A stretch of DNA of 63,803 bases, the filler included, from Reticulomyxa filosa (lineage: Eukaryota > Protista > Foraminifera): the NCBI GenBank assembly GCA_000512085.1. It is 12 parts of 12 records of this genome, joined end to end, with 100 filler letters (N's around TTAATTAATTAA, not from the genome) between each part and the next. Parts side by side here need not be neighbours in the genome. Positions count along the whole stretch, not along the records: positions 1 to 23,860 come from ASPP01011259.1; 11 more parts are not named here. The stretch is one strand, 5' to 3'. The position numbers and the translations under genes were made by a program. The notes beneath the pieces were generated by a model. It ran no database searches. It had not been told where the DNA came from and saw nothing but the letters and a program-made list of their open reading frames with translations. Below, piece by piece: positions 1 through 63,803 of the stretch (position 1 is its first letter; each line of letters opens with the position of its first letter).

Positions 1-243
1 AATAATAGTAATAGCAATAATAATAATATCAAAAGTAACAATAACAATGATAATGACAAAGCCAAGGGAAAAACAAACACAAAGGAAGAAAACGACTTGA
101 ATCGAATATTTCGAGACAAATTTGCATCAACAATGGCGTCGGACACAGAAAATGAGTCTGAGTTTGACACCGACACGACTAATGCAACTGACAATAGTGC
201 TGATGACAATGCTAACAGCAACAATGATAATGATAACAATAAC

Positions 244-275
<32 letters not shown>

Positions 276-3200
276 TGATGAAAATGCTAAAAAAAATAAA
301 AAGAAGAAGAAAAAAAAAAGGTCAAAAAAAAAAAGCAACAAAAAAAAAAGCAGTGCCAAAGCAGACAATGAAAGAAGTAAAGAAACAACGAAACGGATTT
401 GAGCAAGTGAAAGAGAAGCTCGAGGAACTGGACAAGAACAAAAACTCAAAGTTGATGTTCGAGCAATTCCTCGAGCTATGTCAATACTTTGATTTGGACA
501 TAACGGCCGCCGAGGCTAAGCAAATCTATCAACACTCACAGCAATTGACCACGCAATTCGAGTTGGCTTTGCCCGACTTTATCGATCATGTGAAAGAGGA
601 GTACTTATCTTTCCCCGACTTGTCCGCCGCCGAGCTGTTGCAACGACTGTTTGCCAAAACCATTCAGGAGTCGTCAGCCATTGATCGCTTCAACCAAATC
701 CTGCTCGACAACGCAATGTCGCGAGGGGAGTTTGAAATGCACAGCACGTCCCTTCGGCAAGAGCACTGGGAAAGAACACACTCTTTAAACCACGCCGATG
801 ATAACAAAGTCCCCGCCATTGGCGACATCCACGGCAATGGCGACGGTGACGACGACGACAACACCGCGAACAATTGGTTCCCGGACAGTGCTTTGCTTCC
901 CACTCTGTTCGCCGACACAAAAAGTGGAAGCAATTTGTCTTTGGTCCCGCCTTCGTTTGTCAACAATGGCTTGCAATCGTTGGAAACAAACAGTCCAATG
1001 GCCGATTTGCATGAGTTTACCAAAAAATATATATATCTTTTTTAAAGTTATATTACAAATCAAGTGTATATGTATATGTATATATGTAAATATGTATTTG
1101 TGTATCTGCGTATATAACACATACATAAATATATATATACATATATACATATATACATATATGCACATACAAACAGAAATGATGCATTATCGCGGGTGCA
1201 CTCTTTACGAGTGAGCCAACATGGATTGATTGCGCATGACAGCCCATTATTGAGACGTATCCATCGCAATGAGCTGCGACAGTACGTGAACAACCACAAA
1301 AGCATTTTGCAGGAAATGACGCCGGTCAAGTTCATGGAGAGCGTTCGGAAGATACGCACTGGGACGGTGTTGACGGACCAGGAGTTGAATGTAATGTTCG
1401 ATGAATGGAAGCTATGCATCGACCGACAAGATTACAAGTTTTCCGATTTGCATGAGTTAGATTTTTTGCTCTTCCATTTGGGCTTTGTCGTTTCGCGGGG
1501 TCTCTTGTCCAAACTGTCGGCTTCCCCTCTGTCCGCCATCGACGAAGACGCGGAAGTCTCCATTGCATACACCGGCACCGCACATGTCTCACCCATGACG
1601 TTCCTGACACCTTCGTTTATGGAAACGGAAGAAGCGACTAGGAACATGTTCAACCTAAAGTCCGAATTAGGCGCACGTCTAGACAAGACCAGAAACGCAT
1701 TGCCCAGTGGTGCCGAATTGGTGACGACCGGAAGTTTGCAATCGCCAGTGGACGAAAGCATAAGCAGTCCAAAAGAGAAAACTATTCCTTTTACGCTGTC
1801 GGATCTAGTGGGCGAGTTTATTGACGAACATGATAATATTATTCGCATTTCCGCAATCGCGGATGAACCAGACACACCCATGTCCACCAGCGTTCGTCCG
1901 TTTGCTAGTCCTGTCCCTTCGGCTTCCTTGTCCCCTCGCTTCAGCGCAATAGATAAAGTGGAAATGGCCTTGTCACCTGTCGTCCCACACAAGCCCGCCG
2001 TGACGCGGTGGAGAAAGTCGTTGAGCAATGTGCTGCCCCCGCCAATCCCTCATAAAAGCGCAAACTATCCTTTGGTCCCCTCTAGCGGAAGTCTGGACCT
2101 GAACAGCGAGGCCGATACTCTCGACATCAACTTCCCGGATGTGTCCACTCTCACCAACGAGCAGTTCAAAAAGAAAGACGTTCACGTTCGAAGAAGAAAT
2201 CACTCGGCCATTGATGGCTTGGCAGGTACTTGTAAAACTATATTCTACGTGTTTCATGTCGAGTCAATATTATGACTGATATTGACTAAAAATATATTAC
2301 ATATATGTATATATTTTATATACATTTATATATACAAACCATAAAAACGTTAAAAAAAAAAAAAAAAAAAAGTTATAAATGCTTTGTTTGTTTTTTTTAA
2401 CAAGCTCGTCGAGATTCACTCGAAAATACAGACATTGACGCAGTGAACGCATATCAGATAGGCCAAGCTCGATACTGGGTTCGAAGTAACTCAATCCGTG
2501 GCGAAGTCGTGGATGGCATGTTGTCGCCGATTAATCCCCAAGGAGATGGCGAAAAATCGGCGGGAGACCAGTCGCTGCACAGACGCAAGATTAGCCACTC
2601 GAATACTCCGTCGACGGCGACAGCTTATGTGCTTTCGACCAAGTCGACGGGCCCACCGTCCATCCAAGATGACAGCACAAAGAAGAAAGAGAAAGAGAAG
2701 AAGAAGAAGAAGGAGCAAAAAGAAAAAGAAAAAAAGAGATAGTCAAAAGATTAACCGAAGTCAGACGGACACATTTGAAATAATGAGTGATGACAACGAC
2801 AATAATGGCGACAACGACGACAATGACGACAATGACGACAATGACAAACAATAACATAACATCATTCGTGCTGGCAAAGGCACATTATTGGCGACATTGT
2901 CGATAGGATTGCACAACAACGACACTGCACGCAAAGATATGGTCAGCGACGACGAGTCGTTATTCAAAATGGTGGAGAGCTTACCTCTCGGCTCTCCTTC
3001 GTTGAAGTCGCCAGCAGATAACGACGTGGCAGACGCACTGGACCCTTTGGACGTGGCCAGCGACACGAGTGGGATGATGACGATGTTGATGACAGCAAAT
3101 GACCATCAAGAAAAGATTGCAAAAGCGCAGAAGCGAAGAAAGCTAAAGCCGAGTCGGTCGTTTAGCAATTTGATGGAAGGGATCGAAAGCAGCAAGTCGT

Positions 3201-4199
3201 ACCAAGAAATGCTAAAGAAAGAACAAATATCAAAAAAAAAGCAGCAAACATTGACCAATGTTTTTCTTCCCGCTTTACTCACAAAAAACGATGTGCATCC
3301 AAATCATTATCACAGTTCGTTTCCAAAGAGGTCCAGAGCTGTCGTCACGGATTATAGTCCAAGTAATAGCAATGAGCCCACTACCATGGCAACAGCAACA
3401 GCAACAGCGACAGCAACAGCGACAGCAACAGCGACAGCTACGACGACTAACATTATCAAAAACAATTCCTCTCGTTCTAAACACGATCGCAAACATTCGC
3501 TACAATTGCCAATGAGTGAGACAAGTATGGAAATGAAAGGACAGAGTGTGCATCTGACTGACGATGAGTTCGACAAGGCTCCTTCCGCTTCGGAGACTCC
3601 AAAGTTTACGTCATTTGTCCAATCATCGATGCCATTGAGCGAGGAAGAGGAAACTTGGAACGACCAAGAACTCAAAAAACAAATGGAGTCACTTGCTAAC
3701 AAAACTCTTCAAACTGCAAAACCACCCAAAAAAAACAAAAAAAGAAAAGTCCAATCAATTCGAGGCTTTGCTGAAAGGCACTCCACAAAATCTCAATGAG
3801 TTTGATGCGATCGAAATGGACATGACCGAAAAGAATAACACTGCCAAAAAAATCATGTTTGACCCGTCGGCTCACACTGCCTTCTATGATCCTTCCACTA
3901 ATATGATCATTTGGAGTAATGGGAAAAAATGGGTCCGAAAAGATTTTGTTCCATTTCGAGGGCGATGGAGGGATCCTCAAGGTCATCTTATTTCTATTGA
4001 AGAAAATGGAATGGTCACTTTCATTGAACCCAAGGAATTGGGAAACTATGCTGCTGTTGTTTGTGGCTTTTATAAAATTGGAATCAATTATACCAATTAT
4101 ACATACACTGCTAAATTGATTGATAAAAATATGCTCAGGTGGGATAATGGAATTGTCTGGAAACGAGTAGATAAACCAGAATCTTGTTTGGTGATGTGA
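1..4199 (+). CDS. Large multi-exon low-complexity protein (5' end probably outside window) with degenerate EF-hand-like region, C-terminal Trp-rich beta domain and CaaX end
   Basis: ORFs 97-402, 122-1045, 1196-2275, 2443-2742, 2888-3799 and 3693-4199 chain together. The intron 1015-1176 (GTTTAC..CAG) keeps frame (DLHE|NDALSRVH), a second intron lies at about 2226-2404, and the other frame changes fall in poly-A Lys tracts. EF-like loop DKNKNSKLMFEQF; ends ...PESCLVM*. Confidence 0.6.
3389..3442 (+). repeat. Coding hexamer repeat (GCAACA/GCGACA)n giving an (Ala-Thr)n tract
   Basis: Visible directly; translates ATATATATATATATATAT. Confidence 0.9.
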
Positions 4200-6503
4200 A
4201 TACTTTTTTTTTCCCCCCCTTCCTTTCTTCTTCTTCTTTGTTGTGCTCTCAAAATTTGATACAGGTTTTTTTTCTCTTGTCGTAAAGGTGCCAACCAAAA
4301 TGGTCTCTTATAAAGCATTATGTAAATTGAGTATCATTTATGATCCATCTTTTCTTCTTTTTTTTTTTTGTTTCAGTTGCGTGAATCTTCCTAATTCCAT
4401 TGTTAAAATAGAAACACCTTCTGCAGCTTGCCAAAAAAAAAAAGAAACACGTATAATGTAACTTTTTCTCTTTTTTTTTTTGCGGTTTGTAATACGGAAA
4501 AGCATTCAATGAAAACTTGACTTAACAGCTTTACATGACCAAAACACAACTTGTAATTCATAAGAAATATCCAATAAAAGTATATACAATGCACAGTAAA
4601 AGATATTGTTCGTAAAAATTACAAAAGAGAATAACATATTTAACAATTGAAATCAAATTTTAAGCAAGCAAATCCATAAATGTCAATGAAATAACATTAA
4701 TAAACGATATCTTGAAGAACAAAATCTGAAAACACTAAAAACATCAAGTTATTTATGTTAATTGCAATTACTTAGTTTAACATTATTATATAACATACAA
4801 GTTAAATGTAATAATATCAATTGACATTTACTATAAATTAAACACAAAATAATTATTCCGATTTCACGTATATGCCGCCAGATACAAGATAGTATATCAC
4901 AATAATAGTATTAAATTGAGTAAATATTAATAGTAATAGTAATCATTTTAAATGAGACTATATAAAATAGCCAATATTGCATTAAATAATAACTTAAAAA
5001 TTTATTGTATGAATTATTTATATATTATCTGATTTTTCATATCACACGTTATAGTGATAGCTTCAAGGTTAACTATGCTACATTGCATAACAAAATCATG
5101 TGACAAGAAATAGTTTGAATGTATTGTATAAACGTAATATAGCCATACAACTATGAAAATATCAACATGCTTCAAAACAAATACACTAATAAAGATAAAA
5201 CAATTTTAATTACTTCTTCACAAACATAGTAATGATAAAATAACAAAATAAAAATATTAAAACTAAAGTCATTTAATACACATATACACTACATTGAACT
5301 AGACTTCAGCACAATATGTTGAATAGTCAATCAATATGATACTATAAGTACCTTTTTTAGGTAAGTTTTAGTATATTGTTAAATTAAATCTTTCAAAATA
5401 TACAGTTCAGTATATTCATCATAATATCATGAAAATTTAAGAATCAATGGTGTTTTCAAAATTCTTTATTTGTGACAATAAACTTGTCAAAATCCGCAAT
5501 GCACAAATATATTGAGACTTTACCCTCAAATAATTCAAAGCGAACAATTAATTGGTATATTACCAAAGTTTTATTAAAAATTAAACTAAAAATGTACCTA
5601 CTATATCGGCGAAACTCTAAAGGAGTTGTGGAGCTCCAGTGCTAAACTCTGTTCTAAAAACAAAATTTCAGTAAAACAAAATAATCAAATAAAGATAATT
5701 CATAAAAGACAAAGAAAACCACTAACCAAGAAAAGAAGAGCGCTATTTGTTGACAAAATTCCTTTCGTATTGTATTTAGTCTAATGTTTCTGCAATAACA
5801 TACAAATTATTTATTCTTTATTGTTGTTTTGATTGAAAATGTAATGTAATTAATTTGTGTTTTATATTGAGATTCTATCTTTTATTTTTAATTTAAAAAG
5901 CAATACAGACAATTTAATTTCGTTTCTGGGGAAAAAAATTTCATTTTAGTTGTTATTACCACTTTCTTTTTATAGTCTTAGCAAAATATTAATTCTTTTT
6001 AGGTTTTTTTAGCTTTTTTATTGTTGTAACTGTATCAATGTTATTTTTTCATTTTGTTTTGAATAATGATCATCGACGACAATTTTGTCGTCAATGAATG
6101 CTTGTGAGTGATTTTTGTTCTTGAAAGTATTACCATTCGCTTGCAGTGTCGTATCCATAAAAAAAACCAAATAATAAAAATTGGAAAAAAAGAAAAAACG
6201 TGGAACAAAAAAAGAGGGGAAAAATAGTGATCAAAAGTTGTAAACTGCTTTCATTCTAATATACGATTAAGTTTTTGGAAAAATTTCGAAAAATGGAATA
6301 AAGAGACATCACGATTTAATAACAATTAATAAATAAGAAAAATTAATTAATCAATGTTTTTACTGACGTTTTTCACGAATCGATTAGAGTGACCGACAGT
6401 GTCCAGTTTTTTAGTTCGAGACGCTCCAAGTTCAGGAAGCTTTGGGAAAACTTGGTTGCCTTTGTGTTTTTGTTATTCTTTGCTTTCAGTAAAAGTGTAA
6501 AAC

Positions 6504-9154
6504 ATGACTTTGTGGAGAAATATTGTAAGATTACTATGTCTTTCTTTGTCGTTGTGGGGAGCTGGTGCGTTGAACGCAATTGACTTAGCCACCCCAACGT
6601 CAGTCAGTACATTCACCTGTTTTAAGAATTCTGGGTACTCAATCGCGATCGTCCGAGGATATCGGTCGTCTGGTTCAACAGGTCTTAATATTTTTTTTTT
6701 CTTCGCTCCCCTCTTGCTCGCATTTTCAGTTTGCATTTCGTTTTGTCTCAACCTCGTGACAAACAATACATAAAAAAAAAAAACAGATTCCAACGCCCTA
6801 ACCAACATTGCCAACGCAAGATCAGCAGGTTTCCAATATGTTGATGTGTATGCTTTCCCTTGCCGTGGCATAAGTGCAACTACTCAAATGAATCAATTGG
6901 TGGATTACTTGGGGAGCTCAAAATACGGAATGATCTGGTTGGATTTAGAGTCAAACCCACAGTCAAGCTGCGATTGGAAATCGTACAGCAACACGGACAA
7001 CTGTAATTACGTTAAGGAAATGGTTTCCGCTGTGAAAAATCGTGGCAAGCAAGTTGGTATTTACAGCAGCTACGGAAACTGGGAGTCGATATTTGGAAGT
7101 GCTTCTGCTTGCAGCTCTTTTACCAGTGTTCCATTATGGTGAGTTAAAAAAAAAAATCATCAACGCAACGTATACTTCTCGCTGTTACAAAAAAGACAAG
7201 CCCTCATCTGCCCCCCTTTTTTTTAATGGAACATAAAAAAAAAACTTAAAATACGTACATAAAAAAAAAAAAAAGGTATGCTCACTACGACAACACGGCA
7301 AGTTTCAGTGATTGGTCAAATTATCATTCGGTGGATGGACCAAGCCAGCAATGAAACAGTATGTGGGTGACACGACAGTGTGCTCCACGGACGTGGACAA
7401 GAGTATCGAAAATGGCTTTTACACCAGCAGTGCCTACACTGGTGGATCAAGTAATTCCTGCACTAAGCCAGTAAGCCAAGGTGGTGTGTCTGTAAAATTC
7501 CCATCCGGTGTTTCGTTGACATCTATTCAAACATGTGATACCGCGTACACTGATCCTAACAATGCTGGTTAAGAAAAAATTTTTTGTTTTTTATGAGATG
7601 AAGTGTGCCGTAAATTAAAAAAAAATTTGAAGGAAACGTATTAAAAAAATTATGAAAAATAAATGGATAGGCACTTATGTATTTAGTATCTCGTCCTCAG
7701 GATCAACGACGAAATTGTCCACCAACTTCCAATTGGGTGAGTTCAAATCGCCTGACAACGCTGATGGTGTTCGAGTGTCGCCCACTTTAGTGACTTGCTT
7801 GCAGAACATTCGAACCAACCTGCAAGTTGCATTGTACATTGAAACAGCTTATGAGACGACCACTTACAGCAGTAGCCACAATGGAGGTGCCACTCAATCG
7901 TATCACATGAGTGGTACTGGGGCGGATGTGTATATCACTGGAGATGTGATGACGCTCGCCAAGTCAGTCATTTGCCAATGCCGAGATCTGTTTGTATCGA
8001 ATTCCAAAGACATTGGTTTGGGATTGGGTGACACGTTTGTGCATGTGGACATGCGCTCGAGCTATTCTTCCTGGGTGGAAGCGGGAGCAAAATATACCGC
8101 CTCGCAGTGGCAGACTTATATCTACAACACGTATAACTCGTGCAGTGGCAAATACCCTGGCATTAACAATGTCGCAACGGTAAACAACGCAGATCATACC
8201 TCTGGATGCTCTGGAAATGGTGTGAAATTCCCGAACACATGCTTAACTCCTGTTTATTACACGGATTCCAAATACAAAGGTATGAACATCGTTCAATTTT
8301 TTTTTTATCAAATAAAAAAAATAACATGTTATAATTGTTTCAATAATTATATCACAGATCCTAACAACGCCGGTGAAAGCTTGTTCAGTGCCAAGCAAAG
8401 TGGATTGAACACTTTGTTGAGCAACAATTTTGCAGTGAAAGAATTTGTATGCAAAGATGGCAGTGACGGATTCAGATTGGCCCCGGAGTTGGTCCAATGT
8501 TTGCAAGCAGTAAGAGATACGTTAAAAAGTGCAGTGTATATCAACAGTGCCTATCGTACAGTGACGCACAACGCTGATGAAGGTGGTGCCCAATACTCCC
8601 GTCACATGTCCGGAACAGCTGCCGATGCATACAGCAGTGCTGGATTGTGGAACTATGCAAATGCAGTCATTTGCAAATGCCGTGCTATCTTCCAAAGCAA
8701 TGGCCAAGATATTGGTTTGGGATTGGGCGGCACATATATTCACGCTGATATGCGTCCTTATTACAGCTATTGGATTTATTCGGATGCAAGCATGACTGAA
8801 AGTGCCTGGAACAATTACATTATGAGTCAGTGGTCTAAATGCTCCACTTCGTCACGCGTTGAAATTACCGATCAAGATTATAATGAAGATCAAGATCACA
8901 CTGATGAAGATACCGGAGAAGGCGTTGAAACTGACACCGTAGATGGCAGTGCTCAAAGCTCAAGCAGTTCCAGCTCAGGAAATGATAGCAACAATACGAA
9001 CGTCATTGTTCCTGTTGTCGTTGTTGGTGCGCTTGTAATCATTGCTTTGATTGCATATTTCACCTATCGTCGAGTTGCGCTTAACCGCAAATCAGCTCAA
9101 CAAAGAGATGGTGATATTCCTTTAACCAACTATGTCCATCTTCAAGATGCATAA
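6504..9154 (+). CDS. Type I membrane protein: signal peptide + protist-type GH25-like lysozyme + 2x peptidase M15A (Hedgehog/DD-peptidase fold) + acidic/Ser stalk + TM + short tail
   Basis: Exons 6504-6681, 6787-7138, 7276-7567, 7671-8279 and 8358-9154 splice in frame at GT-AG. Lysozyme motifs: IDL, AIVRGYRSSG, VDVYAFP, IWLDLE, GIYSS..W, PLWYAHYD, FGGWTKPAMKQY. M15A motifs: LSxNFxxxEF, HMSGT(G/A)AD, HxDMR in each copy. TM helix VIVPVVVVGALVIIALIAYFTY. Confidence 0.88.
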
Positions 9155-9415
9155 ACTTCCTTTCTTTTTTTTTTATGTCAAAAAAAAAGTCAAGTCACTT
9201 TTTTATGTGCAGATTCTTTTGTTTTTTTTTCTTCTATTGCTACACCTATCAAATTTTCATTTTTTTTTGTTAAAACTTGAAACCATTTACAATGTTGGCC
9301 CAGCCTTTATCGGCCAGCAATGCCATTGTTGCACTTGACAGTATGCTCATTCGCTTGAGTACTATTTGATAAATCCTTCTCAAATCTGATTTTGCAAGGA
9401 GATTCAGAAAAAGCT

Positions 9416-10700
9416 TTACTTAAAGGAGAATAAGATGTACATAAAAATTAAACGGAGCCAGGCAAAAAAATTAATACATTTACTTTTGTTTAAATTGATA
9501 TAAATACAATGTGATTGTTTCAAATTAGATAATGATATCAATGTGATTATGATTGTTGACGAATTGTCAGCTGCAATTTTAATACTATCTTGATATGCAG
9601 CAAAATAAAGATCATCCAATCCGGTGAAAGCGAGTTTTGCTTCATCCGCAATTAAAACTGCAAAAAGGGCTCCGGCCAGGTGATCACTTTAATAAAATCT
9701 AGTTTTCGAATCAATAATAAATCCACAACTAGTTAGCGCATACTTCCACTTTGAGCATCAGCATGCATCATTGCTAAAATAGATGCTGCATTTCCGAAAC
9801 AATTACAATATTGCAATGTGTTTTAGGTACTATCATGCTTAGCAATCGCGATAAGTATGTGCCAATACATTATTAGACTGGCTTCTAAGCAACATTACTA
9901 TCTATTATCAGTTATATAACTCTTCAATTTCATTTGATTACTTATGTCTCAACATCGAATGGCAACAAATCGATGATGTGTTAGCGGAAAATATGTTATT
10001 ACCCCCCTTTGGATGACTTTTTGATTTTATTGATTTAATGGGCCAGTTCTTCAATCGTTGGATCTGCTGTTTTTGATACAACATGTAATAATGATATATT
10101 ATCCTTGTGATGTTGAATGATGTGATCTGTAGTGTCTTCGTGTGTTTGCTTTGCTTGTAAATCTTTCTTTGTCTCATCTGAATACAGTATATTTGTATCA
10201 AGTAGTCAATGTTATTAACGTTATGTTGTGTCAAAGATATTGCTGGATTATTTGCGTTCATTGTGTGTTTTGTCGTTGATTATTGTTTATATATATATGA
10301 TAATAGATAAATGTCAACATTCGATTTGCTTGCATTACATTTGGTTTGCTTCCAGTTCCTTGCGTGTTTTGCGACTATGTTTTAATGTAGTTGTTTTAAT
10401 ACTTGTGTGAAGTTGTTAGTTTTGCTTGATTTATTGTGATAAATTATGTACATATACTGTAATTATCGTTTTGTAGCTATCATCTTGATGTGAATATTTA
10501 TTTTTTTCTATATTCATCTTGTATGTTCGGATCAACTGTTGCTTTTTTCATTATGCTGGATGAATATTAATTTGGTAATGTATGCGAAGATTAGCCTGTT
10601 GAATCCACTGTAAACATACCTAATCCTCTTTTTTTGATTGGTAACTGATATTGCAGCCATTGGATCTCAGTTAAAGCATAAATGCTACCGTACCAGTAAA
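9416..10700 (-). mobile_element. Decayed non-LTR retrotransposon fragments (CRE/SLACS-like RT)
   Basis: Minus strand 9720-9470 reads IIDSKTRFY*SDHLAGALFAVLI..YFAAYQDSI..IYINLNKS (RT domains 4-6). 10680-10615 reads LTEIQWLQYQLPIKKRGLGM, the post-RT LPxxxGGLG motif. Stops are present. Homologous to 46560-46788. Confidence 0.65.
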
Positions 10701-11851
10701 GTAATTTTTAAAGTATAGTCCAAAATCAAAAGATATTGCAATAATGGTCTTACAATTATCAAATAATAATTAATTTGTTGTAATATGTATAAATTTTCTC
10801 TGATGACATTACTAATATAGCTTTAATTAAGTATTTCTCTAGTATACAAACCATTTCAAGTCTTAACATTATATTTACACTCGTACATATTGATTTGATA
10901 AATTATATTCAATATATTGTAATACACAAGACCAATCACCACAAAACGCTCAATTTTATCATATACTATCATGTGTCCTCTACAAATTAATAGCATATCA
11001 CATTCAATTAGTTTATCTGCTGTTGAATTCTATAATATAAACAAATCGAAAATTAAAGCTTATGACAAAAGAACTATTACATGACCACAAGCTAGACATT
11101 TATCATTAAATTTAAAAAATGTTAATTTTACTTTCAAATATCCAAAGTTAAAATATATTTCCTCGTCAGTTTATTCAATTTTCGACTACAACATGAAAAA
11201 CGTAGATAAAAGGAAATTGTTTAACAACATCATATTAATTCTCTAACAAATGAACAAACACGTATCCTTTCAAAAATTTGTTCTTCATTAACACACTGAA
11301 CTCAACTGTAGTATTATAATGCAACTATGATCATGTCTAATGTTTGTTAAAATGACACACGCAAATCATATATCCAAAATAATCGACAGCAAAACATAAT
11401 GCTAAAGAACATATTACAGTAAAATACTATCTATTAATGATTATAACAATAAGATATCGAACAACCAGATCTAAGTTATCAAAACTATTCATTAGAAGAA
11501 AAATACATAAATAATATCAATAATCACAATAATCGATATAGTCAAGTGTTGATAGCAGTTCAAACTATACAAAATCTCAGTCTGCGAATACATTTACATC
11601 AAAATTCAATCTCTTCTCAATGAATGTAGTCATACCATAGAAAAAACTGTTCTAACTTGTCATCTTTCATACATTCAATTTTCTTGTAAAAGTATCAACA
11701 GATCAAGTTGTCGTTTAAAATTGACTTACTTGAACCATGTTTGTTATATTCAATTTTGTACTTTTCAGTAATGTAACTTTTGGTTGCTAAAGTTCATTTA
11801 TAGTTTTTTTTAACATAATAATCGCAGCAAAGAAATTGCCGTATACTTTGC

Positions 11852-12289
11852 TTGGCAAAAAAATTGCATGGGCAACTTGTGGTCTTGGGTCGGTTATCCA
11901 TTTCTGAAAACCGACCAAGTGATATGTTTGCGTCACTATATGGGAAAAACTTTGCAGCTTGTAAGAACGGAGAGTTAACACCGTACGGAGGCCAAGGGAT
12001 CAATGCCACATGGATTGTGACAAAGTTATCCTTCTGGAGATGTACACTACAAAATAAACTGACTAAAAAATATTTACGGGTACATCCCTGTTCACCAGTA
12101 GTGGACGCATTGGGTACAAAAGAAGATGAAGAATTATGTACGTTTGAATTAGGTACTTGGAATGATGGAATTACATTAAAGTCAACAGCTACTAATAAAT
12201 ATTTGGAAGTCGACAATGCAGGGATATGGGGAGGACATGGGTTGGATAAATCTTGTGTTTTTAAAATCGTGTATCCTTCAAATCTTTAA
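11852..12289 (+). CDS. Small beta-trefoil, fascin/actin-crosslinking-like domain protein (first ATG 11924; start uncertain)
   Basis: Three repeats of the pattern TL(K/Q)x(3-4)(G/K/N)K(Y/N)L..(G)..(W/F)x(I/L): FASLYGKNF, TLQNKLTKKYLRV, TLKSTATNKYLEV. Confidence 0.55.
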   Translation: MAKKLHGQLVVLGRLSISENRPSDMFASLYGKNFAACKNGELTPYGGQGINATWIVTKLSFWRCTLQNKLTKKYLRVHPCSPVVDALGTKEDEELCTFELGTWNDGITLKSTATNKYLEVDNAGIWGGHGLDKSCVFKIVYPSNL

Positions 12290-13233
12290 AATACTGTGAC
12301 AAGTTTCAATGTAGTTTAGTTGCAATGTTTTTTTTACCAATAAAAAGGAGCCATCTTCGAAAAGATCTTTTATAAAAAGTAGCAAAGTTATCAAAGTGCG
12401 TTTCATTCAAATCTTAACTCTTGGACAATTTTACCCTTGTTACTCGCGTGTATTTGTTTAAATCGCAAAAACAGCTTATATTTTTTTGTAACATTTAGTC
12501 TAATCCAAACCAAGATAGAAACTATTGTGCAAAATGTTTCCAAACGCCATTGAACTCGTACCACTCATTTCAAAGGCAATTACACAGCCGGGCCAAGCTT
12601 TTTTTTTTTATTACAGATTGACTCCAAAGTCTCTTTATGATTTGTGTGAGATTTCATTCCTTTGTAGCAACATCAATTGGCAGAAAACATTTTTAGAGTA
12701 ACTTAGAAATATTAAAAGACCTGTTTACTAAATATCATAAATTGTAATTAACAATACCTTTGGCACTGTTTGTTTGTGAAAATGATCCCAGCGATTACTG
12801 TATTTGCATATTGAAAATAAGCTGGTGGTAGCTGATGATATCCCATTCTTCAAAATGTGATCTGTTTTATTATAATATTTTAAAAATGTACAGATGAAAA
12901 CATTTAAGTGAACAGAGTTATTGAAGAAATATATACGCACGAAACGTTTCATTTCGGATTTAAAGCTGGCAAAAAATAAAAACTATTGCCTTGAAGAATT
13001 ATTACAACATTTCCACAAATATGCATTAATTTTATATGTTTCAGATAACTAATAAACAAAGAACTTGTCGAATTCAGCAAATTTTTTCTAGCACTTCTCT
13101 AATGTCAAAAGTAGAAGAAATGTGCGCACAAAAAAAGAAAATTTTGCAAAAGAAAAGGAACAGCAAAAAAACGAAAAAAAAAGGGTTTTTTTGGGTGCTT
13201 TGAATTTTGTTTTAGGATCGTTAAAGTGGTACA

Positions 13234-13990
13234 ATGCCAGATCACAAAGGTTATAGAAACAAGTCGAGAGATGTCTTCTCTAAGAAAGACCGTGGGATGC
13301 CCAAACCCACCCGTTATCTCCAAGTTGACTTTACCTCCCGTTCTTCTACCAATCTGTTGAATAGTTTTTTTTTTGAAACAAGCAAACAGTTTTGATGCAA
13401 AACTTGTTGATGGATAGACTTTCAGATTAGGAGAATATGTAACGATTAAAATGGACCCTTCAATACACAAGGGTATGACCTACAGAATTTATCAAGGAAA
13501 AACCGGTGTTGTTTGGAACAGTTAAGTCGAAGAAGCTATAAAAAAGTTTGATGGAGAAGAAGAAAACACTGTGCGAAATTTCGCTCATTCACAATCTTAA
13601 AAATTACAGTAACCAAACGAGCTATCGGTGTATTACTGAAGAAGAAAGTACGCGAGAGATATCGTACCAAAAGACTCACCGTGCGTATAGAGCATGTCCG
13701 AAAAAGTGGCTGTCGGGCAGATTTCCTGGCAAGAACTCGCTACAATCACAAATACAAACTTCTCCACAAAAAGGAGCCCGAGAAATGTATGTGATTTGTT
13801 TGACTTTTTTTTATTCAAATCTCTCCCACCTTTACAATTCTTGTTGCGGCTTTTTTTTGTTTGTGCAGACCCTTTCAAACGTTTGAGACGAATTCCAAGA
13901 GGACCTGACCCAGCTTGTGTGGCAAAAGTTGCAGACACAAAATTCATTGAATTGAAAATCCCTGCACACGTTGATATTGTTACATTGTAA
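13234..13990 (+). CDS. RPL21: 60S ribosomal protein L21 (eL21), 4 exons
   Basis: Exons 13234-13323, 13418-13520, 13610-13786 and 13869-13990 give [75 protein letters not shown]. Missed by the ORF track because of introns. Confidence 0.92.
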
Positions 13991-14513
13991 AAAAAGCAAA
14001 ATGGACTGGTCCCTTCACTCAAAAATACACACAATAGTTTCTTCCAAAAAACGGCTTTTTTGTGTTTATGTGGTTGGAGGACATCGTTTTGACTAACTTC
14101 AACTTGATTTAATATTTCCAAAGGAAAAACAGTGCAATTTTTGAAACATTGAAACTTTTGAATTTTTCCCTCCACGCGAACACGCATTGTATTTTTTTTT
14201 GGCATTTTTAGTCTTATTAACTCACTTTATCAAAAATGTGATGCACATATATTGACAGAGAATTTAACAATAAAGTAAAGTCGTCTTGGAAGCAATTTGA
14301 GAACAAACTTTTTTTATAAAAAAAATATAATTCAAGAAATTATATGTAATCGAAGATTTCAATTTATAATTTGTAAATGATGCTAATAAAGCAGGAGACT
14401 TCTACGAGAACGACAGGTGTTGTAAGGAAAGACTTTGGACAGTGTTCCACCAGGCGGTGGCAAGGGTATTTAAAATAAAAAAGATCAAAGCTAAAAAAAA
14501 CAAGCCACTGACC

Positions 14514-15729
14514 ATGTCACTCTTTTTCTTTTCTTTTTTGTTCTTTATATTAAAAACATACAGTGAAGTAACCCCAGTTAGCCCGAACTGCCAATGGTAC
14601 GGAGGAGACGGGTACAACACCCCATGGGTCCCATTAAATGTATGCAAAGCTTATTTCGATACATTGCCAGATGGGACAACGTCCCACCGATCAACAATGT
14701 GGAAGTGTGAAAACAATGGCACTGCAGTATTCAATTGGAATTGGCAAACAAATGGCCTCTGTGAAGTTCTCTATTTAAAAACTCAATGCAGAAGCTAATA
14801 AAAATTAAAACAAACAACAAAAAAAAAGGGTCCACCAGATTTTACATACAATGTAAATGCGAAATATTTTAATTGTAATGGCCCAACATGTCCTTACACA
14901 GTAATTCGATTTTATGATCGTGTGTTACCAAGCCCATCACCAACAATAACAACTCCTATGCCTTCATTACAGCCTACCCGTCGTCCAACACTATCACCAT
15001 CAACACCGTGCATCAAAAACGACACTCATTATGTGGATTCATTGCACACAACATATTTATGTATCGATATGTCTGACTATTTTTACATGGTAACGTGTGA
15101 TAACTCGACAAACAAATTGATTATGATCGAGTATTATGACAATTTATGTGCTAACGAAAGTGATCGTGGCAGCATCCATGAAGGTTGTGACAATTGGGAA
15201 ATTAAATACATTGAAGTAGTGGAATGTACAACTCCTTGGAATCAATCGTTCATTATGAATACCACAAATACTCCAATGCCACCACCACAAACAACTACAA
15301 CATCCAAAACCATTACCAGTACTACCGCTGCCAAAACTTCGTCGTCATCTTCTTCGTCTACAACAGTTGTTTTTGCATACAAGTAGGACAGAGTTTGAGG
15401 AAAATAATCACAGAATTGTTGTGTGTTGACAGACAGCTGTGATAGTTGTTGTAATCGTATGTGTACTCATTATGCTGGTGTTGGTTGCTGTTGTATGGAA
15501 GCAACGGCAAAAGAAACTACAGGAAAATTTTAACAAAGTACGTGAGGAAAGTGTAAGTACCCGCCGAGTATATGAACCTTTCGCTGAAGGAGACAGTAAA
15601 CTAGCAACTAATGCATCAACTTCGGTTAATAGTGAAAATCCTAAAAAAATTGGCCAAGATAAGCCTACAGCCAAACTATTACAACGTGGTCATGATGGTG
15701 TCACTGATCCTGGTTATGGCAGCACTTAA
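14514..15729 (+). CDS. Single-pass cell-surface protein with two Cys-rich modules and Pro/Thr/Ser mucin-like linkers
   Basis: Hydrophobic N-terminus MSLFFFSFLFFIL; intron 14766-14828 (GTTCTC..AAAAAAAG) keeps frame; second intron near 15366-15432; TM VIVVVIVCVLIMLVLVAVVW followed by KQRQKK. Confidence 0.65.
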
Positions 15730-16000
15730 CCCATTGGGTTTATTTTTCATATGTTAATCTTTCAAAATTGTTCCTCAATTTTGTAAAAAGGCCTTGTATC
15801 AAAATATTTGCTTAAAAATTTTTTGAATAATTTCAGACTTTTTTCAGAAAAAATTAACTCTGCAATTTTTAAAATTTTGTATATATGCCCGAAAAATTTT
15901 TATGTTCATAAAAGTCGAATTTGTCAAGACTTTGCCTTGAATTGAAAAAAAAAACGAAATTGAGCTTTGCAGAAACAAAACAAAAACGAGACAACAAGTG

Positions 16001-17235
16001 TTAATAGAGCATCGCCAGCGTTGCCTCCTCCAACATCATCACGATTGCATTTTTGCTGAAAGCTCCGATGTCATCTGATTCCAAAGTGACAGCAGGGACT
16101 TCGTTCAAGCCAATCTTAAACCGGTTGGGCACCATTCAACCAAAAAGATTTTATTGTTGGTCTTCAACCATTGGACAGTTGCGTTGGCTTCTTTTGATTT
16201 AATGTCTCCTCAGTAGTTCAAGGAAATGGCCATGTATTTATCTTCAGCAGGGTCAAACTCGGTGAATTTCATAAACCAGTTAGCAGGTTTAAAGTAATCA
16301 TCGGTGATTTTTTGCACATCATTGGGAGCGGTACCAGTATCTGCTTTTGGGATGATTGGACTCATGCCAGTGGTCATGAAGTGTAATCGAGGGAATGGGA
16401 CCAAGTTGGTTTGAAATTCATTCAAGTCAACGTTCAATTCACCGCTAAATCGCAATGACGCAGTCATTGAAGAAATAACTTTCGAAATCAATCGGTTCAA
16501 GTTGTTTACATCAGGTTTGGCAATACGCAATTGCTTTTGGCAAATTCCGTAAATGGCCTTGTTATCCAACAACAATGATACCTCGGTGTGGTCTAATAAC
16601 CAGTGAGTAGCCAACAACGAATTGTAACGTTCAACCACACAGGCGGACAAGTTTGGCGATGGGTAAATTTCAAATCCCAATTTTGGTTTCTTTCTGTAAT
16701 CCACTGTCAATCGTTCTAAAATCAAAGCTCCCAAACCGGAACCGGTGCCACCTCCAACACTGTGTCCAATGACAAAGCCCATTACGTTGTCACAATTGTC
16801 AACTAATTTTCTCAATCGGTCATTCACTTTATCAATGATTTGTTTTCCGATTGTATAGTGTCCTCGGGCAAAGTTGTTTGCTGCATCTTCCTTACTATGA
16901 ACAAGGAATTCAGGGTGGAACATGGCTGCAAAAGGACCATTTTTCACATCAATGACGTTAGGTTCCAAATCAAACTGTCCACTTGCGAGCAAAATGCACG
17001 TTACGCGCACTCTAACAATGATCGCCAGCTATTCATACTCAACTGCCAAGTTTCTTGGAACAAATTGGCCACTTCCTGTTTCTTCAAAAGAACACTTTGA
17101 AGGAATCATCTTTGCCACATTTTCCTTTCTTTTTCCACTGTTGTCAATTCCGTGTTCAGCACAGTATTGTTCCCAAATGGCATTGCCCAATTGGATACCG
17201 GCTTGTCCGACTTCAATTGTCAGAACTTCTCTCAT
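16001..17235 (-). pseudogene. Divergent alpha-tubulin pseudogene
   Basis: MREVLTIEVGQAGIQLGNA, EDAANNFARGHYT, GGGTGSG, NVDLNEFQTNLVPFPRLHF and EWCPTGFK are present. Lesions: in-frame TGA at 16210-16212 (NY*GD, normally YRGD), compensating frameshifts near 17090-17120, VERYN and DNKAIY substitutions, and a missing C-terminal helical region after KNAIV. Confidence 0.85.
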
Positions 17236-17811
17236 TTTTTTTAATGGATAAAAAAAGAGCAAACTTTTATTTCGAAAAAACCCCCAACAGTGAGCACTTT
17301 TTCTGTTTAACTTAGCCCAAAATAATTTTTTGTCAAGTATAAAATTTATATTTTCAATTTGTATTTGCATTATCTCCTTTAATAGACACTTTTGTATTCT
17401 AAGCATAAAAAAGTTGAATCTTGTGCTTTCAAGTAAATTGGCTCTCATCTAAGTTTTACATATTTTTTTCTCCAATAACTTTGGATTGGTTATTGAAATC
17501 AATCCAAAAATTAACTGATGCGATTAAGAAAATTATGGTTTGCTCGTGAAATCAGGGAGCGATTACAATTCTTTCTCTCAAAAAAATTTATTGTATGGCA
17601 CAAAACAATTGTTTCGATTTTTTGATTTAACAGAAGTTGTGTTTGTCAAATGTGCAAAAAAACAAGAAAAAGGAAGAACAACCAAATAATCGAAAATAAA
17701 ATCAAATGGTGGCCACACGTTAATAGTTTTGGTTCCATCACATTTATCATCCCCAAGTCCTCAAATTTTGTTATTTGTAGCAAAAAACAACTTTTTGTTT
17801 TTGACCGTCAT

Positions 17812-18404
17812 TTAATTACTTTGTCTTTTTTGTTGTCTTTCTCTTTTGACAGGTTGAGGCAATTTGACTTTTGGCAGATTGGACATGTTCATTGCTTTCA
17901 ACATACGCTTAGTTTCATGATCAATTTTGATCACATCCACTTCCAAGGCGCTAACATCTGGAACGTGGTCTAATCTACGCTCTCTTTGCTCTTCTTGCAG
18001 TTTCAGTGAGATTCCTTTCACTCGTGAGGCCAACATCACACGTTTCATTAAACGCTTTGATAAAAAGAGTCAACAAAAAAAAGCAAACAAGGAGCAAGTT
18101 AGATTTTGCGATAATGCGGGAGAATTTTTTTTAACATGGCCTTTAATTTCGAGAAGAGTTTAACTGTCACATATCCTGCGATTTGGTTTCGCAAACGTTT
18201 GGATTGAATGGCAGCAACGTCATCACACACTCTTTTGTTTACTTCGAAATCAACAGCCAACTTGTCATAATATTTCTCAACGACTTGACGGGCTGCTTTC
18301 TTAACTGTCTTTGTTCTGATTTTTCCCTGTCAGTTGTTGTATAGATTCACAATTGATTTTCTGTTATTACGTCTCTAGAAGTAAAACAAAATAGAAAATA
18401 CCAT
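17812..18404 (-). CDS. RPS17: 40S ribosomal protein S17 (eS17), 3 exons
   Basis: ATG-only exon 18404-18402, exon 18326-18165 ([33 protein letters not shown]), exon 18054-17812 ([19 protein letters not shown]). Confidence 0.92.
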
Positions 18405-18699
18405 TGTTTTTCAGATTTAATGGCCTGAAAACGTCTTGGTTGGAATACTGAACGAGAGATCCTGATTTTCTGACTAGATTGTACCCCAACAAAATCCTAG
18501 TTTTTACACAAGCAGACAACACGTCAACATCTTTTCCAGTTTGCTATGTTATTCTAAAATTCGAGATGGGAAATGCCTTTGTTACTGTCCACACGTTTTT
18601 TCTTTCAATCAACTTTTCGAAATTTGGATTCTATCATATTGTCCACAGCATAAAAAGAGGATAATTACAAAACAAGTTTAAAGTGGAGTTTAAAGTGGA

Positions 18700-20836
18700 A
18701 AAAGGAATTGTAAACATCATTGTCTTTTCCAATCGAAGGAAAAAAGTCTGAAATTATGGTAGAAGGAATTTTTGGATTGAGCAGTCGGTGCAAAAAAAGA
18801 AAGAGGAACAATGTAATTGAGAAGAAAATAGAGTAAGTACTTTTCTTGAAAGAAAGTTCAGATTTTTGCACTAATTTGAATGGAAATGTTTTTAAACATT
18901 GCAAAAGCAAAAACCTTCCCCTTTGCAGCCATAAATGAACAAACATACAAAAAAAAAAAAAAGTGACTTATTTTGACAAATGGCAATGTAAAATTAAATA
19001 AAATGAAGTATACACAATACAATTATTGTTTGTGTTGATTAGGTGGAACATATTTTCTACTTGATAAAATACGATTGAGAACAGCTTGATTTGGAGAATT
19101 TGCATTAGGACGATGTTGATTTTTATTCTTTTTGCGATTGACATCACGTATATGTTGAACAAGTGATGGTTTGACAAAATCCCATAAATAGGCTTGATGA
19201 TGAGATCGATTGGCCATGTAATGAGTTGGAATATTATCACCAAAAGTCTGTTGATGAAATAATTGACCATTATCATCAAAATGATTTTCTTGCACAACCC
19301 AATTATCATCCATTTGGCAATTGACTTTTCTATTATTTAAAGATAATCTATTCTTTTGATGATTCCAGCATTGCTCTTTTTTAAGTTGATTTAAATTAAC
19401 TTGTGTCCAAGAATTATCTATGTATGTCAATGTATATATTATATATATATATATAATATATACATTGATATAGATATGTAATTTATTTATATAATACCAT
19501 AAGGACTGACTCGATCATTTTCGCGATCACTATCCGGTGGTGTAACAGGAACACCGTCATTATCACATAATTCCCATTTTTTTTGCGTTCTTTGAACAAT
19601 GAATAAAGCTTTGCTGCGAGGAGACAATATTTTCATGATTTGTTTTGCTTCATCATCACTATCTAAACATGGTTCGTTGTCACTTATATTTTCATAATCT
19701 TCTATATTAATTCCATATTTTGCTAATATTTTTTCATGTTTTGATGTCACATCTGTATTTATATTTTCCACTGTTATTTTTGCATTTTTGAATTCTTCTT
19801 CTAATTTTAGCCATTCTTTTTCTTTTTCCTTTTTGCTTTTATATTTATTTTTGTTTTTGCGATTGGAATTGGGATTAAATATTTGAAGATCTTGATTTAT
19901 TTCAGAGGCAGGTGCCACTGGCACTCTATCTTTATCTTTATTTTTGTTTTTGTTTTTATTTTTATTTTTATTTTTATCTTTATCTTTGTGCTCATTTGTA
20001 TTCAAATAAGAGCCAGGTTTGTGATCACTTTGCAAATTATCACGATATTTTCTTTTTTCTTCATTTTCATCATCATTATCACTTATACTACTTTTTGGTC
20101 GCTTTTTTTTCTTTGATGTTTTTTTTCCTTTTGTAGAGGCACTTCTTCTTCTTCTTCTTCATAATTACTGTCATTTGATTCATTCATCAAACGTGGTATT
20201 TCCTATTGTTTATTATTATTTTTTTAATGTTATCAATAAGACGGAAGAATAAATAAATAAATAAAAAAAAAGAGTGACATTGACATACCACATAATAAGT
20301 CTTTTTTTGTGTATTTGGATGGAGTTCAGAAAACACACGACACGTCGCTTTATTTGATAAAACCTCTTTGCAATGTCTTAATATATATCCATGTAAATCA
20401 ATGAAATAATGTTGAAATACTTTAATTGGAATATCTCGTTTCGATGTTGCTGTTATATACTTAAATGTTTCTTTAATTTTATTAATTGTTTTGGTATGTT
20501 TTCTTTTTTGTTCAATCTTTTCTTTTGAATTGGCCTATTGCAATGTTATTCATTGCAATTATATTTATATTTATATTCTTTTGTTACAAATACGCCAGTC
20601 ATAGATATAACTGTATCTAATGGAACAATTTGTAAAAATCCTTGTTTATAATAATATACTTTTCCCATTGGTATGCATATCTTTTTTTCTAATGATAAGT
20701 AAATTCGATTAAAAAATCGTTCGTCTTCTGCTGGCAGAAAAGTGGAAAAGAGAATCTTTTCAAAATCCAAACAAATGACTTCTTTAGCGACGTCATCACT
20801 AAGAGTTGTAAGTATTTTTACAAATTTTTGTTCCAT
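18700..20836 (-). CDS. Multi-exon hypothetical protein with Lys/Asn low-complexity segments; 3' end uncertain
   Basis: Open frames 20836-20546, about 20535-20290, 20035-19487 and 19430-19023, separated by AT-microsatellite introns; no family recognised. Confidence 0.45.
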
Positions 20837-21177
20837 TCAAATGTGGTGTTTGTGTTTATGTATCTGTGTTTTTTTTTTCTTTTACCTTGCCTTAGAAACG
20901 GCTTTATGTATACTATGATTGCTAATAAAACTTTGTTAAACCACGTTTTACTGTCTTGAATAATTTAATGAAATTGCAAATAAATACAATTACTGGTTTT
21001 GTATGAAGTATTGAATATTAATAATGATAGGAAATGAGTTTTAGAGATAGTAAATAATTGTTTCAGAATTGTACGCAACTAACTGTATATGCACATGAAT
21101 TTCAACTGTTCTTGAACTCGTGTACAAAAGGGGTCTAAAGCTTAGAAAAAAAAAAAACACTAAACTAAATCACCGCA

Positions 21178-22504
21178 ATGCAAGTGCAAACAGAAGATTT
21201 TGAAGCAGAAGAAGAAAAAGCAGTTGTCTTAGATAATGGGACAAACTTGCTAAAAATTGGTTTTAGTGGTGAGTCTTCAGGACCACGACTTGTGCTTCCA
21301 AACATTGTTGGAAGACCAAAGGAAGCAGGAATAAGCGCTGGAATGGGACAAAAAAGTTTGTACATAGGCGATGAAGCCCAAACAAGAAGAGGGATATTAA
21401 ATCTTTCATACCCTATGGAACGTGGTATGATTACATCATGGGATGACATGGAAAATGTGTGGGTTCATGGATTATTTAGGTTAAAAAATGTATATGTATA
21501 TATATATTTTAATAAATAAACAAAATTGGTTTTTTTTTTTTTTTGTTGTTTTTTTTTCTATAAACATAAAAGTGAATTGGGTATAGAGCCTGAAAACCAT
21601 CCAATTTTATTAACAGACACAGCATTAAATCCAGAAACGAATCGTTTGAAAATGGCAGAAGTTTTGATGATTGTAGTGTATGACTGTTGGCAATGAATAT
21701 TTTTTAATAAAAAAAAAAAAAAAAAAAAAATAGATAATGTTCGAAAAATTCAATTTCCATTCTGTATACATTGCCACACAAGCAGTATTATCATTGTATG
21801 GCGGAGGTGCACATACAGGATTAGTAATAGATTCCGGCGAAGGAACTACTCATTGTGTGCCAATTTACGAAGGATATGCGATATCCCATAGCATTGAAAG
21901 ATTAGATATTGGTGGAAGAGATGTGACAGAACATTTAATGAAAACCTTAATGAAAAAACAAGCAGAAGAAGGAAAAGGTATAAAGTGTGTAACCAGTGCA
22001 GAAAGAGAAATAGTAAGAGATATAAAAGAAACATGTGGTTCTGTTAGTTTAAATCAAGACAACAATAATAATAGTAATAATAATGTTGAATATGAATTAC
22101 CTGATGGACAGACTTTATCTATTGGCGAAGAAAGATTTGAATGTACAGAGGTCATGTTTAATCCAGAATTAATGGGTATTGATAGCAAAGGTATTCATAA
22201 ATTAGTTTATGATAGCATTGAATCTTGTGATCTTCATTTAAAAAAAGAATTATATGGTAATATTGTATTATCTGGAGGAAATACTTTATTTCCAAATATG
22301 AAAGAACGCATTCAAATGGAACTTAAAAGTCTTGTTCCATTTAATCAAGACCGTATTCATGTAGAAGCGCCTAATGATAGAAAATATAGTGTATGGATTG
22401 GAGGTAGTATACTTTCTTCTTTACCTGTTTTTCGTGAACTTTGGATTGATAAAATGGAATTTTCTGAAAGTAAAGGAAATGCTATTTTACGAAAATGTTT
22501 TTAA
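21178..22504 (+). CDS. Divergent actin / actin-related protein, 3 exons
   Basis: Exons 21178-21479, 21573-21660 and 21734-22504. Motifs [62 protein letters not shown]; ends RKCF. Confidence 0.9.
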
Positions 22505-23635
22505 CTTTTGCTGACGCTTGATTTTTTTGATGTTTTGAGTTGTTAAAAATAACTTTTTTTGAGGCGATCACCCCTTTTTTTTTTTTTTGGACCAATCTTA
22601 CACTTCATGTTTTGTTTCACAAAACGCAAAATGCTCAGCTGCTTGCAAAGCAGACTTTTTTGTCTGCATTCTTTTTGTGGGCTATTATTCGTCATGTTTT
22701 CTTGTGGACAAGATGTAACGTTTTTGAACAAACTACGTAAACAGGCTTGTAGAACAAAAAAGTCGGCATTTGTGGTAAATGTGGTACCCGTTACTGATGC
22801 TTCTCTCAGCTCAAAGAAACACATTAAAAAACCTTGAAATTAGCCAAAGTAAGCCTCTCCCCTCAAAACGAATTTTTTTTAAAAGATTATTTAATAAATT
22901 GTGATTCGTATGTACTTTTTGCAGTACCGATTATTGCAACTGTCACAAGATCAGTTATTAAAAGATTAGAGATAACAAGGATTTGTAAACCCAACAAATC
23001 TTTTGTTTTTTTGGCACTCGTTTTTGAATACTGTGTTAAAAAAAGAAAAAAAAAATTAGTAAAAAAAAAAATTAACTCGTTGAACTTCTGGCCACTATTC
23101 GCACTAACTCTTATGCGCACCTGTGTTGAATCTTGGCTTGAAAAGCGGTAATATTTTTTTCTCTTACAAAATATTTTTTTGTCATTGATAAAAAATTGAC
23201 AGACATTTTAACGATTTTTTTCATCGGCAAATAAAAAATGTTTTTTCAAAAAATTGATCTATTAGATATTCATTTTTCAAATAAACAGCATTCGGCCAAA
23301 CTTTTTTGACACTTCTTAAAGTCAAATGACTTCATAAAAAAAAGAAATGCAAATAATCAAAAACTTTATGAGAAAACAAGAAATAGTAATGATAAAGGAG
23401 AAAAGGCATGCATATTTTGTTGATCGCACTCTTTTTCTTCCAAAGACGAAATTTTAGAAAAACATTGTATAAAAATGCATTGCCATTTACTTATATTGCA
23501 ACTTCAATTTTGACTTGCAGATTGGTAAGAATTCATTTCGAACATCAGAACAAAAATTGCAGATGAAGAGATTTCAATCAAAACAACATCCAGCCTTGTC
23601 AGGCATTTCAACTTAAATGGGCAAAGTAAAAAAAA

Positions 23636-23860
<225 letters not shown>

Positions 23861-23960
23861 NNNNNNNNNNNNNNNNNNNNNNNNNNNNNNNNNNNNNNNN
23901 NNNNTTAATTAATTAANNNNNNNNNNNNNNNNNNNNNNNNNNNNNNNNNNNNNNNNNNNN
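23861..23960. other. Artificial contig spacer
   Basis: N-run + TTAATTAATTAA (stops in all six frames) + N-run, 100 bp. Confidence 0.98.
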
Positions 23961-24099
23961 TTTTTTTTTTTTTTTTTTTTTTTAAATTCCCCCTGCCCCC
24001 CCTTTTTTGTAATGTAAATTATTCAAAATGCATGCAATAAAATTCATTATAATGTAGATACATCGTACCAAATAACCAATAAAAAACAACACATAACGA

Positions 24100-24549
24100 G
24101 ACAATAAATGCAGAAGAACCTTTCATGCTGTGGATTTTATTAATATGCCCATATACTGTAAATTTCTTGGCGATCAAGCGCGGCGTGACACGCTCATCCA
24201 ATGGGATTACTAATACATGCTCGCTTTGCACTTTTATTTTTGAATGTTGTGGCGTTGGTGATGTTGCTGCTGTTGTTGTTGTTGTTGTTATTGTTGTTGG
24301 TGGTGGTGATGCTTCTGTCTTGTCTTGAGGGCTTTCTTGCCTTTCAGGAGATATTGCCGATTTCTCATCTGCTTCTACTTCTTGTGCTGGTAATACAGAC
24401 AGATTTTCGGATACTTTGTGCTCGCTGGCTTGCTCCGCCACACTTTCAGGTACTGCTGTGGTCGGTGTTGCAATAACGTCAGACGGATGTGCTGTTGTTG
24501 GCTCTTGCGGCTGTTGGGGAAGTAAGATAGTGGGCTCTGCTTCGGTCAT
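24100..24549 (-). CDS. First exon of an RRM-containing protein with a Pro/Thr/Glu-rich N-terminus (3' truncated)
   Basis: HVLVIPLDERVTPRLIAKKFTVYGHINKIHSMKGSSAFI matches the RNP2-helix-RNP1 layout; an intron and the contig end follow. Confidence 0.55.
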
Positions 24550-24926
24550 CAGTTTGCTAAAATATTCTTTTTAACTCAAAGTTGTATTGGCATTAATTTA
24601 CAGATTTTCAAAAACAACTTTTTACACCGACGACAATTTTTAAACTTTGTCCAAATCAAACTTATTATATTTGCCATTGTTGATAAGTGCGATAGTCTAT
24701 TAGAAATTTCAACTATTTTATTACGACATATATATATCAAAGAAAAATATTTAATTGCTTTTCAAAAGATGAGTAATTTATTTATTCGGACATTTTTAAA
24801 TATCATTTATTTGAAATTCACACTCAAACCGATTTCACGTACATAGTCTTTCTATGAGTTTCTGATTGCTCATAAATATCTCTTTTTTAAAATGATGATT
24901 TGGTAAACTATTTGATTCTAATAATC

Positions 24927-25235
24927 ATGGAAAAAAACGCACCATTAACAAAGGAAGAAAAATTAATAAAAGATCTACAAGAGTTCCAATCCCAATCTCC
25001 TGAGTATATACCTCCGCGGTTACGAATTAAAGATCCTCTAGCAAAAGAGGAGCAGCAATGTTCGATGTTCAGTACGACGTCCAACCAGTACGGAAAGGCA
25101 AAGCCTTGCGTTGCCACACAAACAAGACAAAGATTTCCGAAAGTGTGTAAATTCAGTAAATCGTTTGCTGGTGGAATGCCTAGAAACTACAGCCTTAATA
25201 CTTCTCTATCAACACATTACAACTGTACCAAGTAG
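24927..25235 (+). CDS. PIERCE1/2-like (C9orf116/C15orf65, FAP182) ciliary microtubule inner protein
   Basis: FSTTSNQYG..P.....RFPK..KFSKSFAGGMPRNYSLNTSL matches the family signature (YRTSNxxYG...FS...GGM.RN..LN). Confidence 0.75.
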   Translation: MEKNAPLTKEEKLIKDLQEFQSQSPEYIPPRLRIKDPLAKEEQQCSMFSTTSNQYGKAKPCVATQTRQRFPKVCKFSKSFAGGMPRNYSLNTSLSTHYNCTK

Positions 25236-25651
25236 CAATACCTTTTTTTTTTTTTATTCGCAAAAGTTTTTGGTGATTCTTTTGTACTTTACACATCGAG
25301 AATAACCTTTGTAATGTTTTAAAGAGACTGTTTAATTAAATTGTTCTTGACATGTTTTTTTTATAAAAAAGGTTGGGTCTCTCTTCCTTTCCTTTCTTTG
25401 CATAACGTCCATCAATGAAGAAAGTTGATAAGTAAAAAACTACACAGACATTTTTTCTGCTATTTACAAATATTCACGAAGTGGACAAATAATAAAATAA
25501 TAAAAACGCGTCAGCATCAAAAATAAAAGAAAGAAGCCGATGCAACTTAATAGTTGAATATTGATAATGTTCCATACACAGCGGGGTCAAGCCAAACACA
25601 AAACAGATGGTAATAATAAAATAATGATAGTAAAATAAGCCGAAACAAAAA

Positions 25652-26383
25652 TTAATGCATTTTCATTTCTTCAGACATTTTGATTTGATCGAATAGTTGT
25701 AGGATTACTTTTTCGTCAAAGTCACCTCCAGTGAGTGTCAAAGTTTTTGCAGAGGCAGCAGCCAGTCCCCATTTCAAGCCAATCACTACATCAGGCGTGT
25801 CGTCATTGAACTTGAGTTTTTCTCTAACCTCTTTTCCGTCTGTATTTCTCATTTGACTCAAAATGCCTATTCAATTACATTTGCAAATGAACATTTAAAA
25901 AAAAAAAAAAAAAAAAATTATGTACGTATATAGAATATACATATATACGCCTTGAAAGACGATCGATAAAAATAAAAATGAAGGAGTATTAAAACTGCTC
26001 AAGACCGAAGTACATGTATCACCACAGCCAATTGGATTGACCACTTTGATCTTGGGCAATACAAAATACCAATACCGTTTGTTCTTGAGATCAAAGCACC
26101 ACGCAGGTTTGCCGCCATCGGTCATGATCAAATATTGTAAATACTGACTAAATCTTTCGGAAAAGATGTTGCCAATGGAAATGACATGTTCATTACGTTT
26201 CAAAGTGTCACTATCGTCGAGAGGAGGAATTTCCGCAATGAAGCTCCCTTCAAACACATTGATTTTCAAAATGTCGATCATCGGATGTTTTTCATTGGAC
26301 AGCAGATTCGTTATGTTTTTGTAAGCATCAGCAATTACCACCAAAGGCAAGTTTTTTGTAATCGCTGTTTTTCTAGCCATCGG
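25652..26383 (-). CDS. PfkB/ribokinase-family carbohydrate kinase, 3' portion
   Basis: LKIN..E, IMTDGGK, VVNPIGCGDT (PfkB signature 2) and GLAAASAK; intron at about 25990-25868; 5' end lost at the contig edge. Confidence 0.8.
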
Positions 26384-26446
26384 TACAGTTTAAACGTATA
26401 CACATACATAAACATTACACATAAATATATATGTATATACATATAA

Positions 26447-26478
<32 letters not shown>

Positions 26479-26578
26479 NNNNNNNNNNNNNNNNNNNNNN
26501 NNNNNNNNNNNNNNNNNNNNNNTTAATTAATTAANNNNNNNNNNNNNNNNNNNNNNNNNNNNNNNNNNNNNNNNNNNN
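26479..26578. other. Artificial contig spacer
   Basis: N-run + TTAATTAATTAA + N-run. Confidence 0.98.
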
Positions 26579-27109
26579 AAAATCGAATAATATAAGCAAA
26601 TATTTCTCTTAAAAAAAAATACTCTTCTTGAAAAGCAAAAGAAATAAGTTTACAATGCGTCTCTTTAAATATTATCTTGTATATTCTCAAATGAGAATTT
26701 AGATGTCTAATCAATTTATTTTTAATAACTGCAGTGCAAAAGAGACAGAAAAGTCTTTGAAAACTTGACTGATATATGTTACAAAAAAAAAATTGACACA
26801 ATATCTTTCCCAGAACTCAAATCCGTTTTTACTTTTGTTTTGTTATTAAATTAATCAAGAGATTACAAAATTTCATTTTTTTTCTACAATAACATTAAGT
26901 TACTTTAATTAGCTTGTTTTTTTTTTAAATCTCTTTGGAAATATTGTTGGAAAAAAAATAGAAAAAATAATAAAAAAAAAAACAGTCAATAAATGCAATT
27001 GAAAGTAAAATATATCAATTTTATAATTTTTTTTTTAATTGAACAAATAGACATTTTTTGAACTTATTATAGCAAAAATCGAAGTTTTCGTTCCATTATT
27101 TTGTTTGAT

Positions 27110-27812
27110 ATAGGGGTGGCCCCCTTCAAGTAATGGTCAAAATGGTGAAGTGAGTAAATTTTTAGATTTTCTCTCATAGAACAAAGGATATTAATCAATT
27201 GGTAGTTCATTATCGCGACTACGAAGGAAGCTTTTTAAGTTATATTTTCGGCACGTATCTGACTGTGGTGAACTTTGGACAATTTTGTGAGCGCATTGAA
27301 GAAAAGACAGTATACAATACAAGAAAAACCGAAGAGAGAACTGAAATAGTTCTCAACGGACCGCCAATTGTGTCTTCCAGCGAAAGCCAAAAAATCACAA
27401 CAAGTAAGATTGACTTGTCGAAGCAAAGTTTGTTATTAACAAACAGCCATGGAAGGCAAGACGACGCAGAAGAGCCGAAGAGTAAATTGTGAAGCTCCAA
27501 ACAAGTGATTGCATTGATACGTGTGGCATTTCGAGGAGCCAACCAGTTGCTTGAGCAACAAGCTGCAAGCCTATAAAAAAAGATACTAATGGAATGAAGG
27601 TGAAGATCACATGTTGTTTATGGTCGATATTCAACTCAAGTCAACAAAAAGTGAATGCTTGGCATAACCAAGTCGTTGTTCCCAATAGCGAATTTGCACA
27701 AATGTCGGCGAGGATTTTGGTATCGAGTTGCAATATATTTCCATCAATTTGAAAGGTGGACTCGCATTATCAAAAAATCAAAGATCTAATGATAGAGAAG
27801 TTTGATTTCTAA
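27110..27812 (+). pseudogene. Degenerate coding-like segment, family not recognised
   Basis: Higher GC and ORF 27199-27492, continuing through frames broken by stops. Confidence 0.3.
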
Positions 27813-28324
27813 GTTTTTTTTCTTCTTTATCTTTTTTTTTTGGACACGTGCAAACGAAAACGTTTTTATTGTACGTATATCCAAAATTTTTTTTTTAATA
27901 GAAATTCTTGATTACAGACCTCTTCCCGGTGTCACTAATGGGGAAGAATTTAGCATTTTTCCATCAATCCCATCAGATTGTCATTATTTGGTTTTTTAAA
28001 TCGGATTTATTGCCATGTTTTTTTTAATGAAAATTTTAGGCAGAGAATCATTACTGTGAAAATGTTTGCGCTTTGAAAAAGTGCCACTTATGATTTATTG
28101 ACTTAACAATTAACTTCCTTCAAATTCAAAACAAAATGAAACAGAAGCATCAACACTGGCAAAAAAATCCCGAAACCATGCTCAAACAAAAAATACAACA
28201 ATAACAAAAAAAAAAGATCAAAACCACAAAAGAAAGCAAAAATTATTTTTATTGCGCAAATGTGATCACCTAAATTATTTATTTTTTTCTTCTGCTCTGA
28301 ATGGTGTGTTGCACTCGTTTCATC

Positions 28325-30769
28325 TCAAACAACACGACTTTGAGCTAAGTCATCGTTATCAAGCCAATTTTCTTTCTCTAACCAAAAAAAAGAAATAAGA
28401 TTGTTGAAAGGCGTGTCTGCAATTGTTGACAAACACAAGTGGACCAATAGTCAATTTCTTTTGGAATAGCTTATTTTTGACGTTTTTTGCGAACTTTTCT
28501 TCCAAGTTTTTTCATCATTTTTTCAGTTTCGTGTTCCACACGACTGATCGAAGTGACAGCAAGATGCGAAGGGCAATCCATTGCATTGACATTGAAATGA
28601 TGGATACCCAGCCTCGTCAATTGGTTTAATTTTTCTTTTTGTTTCTGTTTTTGAAGTTGGAGGAAAGTGGATTTGTCTGACTTGCTCGTAGGAACAAGGA
28701 ATTGGCGTGCGATTTGGGCAATGACATCGACTGACACTTGCCGGCAAGACTCCACACTAAATTCTTTTAACATACACTGATTTTCATTACTAACAACACG
28801 CCATTCGAGAATACTCTCGATATCCTCATCTTCCAAGGTATTTATTGCACGCATATCTAATGACTCTACTGTATTATTTCGTAGCGATCGACAAATCATA
28901 TTTTCTTCCTTCATCAGCAATTCACGGTTCAACGACCTTTTCAAATATGCCACATTAATTGTACGGTAAATGTATACACGTACATATATGTTGACATAAG
29001 TTTAATATATTGTACACACATACATACCTGCAACCGTTGAGTTGAATAATTTTTAAAGTGTGGCAAATCATTGCAACACGCTCTAATCGCATGCAATTTG
29101 CAGCGTTCAAATGTGTCAATTGATTTGATTCAGTTAACAGTTCCTTTGTTTTTTGTATTGTTATACTTTGTCTCAGCAAAAATGTTGCGATTAGCATTAT
29201 TAATTTCATTGCGTTCAACAACAATAGAATTTTTTTTCGTTTTCTTGGCTCTGCTCTTTTTCTTTTTCTCTCTCCGTTTGTGCCTTACCCCTCAACACAA
29301 AACTTGTAAGTTTTTGCAGCTGGAAACATTCAAATGTGTCAAGTGGGGTAATTGCAGCTTGATATGCGTCAACTGAGGGCAATTCGACAGATTCAATCGA
29401 AGCTTTGAGCTTTTCAAAAGGTGGCAAAAAAAGAAGCAACATGTTAGAGAGAATAAAGTCAAACAAGTAAAAAAAAAAACAAACCAACCTTGGAGGATCA
29501 GTGTAAGCTAACTCGAAACGAGTCAAATTGACACTGCAAGCTAAATCCAAACATTCTAAGCTACTTCCATTTTGGAACGAGACATCGTATTGAAAAGAGC
29601 CTTTCTTCCACCAAATTTCGCGCAAGCTTTTCCAGCGATTTTTCATTAAATGTCGAATGGCAAATTCTTCAAAAAAAAAAAAGGTTTTACAGTGTCAGTA
29701 TACGTGCTATAAAAAAAAGAACATATGTAAAAAAAAAAAAAACCGAACTGGTAATTCCCTTTAATCCGTTTAAAGCGATGACCTGAATATGATTGGAAAT
29801 GTGTTCACTCAAATACTCCAAGCCATAATCAGTGACACGGGTATAGCTAATGTCCAAGTGCTTCAAATTGGGAAAAACGAGTTCGTTGATATATTCAGCG
29901 GCGTTGTCATCAAAGGCGCTGCAATGAGACAAGTTGAGCGTGGTAATATTGCGCTTGTGACTAAGCCATGGGAACATAAACCAACTTCGAAAATAGCACC
30001 TGGGTAAAGAGAGCGAATGCAAGTTGGGGAACGAGTTGATAAACAGTATGAGTTTTTCTTCGTTTGCACTAGCGTACGCGTGGTAGTAATAGCTGCAATT
30101 GTAACTCGTAATTCGCGACAATATCTGCTTGCATCGAGAGCGACATTCGCGACTAGCTCTAATCATTTTGCCCAGCGACATCAAGTCCAGCCACTCCAAT
30201 GTCAACATAATCAAGTCTCCTGGCATCACTTGCAAATACGGCGATCTTTTGTCATTGTCGTCGTCATAACTCAGCTGCGACGCACTTGCATGTTCCTGCT
30301 TTGCTTCGCCATCGCTGGCCCAAGTCGATGTCGGTAGTGTGGTGGTCGATAGAGATACACTCTCGATTAGAACGTCGATAGGTATTTCCTCATTTTCGAT
30401 CACGTCTCTGCAAAAGATGGCCGGCGATGCCACGTGATATTGCACCCGCAAAAAATAATCGGCTGTTTGTCGCACGTTGTTTTTGTTCAGTCGATATTGC
30501 TCGAGCAATAAACTTCGACTGACATTTGGAAACATCTCTTGCAGGACGTCGGGCACACTCTCGTACAACTCTTCTTGCAGCCTTTTACGACCAAATTGAG
30601 ACCAAAAATCTTTCGGCGATGCTGACACTTTTTCGCTTGCTTTCTTCTTTTTTTCTTCCTTCTCTTCTCTTCCTAACGCACTAGTGCGTCCTTCCACTCC
30701 GTGCCCTTTTCTTTCTAATGAGCTTGGTGCTGCCGGAGTTGGAGTACGAGAATACACTTCTACAGACAT
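28325..30769 (-). CDS. CUE domain + F-box + leucine-rich repeat protein (multi-exon; 3' end approximate)
   Basis: CUE: VLQEMFPNVSRSLLLEQYRLNKNNVRQTADYFL. F-box: LQVMPGDLIMLTLEWLDLMSLGKMIRASRECR. Cys-containing LRRs: FPNLHSLSLPRC, ITTLNLSHC, FPNLKHLDISYTRVTDYGL, LTHLNAANC. Confidence 0.78.
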
Positions 30770-30950
30770 CTTCTCTTTTCTTTTTTCAGAAATGTAACAC
30801 AAATAATAAGCAAAAAATACTCAACACTTTTTTGGTCCTTTTTTTAACTTATTTTTTGTTGACGTTCCAATTTTTCTTTCATAATCAAATTCTTTTTTTT
30901 TGTTCAGTTTTCTGTTTTCAAAACACCATACAATTGCAGTATTAATAACA

Positions 30951-32362
30951 ATGTCCCTCTTGCCGGCGAGAATAGAAACAGAAGAAAACAAAAAACAACA
31001 AAATGCAATCAATAGGTATTGTGTTTTTGCATGATCTTTTTATTGCTGCAGTTTATCAGTAAATTTACTTTGTTTTGAAGACGTCGTATGATGGAAGAAG
31101 CACGCAAACAACGCATTTTCAACGACAAAGTAAGAACGATTGGGATTGATATTCAAGCCATCCGAAAACAAGTGGAGGAAAAGCAGGCCAGAGAAAAAGC
31201 CGAGAAAGATGAAATGAAGAAATATGGTGAGTTTACAATACTTTGACTAAGAAATACAAAAGAGTTAAGATATTCCAAATACATTATCATAATAACAAGG
31301 TGCACAATTTCAAAGTTTCATGGATCACACGATGGCATTACAACAAGAGAGAGAAAAAGAAAAAAAAATTAAAACATATGACCTTATGTCCCAACAAGTC
31401 AACAAAAAACACGAGAATAAGACATGGAAAATCCATACTCCTGTGCTCAATGAAGACCTATCTTTTTCATGCCCTAGCGATCAGTCTGAGATTCCGATTT
31501 CGTCATTGCAACGATTTAGTGGCGAAGATATAACGAAAAACGAGCGCATTAAGACCCAACAGCAACAAATCCAGGAATGGAACGGGCAATTGGCAGAAGA
31601 AAAAAAAATTAAACAGATGGCAGAAAAAGAGAACATTATGTATCAATTTTTATGTAAATAAAAAAATTGATAAAACTAAAATTAAAAAACAAGCTTCCGG
31701 ACAGCATTACTTTTTTTTTACTTTTAAGCAGGAATAGGGATGACTTTGGTATTGTTTTGTTTCAAAGCTACTTCTAAACTGACTAAATAAACAAAAGGAA
31801 TTATGTCCTGGAACGAAATGAATTAATAAGGCGTGCAGAAGAACTCGAAGAACAAAAACAAATGCTTGAGCTAAACAAACGATATCAAGTTTCACAAGAG
31901 CAACGTTCACAGCAACAGCGAAATAGCCAAAAAAAGGAAACCGATGACTCAAAGCCGTGCAACGAAGATCAAAAACGCTTGTCGCCTCACCTTTGGTCAA
32001 CCAAAAAAAACAAAACTACTTTTGATGTAGAAAATGAGCTGGCAATTGAAAATGAGAGGAAAAAACTACTTTTGAAATTTCGGCAAGGCATTGAGGAGCA
32101 ACGCCAAGAGAAAATGTTAAACCTTGAAAGGCAAAAGCAGAATGAGCGCAATGAATATAACAAACAACAAGAAATAACTCGTAACTTTTTACTCAATCAA
32201 TATGAATTAGATCGCATAAAAATGCAAAAAAACAGAGAAATTGCAGAAAACCAAAAACAACAAATTTTGGAAAATGTACAAAAGTGTAAAATATTTAAGG
32301 AAATGTATGAAAACGTTGTAAAACCTGAATATTTTTCTCAATTTCAAACATCGTCTAGATGA
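30951..32362 (+). CDS. RIB43A-domain ciliary protofilament ribbon protein (RIBC1/2-like), multi-exon
   Basis: Exon 30951-31015 joined to 31081 gives AINRRRMMEEARKQRIFNDKVRTIGIDIQAIRKQVEEK; also SSLQRFSGED and the C-terminus PEYFSQFQTSSR, all RIB43A hallmarks. Confidence 0.85.
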
Positions 32363-32664
32363 AAACTTAAAATAAATTTTCTAAGGCCTGTTGTTGCTCT
32401 TTACCCCTAATTTTTCAAAATTACAGTAAAATTTATTTACAATTCAACACTTCAGATTCCATTAATTTTTTATTTAATAAAAAATACAAAGTCTGCGGGT
32501 TTACAGCAAAGAACGTTTATTTTCAGAAGACGAACTTTCAGAAAATCCCTTTGAGATCAGTGTCGAAAGAAAAATATCGGAACCAAAGGATATGTCACAC
32601 TTTGGTGAAAAAAACATTTTTGATCAATTCAAGCAGGTCGAAAGGTTGAACGAGTGCTAAAAAA

Positions 32665-34596
32665 ATGTTCAAAAAATCAAAAACAACAAAAAAACAGACC
32701 TGGAAGAGTAATGAAGAAAAAATAACGGAAAATGCGTACAACATCGAGACGATGAAAAGCGAAATACGTAATTTGCATGATAGTGTGCAAACAATGCAAA
32801 CGCTGCTAAACGAACATAGACAAATGTGCAGTGAAATGTTGAAAAGGCTATCAAACATTGAAAATGAAATGTCTCGCCAATATTTAGTTATTTTGTATTT
32901 TTAAAACATGTTATGACATCAAGCTACTTTGAAGCGCCATTTTCAACGTGTTGGTATACATAACAGGAACGGGAACAAAACTTTTTGCAAGCGAACTATG
33001 CGCCAAGACAAGGGCATGTGTAGTGTATGTGCGTTCGTTTATGCGAATGCGCTTATATGTTTCATAAAACATGCGAGCCAAACCTGCAAATGAAATTCAC
33101 ACAACACAACTCAAACACGTAACAAAAAAAGAAATGGACAAAGGGACCCTATATCAGAGGGGAAACAAAATGATTCGGCGTTAAATAGAAGAGACATAGT
33201 TATTGCAGACAGTCTGTTGGCACATGCCTCACCGCCACAAGATATTGACACAAGGCCAAAGCGGAGACTTGAGCAAGATATTCATGTGGACGAACAACGC
33301 TTTGAGTTGTCACCATGTCTGGAAAAAGAAATGGATCAAAATTCATCAATGCCACTATTGGAACAATCGACAATTGTTGGTTATTTTTTTTGGTTCCTTT
33401 CTTGTTTTTATTTTTTTTTTTTTTGCGGTTGAATAAAGACAAAAATAAAAATGGTGCTTATATAGAATCCAACGTATCATGTTGTTGTGCCCGAAACTAT
33501 TGAAGTTATTGTTTTTTGATTGTAGTGTCGTGTTTGATTTTTGGTTGGCTTGAAAATTTCAACCAATCAAAAAAACGGATGCTAAGAACATTGTTGGAAC
33601 ACTACGATAACAATAAAAGACCGGTAGTGAAACGCTGCCCACAAATTGGAGCGATGAAGATAAGGACAAAGACAAAGTAAGTAAACAGTGGAGCGATGAC
33701 ATTTATGAGCAAATGAAATGTATGTCAAAACGAGCTGAAGAATTAATGCAACAACAACCAATAAGTGATTTAGAAGGGGCAATCTCATATTTTGACGATT
33801 GTCAAAGTTTACTAAAAAATATTGCATTAAACGATATTCCTCCTCTTTTCAAAAGAAAAGTTGCCATTATTTTATGTAATCGAAGCATATGCTTAGGGAA
33901 ATTGCAACGTTTGGATGAAGCAGAAAGACAATGCCGGCAAGTGATTGAAATGGACCCCACATGGCAAAAAGGCTACTTTACTTTGGCATCCTTACTTCAG
34001 TTGCAATCCAGCGACCCTGAAAAACTTAAGCAAGCTTTGGGATATTTTCAAAAAGCCCTGCAATTTTCCTTGACTCAGCCTGAAAAGGACAAAACTCAAC
34101 AGCGAATTAACCGATTGCGTGAACGAATAGAAGAACATGTGCAGACAACACCACCATCTTCTAAGAAAAGACGGCTCTATCAAGGCAGTGCGGTTGACGA
34201 AACTGCACGTAGTTTGCGCGGCCAATTAATGCAAAAAACGAATCAAGAGCTGTCTAAAATGCTCGAGATCAATCGTCAAAAAAAAACTGGTGGGTCTTTC
34301 TTGCTTCGTATCATCTTTTATTTATTTTGGTAGTAATGAAATGAGATCGAAACAACTTTGTGTGTCTGACAATGGAAAACGAAGGAGAAAAAGAAGAACT
34401 AGCGGAACGTTGCATAGATGGCATGATTAATGGTGTACTACCAAAGTGTCCAAACTGTCGATATTCTCCGTTAAAGTTTGATGAAGAAACTAAATATTTC
34501 GTGTGTGACGGTTATTATGATAAAAATCTTAAAACTCATATCAAGTGTAAGTTTCAGTCTCGTGATGTTGTGAGAATCCCTTGGATCAGCGATTGA
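32665..34596 (+). CDS. Coiled-coil + TPR + C-terminal PADR1 (PARP1 Zn3-like) zinc-binding domain protein, multi-exon
   Basis: TPR: ILCNRSICLGKLQRLDEAERQCRQVIEMDPTWQKGY. PADR1: ELSKMLEINRQKKTG|EKEELAERCIDGMINGVLPKCPNC..YFVCDGYY..KC..VVRIPW. Linkage of the 5' exons is less certain. Confidence 0.7.
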
Positions 34597-34742
34597 TTTT
34601 TCTTAGCTGTTGTTTACATTTTTTCATGTTTTTTAAAAAGCACGAAATGACAAGTTGGTTTTGCGATGAAACAAAGAGTACTTGATAACCAAAAAAGCTA
34701 CACAATTTCTATTACACAACAAAAAAAGAGAAAAAAAATTTT

Positions 34743-37519
34743 TTAAAACTCAAAGGTTGTATTGTTGGTTGTTTGCGTTGTTCTACGCATCTTATCCATT
34801 TGTTGTTCATATAATTTGGCCTTATTCTTCTTGTCATCTGTATTTGGCGTAGATGACGTAGCTGAGGTGGCAGACGTAGTTGACGCAATTGACGCAGTAG
34901 ATGTATTGGCCTCGTGTTCTTTTTTTCCTTTGTCTTTTGCATTAATATTACTTTGGCTGGTATTACTTTCAAGTGCTTTTCTTGGAGATTTGGCTTGTGG
35001 ACTTTTTGGCTTTTTCTTTTCGCTAGAGGCCAACGACAAGGCTGTATACTGTTGTCCATGAATGTTCTTGGAATGAAAGGCAGGGGCAGTATTAATATTT
35101 TGAAAAGCCAATTTCAGTCGAGTTTCCTTACGTACATGTTTTCCTCCACCTTTGGAAGATTTTTTGGTGTGCTTTTCTTGTTCTTTAGTTTTGTTCCATT
35201 CGGATCGACGAGCACCTCCTCTTGGAGTGGTAGCTTGTTGGCTTGGGTCTTCCTTGTCTTTGGCAGGATTGTCTTGACTTGGATCTTCCTTGTCTTTGGC
35301 GGGATTGTCTTGGCTGTCGTGGTGAAACTTCACTGCGTGTTTGATTCCTTTTTTTTTTGTGGACGATACTCCTCCAATTGCAAATTCGTGATGTTGATTT
35401 AAAAATATTGTAGTATTTTCATTAATTTGTACATCGTGTGCGCTTCCTTGACTACTAAGAGGTGCGCTTTTGTGTGAGTCTTGAGGATGCAGACCCACTT
35501 TTTCATTGTCCATCATTTCATCAGCCATTATATCAGCCAAATCGGTTAGTGATCCGTCATCTCTGTCCGTGCTATGTTTTCGGAACGTAAGCGCTCTCTC
35601 TGCTCCGTCCTCCACATCGGATTTGACATCTTCTGGTTCAAGAGTATTGTTATTGCCTTGTTGAAGGTTATTTTTTTTTTCTCCTTTTTTCTCATGATCA
35701 TCAGCTCCTCCATCTCCTTCGTCATCTTCATCATCGCTGTACAACACGTCCGGCATTTGTTGCATAAGCATAGTTTGTTTTTTGACATGGGCGGTCATAT
35801 CTCCTTGTAATTTCAATTTTAATTGCAGTTCGGCCTTAACCCTCGATTCATCTTTGACAATACCCTTTTGTTCCAAAGTAGTTTTGCTGGCTCTTCGAAC
35901 AATTTGTTTGCTTAATTTCTGTGCATTTGCTTCTTGGCGCTTCTTTCGCTCCTCGTCTTTTTTTTGTGTTTCTCGTAAGGTGTTGTACTTGACACGTCTT
36001 TTTTAAAATCATTTAATAAATCTTGGAGTAATTGCAGCAACTCTCGGATATTTTGCATATCGGGAAAAGCAAATGCTCGACCCACTGCCTTTGCATAACT
36101 GTACAAATCAGCCAAAGTTTTTTTCAGTTGCAAGACCTGTTCGGAGGCATATTTATGGAATTCTTCCACCTTGGATACAATAGTATCATTTTTCGGCAAT
36201 TTTTTTTTCTTAAATTCTTTGATCATATCCGGCAATGAGTTAATATTTGTGACAATTTCTTCAATTTGTTTTTCCAAAGTGTCGGTATCCATCTTTGCGG
36301 CCTCCGTGATGCATTCTAGCTCTTTGTTCAATCCCAACACCTTTGGATGTTTTTCCATGGCATATTTACAAACGTACATCAGCAGGGAATACTTGTTGTC
36401 TTGCGACTTCACACCACTTAACATACGTAATGTTTGGAGTTGGAATCCGTAAGCCTGTCCATTTTTGTTTTCACCATTCAAATGATTGCCAAATGCCAGC
36501 ACCACTTTGAGAAACTCTTTCAGCGCCTCGGAGCGTTCAATGGCTTCCACGGCAGTTCGTAGCATTTGAATGCGTTCATATTTTTCGTGGACAGTGGCCG
36601 GGAACTGTTTGCGCATGATCCAAAAGTGTATGCGTTCACTTAATCCTGGAATTTCACTCAGATCATAGAAAAACTTTTCGACTACGCCAAACTTGTCAAT
36701 ATCTTTGCTGTACTGCTTTCCTTTTTCAATGGCTTCTTGTTGCTCTGCATTATCTGGCACCAATCCCTCCCACTTCAATAGCATTTCCAAACTCACCTTG
36801 TTATCGTCCATCGCGATGATTTCGGCGCCCAAGTCAGCACCGGATATCTTCAGTCGTTTCAATGCGATTTCCACGTTATATTGACGTTTGCTTGCAACCC
36901 ACACAATTTTGGCGTCGGCTTCGTTGCTTTTCGAGTCTTCATCATTGCCCTTGCCATTTTTTTTGGCACCCAATCCCAAGATTTGCTTAATCTTTGGTTC
37001 TGGCATGCTGAACATTTCCTCAAACTCCTGTACGTTGAATTGCACGCTCGTTTCGTCCAGGTTTTTCCATATCGTCTCCGTCACGTCCTTTTCCTGTACT
37101 TTTTGCCAATGAAATACTTTCATCGCTTTTGTTGGCTTCACTTTTTGCTTGGGCTTTAATCCATATTTGCCCAGCATTTGGTTTTCTTTCTCCTTTTCTC
37201 TTTCTTTTACAAGCTCACTGGCACCCATCGCTAACGACATCCCGCCCCCGCCACTGCTTGCTGCATTCGCTGCGTTTGCTATTATCAAATATATCAACAA
37301 CAATTATAAAGTATGTTTGAAATCAGCACACATTATGTGTATGTGTGTTGCAAACAAAACGATTTTTCCATATTTCAATGTCCGCAGCAGATAGTCCATC
37401 CATTTTCATTCGATTTTCAATTGAGGCTGCGGGCATGCCGATGGCCTTCATTTTGTCATATTTTATAAATTTTGTGCGATCCACGGGGGCACTTGCTGTT
37501 GCGTTGCCATTGCCACTGG
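34743..37519 (-). CDS. Formin (FH2 domain) with long disordered C-terminal tail; 5' truncated
   Basis: MKVFHWQKV..TIW, FEEMFS, RQYNVEIAL, VLAFGNHLNG..GQAYGFQL..L..VKS..SLL. Frame change in poly-A near 35960. Confidence 0.9.
35238..35315 (-). repeat. 36-bp tandem duplication (SQDNPAKDKEDP x2) in the formin tail
   Basis: Two near-identical 36-mers differing only at synonymous positions. Confidence 0.9.
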
Positions 37520-37619
37520 NNNNNNNNNNNNNNNNNNNNNNNNNNNNNNNNNNNNNNNNNNNNTTAATTAATTAANNNNNNNNNNNNNNNNNNNNNNNNN
37601 NNNNNNNNNNNNNNNNNNN
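37520..37619. other. Artificial contig spacer
   Basis: N-run + TTAATTAATTAA + N-run. Confidence 0.98.
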
Positions 37620-37649
37620 CTAGAAAAAACTTATCATAAAATCAATTTC

Positions 37650-37745
37650 ATATTTAAAAACTAAAAGATTAGTAGATATTTTTAAAAAATTAGGTTTAAA
37701 TCTTTATTTTTCATTGAGAAAATTGATTCTCTTCATATAATGTCA
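37650..37745 (+). repeat. Dispersed non-coding repeat, similar to about 50270-50365
   Basis: Shared core GATT(A/T)GTAGATATTTTTAAAAAATTAGG..TTTTTCAT..AGAAAAT on two different contigs. Confidence 0.6.
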
Positions 37746-38432
37746 TTTAGTTATGGCGGTTTTTTTGCAATATACTGTATTTAAATATATTTACAGTTCA
37801 CAAACAACAAATGTTCAAGACAAAAATATAAAAACATAAATGAAGAAGAAACAACACAAGTTCCAAGCAAATGAGAAGTTGTGCCAACAGCAAAAGATTC
37901 ATCACTACATTTGGAATATGTATTAAAAACAATAGAATACAGGAATTAGAAAAAAATAGAATAAAATTTTTTTTCTTTCATGTATTTATTTCTTGTCTAA
38001 TTATTTTTGTTTGTGACTTGCTTATTGGTGTCGTCATGCAGGCAAAGGAGAATATATGTAATATAAACCATCAGTGGAGTGCTGCGTGTTATTTTGTATT
38101 TTCATCAGTTTTAAATAAATGTCGAATTTTCAATTGTGATAATTTTTATTTTCTTTTTCAAAAACTTAATTTCAATCAAAAATTTTGCTTTATTTGTCAA
38201 AATATAAGCGTTAGCCGTTCGTACAATATTTTTCTCAGGAATAAAAAAGAAAATTGGTAGCAATTAACTGGCATTTTTGGATGTGTAATGGAACAATGAA
38301 TACTGTTTTAAAAAAATTCAGAAACAATATAAGATGTTCCAGGTTTCCACGTGAAAAAAAAACAAGCTTTTTTTCGTTGTTTCGCGTTTACGTAAAAGAA
38401 GGGTTCTCTCAAAAAAAAAAATTGAAGAAGGA

Positions 38433-39071
38433 AATGGAAACATATCGCAAACGCTCCGAGGAGCGGGAGGAAATAAATGAAGGACTGCACAAACAAATGG
38501 AAGTGGACACACGTAAAAGTAGTGAAAAAGACGTGAGAAAGCAGTTGGATCAACTGCAAGAAATGGACCTTCTCTTGCGAGAACAATATGACCAAAGCCA
38601 TTCCCAAGTTCAACATCAATTTGCATGGCTACTTCAACAAATGCAATTGCAATTGGATTCTCAAGCAATGAGTGATGGCGACGCGGTGATTGGGAAGACA
38701 TTGTCTCTGCCCTCGAATCGCGAGACGTCATCATCGGTACAAGCCGTTAAGTCCACGATCGAGGCATATGAACACGAGAGCAGTTGCAAAGGCGTTGAGC
38801 CAAGTGCAGCATACGACGAACATGAATACAATGAAGACGAAGGCATATTGGGAGAGATAACAGAGACGAGACAAACGTGGAAGAAGAACGACGAGCAAAT
38901 GAGCAAATTCCAAGCATGCATGCGTGAGCTGGAGGTTTTGATGAGCAGTCAATCCAACACAGACAAGTCGAATAAAACTACCATTGAAAAGGTTTTGGAA
39001 AATGCGATTCATCATTGGTCGCAATTGCAATTGCAATCACTACAACTGTCAAGGTGAGCACAGTAATAATA

Positions 39072-39119
<48 letters not shown>

Positions 39120-41005
39120 TATTATTATTATTATTATTATTGTAATTGTAAATTGTTGTTGTGATGATGTTTGTTATATTGTAGTTGGCAGTGTCGAGAC
39201 TCAGAGGGGTCGAGGAAGAAGAAAGACCCATGGACACAACACATTGCGGAATGGAGTCAACACATTGCCATTTCTCAAAATGAACTTGCTCAGCATCAAC
39301 AAAAAATTGACCAATTGTTTACGAAGTTTGTTGCTTTGTGTGTTTTTTGATTGTTATTTGTGATCACTGTCGATCAAATCTATCAAATCCATCATATATG
39401 TTATATGTGTGGATATGTGTGGGGGGGGGGGGCTCACAAAGCAAATGGGAGGTACTGTTGTCAATTGAACACACGCTATTGAACGAAACGTCGATTAGCA
39501 AAACTCAACTGGACTACTTGCGGGTACAACTAAAGCATGCGCAGACGCACGCGGAAGGGCTCAACGCCACTGTCACCACCGCCGAAAACAAGTTGGAAAA
39601 AACCACGGAAAAGTTGGAGTCTTGCATTCAAAGCAATCACAAATTGAAATATCAACTCAGAACATCGCAATTGCAGAATGATACAGTTTTTGTTTGTTTG
39701 GTTTTTATTTTTTATTTTTTAATGCGAATTTGGTACATATGTCTAAGTCACAATTGAGTGTGTGTGTGTGTGTGTCTCTGCCAACATAGCTGAAATCAAT
39801 GATCGAAGAGCAAAAAGAGGAAATGAAAAACCTCGAAAAGGTCATTGACACTTTGAAAGGCAAGACTGAACGCGTCACGTCCCCGAAACAGAGGTAAGCC
39901 CCTTTTGCTGCAAAGCAAAAAAATATGTCTGTTAAGATGTGCATGTACACAATACCATTGACGAATAGTGCGTTTGTCGAATCCGAACTCATGACAATGC
40001 TGAAAAGTAGAAATATGGCATTGGAAACGAAATGCGCAAAGTTGGAAGAGAAGTTGATGCGGCTGAAGAGCGAAGTGGTAAAACTGTTGAAAGACAAAAC
40101 GACATTGATGGACCGACTCGAAAGTATGAGTCAATCTGCTGACGCCAAAGTGGCACAATTCCACCATCTGCAGCAAAGTATCACCGAAGCACAGCAAAGG
40201 GAGTACGCCTTGCAACTTCAAGTTTTTACAATGTATTTTTTTTTTTTTTTTTTTTAACCAATGCAAAATGACAATCTAAATAAAAAGACATATTGTATTG
40301 ACACAATATACACATATACATTTATACACATATGTATACAATAGTTGAACGAAGCTCAAATGGAAACCAAAAAGTCTCGACAGATGGCAGAATCCTTGAA
40401 AAGAAAAAAAAGGTAGATCATGAAATGGAGAGAAATGCAATCGATTCATTTCCACAAGAAGACGAGGACAAAGCTCAATTCCACATCAACACCACCCCTG
40501 CTCTTGTATCGAAGAACGATTCCGCACGAGTGAAAAACAGGTGTCAATCTTAGAGAAATGAAACAAAGATAATCACTCTCTTTCAAACAAACAAAAAAAT
40601 AACATATACATATACACATATATACATTTATATATGTATATTATATGTATATTATATATATATATTTTTTTTTTTTTTTTTTTTTTTTTTGTGTATATGA
40701 CAAGTGATGCCGAATTGAAAGAATTGTCAAAAGCAAACGCCGCGAAAGAAGAGAAGCTGAAGAAACTAAAAAAAAAGAACGACGAATTGACGGAGAGTTA
40801 TCTTGTAATTTCCAAAAAGTACGATGTTTTGAAAAGCCATTTTGATAATGTGACCAAAAGTCGATTAGAGGTAATGGAGCAACTCAAATCCGAAGCGCAA
40901 CGGGCCGATGCACAATGCAGCAAATTACAAGCATTGGAGACACAACTCAAAGAATTGGAAACTCAAAAAGCTGATTTGGAAAAGTTTTTTTTTTTTTTTT
41001 TTTAA
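38433..41005 (+). CDS. Long coiled-coil protein, multi-exon, 3' truncated
   Basis: Heptad-rich E/K/Q/L exons (38433-39053 and further exons to about 40983) separated by microsatellite-rich introns. Confidence 0.6.
39064..39141. repeat. Intronic (AAT)n immediately followed by (ATT)n microsatellite
   Basis: Visible directly; the two tracts are reverse complements. Confidence 0.9.
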
Positions 41006-41072
41006 CACATGACATGTTGCAATACATATTTATTTTATATGTCAATGTGCACATTTTTTTTCTTTTTTTTTT

Positions 41073-41172
41073 NNNNNNNNNNNNNNNNNNNNNNNNNNNN
41101 NNNNNNNNNNNNNNNNTTAATTAATTAANNNNNNNNNNNNNNNNNNNNNNNNNNNNNNNNNNNNNNNNNNNN
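41073..41172. other. Artificial contig spacer
   Basis: N-run + TTAATTAATTAA + N-run. Confidence 0.98.
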
Positions 41173-41749
41173 ACACTTTTTTTTTACCAATTGAGTAAGC
41201 AACAATGTGTGGTGACAAAATGGAATTGTACTTTCTACTTTTTCTACTGTAATTTTCAACATAAAAGTTATTAATTTTGCTGATGACATCTCCAATAATA
41301 TTGACTGCTTCGTTAAATGTTAAAATTTCAGATATCTTTGGAAAAAATATGAACATATTAAGTGAAAATAATAATTTTATCAATTACATTATCAAATAAT
41401 GTATGTTTTGTTTAAATTTATTTTTTTTATTCAATTAAATTAATGTTAGTTTATTGAGATTATATATATTAAAATGAATATAATATATTATCAACTAGTA
41501 TCATATAAAGTCCAAATGATGTAGGAGTCGGTCTACTTCATGTAACTCCTTTCATAGAAGGTTTTGCATGAATATATGATCGTTATATATTGAACATGGT
41601 GGTCAATGATATAACAGCAGTTTAATACTTACTTAAGGTTACATTGGTGGCGACTGATGTAATTGGTCGGGGGCTAGCTTGGGTATTAATACTGTTACTA
41701 GTCAGTAATCACGGAGGGGGTATAGATTACAACACCATCATTTTTTTTA

Positions 41750-42200
41750 ATAAATAAAATTATTCGAATATTAGATTTATTATCAGATCAACAAATTCAA
41801 ATATTAGAAGGACATGCTGATAATATAAATTGAATTTAATTTTCAACAAATAGTTCAAAAATATTATCATATTCACTATAATACTATTCGATTATGGAAT
41901 ATGTTGTCCAAAAAGAACTTCAAGTATTAGGAGAACATACACACTTGGTAATAATGCTACAATTTTGCAACCACAGATGAAACGTGATATATTATTCTGA
42001 TAATATAATCCGACTATGGGACTTGTCATCTGGAAAACAAATTCAAGTATTAAAAAAACATTTAAGTCAAATAACTGGTCTGAAATTTTTTTCAAATGAA
42101 CAAAATATTGTCATGCTAATCTGACGTCAATCTTCGTGTATGGGATATATATTTAGAAAAAAATCAAACAGTGGAGATTCAGGTGTCACATGAGACGTAA
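41750..42200 (+). pseudogene. Highly decayed WD40-repeat gene remnant
   Basis: Residual ILEGHADNIN, NTIRLWN and LRVWD motifs across broken frames. Confidence 0.55.
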
Positions 42201-43975
42201 AATTTTAATAAAAAATAATAATAATAAGACAAAGTAAATGTAAATCAAAAAGTACATTATTCTAAGAAAAAATTATGATAAAAGTTTATTCAAGCAAGTA
42301 AATTTACTATTCCTAAAAACTTTTTTGGAATCACAATATAGTAGTAGATTATTTTTTAACAAATATCATTTAAAGCACGCGAATCAAAATCATAATAACT
42401 TTGTTTAGATAATTGATCATTACATAATTCAAAGAATAAAATAATTTCAATGATAAATGTTTAGCAGTAGCAAAATCTTGTGAAAATAACCAAAAGGCAA
42501 TCGAAACAGCTAAATGAACATCCAAACAAATTCATGACACTGGTACCATCTCTGTCACATACAGCCCCAAGAATGGCCGTACACAAATGGCCAAGTACAA
42601 AGAAAAGAGATGCAGGGAGTGTCAATGTACTGAATTCGATCGTAGTATTGCCTCGTGCCCCTTCTGCAACGAGCATCGGCGGCGCAATATGTTCCATTCG
42701 CAATTCAACTTGTTCCACAATTGTTCGGTGCACGACTTGCACAAGTTTGGAAATTCTAAACAAACTCTCAAATGTCAACAACAGCGGTAGCAGTGGTCCC
42801 ACCACTAGCGAAATTGACAGTAAAGGTATTCATAAAATACAGACGTTTAGCATCCAATCGATTTCTGTTCAGTGAATTTTTTTTAAACAAAACAAATTGG
42901 ATATACATAAACACAACATCGACTGACAAACGTAACACAACATTTGGTATTGTTGTGCGATTATGGTGTCCCAAGCGGCAAGGGCACGCAAAAAAAAAAG
43001 CAGAAAAAAATCCAAAAGAAGAAAAAAAAGAGAAAAAACGTGTAAAAGACAAAACTAAGAATAAACAAAGCAAAGTAAAGCTAGCAAAATCAAAAAAAAA
43101 GAAAACAAACATTCAAACAGTACATAAATAAAGTTATTTTGAAGAATGCTGTAATACTTACTTTCCACAAGTGTTAACTTGCACATACACTAAATAATCC
43201 TAAAATTTCAACAACAAGAAAAAATTACTTTTTAATGTCTCTTTTCTTCTTTTTTTTTAAGAAGCAAGGCGCAACTTCATTAGTATTTAGTTTCCAAAAA
43301 ATTAACTTTTGCTATATTTCGTATTTGCTTTATTTTTGTCTTTGCTTCCAGAGTGCATTTATCTAAGATAGATTACCCAACACAAGTACATCCTCCCTTT
43401 TCCTCCTTTTTGTTCGAAAAGAAAAATTGTCGCGGTTAAGTAAGGTTTTTTGGACTTTAGATTTTGTGATATTGTGCTGAAAGACGCCACAACCAATTCT
43501 CAATCAGTACTTGTTTCGATACTATCGGGTTACACGCAATCCAATACACTTTTTTTTACTTTCTCAGCGCATAACAAAATTTTATTACGATTGCCAAATA
43601 CCATTGGTGGACTGATTTCTGTCAATTTCTCTTAATATAAAAAAACAAAATATCCTAAAGCAAATAATGTACTGTTAACTTGAAATATGTTTTGTTGTTT
43701 GATTGAAGGAAAAAATTTACGTATTTAATCTACTTCGAAAGCAAACAAATCAATTAACAATTCAAGTTTTTGTGCAAAATTGAAACTAAATATCAAACAG
43801 GTAAAAAGGTAACATCCAAACATAATATTATTTAAGAGTATTATCTTTTTTATGTGTACTCTTACATTCTATTTTCGTTCCTTTATTTTCTCAATTCAAA
43901 AAATTTCAAGGTTTTTTTTACGTTCAAAGAACCACTTTTTTTCCTGTTGTACATCTTTTCAAAAACAATAACAAC

Positions 43976-46149
43976 ATGAGTGATCAAATTTTTCAACGTT
44001 TGATAGATTTGCCTTTTCTACTTAAGGATTCTCAATGTGTGTTGCATAACGACGAGATTCTCATTTGTGGAGGCTCTGACGAACAACGGTGTTATTCTTA
44101 TCATACGTATACACGCGAGTACAAATATATAACTTCGTATCCATCTAGGGTTAGATTAAATGGACATTGCGTAGTGAAACTAGTAGATAATAACAATAAC
44201 AAAGACAGCAATCAAATTACTTTGTTGTCTTTTGGATCTTGTATGTATGGAATACATAGACATACATTAGTGATGAAATATGTAAGTGTTTGGAATAAAT
44301 CAAAGAAATTAAAGGAACCAGAATTTTGTAATATGTGGCGTCCTTTAATGGAACCAGAGATTTGTAGTTGGCGTCCTTTAGACGACAAGAAAGAAATCAT
44401 CATTGGAACAAATGAAGATTATCAAGGAGTGCGTGCAGTAGTTGGTGGAAGCAACAATCATTTGTTATTTATTACTTATCCAAGAAATAATATCAGCGTG
44501 TTTAATTTAAATATACTTCGATTTATTAAACATGATATCTTACCAGTTTTAAATAATGCTTGTGTACAATATCATTGCTTTGTATTAAAGTCAGAACATG
44601 CACAAGAAATGGTGAAAAAAAAACGAACAAAAACTGAAATGTTGCTGTTTTATCAAAATACAAGATTATTAATTCAATACAATGAATATAAAAAAACTTT
44701 TAAATCTCATCAACTACCTGCTTGTAAGGATATTCCACCCTTCAATAGATGTGCATATGTGCGTATTAATGATATCATCTTGTTCTTTGGTGGATATAAT
44801 TGTGAAGATTTTACGAATAATATTTTTAGCTCAGTATATGGTTATTCAATTCAAAAAAGCACATGGATTAAATTTGAATATACTTTGCCTAGTCCATTGT
44901 ATTGCTGTTTTGGAATATCAAATAAAGACAACACTTATATACACATAATTGGTGGGAGTAATCATAAAAGGACATTATCAACTCATATGAAGACAAAAGT
45001 GAATATATTTAGGGATTCTTTACCGTTGGTAATATTCATTTCACTTTTGTTTTTTTAAATACAAATACAACTAATTTTTATAACAATAAACAGCCAAGAA
45101 ACAGAATAAAATTTGTTATTCAACATTGGATACGAACTTTAAAGATAAAATTAGGATGGATCAATGACTTTAACAAAATTATTATCAAATATGTAAAGCA
45201 GTGTTTTTTTTTTTTTTACATATAAATAACTGATAGTTATGTGATTCACATTTTTAAATAGGTAAGAGGTTTTAAATTGTTGCTAATTTTACAAGCACAT
45301 GAAGATACAGTGAGCAGTGTGGAATTTTCTGCGGATGGTCGCAATATTGTTTCGGCATCATATGATCACACTATTCGAATATGGGACGCTGAATCAGGAA
45401 AACAGCTTCAAATCTTCAGAGGACATACTGATCGAGTATTTGCTGCAAGATTTTCACTAGATGGACGTAATATTGTTTCATGTTCAAATGATGGAACAAT
45501 TCGATTATGGAATCTTAATGCAGAAAATAAAGTTTTACAACCTAAAAGTGATTCCAATAAAATATTGAGTGTAAATTTTTCTCCAGATGGAAAGTATGTC
45601 ATGTCAGGTTCAAAAGATAATACAATAGGACTGTTGGGTGTAGATTCTAAAATAGAAATGAAACAATTTTCTGGACATTCAGAAGATGTATTAAGTACAC
45701 AATTTTCATCAGATGGTAAAATGATTTTATCATCATCAAGTGATAAAACAATTAATTTATGGAATGTAGAATCAGGTAAAATATTAAAACAATTCAAAGG
45801 ACATTTTGATAGCGTAACACGTGCAAGATTTTCTCCAGATGATAAATTTATTGTATCATGTTCATTGGATAATACAATTCGAATATGGAATATTGAAACA
45901 GGAAAAGAATTGAAAATATTGAAAGGACATTCAAAATGTGTGAACGACGTAAAATATTTTCCAGATGGTCAAACGATTGTGTCGTGTTCAAGTGATAATA
46001 CTATTAAATTGTGGAATGTAGGATCAGGAAAGAAAATTCAAACCTTGAAAGAGGATTATCATGCTATTAAATGTATAGATGTTTCTCCAAATGGAAGTAA
46101 AATGGTATCAGGCTCTACCAATTGCAACATCCAAATTTGGGGATATTAA
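43976..46149 (+). CDS. Kelch-like beta-propeller + WD40 propeller protein, 3 exons
   Basis: Exons 43976-45028, 45094-45192 (IQHWIRTLKIKLGWINDF linker) and 45262-46149 splice in frame. Kelch-like ILICGG, ILFFGG, IHIIGG; seven GH..WD/WN repeats. Confidence 0.85.
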
Positions 46150-46559
46150 GATTCACATAAAATAAGATTTTTTGAAGTGAGACAACTAATTAAAACAATT
46201 AAGATTTTATTTGATGTTCTCACAATATTGACTTAATGCTTTATGACTTCACAAAATATAAGGGTTTCCTTTCATTCACACTTTCTGAATGGTTTTTTAA
46301 GTTATAAAGTTTTAAACATGTGAAACTGACTTGTGACAATTGGAAAATTTTTTTCACGAATAATACAAAAGGTTGTTTCTTTTTTTTATGTGAAACAAGT
46401 TTGAAAAACGCTGGAATGTTCTTTCTTTTTGTCTCATATGCGAAAGGGGTTTGGTAATTGATATTATATGCATTTGCAAAAAATCCAAAGTATTCGAATT
46501 AGTTAGAGAGCAAATACCAGAATTATTTGGATATGTCAAAGGCTGTTATTCGTCACATA

Positions 46560-46788
46560 TCCCGCTGTTCCTACCCAACCAATCCATCATCGAATCTTGA
46601 TCTGGAGTCCTCCAAGGTGATCCATTAGAGGGTGCATTATTCGCCATAGTATTGGCTGACGCCTTGAAAACGGCACTCACAGGCTTGAATAATGTTTATC
46701 ATGCCAGCCTATCACGATGGCCTGACACTCACGTCAACATCATCAACATCCCATCATATTAGCTATGACATCATTGGAAGCCCTCAAG
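46560..46788 (+). mobile_element. Non-LTR retrotransposon RT fragment (CRE-like), truncated by contig end
   Basis: IIES*SGVLQGDPLEGALFAIVLADALKTALTGLNNVYHA/AYHDGLTL, RT domains 4-5 with a stop and frameshifts; aligns with 9720-9520(-). Confidence 0.75.
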
Positions 46789-46888
46789 NNNNNNNNNNNN
46801 NNNNNNNNNNNNNNNNNNNNNNNNNNNNNNNNTTAATTAATTAANNNNNNNNNNNNNNNNNNNNNNNNNNNNNNNNNNNNNNNNNNNN
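46789..46888. other. Artificial contig spacer
   Basis: N-run + TTAATTAATTAA + N-run. Confidence 0.98.
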
Positions 46889-46949
46889 TCATTTATAATT
46901 TTGTTTGTTTATTCAAATGAACAAATGATATAAGAATAAAATATATGTA

Positions 46950-48030
46950 TATATGAAAGGAATCAATGGAAATCAAAGTATTGGATAAATCACTCGCTCA
47001 AAGGCCATGATAACAAAGGGAAACATCTGCGTTGTTGATGCGAGGACGGACTGGAAAGGTAAAGTACACTGACCCTTGTGAGCGACGAATCCTGAAATTA
47101 TTGGTATCAAAATGGAACTCATAGAATCCCAATTAACACAATTGGCAAAAAGTCTTTTTACTGGCTTATATTTTAATCATATCATATTGCAGCTTACTTG
47201 GAGCAATCACAAATCCAGCTGCAGCGACATAAGCAAATCCTCAGTCTGCGAAAAACGTCTTTCAGAAAATATTGTGCTCCAATATCGAATTCCTCCTTGA
47301 ATGTGCCCACCTGGTCCTCTTTGAGTTTGTGAAGAAGTTGTACGAAGAGACCAAAATGATGACCGAACAAAAGAATGTGAAAAGCGACACAATGAAGACG
47401 AACCAAAATCCGTCCAAATATATCAAGATGATAATGGAATTTATCCTGATTTGCCATCCAAACATCGTTACATAAGAAATACCCTTTTTTCATGATGACC
47501 GGTCAGTTATAATTGGCACTGCAAAGTATTTGCAAGATCCCTTATAACATGCCTATGAAGAAATTTACAGCAACGAGTTAAACACTTTGTCAAAAATATA
47601 TCATTGTTTTTTTGTCATCACAACGTATACATCTTTTGTTTTGCTTGGAAATGACTAAGATGTGAAAGAGACTAGCACAATGTACAAATACAAAGAATTT
47701 TCGGTATTATTTGCGTTGAATAAGTGAATATTATTGTCATTGGAATATATGCATCTCATTTATGAATCTCATTTCAAAACTCGAGCGTCAGATCACATTG
47801 AGTCACGTATACCGATCCCTATCATATGTTGCGTGGGCTATGACCACTGTGGAGAGAAACTAAAAAAAAGAGAGCGAGTCGATGCACAGAGCAACGCTCC
47901 CGACAAACGTATAAAACGCATGATCTAGATGGACGGAAATGGAAAAAAGAAGAAATATAGATTGAGTTGTTGGCCACTGAAACACGTCCTTGGAATGGCG
48001 TTGATACACTTGATCAAAGACAAAAATACA
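46950..48030 (+). pseudogene. Fragmented coding sequence of unrecognised family
   Basis: Protein-like stretches (FLLECAHLVLFEFVKKLYEE; EYMHLIYESHFKTRASDHIESRIPIPIICCVGYDH) broken by stops and frameshifts. Confidence 0.4.
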
Positions 48031-48619
48031 TATACATATATGTATATATAAAGTGACACAGTTGTCGAGAGGACAGATTGAAAAGAAATTAAAACGCTTG
48101 CCATCTTTCTTCCTCTTTTTCCTCGCAGTGTTCACATGAAACTTTGATCAATGTGTTGAAACACTGTGTTATTTCAAATAAATTGGTTTTGAAAGTTTGG
48201 AGTCTATGTTTAAATATATGTAGTTTGGTTCATATTCCTGATTATACATTGTTTATTTGTTGGTGAAAAAGTTTATAGATACGAGTGCCTCTGGGAAAAT
48301 ATATTGATCACTGGGAAGAATTGATTATGTGTGAATACGAAGAAATAGTGGTGCCTTCAAAAGTATTGGTGAAAGCGAACTGCAGCTTGCATTTGGAGAT
48401 CCCAAATTTCATGAATATTTTTTAAAAAATAGTGATAAAAAAAACCTTTACATAGTTCACATAAACACATGCCACCACAAACACCTAGGCTACAACATAC
48501 AAAAGCAATGTTAAGGACTTAAATATTCTAATGTTTTTCCTTACTTGCTTTGTCAACTGTTTTTTTCAAACTAACTTGAACAACTGTCATTGCAATGAAA
48601 CCTTTGAAGAAATAAAAAA

Positions 48620-49163
48620 AAGTTGAACATGGAAAAAAAAACTTACGTGATATGGCGATATTAACCGGTGGCCAAGTTGTGAGTGAAGATCTTGGACCGA
48701 AAACTGAGGATGTGTAATTGAGTAACTTGGGTCGTTGTGGACGCATAATGATAACAAAAGATGACACGACGATATTGAATGGACCTGGGAAACGTGAGGA
48801 CATTGATGAACGTATATCTCAGCTTCGCACACAAATAGAAGAAACAGACAGTACTTATGAAAAAGAAAATCTGGGTGAGCGCTTGGGAAAAGTAAGCAGT
48901 GGAGTAGCTGTGATTCGAGTAGGAGGAAGTAGTGAAGCCGAAGTCAATGAAAAAAAAGATCGAATAAATGATGCGCTGAATGCCACTAGAGCAGCTGTTG
49001 ATCAAAGTGTTGTGATTGGAGGAGGTATTACCTTATTGTACAGTACCAAAGTATTAGACAGTATTGAATTCGACAATGAAGATCAAAGAGTAGGTATTGA
49101 TATTGTACAAAAAGCAATCCAATTACCAGCTGTTGCAATTATTCGAAATAGTGGTAAAGAAGG
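48620..49163 (+). pseudogene. HSP60/cpn60 (mitochondrial-type chaperonin) internal fragment
   Basis: LRDMAILTGGQVVSEDLG..DV*LSNLG..ITKDDTTILNG..YEKENLGERLGKVSSGVAVIRVGGSSEAEVNEKKDRINDALNATRAAV. In-frame TAA at 48715-48717; no upstream N-terminal half. Confidence 0.85.
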
Positions 49164-49263
49164 NNNNNNNNNNNNNNNNNNNNNNNNNNNNNNNNNNNNN
49201 NNNNNNNTTAATTAATTAANNNNNNNNNNNNNNNNNNNNNNNNNNNNNNNNNNNNNNNNNNNN
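49164..49263. other. Artificial contig spacer
   Basis: N-run + TTAATTAATTAA + N-run. Confidence 0.98.
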
Positions 49264-49780
49264 GATTGGTGGAAATGGATATACAATTTGTTCTGGATCA
49301 GGTGATGGAGCCATTCGATTATGGGACATTGAAACAACCAAACAATTCAATGTATTTAAAGGACATACAAATTATGTGAATAGTGTAAAATATGGACCAG
49401 ATGGATTAGTGAATACAATATTATCTGGATCAGATGAAAGTGTTCGTTTGTGGGATATTCGATCTGGTCAACAAATTCAAGTGTTCAAAGAGCATACAGA
49501 TTATGTGTATGCCGTTGAATATTCACCACTTATAATAAAAAATAGTATTGGCAATTCAAGTGTGATATGTTCTGGGTCATGGGATAATACAATTCGTTTT
49601 TGGGATATTCGATCAAATAAAAATCAATTGTATATTATCAAAGGGGATGACGAAAAAGATGGAGGAATATTTTGTCTCAAATTTATTGTATTGAAAAAGA
49701 AAGAGAATACAAAGAATGTTGCATATGATTTGAATTTGTGTTATGGTTCATACAGTGGTCTCATTCGTATTTGGGGATAA
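49264..49780 (+). CDS. WD40-repeat protein, 3' end (lineage-expanded family)
   Basis: IGGNGYTICSGS, GHT..VNSVKYG, NTIRFWDIRSNK; ends LCYGSYSGLIRIWG. Confidence 0.85.
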
Positions 49781-50612
49781 TTTACTTTTTGTCAAATAAG
49801 AAATGAAAATGTTTTTGTTTGAAAACTTTGATTAAAATAAAAGTAAGAAGATATTAAACTCGTTTAATTTGATTGAACGCAAGCTTTGAAAGATGTGTTC
49901 TATTTTACTTTGTTTTTTAAAAAATTGAAACAGTTGCGTTCAATGATTTTTAAAGAATTCAAAAGCGTAATAACTGAAAATTTATTCAAATATCAAAATA
50001 AATTGCAAGGCATTTCAAGTGCTGTGTTTTTTGTATAATTGAGCTGATTGTATTTGTAGTAATTTATGATATAAATCTTTTCTGTTTCGAAGAACACGGA
50101 ATATTATTTAAAAACTTAAAATATTGTTGCTGTCATTAAATTGTTTCGAAGAATGCGGCGTTAGATATAAGAAAGGCAGACAACAGCTAAACCAATAGTG
50201 AACCATTTTAGGTGGTGCATAAAGACAGTAATAATATTAGTAAATAAATATTTAATAAAAAACCAAAATAATTTTTAAAAAGTACACGATTTGTAGATAT
50301 TTTTTAAAAAATTAGGCTGAATGTTGTTTTTTCATGTAGAAAATCAATCATCTCTATAAGGTGCCGTTTTAATGAAAATATTGTTGGTTTTTTTTATTAG
50401 ATAATTATCTAATGATAAATCATGTTTTTTGAGAAAAAATAGTTGCAAAAGAATAAAATTAAGCTTATCAATAAAAGTTGTGCTAAATAGTATGTTTATT
50501 TTTATTCACAGAAATATTTTTCATGATATAATCTTTTATCATTTATTCCTCATAAAAAATTTGGTTAATGTAAAGCTTAAAAAAGTCGAAATCAAAATAA
50601 ACACTTATCTTT

Positions 50613-51338
50613 TCAGCATCCCCAAACACGAATTAAACCATTGTTTGAACCATAACATAAATTAACATAACTACCATCATTTACTTCATTTTGATTGTTA
50701 TTTACTTTCTTTTTCAATTTTATAAATTTAAGACCTAATATTCCTTCACCTACTTCCATTACATATAATTCTTTCTTATTTGATCGAATATCCCAAAAAC
50801 GAATTGTATCATCCATTGATCCAGAACATATCACATTTGAATTACTATTATCCTTTATTACAAACGGTGAATATGTAACGGTAAACACAGAGTGTGTATG
50901 TCCATTAAACACTTGAATTTGTTTACCGGATTGAATATCCCACAAACGAATACTGTAATCATTTGATCCAGATAATATTGTATTTTTTAATTCATTTGAT
51001 CCATATTTTACACTATTCACATAACCATTATGTCCCTGGAATATATTCAATTGTTTGGCTGTTTCAATATCCCATATTCGAATGGTTTTATCAAATGACC
51101 CAGAACAAATTGTATACCCATTTCCACCAATCACACCAATACTATTACTTTTATTATCATTATTGTTATTATTGCTTTGCAATGGTGAAATGTCGACACA
51201 CCAGACAAACCAGTAATGTCCATTGAAAACATGTAATGATTTTGATGTTTCAACATCCCATAAACGGATAGTATGATCACATGATCCAGAACACAAATAT
51301 CTACCACCATTAAATGGTGAAAATTCAATTTCACAAAC
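50613..51338 (-). CDS. WD40-repeat protein, 3' end (same family, convergent with the previous gene)
   Basis: CSGSCDHTIRLWDVET, IGGNGYTICSGSFDKTIRIWD; ends LCYGSNNGLIRVWGC. Confidence 0.88.
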   Translation of the reverse strand, partial: VCEIEFSPFNGGRYLCSGSCDHTIRLWDVETSKSLHVFNGHYWFVWCVDISPLQSNNNNNDNKSNSIGVIGGNGYTICSGSFDKTIRIWDIETAKQLNIFQGHNGYVNSVKYGSNELKNTILSGSNDYSIRLWDIQSGKQIQVFNGHTHSVFTVTYSPFVIKDNSNSNVICSGSMDDTIRFWDIRSNKKELYVMEVGEGILGLKFIKLKKKVNNNQNEVNDGSYVNLCYGSNNGLIRVWGC

Positions 51339-51438
51339 NNNNNNNNNNNNNNNNNNNNNNNNNNNNNNNNNNNNNNNNNNNNTTAATTAATTAANNNNNN
51401 NNNNNNNNNNNNNNNNNNNNNNNNNNNNNNNNNNNNNN
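51339..51438. other. Artificial contig spacer
   Basis: N-run + TTAATTAATTAA + N-run. Confidence 0.98.
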
Positions 51439-51559
51439 TTTTTTTTTATGTGCCCCCATTTTTGTTTGTGTTGGTTTGATTGTGTGTACCGAACAGAAGA
51501 GTATCAAAAAAAAAAAAAAAAAAAAGGGGAGGAGATTTTTTAAAAAAATCTTCCTTTGA

Positions 51560-52981
51560 GGAGACGTGAAAAGATTTATTGTAACTTCATTTTTGAAATT
51601 GGCATCATTTTCTTCATGTGCTTTCCATTCATCTAAAAGAGTTTGTTCTTTGGAGATAATAATTGTTTCTTTTTTAAGTAAAGTAGTCATTTCGGCTTGC
51701 ATGGCTCTGGCTTCCTCATCCAGTTCAAATGGGTCAAAGTCTTCAACACCAGCGGGTTTTTGAATCAAATTGCTTTTCTTACGGTTGTGCTATGTGTTTA
51801 TATTTGGCGTTTGTGCGATTAGTCCGACTTTGGAAAAAGTAGTTTTACAAACTCAATAGTTTGCTAAAAAAAAATAATTTTGGAATCATCTCAAGTATCC
51901 TTCGCAACAACTTAAAAAAGTAATATATAGCATATGCATATACATATACGTATATATAATATATATATATATGTATATATATGTATATAAGCGTTTGTTG
52001 ATTCAGAAGAGAAAGGATCACCAAAACACGAAATACTTAACTCCGCGAACCTATATTATATGTATATTGCATAATTTATACATTGTAACATATGTCAAAC
52101 ATGACACAAACAGAGAAACAATGACATCCTTTTGTCCGATTATGTGGACATGGATTGGATAGTGAATGGGCAGAGTGAACTTGATTGGTGGTGACAAGCA
52201 ACACTCAACTTTGGCCAAAACAGCACTTTGCAAACGCTTCAATTCGACGGAGTTCCATTGCCTTAAAAAAAAGCTAGTAAACTCTTCCACTTGGACGGAG
52301 CCGCCTTGGTCCATGTCAATATACTTGAACAATGACTCTATGTCTTCTGTGGATAACTCGATATCTAAATCTTGCAGGCCATCCATAAATTCATCAAATT
52401 CCAAATCTTTATTATTTTCTTTATCAATCTTCAAAAATAAGTCTTCCAAAGCTCTTCTTTTTTTTTTTTTTTTTTTTTGTGCCCTTTTTGTTATCTCCTT
52501 CCTCTTCTCTTCCTTTTTCGCTTTGGCTCAACTTTTTGAGCCAATAGTGTCAATATTTCTGCTTTTGCATCTGCTTCTAAAAGTTCTACCGGTTCACCTC
52601 CGACCTGTTCATTTGCCATTTTTTTTTTTCCCCATCTTTCTTTCAAAAAACAAAAAAATATATTTTTTATACTCCTGTCTCGGTATTCTCCATATCCATG
52701 CCCAACGCTTGTGCTGGACCCTTTTTTTTGTTATCCACTTTTATGCATTTATATCATCAAACTTACAAAACGTAACGCAGAACAAACTACTAAAGCCTGA
52801 GATCCTTGACGAGCTGGAGCTGCACTTACAGAACGTCTGCTTATTATATTTTGTACCTCTGAAGAGGTTTGTCGTGAATGAGGTTGAGTTGCCATACAAG
52901 GAATTTTTAATTTGTATGAAATGATCAAAAAAAAACTTTCGCGCACCTGAGCAAGTCTGTTTTCTGCTTTTTGGACATCAT
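51560..52981 (-). CDS. EF-hand pair calcium-binding protein, multi-exon, 3' truncated
   Basis: LFLKIDKENNKDLEFDEF and LFKYIDMDQGGSVQVEEF at 52449-52280. Flanking exon structure is approximate. Confidence 0.7.
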
Positions 52982-53615
52982 GTCTTAAATAAAAGATAGA
53001 TTGTTTAAATTTTCATGTAAAGAAATTTTTTAGGAATTTTGGTCCAGATAGAGTTTCATCAATTGAGAAGATATAACGTTTCATGCATAACTTCACTCAG
53101 ATCAGTGTGGAATTTGACGTGCAGCTGAACTAATTCTCTAGCATTCTCAAAAAACTTCATTTAACATAAGCAAGTTACGTTTTACTTAAATAAGTATAAA
53201 ATCTACAAATGTAATACATTGTAAAGAACAACTTATACAATCGTAAGAAATGAAATTTTTCTACTTAACTTTCAGAATGAAAATTACAATTGAATGTGAT
53301 AAAAAAAAAGAAAAACGAAATAATTACCACTTATGTTTAGAACTTCAACACGAATGGCAAGTAGCTCAGACAAGAGTGGGTCTTGTTGAGAGGGGGAAAA
53401 AAGAAAGCTCAATGAGGAAATCGTTTAGATTTGGTGTCCCTACTCTCAATGGAAGAAGAAAAAAAAACCCCCAACGAAAGCGACAAAGATGATATTACAT
53501 TTTATCCGCCAAAAAATGGAAGTGAAAACGAAGGTGGGTTTTGTTTTTCGTGATTTGTGTTAGACGGTAACGTGAGTGTGTGAAAACAAACTTGCACGAA
53601 AAAGAAAATCTTTCG

Positions 53616-54711
53616 ATGTCGCCAGTTGAAGCGATGATTCCCAAAAAAAGAAGAAAAGAAACCAGTGACAGCATAGTCCTGCCATTACCGGCCATATTCG
53701 ATGAAAAAGACGAAGCAACAGAGCAGCAATTTACAGCACGTGACCATCCAACCTTACAAAACGAAGCGAGTGACGAAAATATCAACACAGTTTCGATCAT
53801 TGTGTGCATACGTAATGAGAGGGTATATACGTATGTATACATATATGTACCTATATTAGGAAAGAAGTGTCTTAAAACAAAGTGGCTTGTAATTGGAAAC
53901 AATGACAAACATAAAGGATGAAATGGCAAGTACGCCTTTAGTCAGCAAAAAAAGCGTTAGTGTCTCTCCAAAGGCAAAGGAGCAAGACACAGCAGCTGCG
54001 AAAGCAAAGGCGGATAGAGAGTGGTCAGTGCGAGGACATTCGCCAGGCGCAAAGACAGGCGATATGGACAACGCAGGTGAAATGTCATTTCAAAAATCCA
54101 ATTCATTGCAATCACAGTTGAATAAAAGGGTGTTTTTTTAAATAAAAAAAAAAAAAAAAAAAAAGGGGGCGAACATTTGTCGTTGCAAATGTTTCATATA
54201 CATATATATGTATATATATATGTATATATATATATTCATTGCATATTGTTAATAACATGTTTAGAAGTCGTTGTGGTGAATTACTACGTCGCGAAATTTT
54301 TTGGTGGTGTTGATGGGTCTCTTTTATGCTTTGATTGCATTCAATGTGAATATATTTTCATGGCTTTGGTGGGACTTAATGTTCGCGATCGCCAAAGGCC
54401 AAATTCCGGTTCTTTCGTTTTTTGGCATTTTGGTCGTCAAACTCGCGTTGATTTTGACGTCCATTTACATTACCGGGTTTCGAACGGCGGCATCCGGCAG
54501 TGGTGTTCCGCAATTGCGGGCGGTGTTGAGTGGAATTTGGATTCGAGAGTACTTGAGTTTGCCTACGCTATGCGTCAAAATCCTTGCTGTGCATTTCTCT
54601 TTTGCCAGTGCGTTGCCAACGGGGTTGGAAGGGCCTTTTTTGCACATCAGTGCTGGTTTGTCGCGCCAATTGACACGATTTAAGTGGTTTGAATATTTGG
54701 ATAAAAAGCAG
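53616..54711 (+). CDS. CLC-family chloride channel/transporter, 5' part
   Basis: Signature motifs ASGSGVPQLRAVLSG and PTGLEGPFLHI after hydrophobic helices; truncated by the contig end. Confidence 0.88.
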
Positions 54712-54731
54712 GTCTTTTATTTATATATATG

Positions 54732-54771
<40 letters not shown>

Positions 54772-54871
54772 NNNNNNNNNNNNNNNNNNNNNNNNNNNNN
54801 NNNNNNNNNNNNNNNTTAATTAATTAANNNNNNNNNNNNNNNNNNNNNNNNNNNNNNNNNNNNNNNNNNNN
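54772..54871. other. Artificial contig spacer
   Basis: N-run + TTAATTAATTAA + N-run. Confidence 0.98.
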
Positions 54872-55945
54872 AAATGGATGAAATGGTGGAATCAAAGAGA
54901 ACAAAAAGATAAAACTGAAATAATTGAAAAATTTAAAACAATGTCAAATGAACAATTTGGAATATGGTTATTAAAAGAGTCTAAATGGAGACATGAAATC
55001 ACAAAAGATGATATTAATTTTATTTGTTTTTCCATTGATGCTTATATTGAATTTGTTATGACTAGTCAAGATAACAAAGAAGAAGAGGAAGTTGAGTCAG
55101 TTATATTACTGTTTTATTCTTGTTTTGATTTATATTACATAACAAAATATATTATAGCTGATAGCATATGTGATAGTAGATGAAAAAAAAAAATTAATAA
55201 GAATGAAAAAATTGACATTTGAAGAACTTCTTCATCAAAGCTATTATTGTTTAGAAGCGAAACATTTCCAAAAAATGAACAATGAAAACGTAAAACTACA
55301 ATTAGTTGATATGAAAAATAATATTATTGAAACAGATGAAGATGTTATGAAAGAATTTGAAAATAGTGAACCTACATATAAAATTGCTTGGATTTCATTT
55401 CAACGTCCTGTAATACTTGGAAAAGTAAAAACAATAAAAAATGCATTGGTAATATTGATTGCCATAAGTGAATACGATAATAACAACAAATGGAAAAATC
55501 TCAAAAATGTGAAAGAAAAGGATATAACAAATTTTAAACAATTGTTTGAACAAGAAATGAATTATGAAATGGTATGCAATCCATCTCCAAAAATGACAAA
55601 AGATGATGTTGACGAGTTTATTGAGCAAACAAAATTTAATTTCAAACTTCGTAAAAACACTAGTCAATATGATGGACTAATCATAATTATTTGTGGACAT
55701 GGAGAAGATGGAAATATGTTGGTGGCAAGTGATGGAAAATATGTATCAATTGATGAAATGCGTACGTTATTTAATTGCCATAAAATGGAAGCATTTAAAG
55801 ATTTTCCAAAAATTTTTATTATTGATACTTGCCGCGGAGAAAATGCTCCAAAATCTTACGAAATTGCAATGCGAGGAAATGAAGGACTACGTGGACATAG
55901 TGACGATGGATTTTTGATCATTTGGTCAACTACAAAAGGACATCG
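54872..55945 (+). CDS. Caspase-fold (peptidase C14) protein, partial
   Basis: Intron 55091-55157 keeps frame. NALVILIAISEY (beta1), ICGHG (catalytic His), PKIFIIDTCRG (catalytic Cys), DGFLIIWST..G. Confidence 0.85.
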
Positions 55946-56045
55946 NNNNNNNNNNNNNNNNNNNNNNNNNNNNNNNNNNNNNNNNNNNNTTAATTAATTA
56001 ANNNNNNNNNNNNNNNNNNNNNNNNNNNNNNNNNNNNNNNNNNNN
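55946..56045. other. Artificial contig spacer
   Basis: N-run + TTAATTAATTAA + N-run. Confidence 0.98.
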
Positions 56046-56649
56046 ACTTTTAAAAAGAGTCAATTCAAACTTCAATTTACAGTTTTCAATATGTACAATT
56101 TAGACAAATATAAAAGCCGAAAAAGTTTGAAAGCTGATCACTTGACACATCAAAAAAAAAAACCAGAAGAGAGATACCACAAAAACATTATCAAATAAAA
56201 CGTGTTCTTAAGCTATACATTATCAAATTTAAATTTAGTGAGCAATTAAAGAACTCAGCTACAACTGAAACAAAGCGGTTCAGAGTAAATAGTGCGAGGT
56301 AAACAAAGTAAACCAAATCTCGGTATGTAACTTTCGAACTAAAAGGGCCAAAATGTCGAAAAGCTTTTTCTTTCCAGTTTGTCTTATTTTTCATCTCATA
56401 AACTTAGGCAGGTATGACTTCACAATTTTTTCAATTAGCCTCAATAAATAAATGTAAATGGAATAAAGACGTTTCAAAATTTTGCAAATTCCCGGAACAA
56501 ACTAGCACATCGTTTGTAACTGTTTTGCTTGTTACACAAATTAGTTTCTTTTCAATTTGGATTATTCCAAATTTGTTGATCACTTGGTAAAAAGACCTAA
56601 AAAAGTGCAAGACTTGAAAAGACCAAAAGTGGAACCAGCAGAAAAGCAA

Positions 56650-57920
56650 ATGAAAAGTTCGTTCGCACAAGCGACGATGGCTTTTGTTCATTGGTGGAAT
56701 TTAAGTTTGTTATTGAAAAGGAACATTGACCTGTGTTTGTCAAAAGGTGCAAGACTCGTTACCTATATATTATCTGTGTATTAAGCAAGAAGGGAGAGAG
56801 GACGATGATCAATCTCGAGGGTGCATGCGACGGAACAAAAACAAAAAGGTACAAAATTGCTGTTGATAACAATAATATTATTGCAAAGTTGCTTCGAATG
56901 TGGTAAAGCACTAACAGAATTGGAAATGGATGCATTGGGCAAATTGTACAATAGCACCAATGGGGCAAATTGGAAGGTGACTTGGGATATAGATTGGAAC
57001 AATTTCTATCAAAATAACTGGTGTACTTTTTATGGTGTGATGTGTTCTGATCCGTTTGCGCCGGTCTATGTTCAAGCGTTGTCATTATCCAACAATTCTC
57101 TGAATGGAACTCTGCCAAGCGAACTTGGGAATTTGGATAAATTAATGACTTTGGAATTAGCGTTCAATCAATTGCATGGAACAATACCTTCAGAATTGGG
57201 TAATTTGGGCCTGCTTGTGGGATTACAGTTGCAATACAATTCTATGCAAGGCAGTATCCCTGCGGAATTGGGGTATGGTTTTAGTCAATATACAAAAAAA
57301 AAAAAAAAAAAAAACCTATATTTACACACATATCATGTTTTGCACTTTTTTTTTTTATCCTTGATTATTGTTTGCACAAATCCAACTAAATGAATCATAC
57401 AAAATTGAAAAGCAACCTTCATTTATTAGCGTATCTTTCCTTGGGGAATAACAAACTGAATGGCACTATTCCGAAAGAACTGTCGACTTGTGTTCAAATA
57501 TATGCGTTGCTAGCGAATGACAATCAGCTGAGTGGCAGCCTGCCCGCTGAGTTGAGCGAATTGAAACTGTTACAGCAGCTGGAACTTGAGAACAACTTTT
57601 TGGAGGGAACAATCCCGGAAGAGTATGGAGACTTGTTACAACTACAATGGCTCACAGTCGGTAACAACATGTTAGAAGGAACAATACCTTTGGTACTGTA
57701 TCAAAACTGTCGAACTATGGCCACTTTCCAAGTGCAAAACAATCGATTTCATGGGACCATTCCACCGGATATCAATCAGTGGGGACTACTCAACCAGTTG
57801 GACATGAGTCGAAACTTTTTTTCGGGTACCATTCCTCCTGAAATTGCTAGCTTTCCATTACTGGATGTTTTATTGTTGTCGCACAATCAGCTCAATGGAA
57901 CGTTGCCTCCTGAACTTCTG
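56650..57920 (+). CDS. Secreted/receptor-like LRR protein with N-cap and plant-type 24-aa LRRs, 3' truncated
   Basis: Hydrophobic leader LLLITIILLQ; N-cap ALGKLYNSTNGANW..WCTFYGVMC; repeats LxxNxLxGTIPxELGxL. Start and first intron inferred. Confidence 0.8.
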
Positions 57921-58023
57921 TAATGCAAAAAAATTTTTATTTTTATTTTTCCCCCTTGAAAAAAAAAAAACATGAAATGAACCCCTATTTAATTTTTCTA
58001 ACTTACTTTGGAATTGAACAAAA

Positions 58024-58123
58024 NNNNNNNNNNNNNNNNNNNNNNNNNNNNNNNNNNNNNNNNNNNNTTAATTAATTAANNNNNNNNNNNNNNNNNNNNN
58101 NNNNNNNNNNNNNNNNNNNNNNN
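58024..58123. other. Artificial contig spacer
   Basis: N-run + TTAATTAATTAA + N-run. Confidence 0.98.
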
Positions 58124-59170
58124 ATTGGCGTTGGTATAAATGACGTGTGTTGCTTTTTTGTTGTTGTTGTTGTTGTTGTTGTCCAGGAATGTTTCAAACT
58201 GATTCGCGGTTAGACTTTGATTGCATTCGCTATCATTTAATTTGTCAGCTTCGAGGTCAGATTCTATGAAGTCGCCCAGTCTACGAATGCCACTGAGACC
58301 ATTCCATTCATTCCATTCGCCCTTGTTGTCACTATTCTTTGTTGTCGACTCCGTTTTTTTGCTATTCAGATTCATTGCACTCAATTTTCCCGATATCGTG
58401 GCATCTGATGGATAAGCACCTTGCAACAGCGCATTGCCATCGGTACTGTCGTCATCTCCCAAAGTCTTGCTTCTTCTCTGTCGGCCCCTGTGTTTGTGTG
58501 CTTCTTTTTCTTCTTCTTCCTCCTGCTCTTCTTCTTCTTCTTCTTCATCATCATCATCGTCATCATTTGCGTTTGCATTTGCTTCGTCAGCATTCTCATC
58601 TTCATTGGCATTGTCATTAAACATGTTTTCAGGAACGCAGTCGTTTGGAAAGTTTGTGTTCCCGTTCGCGGTCGATCCACTACATGTACTGCTCGATGCA
58701 TTCGAAGAGGACTGCATTATTCCATCCTCTTCTCTTGCAGTATCTTGAAGATCTTTCTCTTCTTCTTCTTCTTCATCATCATCATCATCGTCATTACCAT
58801 TATCATCTTCATATCCTCCCCCTTTTTGTTTTGGCTTTTGCTTTTGCTTTTGCAGTTGACAGACATTCATCTCTCCTGTTGATCTGTACTCATCGTCGAC
58901 CATCACGTGATCCATGTCTTCTTCGTTGCTTTCATCCCCCAACATTTCTGCCTTGTTTTCTTCTTCTTCTTCTTCTTCTTCTTCTTCTTCTGTTTTTTTT
59001 TTCGTCGCTAATCTTTTTTTTTCCTCTTTCTTTTTCGCGCTGCTCACTTCCGCTTCGCGCTTCAACACTGGTCCTGCTTTGGAGTTCGACATTTCTTTCA
59101 ATTGCTTGCCACTTTTCGAAAATGGATTCACACTTGCTCCATTTCTCTCACTCGACAGTTTTCCATTTTC
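58124..59170 (-). CDS. Internal exon of an acidic, low-complexity protein
   Basis: About 1 kb open frame with poly-E/poly-D tracts; no domain recognised. Confidence 0.55.
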
Positions 59171-59182
59171 GCTCTGTTTTCT

Positions 59183-59220
<38 letters not shown>

Positions 59221-59320
59221 NNNNNNNNNNNNNNNNNNNNNNNNNNNNNNNNNNNNNNNNNNNNTTAATTAATTAANNNNNNNNNNNNNNNNNNNNNNNN
59301 NNNNNNNNNNNNNNNNNNNN
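59221..59320. other. Artificial contig spacer
   Basis: N-run + TTAATTAATTAA + N-run. Confidence 0.98.
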
Positions 59321-59339
59321 TTTCATATTTTATTTACAT

Positions 59340-59714
59340 TTAACTCATTTAAGTTGGAAGTTGCACAAATCTCTCTTAATTTCTCGTATGCATCAACATA
59401 AATTTGATTGTAATTTTTCCATGTCTGTGATATTGTCTCTTTTCCTAGCTTATTGCCAAATTCTTTGAATAGATCCATCAGATAATGTTGTTGTTGTAAA
59501 TTTGTGCTGTATTAAAATATGTAAGCAATGATTTGTTAAAAAATATTGAAATGCTTTTGTTAGTAAAAAAGAGAAAAGAAAAGAATTGTTACGTGTTATC
59601 TGTTAGCCATGTTAAGACATCCTTTGTCTTTTCAGCATCTTGATCAAGCCGTTCCAATACATTTGAAATGCTCTCTTGATTAATCTCGGGGAACGTTTGT
59701 TGAAGTGTGCGCAT
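59340..59714 (-). CDS. Protein with CUE/UBA-like helical repeats, partial
   Basis: LQQTFPEINQESISNVLERLDQDAEKTKDVL (FP motif), then after an intron LMDLFKEFGNKLGKETISQTWKNYNQ. Confidence 0.5.
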
Positions 59715-60399
59715 GATGATGAAGTCAACTGCAAAAGAAAACCCTTTTTTTTGAACACTTAAAAATGTAATTACGTAATTGGCGAGCAAGAAGGTTAGAA
59801 AAAATATTTTGTGGACAAAAAAAAAACATGCATTTTTACATTACTTAAGTGCCCTTTGTATACGAAAATTAAAACAGATACTTTTAAGGGAGGAGGCAAT
59901 TGCATTTTTATCAAGCTAATTCTTTCTTTTGATCAAGCAAAACAAGCAAAAGAGTGTTAGAAAAAAAAATTTCAATGATCGATCGAATAAAACAGTTAGT
60001 AATTGAGTGAAGAGGGCGTAATGGTTTTTAATTTTTGTTTTATCACTTCAGCCACTTTTCCAAGAGAATATTGCTTTTGACCTTGTTAATTATTCACATA
60101 ACTGCTAGAAAAATAGAATATTATTTTAAAATATATGAATTCCAGATTATTATAAATAATGTCGAAGCAAAATAAATTCATTTTAAGATTGAGGAAATTA
60201 TTGCTTACCTTCTGCTGTTTCTTACGGCTTATCAATTATTTCAGATACAAATTTACGAACAAATGACTCTAATAAAGTTGTTTCTACAATTTCTCGAAAC
60301 TATTACTTTGCTCATTTGTGAGTAGTTTCTTTTTTGATGGTAAATTAAAAGTTTGCTTTATTCATTTAATTAATTACTTTTAATTTATTCAACATACCC

Positions 60400-61888
60400 A
60401 GAGGTTGAATAAAGAAGACAGTGACACACATGGTTGGAGGAAAAGGAAAATAATATCAACTCATATGAAGACTAAAGTGCGTGTATGGGATCATTCACAG
60501 TTGGTAATCATTTGTTTATTTATTTATCTATTTATCTTGATGAAACATAAATAAATTGTATGGTATAAAACTGATTAAAAATAATAAATGATAAAATTAG
60601 GATTGATCAATGATTTTGATCAAATATATTAGATGATAAATTTTAAAGAAAATATTTTTGATTTTATTTCATAATCATCAAATTCCTTTACTTCATCGTT
60701 TGAGCTTTTTTATTTCAAAAACGAAATAGACTAACAAATTAAAAAAATAAACAAATAACACATACAAAAAACAATGAATATTTGAATACACACGACAAAA
60801 AATACATTCCTTTTTCAGAATGTATAGCAAATTGAAAATTAAAACCTTTATGTGAAGATGAAAATAAAAAAAGGATTCTCAATCTTCTTTTAAATTAAAA
60901 TATAGTTTAAAAAAAAAAATTGAAAATGTTTAAAGCTATTAAAATTATACGAATTGACCTTTGCACAATTCATTCAAGAGATTTGATAATCTGCTTGTTT
61001 GTAAAAATGAAATTATGTTATATGTCCATTACGTAATACATTTATCATTTTATCTTATGGTTCAACAATAAAGTTAATATATAACATGTTACACCTAAAG
61101 ACAGTCATGTAGAACTTTTTAGGAAAAAGAACATAGTTGGTAGATACACTCTCTAGAAAAATTTTATAAAATGCTTTGCAATATACCTTGGATGCTTGTT
61201 GGACATACAGACGCTGTGTCGAGTCTTGACCGACATTTGAGATTGTCAATTGCTTTGTTCTGGATCAAATGATAAAATAATTCTTGTATGGGATGTTGAT
61301 AACAACAAACAAATTCAATCATTCAATGGACATTCAATTTATGTGAAGGTGTGAAATTTTCATCATATTGTTGTCATAACCATCGTCAAAGTGTCATTTA
61401 TTCTTCACCATTTGACAAAGCTCTTTGTTTTTGGTATTTCAAACATAATAGGCAATTACAAGTATCCAATGGACACACATTAGGTGTTTGTGGTATTGAA
61501 TTTTTACCATTTAATAGTGGTGATTGGTGGAAATGGCTATACAATTTGTTTTGAATCATATGATAAAACCATTCGAATATGGGATATCGAAACAATCAAA
61601 CAATTGAATATATACAAAGACATAAAGATAGTGTGAATATTGTAAAATATTGATCAAATGAATTAGAGAATACAATATTATCTGGATCAAGTGATAAAAG
61701 TGTTCATTTATGGGATATTCGACCAAATAAGGATCAATTGTTCATGATCAAAGGAGATGCTGGAGATGATGAAATAAGATGTCTTAAATTTATTGAATTG
61801 AAAAAGAAAGATAAGACAAAGGATGTTAAATATGATTTGAATTTGTGTTATGGTTCATTGAAAGGTCTCATTCGTATTTGGGGATAAT
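60400..61888 (+). pseudogene. Decayed Kelch-end + WD40 family gene
   Basis: ISTHMKTKVRVWD (compare LSTHMKTKV at about 44980), then broken WD40 repeats at 61250-61888 with stops and frameshifts, ending LCYGSLKGLIRIWG. Confidence 0.8.
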
Positions 61889-62159
61889 TTAGTTTTTGTC
61901 GAATAAGAAATGAAAGTGTTTTTTGTTTGAAAAATTTGATCAAAAGAAAAGTAAAATGATATTAAACTTGTTTAATTTGATTGAATGCAAGCATTGAAAA
62001 ATGTGTTCTATCTTACTTTGTAGTTCAAAAAATTTAAAATTTGCGTTAAATATTTTTCAAAGAATTTAAAAGCATAACGAATGAAAATTATATCCAAATA
62101 TTAAAATAAATTGCAAGATATTCCAAATATTGAGTTTTTTTCATTGAAAATCACTATTA

Positions 62160-63119
62160 CAGTTGCGACAAAAAAAAATTATCCACCCCTAAAATATGAA
62201 TTTTTTGTGTTTCTAACGAAAATTTGATTAGCAAATTGTGATTATTTTTTCTGGTTTACTGTATATACGTTTACACTTTTATAAGTGGTTGTAAAATAAT
62301 AAACAAAAATTTAGAAAAGTTGTTGTAAGAAAAATTTTCAAAAATGATTGGAATTGAGGCACCATCTCCCATCACGTTGATGTAAGTATCAGAATGTATT
62401 TGCTTTTTACAAAATTATTTACAAGAAGAGGCTTCCACAGTAGATATATAATAACTACCGTTACAAACAAAAAACACCAACAAAAATTCTTAATATTTCG
62501 TATGACCACCCTTGCTTTGATCAAAACTTTTATAATATCATGCATGGATTCCACTAACGTTCTAAAAATATCTTTGTAAATCTCTTACTATTCTTTCTCA
62601 AACACCTACCAAAGCTGCTCCAAAGATTTAACCTCATGGTTTTGGTGGATCTTCATCTTTATAATTCGACACATATTTTTGGATGATGTTATAATATTGC
62701 TATTTAATGATTCTCCAAAAATTCCACAGTTGAATTTGACTTGTGACAATATGCATTGTTTTGCTAAAATCCTCCTGATACTTTTCTTCGAGAGAATATT
62801 GACTAGAGTTCCAAATTTCGTCAGCGCGAATCTCTTTATACAACTCAGAGTTAACAGTTCCTGTGATTTTGGCAGCATCACCTACTCCTTTTGCCTCAAT
62901 GCATCCCCAAATCATCATGCTTCCTCCACTACCTTTCAAAGTAGGCTTAGTAGTACAATCGTAAATAATTTCATTAGGTCTCCGCCAAATGTATTCTTTT
63001 CTGTCACTTCCGAAACGATTTATTTTCGTTTCATTGGGAAAAATCCCCCTTCCAATCATTTTTGAAAATTTTTTTCTTACAACAGCTTTTCTAAATTTTT
63101 GTTTATTGTTTTTACAAAC
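62160..63119 (-). mobile_element. Tc1/mariner-like DNA transposon remnant (DDE domain + 3' terminus)
   Basis: IFPNETKINRFGSD..YIWRRPNE..PTLKGSGGSMMIWGC..GVG, *QNNAYCH and LVESM..IKVLIKA. Terminus TA|CAGTTGCGACAAAA at 62158-62173. Confidence 0.85.
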
Positions 63120-63121
63120 TA

Positions 63122-63803
63122 CAGTAGGTTGCAAAGAAAACTGGACACATTAATTTTTTTTAATATTGATAAATAAAAAATAATCTTTTTTTCATCAATA
63201 GTTGCATACACTTCTTGGTAATTAAATGTGCCCAATAAAAAAAGAATTTGTTTTTTATTGTTGTTAACGCATCATTATTTAAATTGAAAAACTTAGAAAG
63301 TATTTTTTTAATAAGAAAAAACTTGTTTCTGATTTTTTGTATTTGGTAAATTGAAATTTGTATTTTTTTATTGTGTGTTCAATTATCTAATTCAAATTTT
63401 CAAACATTAAAATCGAGGAATTCAACAATTTTATTTAAAGAAAGACTTAGAAAGTTTAGTGGTTCTTTTTATTACTGTCTTAATGTTTAAGTAAAACGAG
63501 TAATTATAGTTTTAATTTCTACAAAAGAATAAATACTGGACAGCAAATAATTTATAAGATTATTTCTAAAGTTTTCTAAGCACATTTAAAAACTCTGTTA
63601 TTGCACTTATTTTTTACAAGAGGACAAGTTTTGTTGAATACTTAGTACATCTGCTTTTTGCATTTTAAAAAAATAAGCATGATATACCAACAACAAAAAT
63701 TACTTATTTCATCAACAAAGTAATTAAACTTGTTGGATGTTTCCAGCCATTTGAAACTTATGGCAAAGACACTATAAACAATGCCAATTCAAAAAAAATG
63801 TTT
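63122..63803 (-). mobile_element. Second Tc1-like element end, apparently inserted into the first
   Basis: TA|CAGTAGGTTGCAAAGAAAACTGGACAC is a Tc1-type TIR start, located where the first transposase homology stops. Minus-strand NAKSRCTKY at about 63665-63638 resembles the Tc1 C-terminal AKGGxTKY. Confidence 0.55.

What the first reader, a model, noticed from the sequence alone, without database searches (positions are those of the whole stretch)
6504..9154. Membrane-anchored three-catalytic-domain peptidoglycan hydrolase (GH25 lysozyme + 2x M15A peptidase) in a eukaryote
Seen: five exons splice into one ORF with signal peptide, lysozyme domain with intact D...DxE (IDL; WLDLE), two tandem M15A domains with H-x6-D and HxD Zn ligands, an acidic stalk, a TM helix and a tail ending YVHL. 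Established: GH25 muramidases cut the glycan backbone, M15A/MepK(YcbK)-like enzymes cut peptide stems or cross-links, and protist/nematode GH25-like lysozymes are normally small soluble single-domain proteins. Inference: an endolysin-like glycan+peptide cutting enzyme tethered in the phagolysosome or on the reticulopodial surface of a bacterivore. I do not recognise this architecture from described proteins. The ORF track splits it into four pieces, so automatic annotation could miss the fusion.
Basis: partly seen in the sequence, partly recalled or inferred. Interest (0 to 1): 0.88.

Follow-up and report, generated by a model that had tools for sequence, protein, structure and literature searches.

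The report
Membrane-anchored lysozyme–peptidase fusion in a foraminiferan
The amoeba-like protist Reticulomyxa filosa has one spliced, expressed gene that joins a lysozyme to two phage-type cell-wall peptidase domains and a membrane anchor; the public annotation records only its rear two-thirds, as a "hypothetical protein".

Summary
The finding is real. The window is Reticulomyxa filosa nuclear DNA. Five exons (6504-6681, 6787-7138, 7276-7567, 7671-8279, 8358-9154) have GT..AG introns, and all four introns are skipped in contigs of a public run.

The layout is a signal peptide, a GH25 lysozyme with D...DxE...D intact, two Peptidase_M15_3 domains, an acidic/Ser stalk, a TM helix and a tail with YVHL.

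Corrections:
- As assembled, exon 3 is frame-broken by one missing base after 7319. The transcript contig carries an extra G and the paralog an extra C, so the gene has 742 codons and is intact.
- The NCBI model RFI_15378 starts inside exon 3 and lacks the lysozyme.
- The first M15 domain has lost the family's conserved Arg. Its closest relatives have also lost a zinc ligand. It is probably not a third catalytic domain but a binding or impaired one.
- The architecture has precedents: a GH25+M15_3 protein in a rumen fungus, and GH24+M15_3 endolysins in prophages.

The same fusion occurs in two environmental relatives. The M15 module also occurs with a GH24 head in an environmental contig and with a Kelch head in the foraminiferan Nonionella.

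Verdict: a new variant of a known kind, of moderate interest. Location and activity were not tested.

The parts
6504..6681 (+). Exon 1. Start codon, signal peptide (about 6504-6572, MTLWRNIVRLLCLSLSLWGAGAL) and first GH25 strand with the catalytic Asp (AIDLA, 6576-6590). Ends in phase 1 (g|at = Asp).
   Evidence: BLASTP of the exon to the N-terminus of P0074: 38% identity, E 8e-10. X1 contigs cover 6477-6675 and jump to 6781.
6682..6786 (+). Intron 1: 105 nt, GT..AG, 33% GC.
   Evidence: Joint 6675>6781 in X1; its position is ambiguous by 6 nt because CAACAG and AAACAG are nearly the same.
6787..7138 (+). Exon 2. GH25 core with the DxE catalytic pair (WLDLE, 6936-6950).
   Evidence: phmmer found 704 relatives. 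50% identity to P0074, E 1e-43. 29 of 30 Atlas hits are PF01183. PHROG 291 endolysin, 4e-8.
7139..7275 (+). Intron 2: 137 nt, GTGAGT..AG.
   Evidence: Joint 7137>7275, GT..AG with cut +1, in the X1 contig listed as record 4, which has 2 other differing letters.
7276..7567 (+). Exon 3. End of GH25 (W-YAHYDN..., FGGW...KQY, VDKS with the last catalytic Asp at 7390-7404), then a Cys-containing linker ending DPNNAG. The assembly lacks one base after 7319, which breaks the frame.
   Evidence: paralog C36741 has an extra C and a 111-aa open frame. table 4 (transcript has an extra G after 7319). (39% identity to P0074, E 4e-19).
7568..7670 (+). Intron 3: 103 nt, GTTAAG..AG, 20% GC. It contains the in-frame TAA at 7570-7572 that would end a lysozyme-only protein if the intron were retained.
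   Evidence: Joints 7566>7670 (GT..AG, cut +1) and 7565>7670 in X1. Depth is 0.81 inside the intron against 36 and 53 in the flanking bins.
7671..8279 (+). Exon 4. M15-1 domain (Pfam match about 7778-8050). Zn motifs SYHMSGTGAD 7898-7927 and FVHVDMR 8036-8056 are present, but AYETT (7847-7861) stands where the family has YR. A second Cys/FP linker follows.
   Evidence: Pfam PF08291 at 29.2 bits against a cutoff of 23.2. PHROG 894 endolysin, 4.5e-14. Alignment A2. dN/dS 0.31 against the paralog and 0.07 against L024.
8280..8357 (+). Intron 4: 78 nt, GTATGA..AG, 18% GC, with no stop in frame. This is why the ORF track and the NCBI model read through it.
   Evidence: An 892-nt X1 contig joins 8277 to 8357 with one G between. 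P0002 has ...SKYKDPNNSG... without the insert.
8358..9154 (+). Exon 5.
- M15-2 domain, about 8360-8845: AYRTV 8549-8563, SRHMSGTAAD 8597-8626, YIHADMR 8735-8755.
- Acidic/Ser-rich stalk, about 8846-8998.
- TM helix 8999-9070, followed by RR.
- Cytoplasmic tail 9071-9151 with YVHL at 9131-9142.
- Stop TAA 9152-9154.
   Evidence: Pfam PF08291 at 54.9 bits. PHROG 894, 3.5e-25. Model pLDDT 90, best PDB match 1lbu. Hydropathy and composition. X1 contig covers 8755-9242.

Best explanation
This is one expressed nuclear gene of Reticulomyxa filosa. It encodes a 742-residue type I membrane protein. Its lumenal or extracellular part carries an N-terminal protist-type (Lys1-like) GH25 muramidase, then two tandem zinc peptidase domains of the M15A / Peptidase_M15_3 kind, then an acidic, Ser-rich stalk. 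A single TM helix and a 27-residue cytoplasmic tail with a conserved YxxPhi motif follow.

Proposed mechanism (inferred):
- The protein enters the secretory pathway.
- The tyrosine motif sorts it between the plasma membrane or reticulopodial surface and endosomes or phagosomes.
- Facing ingested or captured bacteria, the GH25 domain cuts the MurNAc-GlcNAc backbone and M15-2 cuts the peptide stem or cross-link. The sacculus is thus attacked on both bond types, as by a bifunctional phage endolysin.
- M15-1 keeps the fold and, in this copy, the three Zn ligands, but has lost the conserved Arg. It most likely acts as a weak or inactive domain that binds peptide stems.

Origin (inferred):
- The GH25 head is the ordinary eukaryotic single-domain lysozyme.
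- The M15 module is of phage or bacterial descent. It was acquired once in the lineage, gained a Cys-bearing insert and a C-terminal helix, and was duplicated before the three known carriers of the fusion split.
For: Shown here:
- Organism and locus: 100% match to R. filosa RFI_15378 on a 23,860-nt contig.
- Eukaryotic neighbours: a tubulin with GGGTGSG at 16210-17448 and an actin-like ORF at 21178-22504.
- All four introns are spliced in X1 contigs, and the chain of contigs runs from 6477 to 9242.
- The frame is restored by an extra base in the transcript and in the paralog.
- The same fusion occurs elsewhere. L024/P0002 is intron-free, 59% identical, and ends ...YVHMQDQE. In L026/P0074 one exon holds the signal peptide, the whole GH25, the linker and the start of M15-1; the rest of M15-1 and the start of M15-2 follow.
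- GH25: catalytic D / DxE / D are aligned. The P0074 GH25 model has pLDDT 96, and its top 18 Foldseek matches are all GH25-fold proteins, from 1jfx at E 2e-9.
- M15: Pfam scores are above the gathering cutoff for both domains. The M15-2 model has pLDDT 90, with best matches 1lbu, ChiX and LysECD7. H-x6-D and HxD are conserved.
- All domains are under purifying selection, with dN/dS from 0.07 to 0.42.
- The eukaryote-type M15 domains form one group (99/94), and the domain-1 copies form a clade (99/91).
- The YxxPhi motif is also present in P0002 (YVHM) and P0004 (YTKV).
Against: - No enzymatic, metal-binding or localisation data exist.
- No single contig or read spans all five exons, so a single mRNA is inferred from overlapping and adjacent spliced contigs. 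Contigs cannot show transcript ends.
- Run X1 is labelled RNA only by a guess. That it is cDNA rests on the intron-less joints.
- Several X1 contigs differ from the window by 5-10%, so part of the support comes from the 85-89% paralog or another strain.
- The signal peptide and topology were judged by eye, by hydropathy and by alignment to relatives, not by a dedicated predictor.
- The GH25 fold was tested on a homolog (52% identical over exon 2), not on this protein, because the spliced protein was not assembled.
- The bond specificity of M15_3 domains (DD-carboxypeptidase, LD-endopeptidase, L-Ala-D-Glu) cannot be read from sequence.
- The role of the lost Arg rests on what is known of VanX and M15 enzymes, not on a test.
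Confidence: 0.72

Rival explanations
1. The protein is the same, but its working site is the outer face of the reticulopodial network, where it attacks or holds bacteria before ingestion, or is shed by cleavage in the stalk. The phagolysosome lumen is not where it acts.
For: A type I topology puts the enzymes outside the cell whenever the protein is at the plasma membrane. The long acidic, Ser-rich stalk of about 50 residues would hold the domains away from the membrane. The YxxPhi motif lies 20 residues from the TM helix and 3 from the C-terminus. By general knowledge, that spacing from the membrane fits endocytic cycling signals as well as lysosomal ones.
Against: Nothing here distinguishes the two sites, and a cycling protein would visit both. 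GH25 lysozymes of protists are generally regarded as lysosomal or digestive (general knowledge, not tested).
Confidence: 0.2
2. The gene is a decaying pseudogene: the frameshift after 7319 is real in the genome.
For: The assembled sequence has the frame break. Broken GH25 and M15 copies with stops exist elsewhere in the genome, at C40777 and C19735.
Against: A transcript contig almost identical to this locus carries the extra base. No other frame break or stop occurs in 2.2 kb of coding sequence. dN/dS is 0.15-0.42 against the paralog and about 0.1 against another species. All catalytic motifs of GH25 and M15-2 are intact.
Confidence: 0.04
3. There are two genes or two products: a secreted lysozyme ending at TAA 7570-7572, and a separate membrane peptidase starting at ATG 7652.
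For: The ORF track and the NCBI model suggest it. The donor of intron 3 (GTTAAG) is immediately followed by an in-frame stop, in the paralog too, so a retained intron would give a soluble lysozyme. Weak depth of 0.81 is seen inside the intron.
Against: Two X1 contigs join 7566/7567 to 7670/7671 in frame, at depth 18-20. L024 and L026 have the junction in continuous coding sequence. A protein starting at ATG 7652 would have no signal peptide.
Confidence: 0.03
4. The protein manages bacterial associates or peptidoglycan-derived signals, for example by trimming muropeptides of symbionts, rather than digesting prey.
For: Horizontally acquired peptidoglycan enzymes are reported to serve symbiont control in insects (PMC8689515 and PMC9116674, abstracts listed).
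Against: A glycan plus peptide double attack with a lysozyme head is the endolysin or digestive pattern.
Confidence: 0.05

Closest known systems
Neocallimastix californiae protein A0A1Y2FMX2 (GH25 PF01183 + Peptidase M15 PF08291), described in PMC7379824
   Same: A eukaryotic protein with a signal peptide, in which a GH25 muramidase is followed by a PF08291 peptidase, encoded by an intron-containing gene. The authors interpret it as derived by horizontal transfer.
   Different: The fungal GH25 is reported as closest to a bacterial (Lachnoclostridium) lysozyme, whereas here it is the protist Lys1-like type. The fungal protein has one M15 domain, and rusticalin-type Cys-rich repeats precede each domain. 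The paper reports no TM anchor (the word 'transmembrane' does not occur in it).
Prophage and phage endolysins with Phage_lysozyme (GH24, PF00959) + Peptidase_M15_3 (e.g. P0242, 291 aa, on a 248-kb bacterial contig), and NAGPA + M15_3 phage proteins (P0046)
   Same: A glycan-cutting head followed by a C-terminal M15_3 peptidase. The M15 part is 36-47% identical to M15-2. The environmental protein P0004 has this same GH24 then M15 order, and aligns with P0242 across both domains (27% identity, E 5e-27).
   Different: These proteins are cytoplasmic and holin-dependent. They have no signal peptide, stalk, TM helix or sorting motif. They have one M15 domain, and lack the Cys-bearing insert (ICxCRxLF...DIGLG) and the C-terminal W...W...C helix of the eukaryote-type module. 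Their head is GH24 or NAGPA, not GH25.
Protist-type (Lys1-like) GH25 lysozymes, e.g. of Bolivina argentea (P0078), Stylonychia, Halteria and Paramecium (P0284, P0298, P0325)
   Same: 35-52% identity to exon 2. They share the signal peptide, the G-x-D start, the WxDxE motif, the PLWYAxYD and FGGW..P..KQY motifs, and the conserved Cys pattern.
   Different: All 79 relatives of 196-401 aa found with P0074 lack PF08291, and nearly all are single-domain proteins of about 215 aa. None has the linker, the M15 domains or the anchor.
Streptomyces albus G zinc DD-peptidase (PDB 1lbu, MEROPS M15A) and E. coli MepK (YcbK)
   Same: LAS fold. Conserved motifs are the YR Arg, S-x-H-x6-D, and a C-terminal His. 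1lbu is the best match by sequence (E 5.5e-4) and by fold (E 1e-4).
   Different: Identity is only 26% over 125 aligned columns. The NCBIfam MepK equivalog scores 14.6 bits against a cutoff of 185, so this is not a MepK ortholog. Bond specificity is unknown.
Laterally acquired NlpC/P60 peptidoglycan hydrolases of Trichomonas vaginalis (bioRxiv 10.1101/320382, listed)
   Same: A bacterivorous or bacteria-associated protist using peptidoglycan peptidases of bacterial descent against bacteria (title and abstract only).
   Different: A different peptidase family (a cysteine peptidase), and not fused to a lysozyme. The paper was not read in full.

Membership tests
Glycoside hydrolase family 25 (Pfam PF01183), Lys1-like subgroup | Significant sequence match to the family model. 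| tested here: inconclusive
The exons were scanned one by one, and none reaches PF01183 at E<=1; exon 2 gives only the clan relative PF08924 at 0.005. The nearest full-length relatives score 24-49 bits against a cutoff of 27. 72 of the 79 relatives of P0074 carry precomputed PF01183. 29 of 30 Atlas hits are PF01183.
Glycoside hydrolase family 25 (Pfam PF01183), Lys1-like subgroup | Catalytic acidic residues: N-terminal Asp, the DxE pair, and the C-terminal Asp. | tested here: met
   AIDLA aligns with GIDVS, WLDLE with WLDLE, and DVDKS with GVDKN of P0074. D5 and E98 are nearly invariant in alignment A3.
Glycoside hydrolase family 25 (Pfam PF01183), Lys1-like subgroup | GH25 barrel fold. | tested here: met
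   Tested on a proxy. P0074:21-240 (52% identical to exon 2) has pLDDT 96. Its Foldseek top 18 matches are all GH25-fold proteins: 17 named lysozymes, muramidases, endolysins or a GH25 hydrolase, plus one uncharacterised protein (1sfs). The best is 1jfx, with TM about 0.7. It was not tested on this protein itself.
Glycoside hydrolase family 25 (Pfam PF01183), Lys1-like subgroup | Muramidase activity. | not testable with these tools
   Needs a sacculus or muropeptide assay.
Peptidase M15A / Pfam Peptidase_M15_3 (PF08291) | Match above the Pfam gathering score. | tested here: met
   M15-1 scores 29.2 bits and M15-2 54.9 bits, against a cutoff of 23.2.
Peptidase M15A / Pfam Peptidase_M15_3 (PF08291) | Zn ligands H-x6-D plus the C-terminal His (HxD). 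| tested here: met
   Both domains of the window have them. In M15-1 of the paralog C19390 and of P0002, the Asp is Asn.
Peptidase M15A / Pfam Peptidase_M15_3 (PF08291) | Conserved Arg of the (S/G)YR motif. | tested here: not met
   This holds for M15-1 only: AYE in the window and the paralog, AYM in P0002. M15-2 and all other aligned domains have YR. M15-2 therefore meets the feature. M15-1 is a family member by descent but probably not an active one.
Peptidase M15A / Pfam Peptidase_M15_3 (PF08291) | LAS (lysostaphin / DD-carboxypeptidase / hedgehog) fold. | tested here: met
   The M15-2 model has pLDDT 90. Its best PDB matches are 1lbu, 5opz (ChiX), 8q2g (LysECD7), then hedgehog N-domains and VanX/VanY.
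E. coli MepK (YcbK) orthologs, NCBIfam NF053624 | Equivalog score cutoff. | tested here: not met
   14.6 bits against a cutoff of 185.
Type I membrane protein with tyrosine-based sorting signal | N-terminal signal peptide, a single C-terminal TM helix with basic residues on the cytoplasmic side, and YxxPhi in the tail. | tested here: inconclusive
   The hydrophobic N-terminus aligns with the signal peptides of relatives. The TM helix has a KD maximum of 3.01 and is followed by RR. YVHL is conserved as YVHM in P0002 and YTKV in P0004. No dedicated predictor and no localisation data were available.

The most novel reading that the evidence does not exclude
Foraminifera possess a lineage-specific 'anchored endolysin' tool kit. 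A phage-derived M15 peptidase module, remodelled with disulfides and joined to a stalk, a TM helix and a YxxPhi tail, is combined with interchangeable heads: the native GH25 lysozyme in Reticulomyxa and two environmental relatives, a GH24 phage lysozyme in P0004, and a Kelch propeller in Nonionella stella. In the Reticulomyxa branch the first of the duplicated M15 domains has turned from an enzyme into a cell-wall-binding domain. A eukaryote would thus have rebuilt the 'catalytic domains plus wall-binding domain' logic of phage endolysins on a membrane tether. Retention of intron 3, whose donor is followed at once by a conserved in-frame TAA, could additionally release a soluble lysozyme-only isoform.
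Probability: 0.3. Interest if true: 0.7.

Novelty: new variant of a known kind. Interest (0 to 1): 0.55.

Why it matters
How large bacterivorous protists such as Foraminifera kill and digest bacteria is poorly known at the molecular level. This gene gives a concrete, testable effector.

- It is a tethered enzyme that should cut both the glycan and the peptide of peptidoglycan.
- It was built by fusing a native eukaryotic lysozyme to a peptidase module of phage or bacterial descent.
- It is expressed, under purifying selection, and present in at least three related organisms. The same peptidase module also occurs in a distant foraminiferan.

It is also a clean example of two other things. A single-base assembly error together with an in-frame short intron hid a domain fusion from the public annotation (RFI_15378). 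And a duplicated enzyme domain is apparently drifting toward a non-catalytic role.

It is not a new enzyme class, and glycosidase-plus-M15 fusions are known in phages and in one fungal case. The value is therefore moderate.

Tried and rejected
- Two scans of metagenome contigs, one with the alignment of eukaryote-type M15 domains and one with P0002, found no relative. This says little, since L024 to L026 come from other collections.
- phmmer of exon 2 against PDB sequences found nothing meaningful, so the GH25 assignment had to come from relatives and from the fold.
- NCBIfam gave no family for exon 2, and only sub-threshold MepK hits for the M15 domains.
- Runs X2 and X3, from the same study as X1, held nothing of the stretch.
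- An alternative acceptor for exon 4 at 7700/7701 (CCTCAG|GA), which also keeps the frame, was my first model. It was rejected because the transcript joints and P0002 (DPNRAGTYVFSIS...) show the acceptor at 7670/7671.
- Alternative acceptors for exon 3 (7308, 7344, 7348, 7359) were checked by hand as a way round the frameshift. None gives the right frame.
- Contamination by bacterial or phage DNA is rejected: the gene has four spliced introns, eukaryotic neighbours and low GC.
- Everything was done exon by exon by reference, and the whole GH25 domain was studied on the natural intron-free homolog P0074.
Full report
**What is there.** The window is a 23,860-nt contig of Reticulomyxa filosa, a naked freshwater foraminiferan. 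The 500-aa ORF at 7652-9154 is 100% identical to NCBI 'hypothetical protein RFI_15378', whose record lists a longest contig of 23,860 nt. The assembly has 101.9 Mb in 50,809 contigs. Neighbouring ORFs are eukaryotic: a tubulin with the GGGTGSG signature at 16210-17448 on the minus strand, and an actin-like ORF at 21178-22504. Coding stretches have 36-43% GC and spacers 24-29%.

**Gene model.** Reading the DNA gives five exons: 6504-6681, 6787-7138, 7276-7567, 7671-8279 and 8358-9154. The four introns are 105, 137, 103 and 78 nt, all GT..AG and 18-33% GC. Codons split by the introns read g|at (Asp), tg|g (Trp), g|gc (Gly) and g|at (Asp).

The only public run that holds the stretch (X1, labelled 'RNA?' by a guess) gave contigs that skip every intron:
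- 7137>7275 and 7566>7670 are reported as GT..AG with the cut one place to the right, which are exactly 7138|7276 and 7567|7671.
- 8277>8357 with one G between equals 8279|8358.
- 6675>6781 equals 6681|6787, because the six letters before each site (CAACAG and AAACAG) are nearly the same.

Contigs lie on 6477-6675, 6815-7025, 7029-7137 plus exon 3, 7329-7563, 7729-8277 plus 8357-8698, and 8755-9242. The whole gene is therefore represented in spliced form, although no single contig spans it. Intron-less joints at GT..AG sites show that X1 holds cDNA.

On the window's letters, exon 3 reads W-YAHYDNTASFSDWS in one frame and LSFGGWTKPAMKQYVGD... in another. No alternative acceptor repairs this.
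- The X1 contig that bridges intron 2, which has only two other differing letters, has an extra G after 7319 (table 4).
- The paralogous contig C36741 (89% identical protein) has an extra C at the same place and an open frame of 111 aa.

With that base the CDS is 2226 nt, or 742 codons. I take the break for an assembly error or strain difference, not decay. There is no other defect, and dN/dS is 0.15-0.42 against the paralog and about 0.1 against another species.

The break explains the public annotation. RFI_15378 starts at MKQYVGD inside exon 3, uses a wrong intron 3, and reads through intron 4, which is 78 nt and stop-free. The lysozyme is thus absent from the record, which carries only PF08291.

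**Domains.** Each was searched by reference.

*Signal peptide.* Exon 1 begins with a signal-peptide-like MTLWRNIVRLLCLSLSLWGAGAL. It aligns with the N-terminus of relatives.

*GH25 lysozyme.*
- Exon 2 finds 704 relatives by phmmer in 1.84 billion representatives. The best are proteins of about 215-225 aa that score on Pfam Glyco_hydro_25.
- 29 of 30 ESM-Atlas neighbours are PF01183, and PHROG 291 'endolysin' matches at 4e-8.
- The catalytic residues are in place: AIDLA, WLDLE and DVDKS align with GIDVS, WLDLE and GVDKN of P0074.
- For the fold I used a natural intron-free homolog, P0074:21-240. Its model has pLDDT 96. Its best 18 PDB matches are all GH25-fold proteins: 17 named lysozymes, muramidases, endolysins or a GH25 hydrolase, plus one uncharacterised protein. 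They include Cellosyl 1jfx, fungal muramidases, SleM, and the phiSM101 and Cpl-1 endolysins.
- The exons alone do not reach the Pfam GH25 threshold. That membership feature therefore stays formally inconclusive for this protein itself.

*Two M15 domains.*
- Exons 4 and 5 each hold a Peptidase_M15_3 domain, at 29.2 and 54.9 bits against a cutoff of 23.2. PHROG 894 'endolysin' matches at 4.5e-14 and 3.5e-25.
- The M15-2 model (pLDDT 90) matches the Streptomyces albus Zn DD-peptidase 1lbu best. ChiX, LysECD7 and the hedgehog, VanX and VanY fold group follow. 1lbu is also the only PDB hit by sequence.

*Stalk, anchor and tail.*
- After M15-2 the 63 residues before the TM helix hold 14 acidic, 21 Ser/Thr and 2 basic residues. 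The first 12 of them close the M15-2 helix, and the rest form the acidic, Ser-rich stalk of about 50 residues.
- The TM helix has a KD maximum of 3.01 and is followed by RR.
- The tail is RVALNRKSAQQRDGDIPLTNYVHLQDA.

**Is the first M15 domain catalytic?** Alignment A2 shows the H-x6-D and HxD motifs in both domains of the window. The Arg of the (S/G)YR motif is present in M15-2 and in 10 of the 12 aligned domains; the two exceptions are both first domains, where it is Glu in the window's M15-1 and Met in P0002's M15-1. The paralog's M15-1, translated, also has Glu there. The Zn-binding Asp is Asn in M15-1 of both of those relatives. The first domain of the more distant L026 homolog still has YR and the Asp. 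From what is known of VanX and M15 enzymes, this Arg stabilises the transition state (my knowledge, not tested). M15-1 is nevertheless well conserved, with dN/dS of 0.31 and 0.07. The best reading is a domain kept for something other than efficient hydrolysis, most simply for binding peptide stems. 'Three catalytic domains' is thus probably one too many.

**Relatives and origin.** The same fusion exists elsewhere.
- L024/P0002 (JGI sample 3300031411) is an intron-free contig whose reading frame runs from the GH25 core through ...DPNRAG-TYVFSIS..., two M15 domains, stalk, TM helix and ...YVHMQDQE. It is interrupted only by one TAG where the window has Tyr.
- L026/P0074 (ENA ERZ893790) is genomic. 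One exon holds the signal peptide, the complete GH25, the linker and the start of M15-1. An intron follows, then the rest of M15-1, the second linker and the start of M15-2.
- R. filosa itself has a second copy, 81-89% identical, scattered over the small contigs C50772, C36741, C19390, and C26150 with its twin C48106. It also has broken fragments on C40777 and C19735.

The M15 module also occurs with other heads:
- P0004 has a signal peptide, a GH24 phage lysozyme, the same FP...DPN linker, M15, a TM helix and a YTKV tail.
- P0003 has Kelch repeats, M15 and a hydrophobic end. It comes from the rotaliid foraminiferan Nonionella stella.

In a tree of 40 M15 domains, the nine eukaryote-type domains form one group (99/94). 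The first-domain copies of the window, the paralog, P0002 and L026 form a clade (99/91). The duplication is therefore older than these organisms' divergence. The root and donor are not resolved.

The nearest non-eukaryotic relatives (36-47% identity) fall into three kinds:
- 130-aa single-domain proteins;
- 275-291-aa Phage_lysozyme+M15_3 proteins, of which P0242 sits in a phage-like gene row on a 248-kb bacterial contig;
- 338-aa NAGPA+M15_3 phage proteins.

P0004 aligns with P0242 over both domains. This is compatible with transfer of a two-domain endolysin but does not prove it.

The GH25 head is of the ordinary protist type. Its relatives are single-domain lysozymes of ciliates and of the foraminiferan Bolivina argentea, among others. 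None of the 79 relatives of 196-401 aa carries PF08291.

**How it most likely works.**
- *Shown:* an expressed, spliced, selectively constrained gene encodes signal peptide, GH25, M15, M15, stalk, TM helix and tail.
- *Inferred:* type I topology puts the enzymes on the outside or the lumenal side. The conserved YxxPhi routes the protein through endocytic, phagosomal or lysosomal membranes. There the GH25 domain cleaves glycan strands and M15-2 cleaves stem peptides or cross-links of prey bacteria, while M15-1 helps to hold the substrate.
- *Open:* whether the main site is the reticulopodial surface or the food vacuole cannot be told from sequence.

**Comparison and novelty.**
- Glycosidase-plus-M15 lytic enzymes are standard in phages.
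- A secreted GH25+PF08291 protein of the rumen fungus Neocallimastix californiae has been described (PMC7379824).
- What I did not find described is the native protist GH25 fused to two eukaryote-adapted M15 domains on a membrane tether with a sorting motif, or any account of this family in Foraminifera. Searches for Reticulomyxa with lysozyme or peptidoglycan, and for PF08291 in eukaryotes, gave nothing.

I therefore rate it a new variant of a known kind.

**Limits.**
- There are no activity or localisation data.
- The single-mRNA claim rests on contigs, some of which come from a 5-10% divergent copy.
- The GH25 fold was tested on a proxy, and M15-1 was not folded.
- The spliced protein was not scanned as a whole.

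Noticed in passing
window 7319-7320: The public R. filosa assembly lacks one base here relative to a near-identical transcript contig (extra G) and to the paralog (extra C). This single error, together with the stop-free 78-nt intron 4, produced the truncated NCBI model RFI_15378. That model is 552 aa, starts at MKQYVGD and reads through intron 4.
   Followed up: yes
L024:319-321: The intron-free environmental homolog has an in-frame TAG exactly where the window has a Tyr codon (WYAH*DN against WYAHYDN). Its long ORF ends with TAA. This could be a sequencing error, a polymorphism or a null allele. One case is too little to suggest codon reassignment.
   Followed up: partly
window 7567-7572 and L015 (C36741): The donor of intron 3 is followed at once by an in-frame stop (G|GTTAA), in this gene and in its paralog. 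A retained intron would give a secreted lysozyme-only protein ending ...DPNNAG. Depth inside the intron is low but not zero (0.81).
   Followed up: no
L025:746-2062 (P0004, ENA ERZ23490279): An environmental, apparently eukaryotic gene encodes a signal peptide, a GH24 phage-type lysozyme, the same linker and eukaryote-type M15 domain, a TM helix and a YTKV tail. It is a sister architecture with a different lysozyme head.
   Followed up: partly
P0003, P0276, P0277 (EukProt EP01083, Nonionella stella): A rotaliid foraminiferan has the eukaryote-type M15 domain behind a Kelch beta-propeller and ahead of a hydrophobic C-terminus. A Kelch head on a peptidoglycan peptidase has no obvious explanation.
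   Followed up: no
G000 contigs C26150 and C48106: The two contigs carry the same paralogous M15-2/stalk/TM exon with identical scores (476.8 bits, 85% identity), so they are probably duplicate or allelic contigs in the assembly. The second gene copy is split over at least five small contigs.
   Followed up: partly
G000 C40777:1021-1335 and C19735:4924-5199: Broken copies with several in-frame stops: a GH25 fragment (68% identity, 4-6 stops) and an M15 fragment (67% identity, 3 stops). The family has left pseudogene debris in the genome.
   Followed up: no
G000 C5020:82-584, C27975:1277-1369, C5113:8499-8994: More distant GH25 lysozyme genes (46-55% identity) with no M15 match on the same contigs. 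They are presumably the ordinary single-domain lysozymes of R. filosa.
   Followed up: no
window 97-4199 (+): A series of long ORFs rich in low-complexity runs (poly-Asn, Lys-rich, poly-Thr/Ala). It is probably one multi-exon gene upstream of the finding. No function was looked for.
   Followed up: no
window 16210-17448 (-) and 21178-22504 (+): A tubulin gene (MREVLTIEVGQAGIQLGN..., GGGTGSG) split by an intron, and an actin-like or ARP gene in at least two exons. They are useful markers that the contig is nuclear eukaryotic DNA.
   Followed up: no
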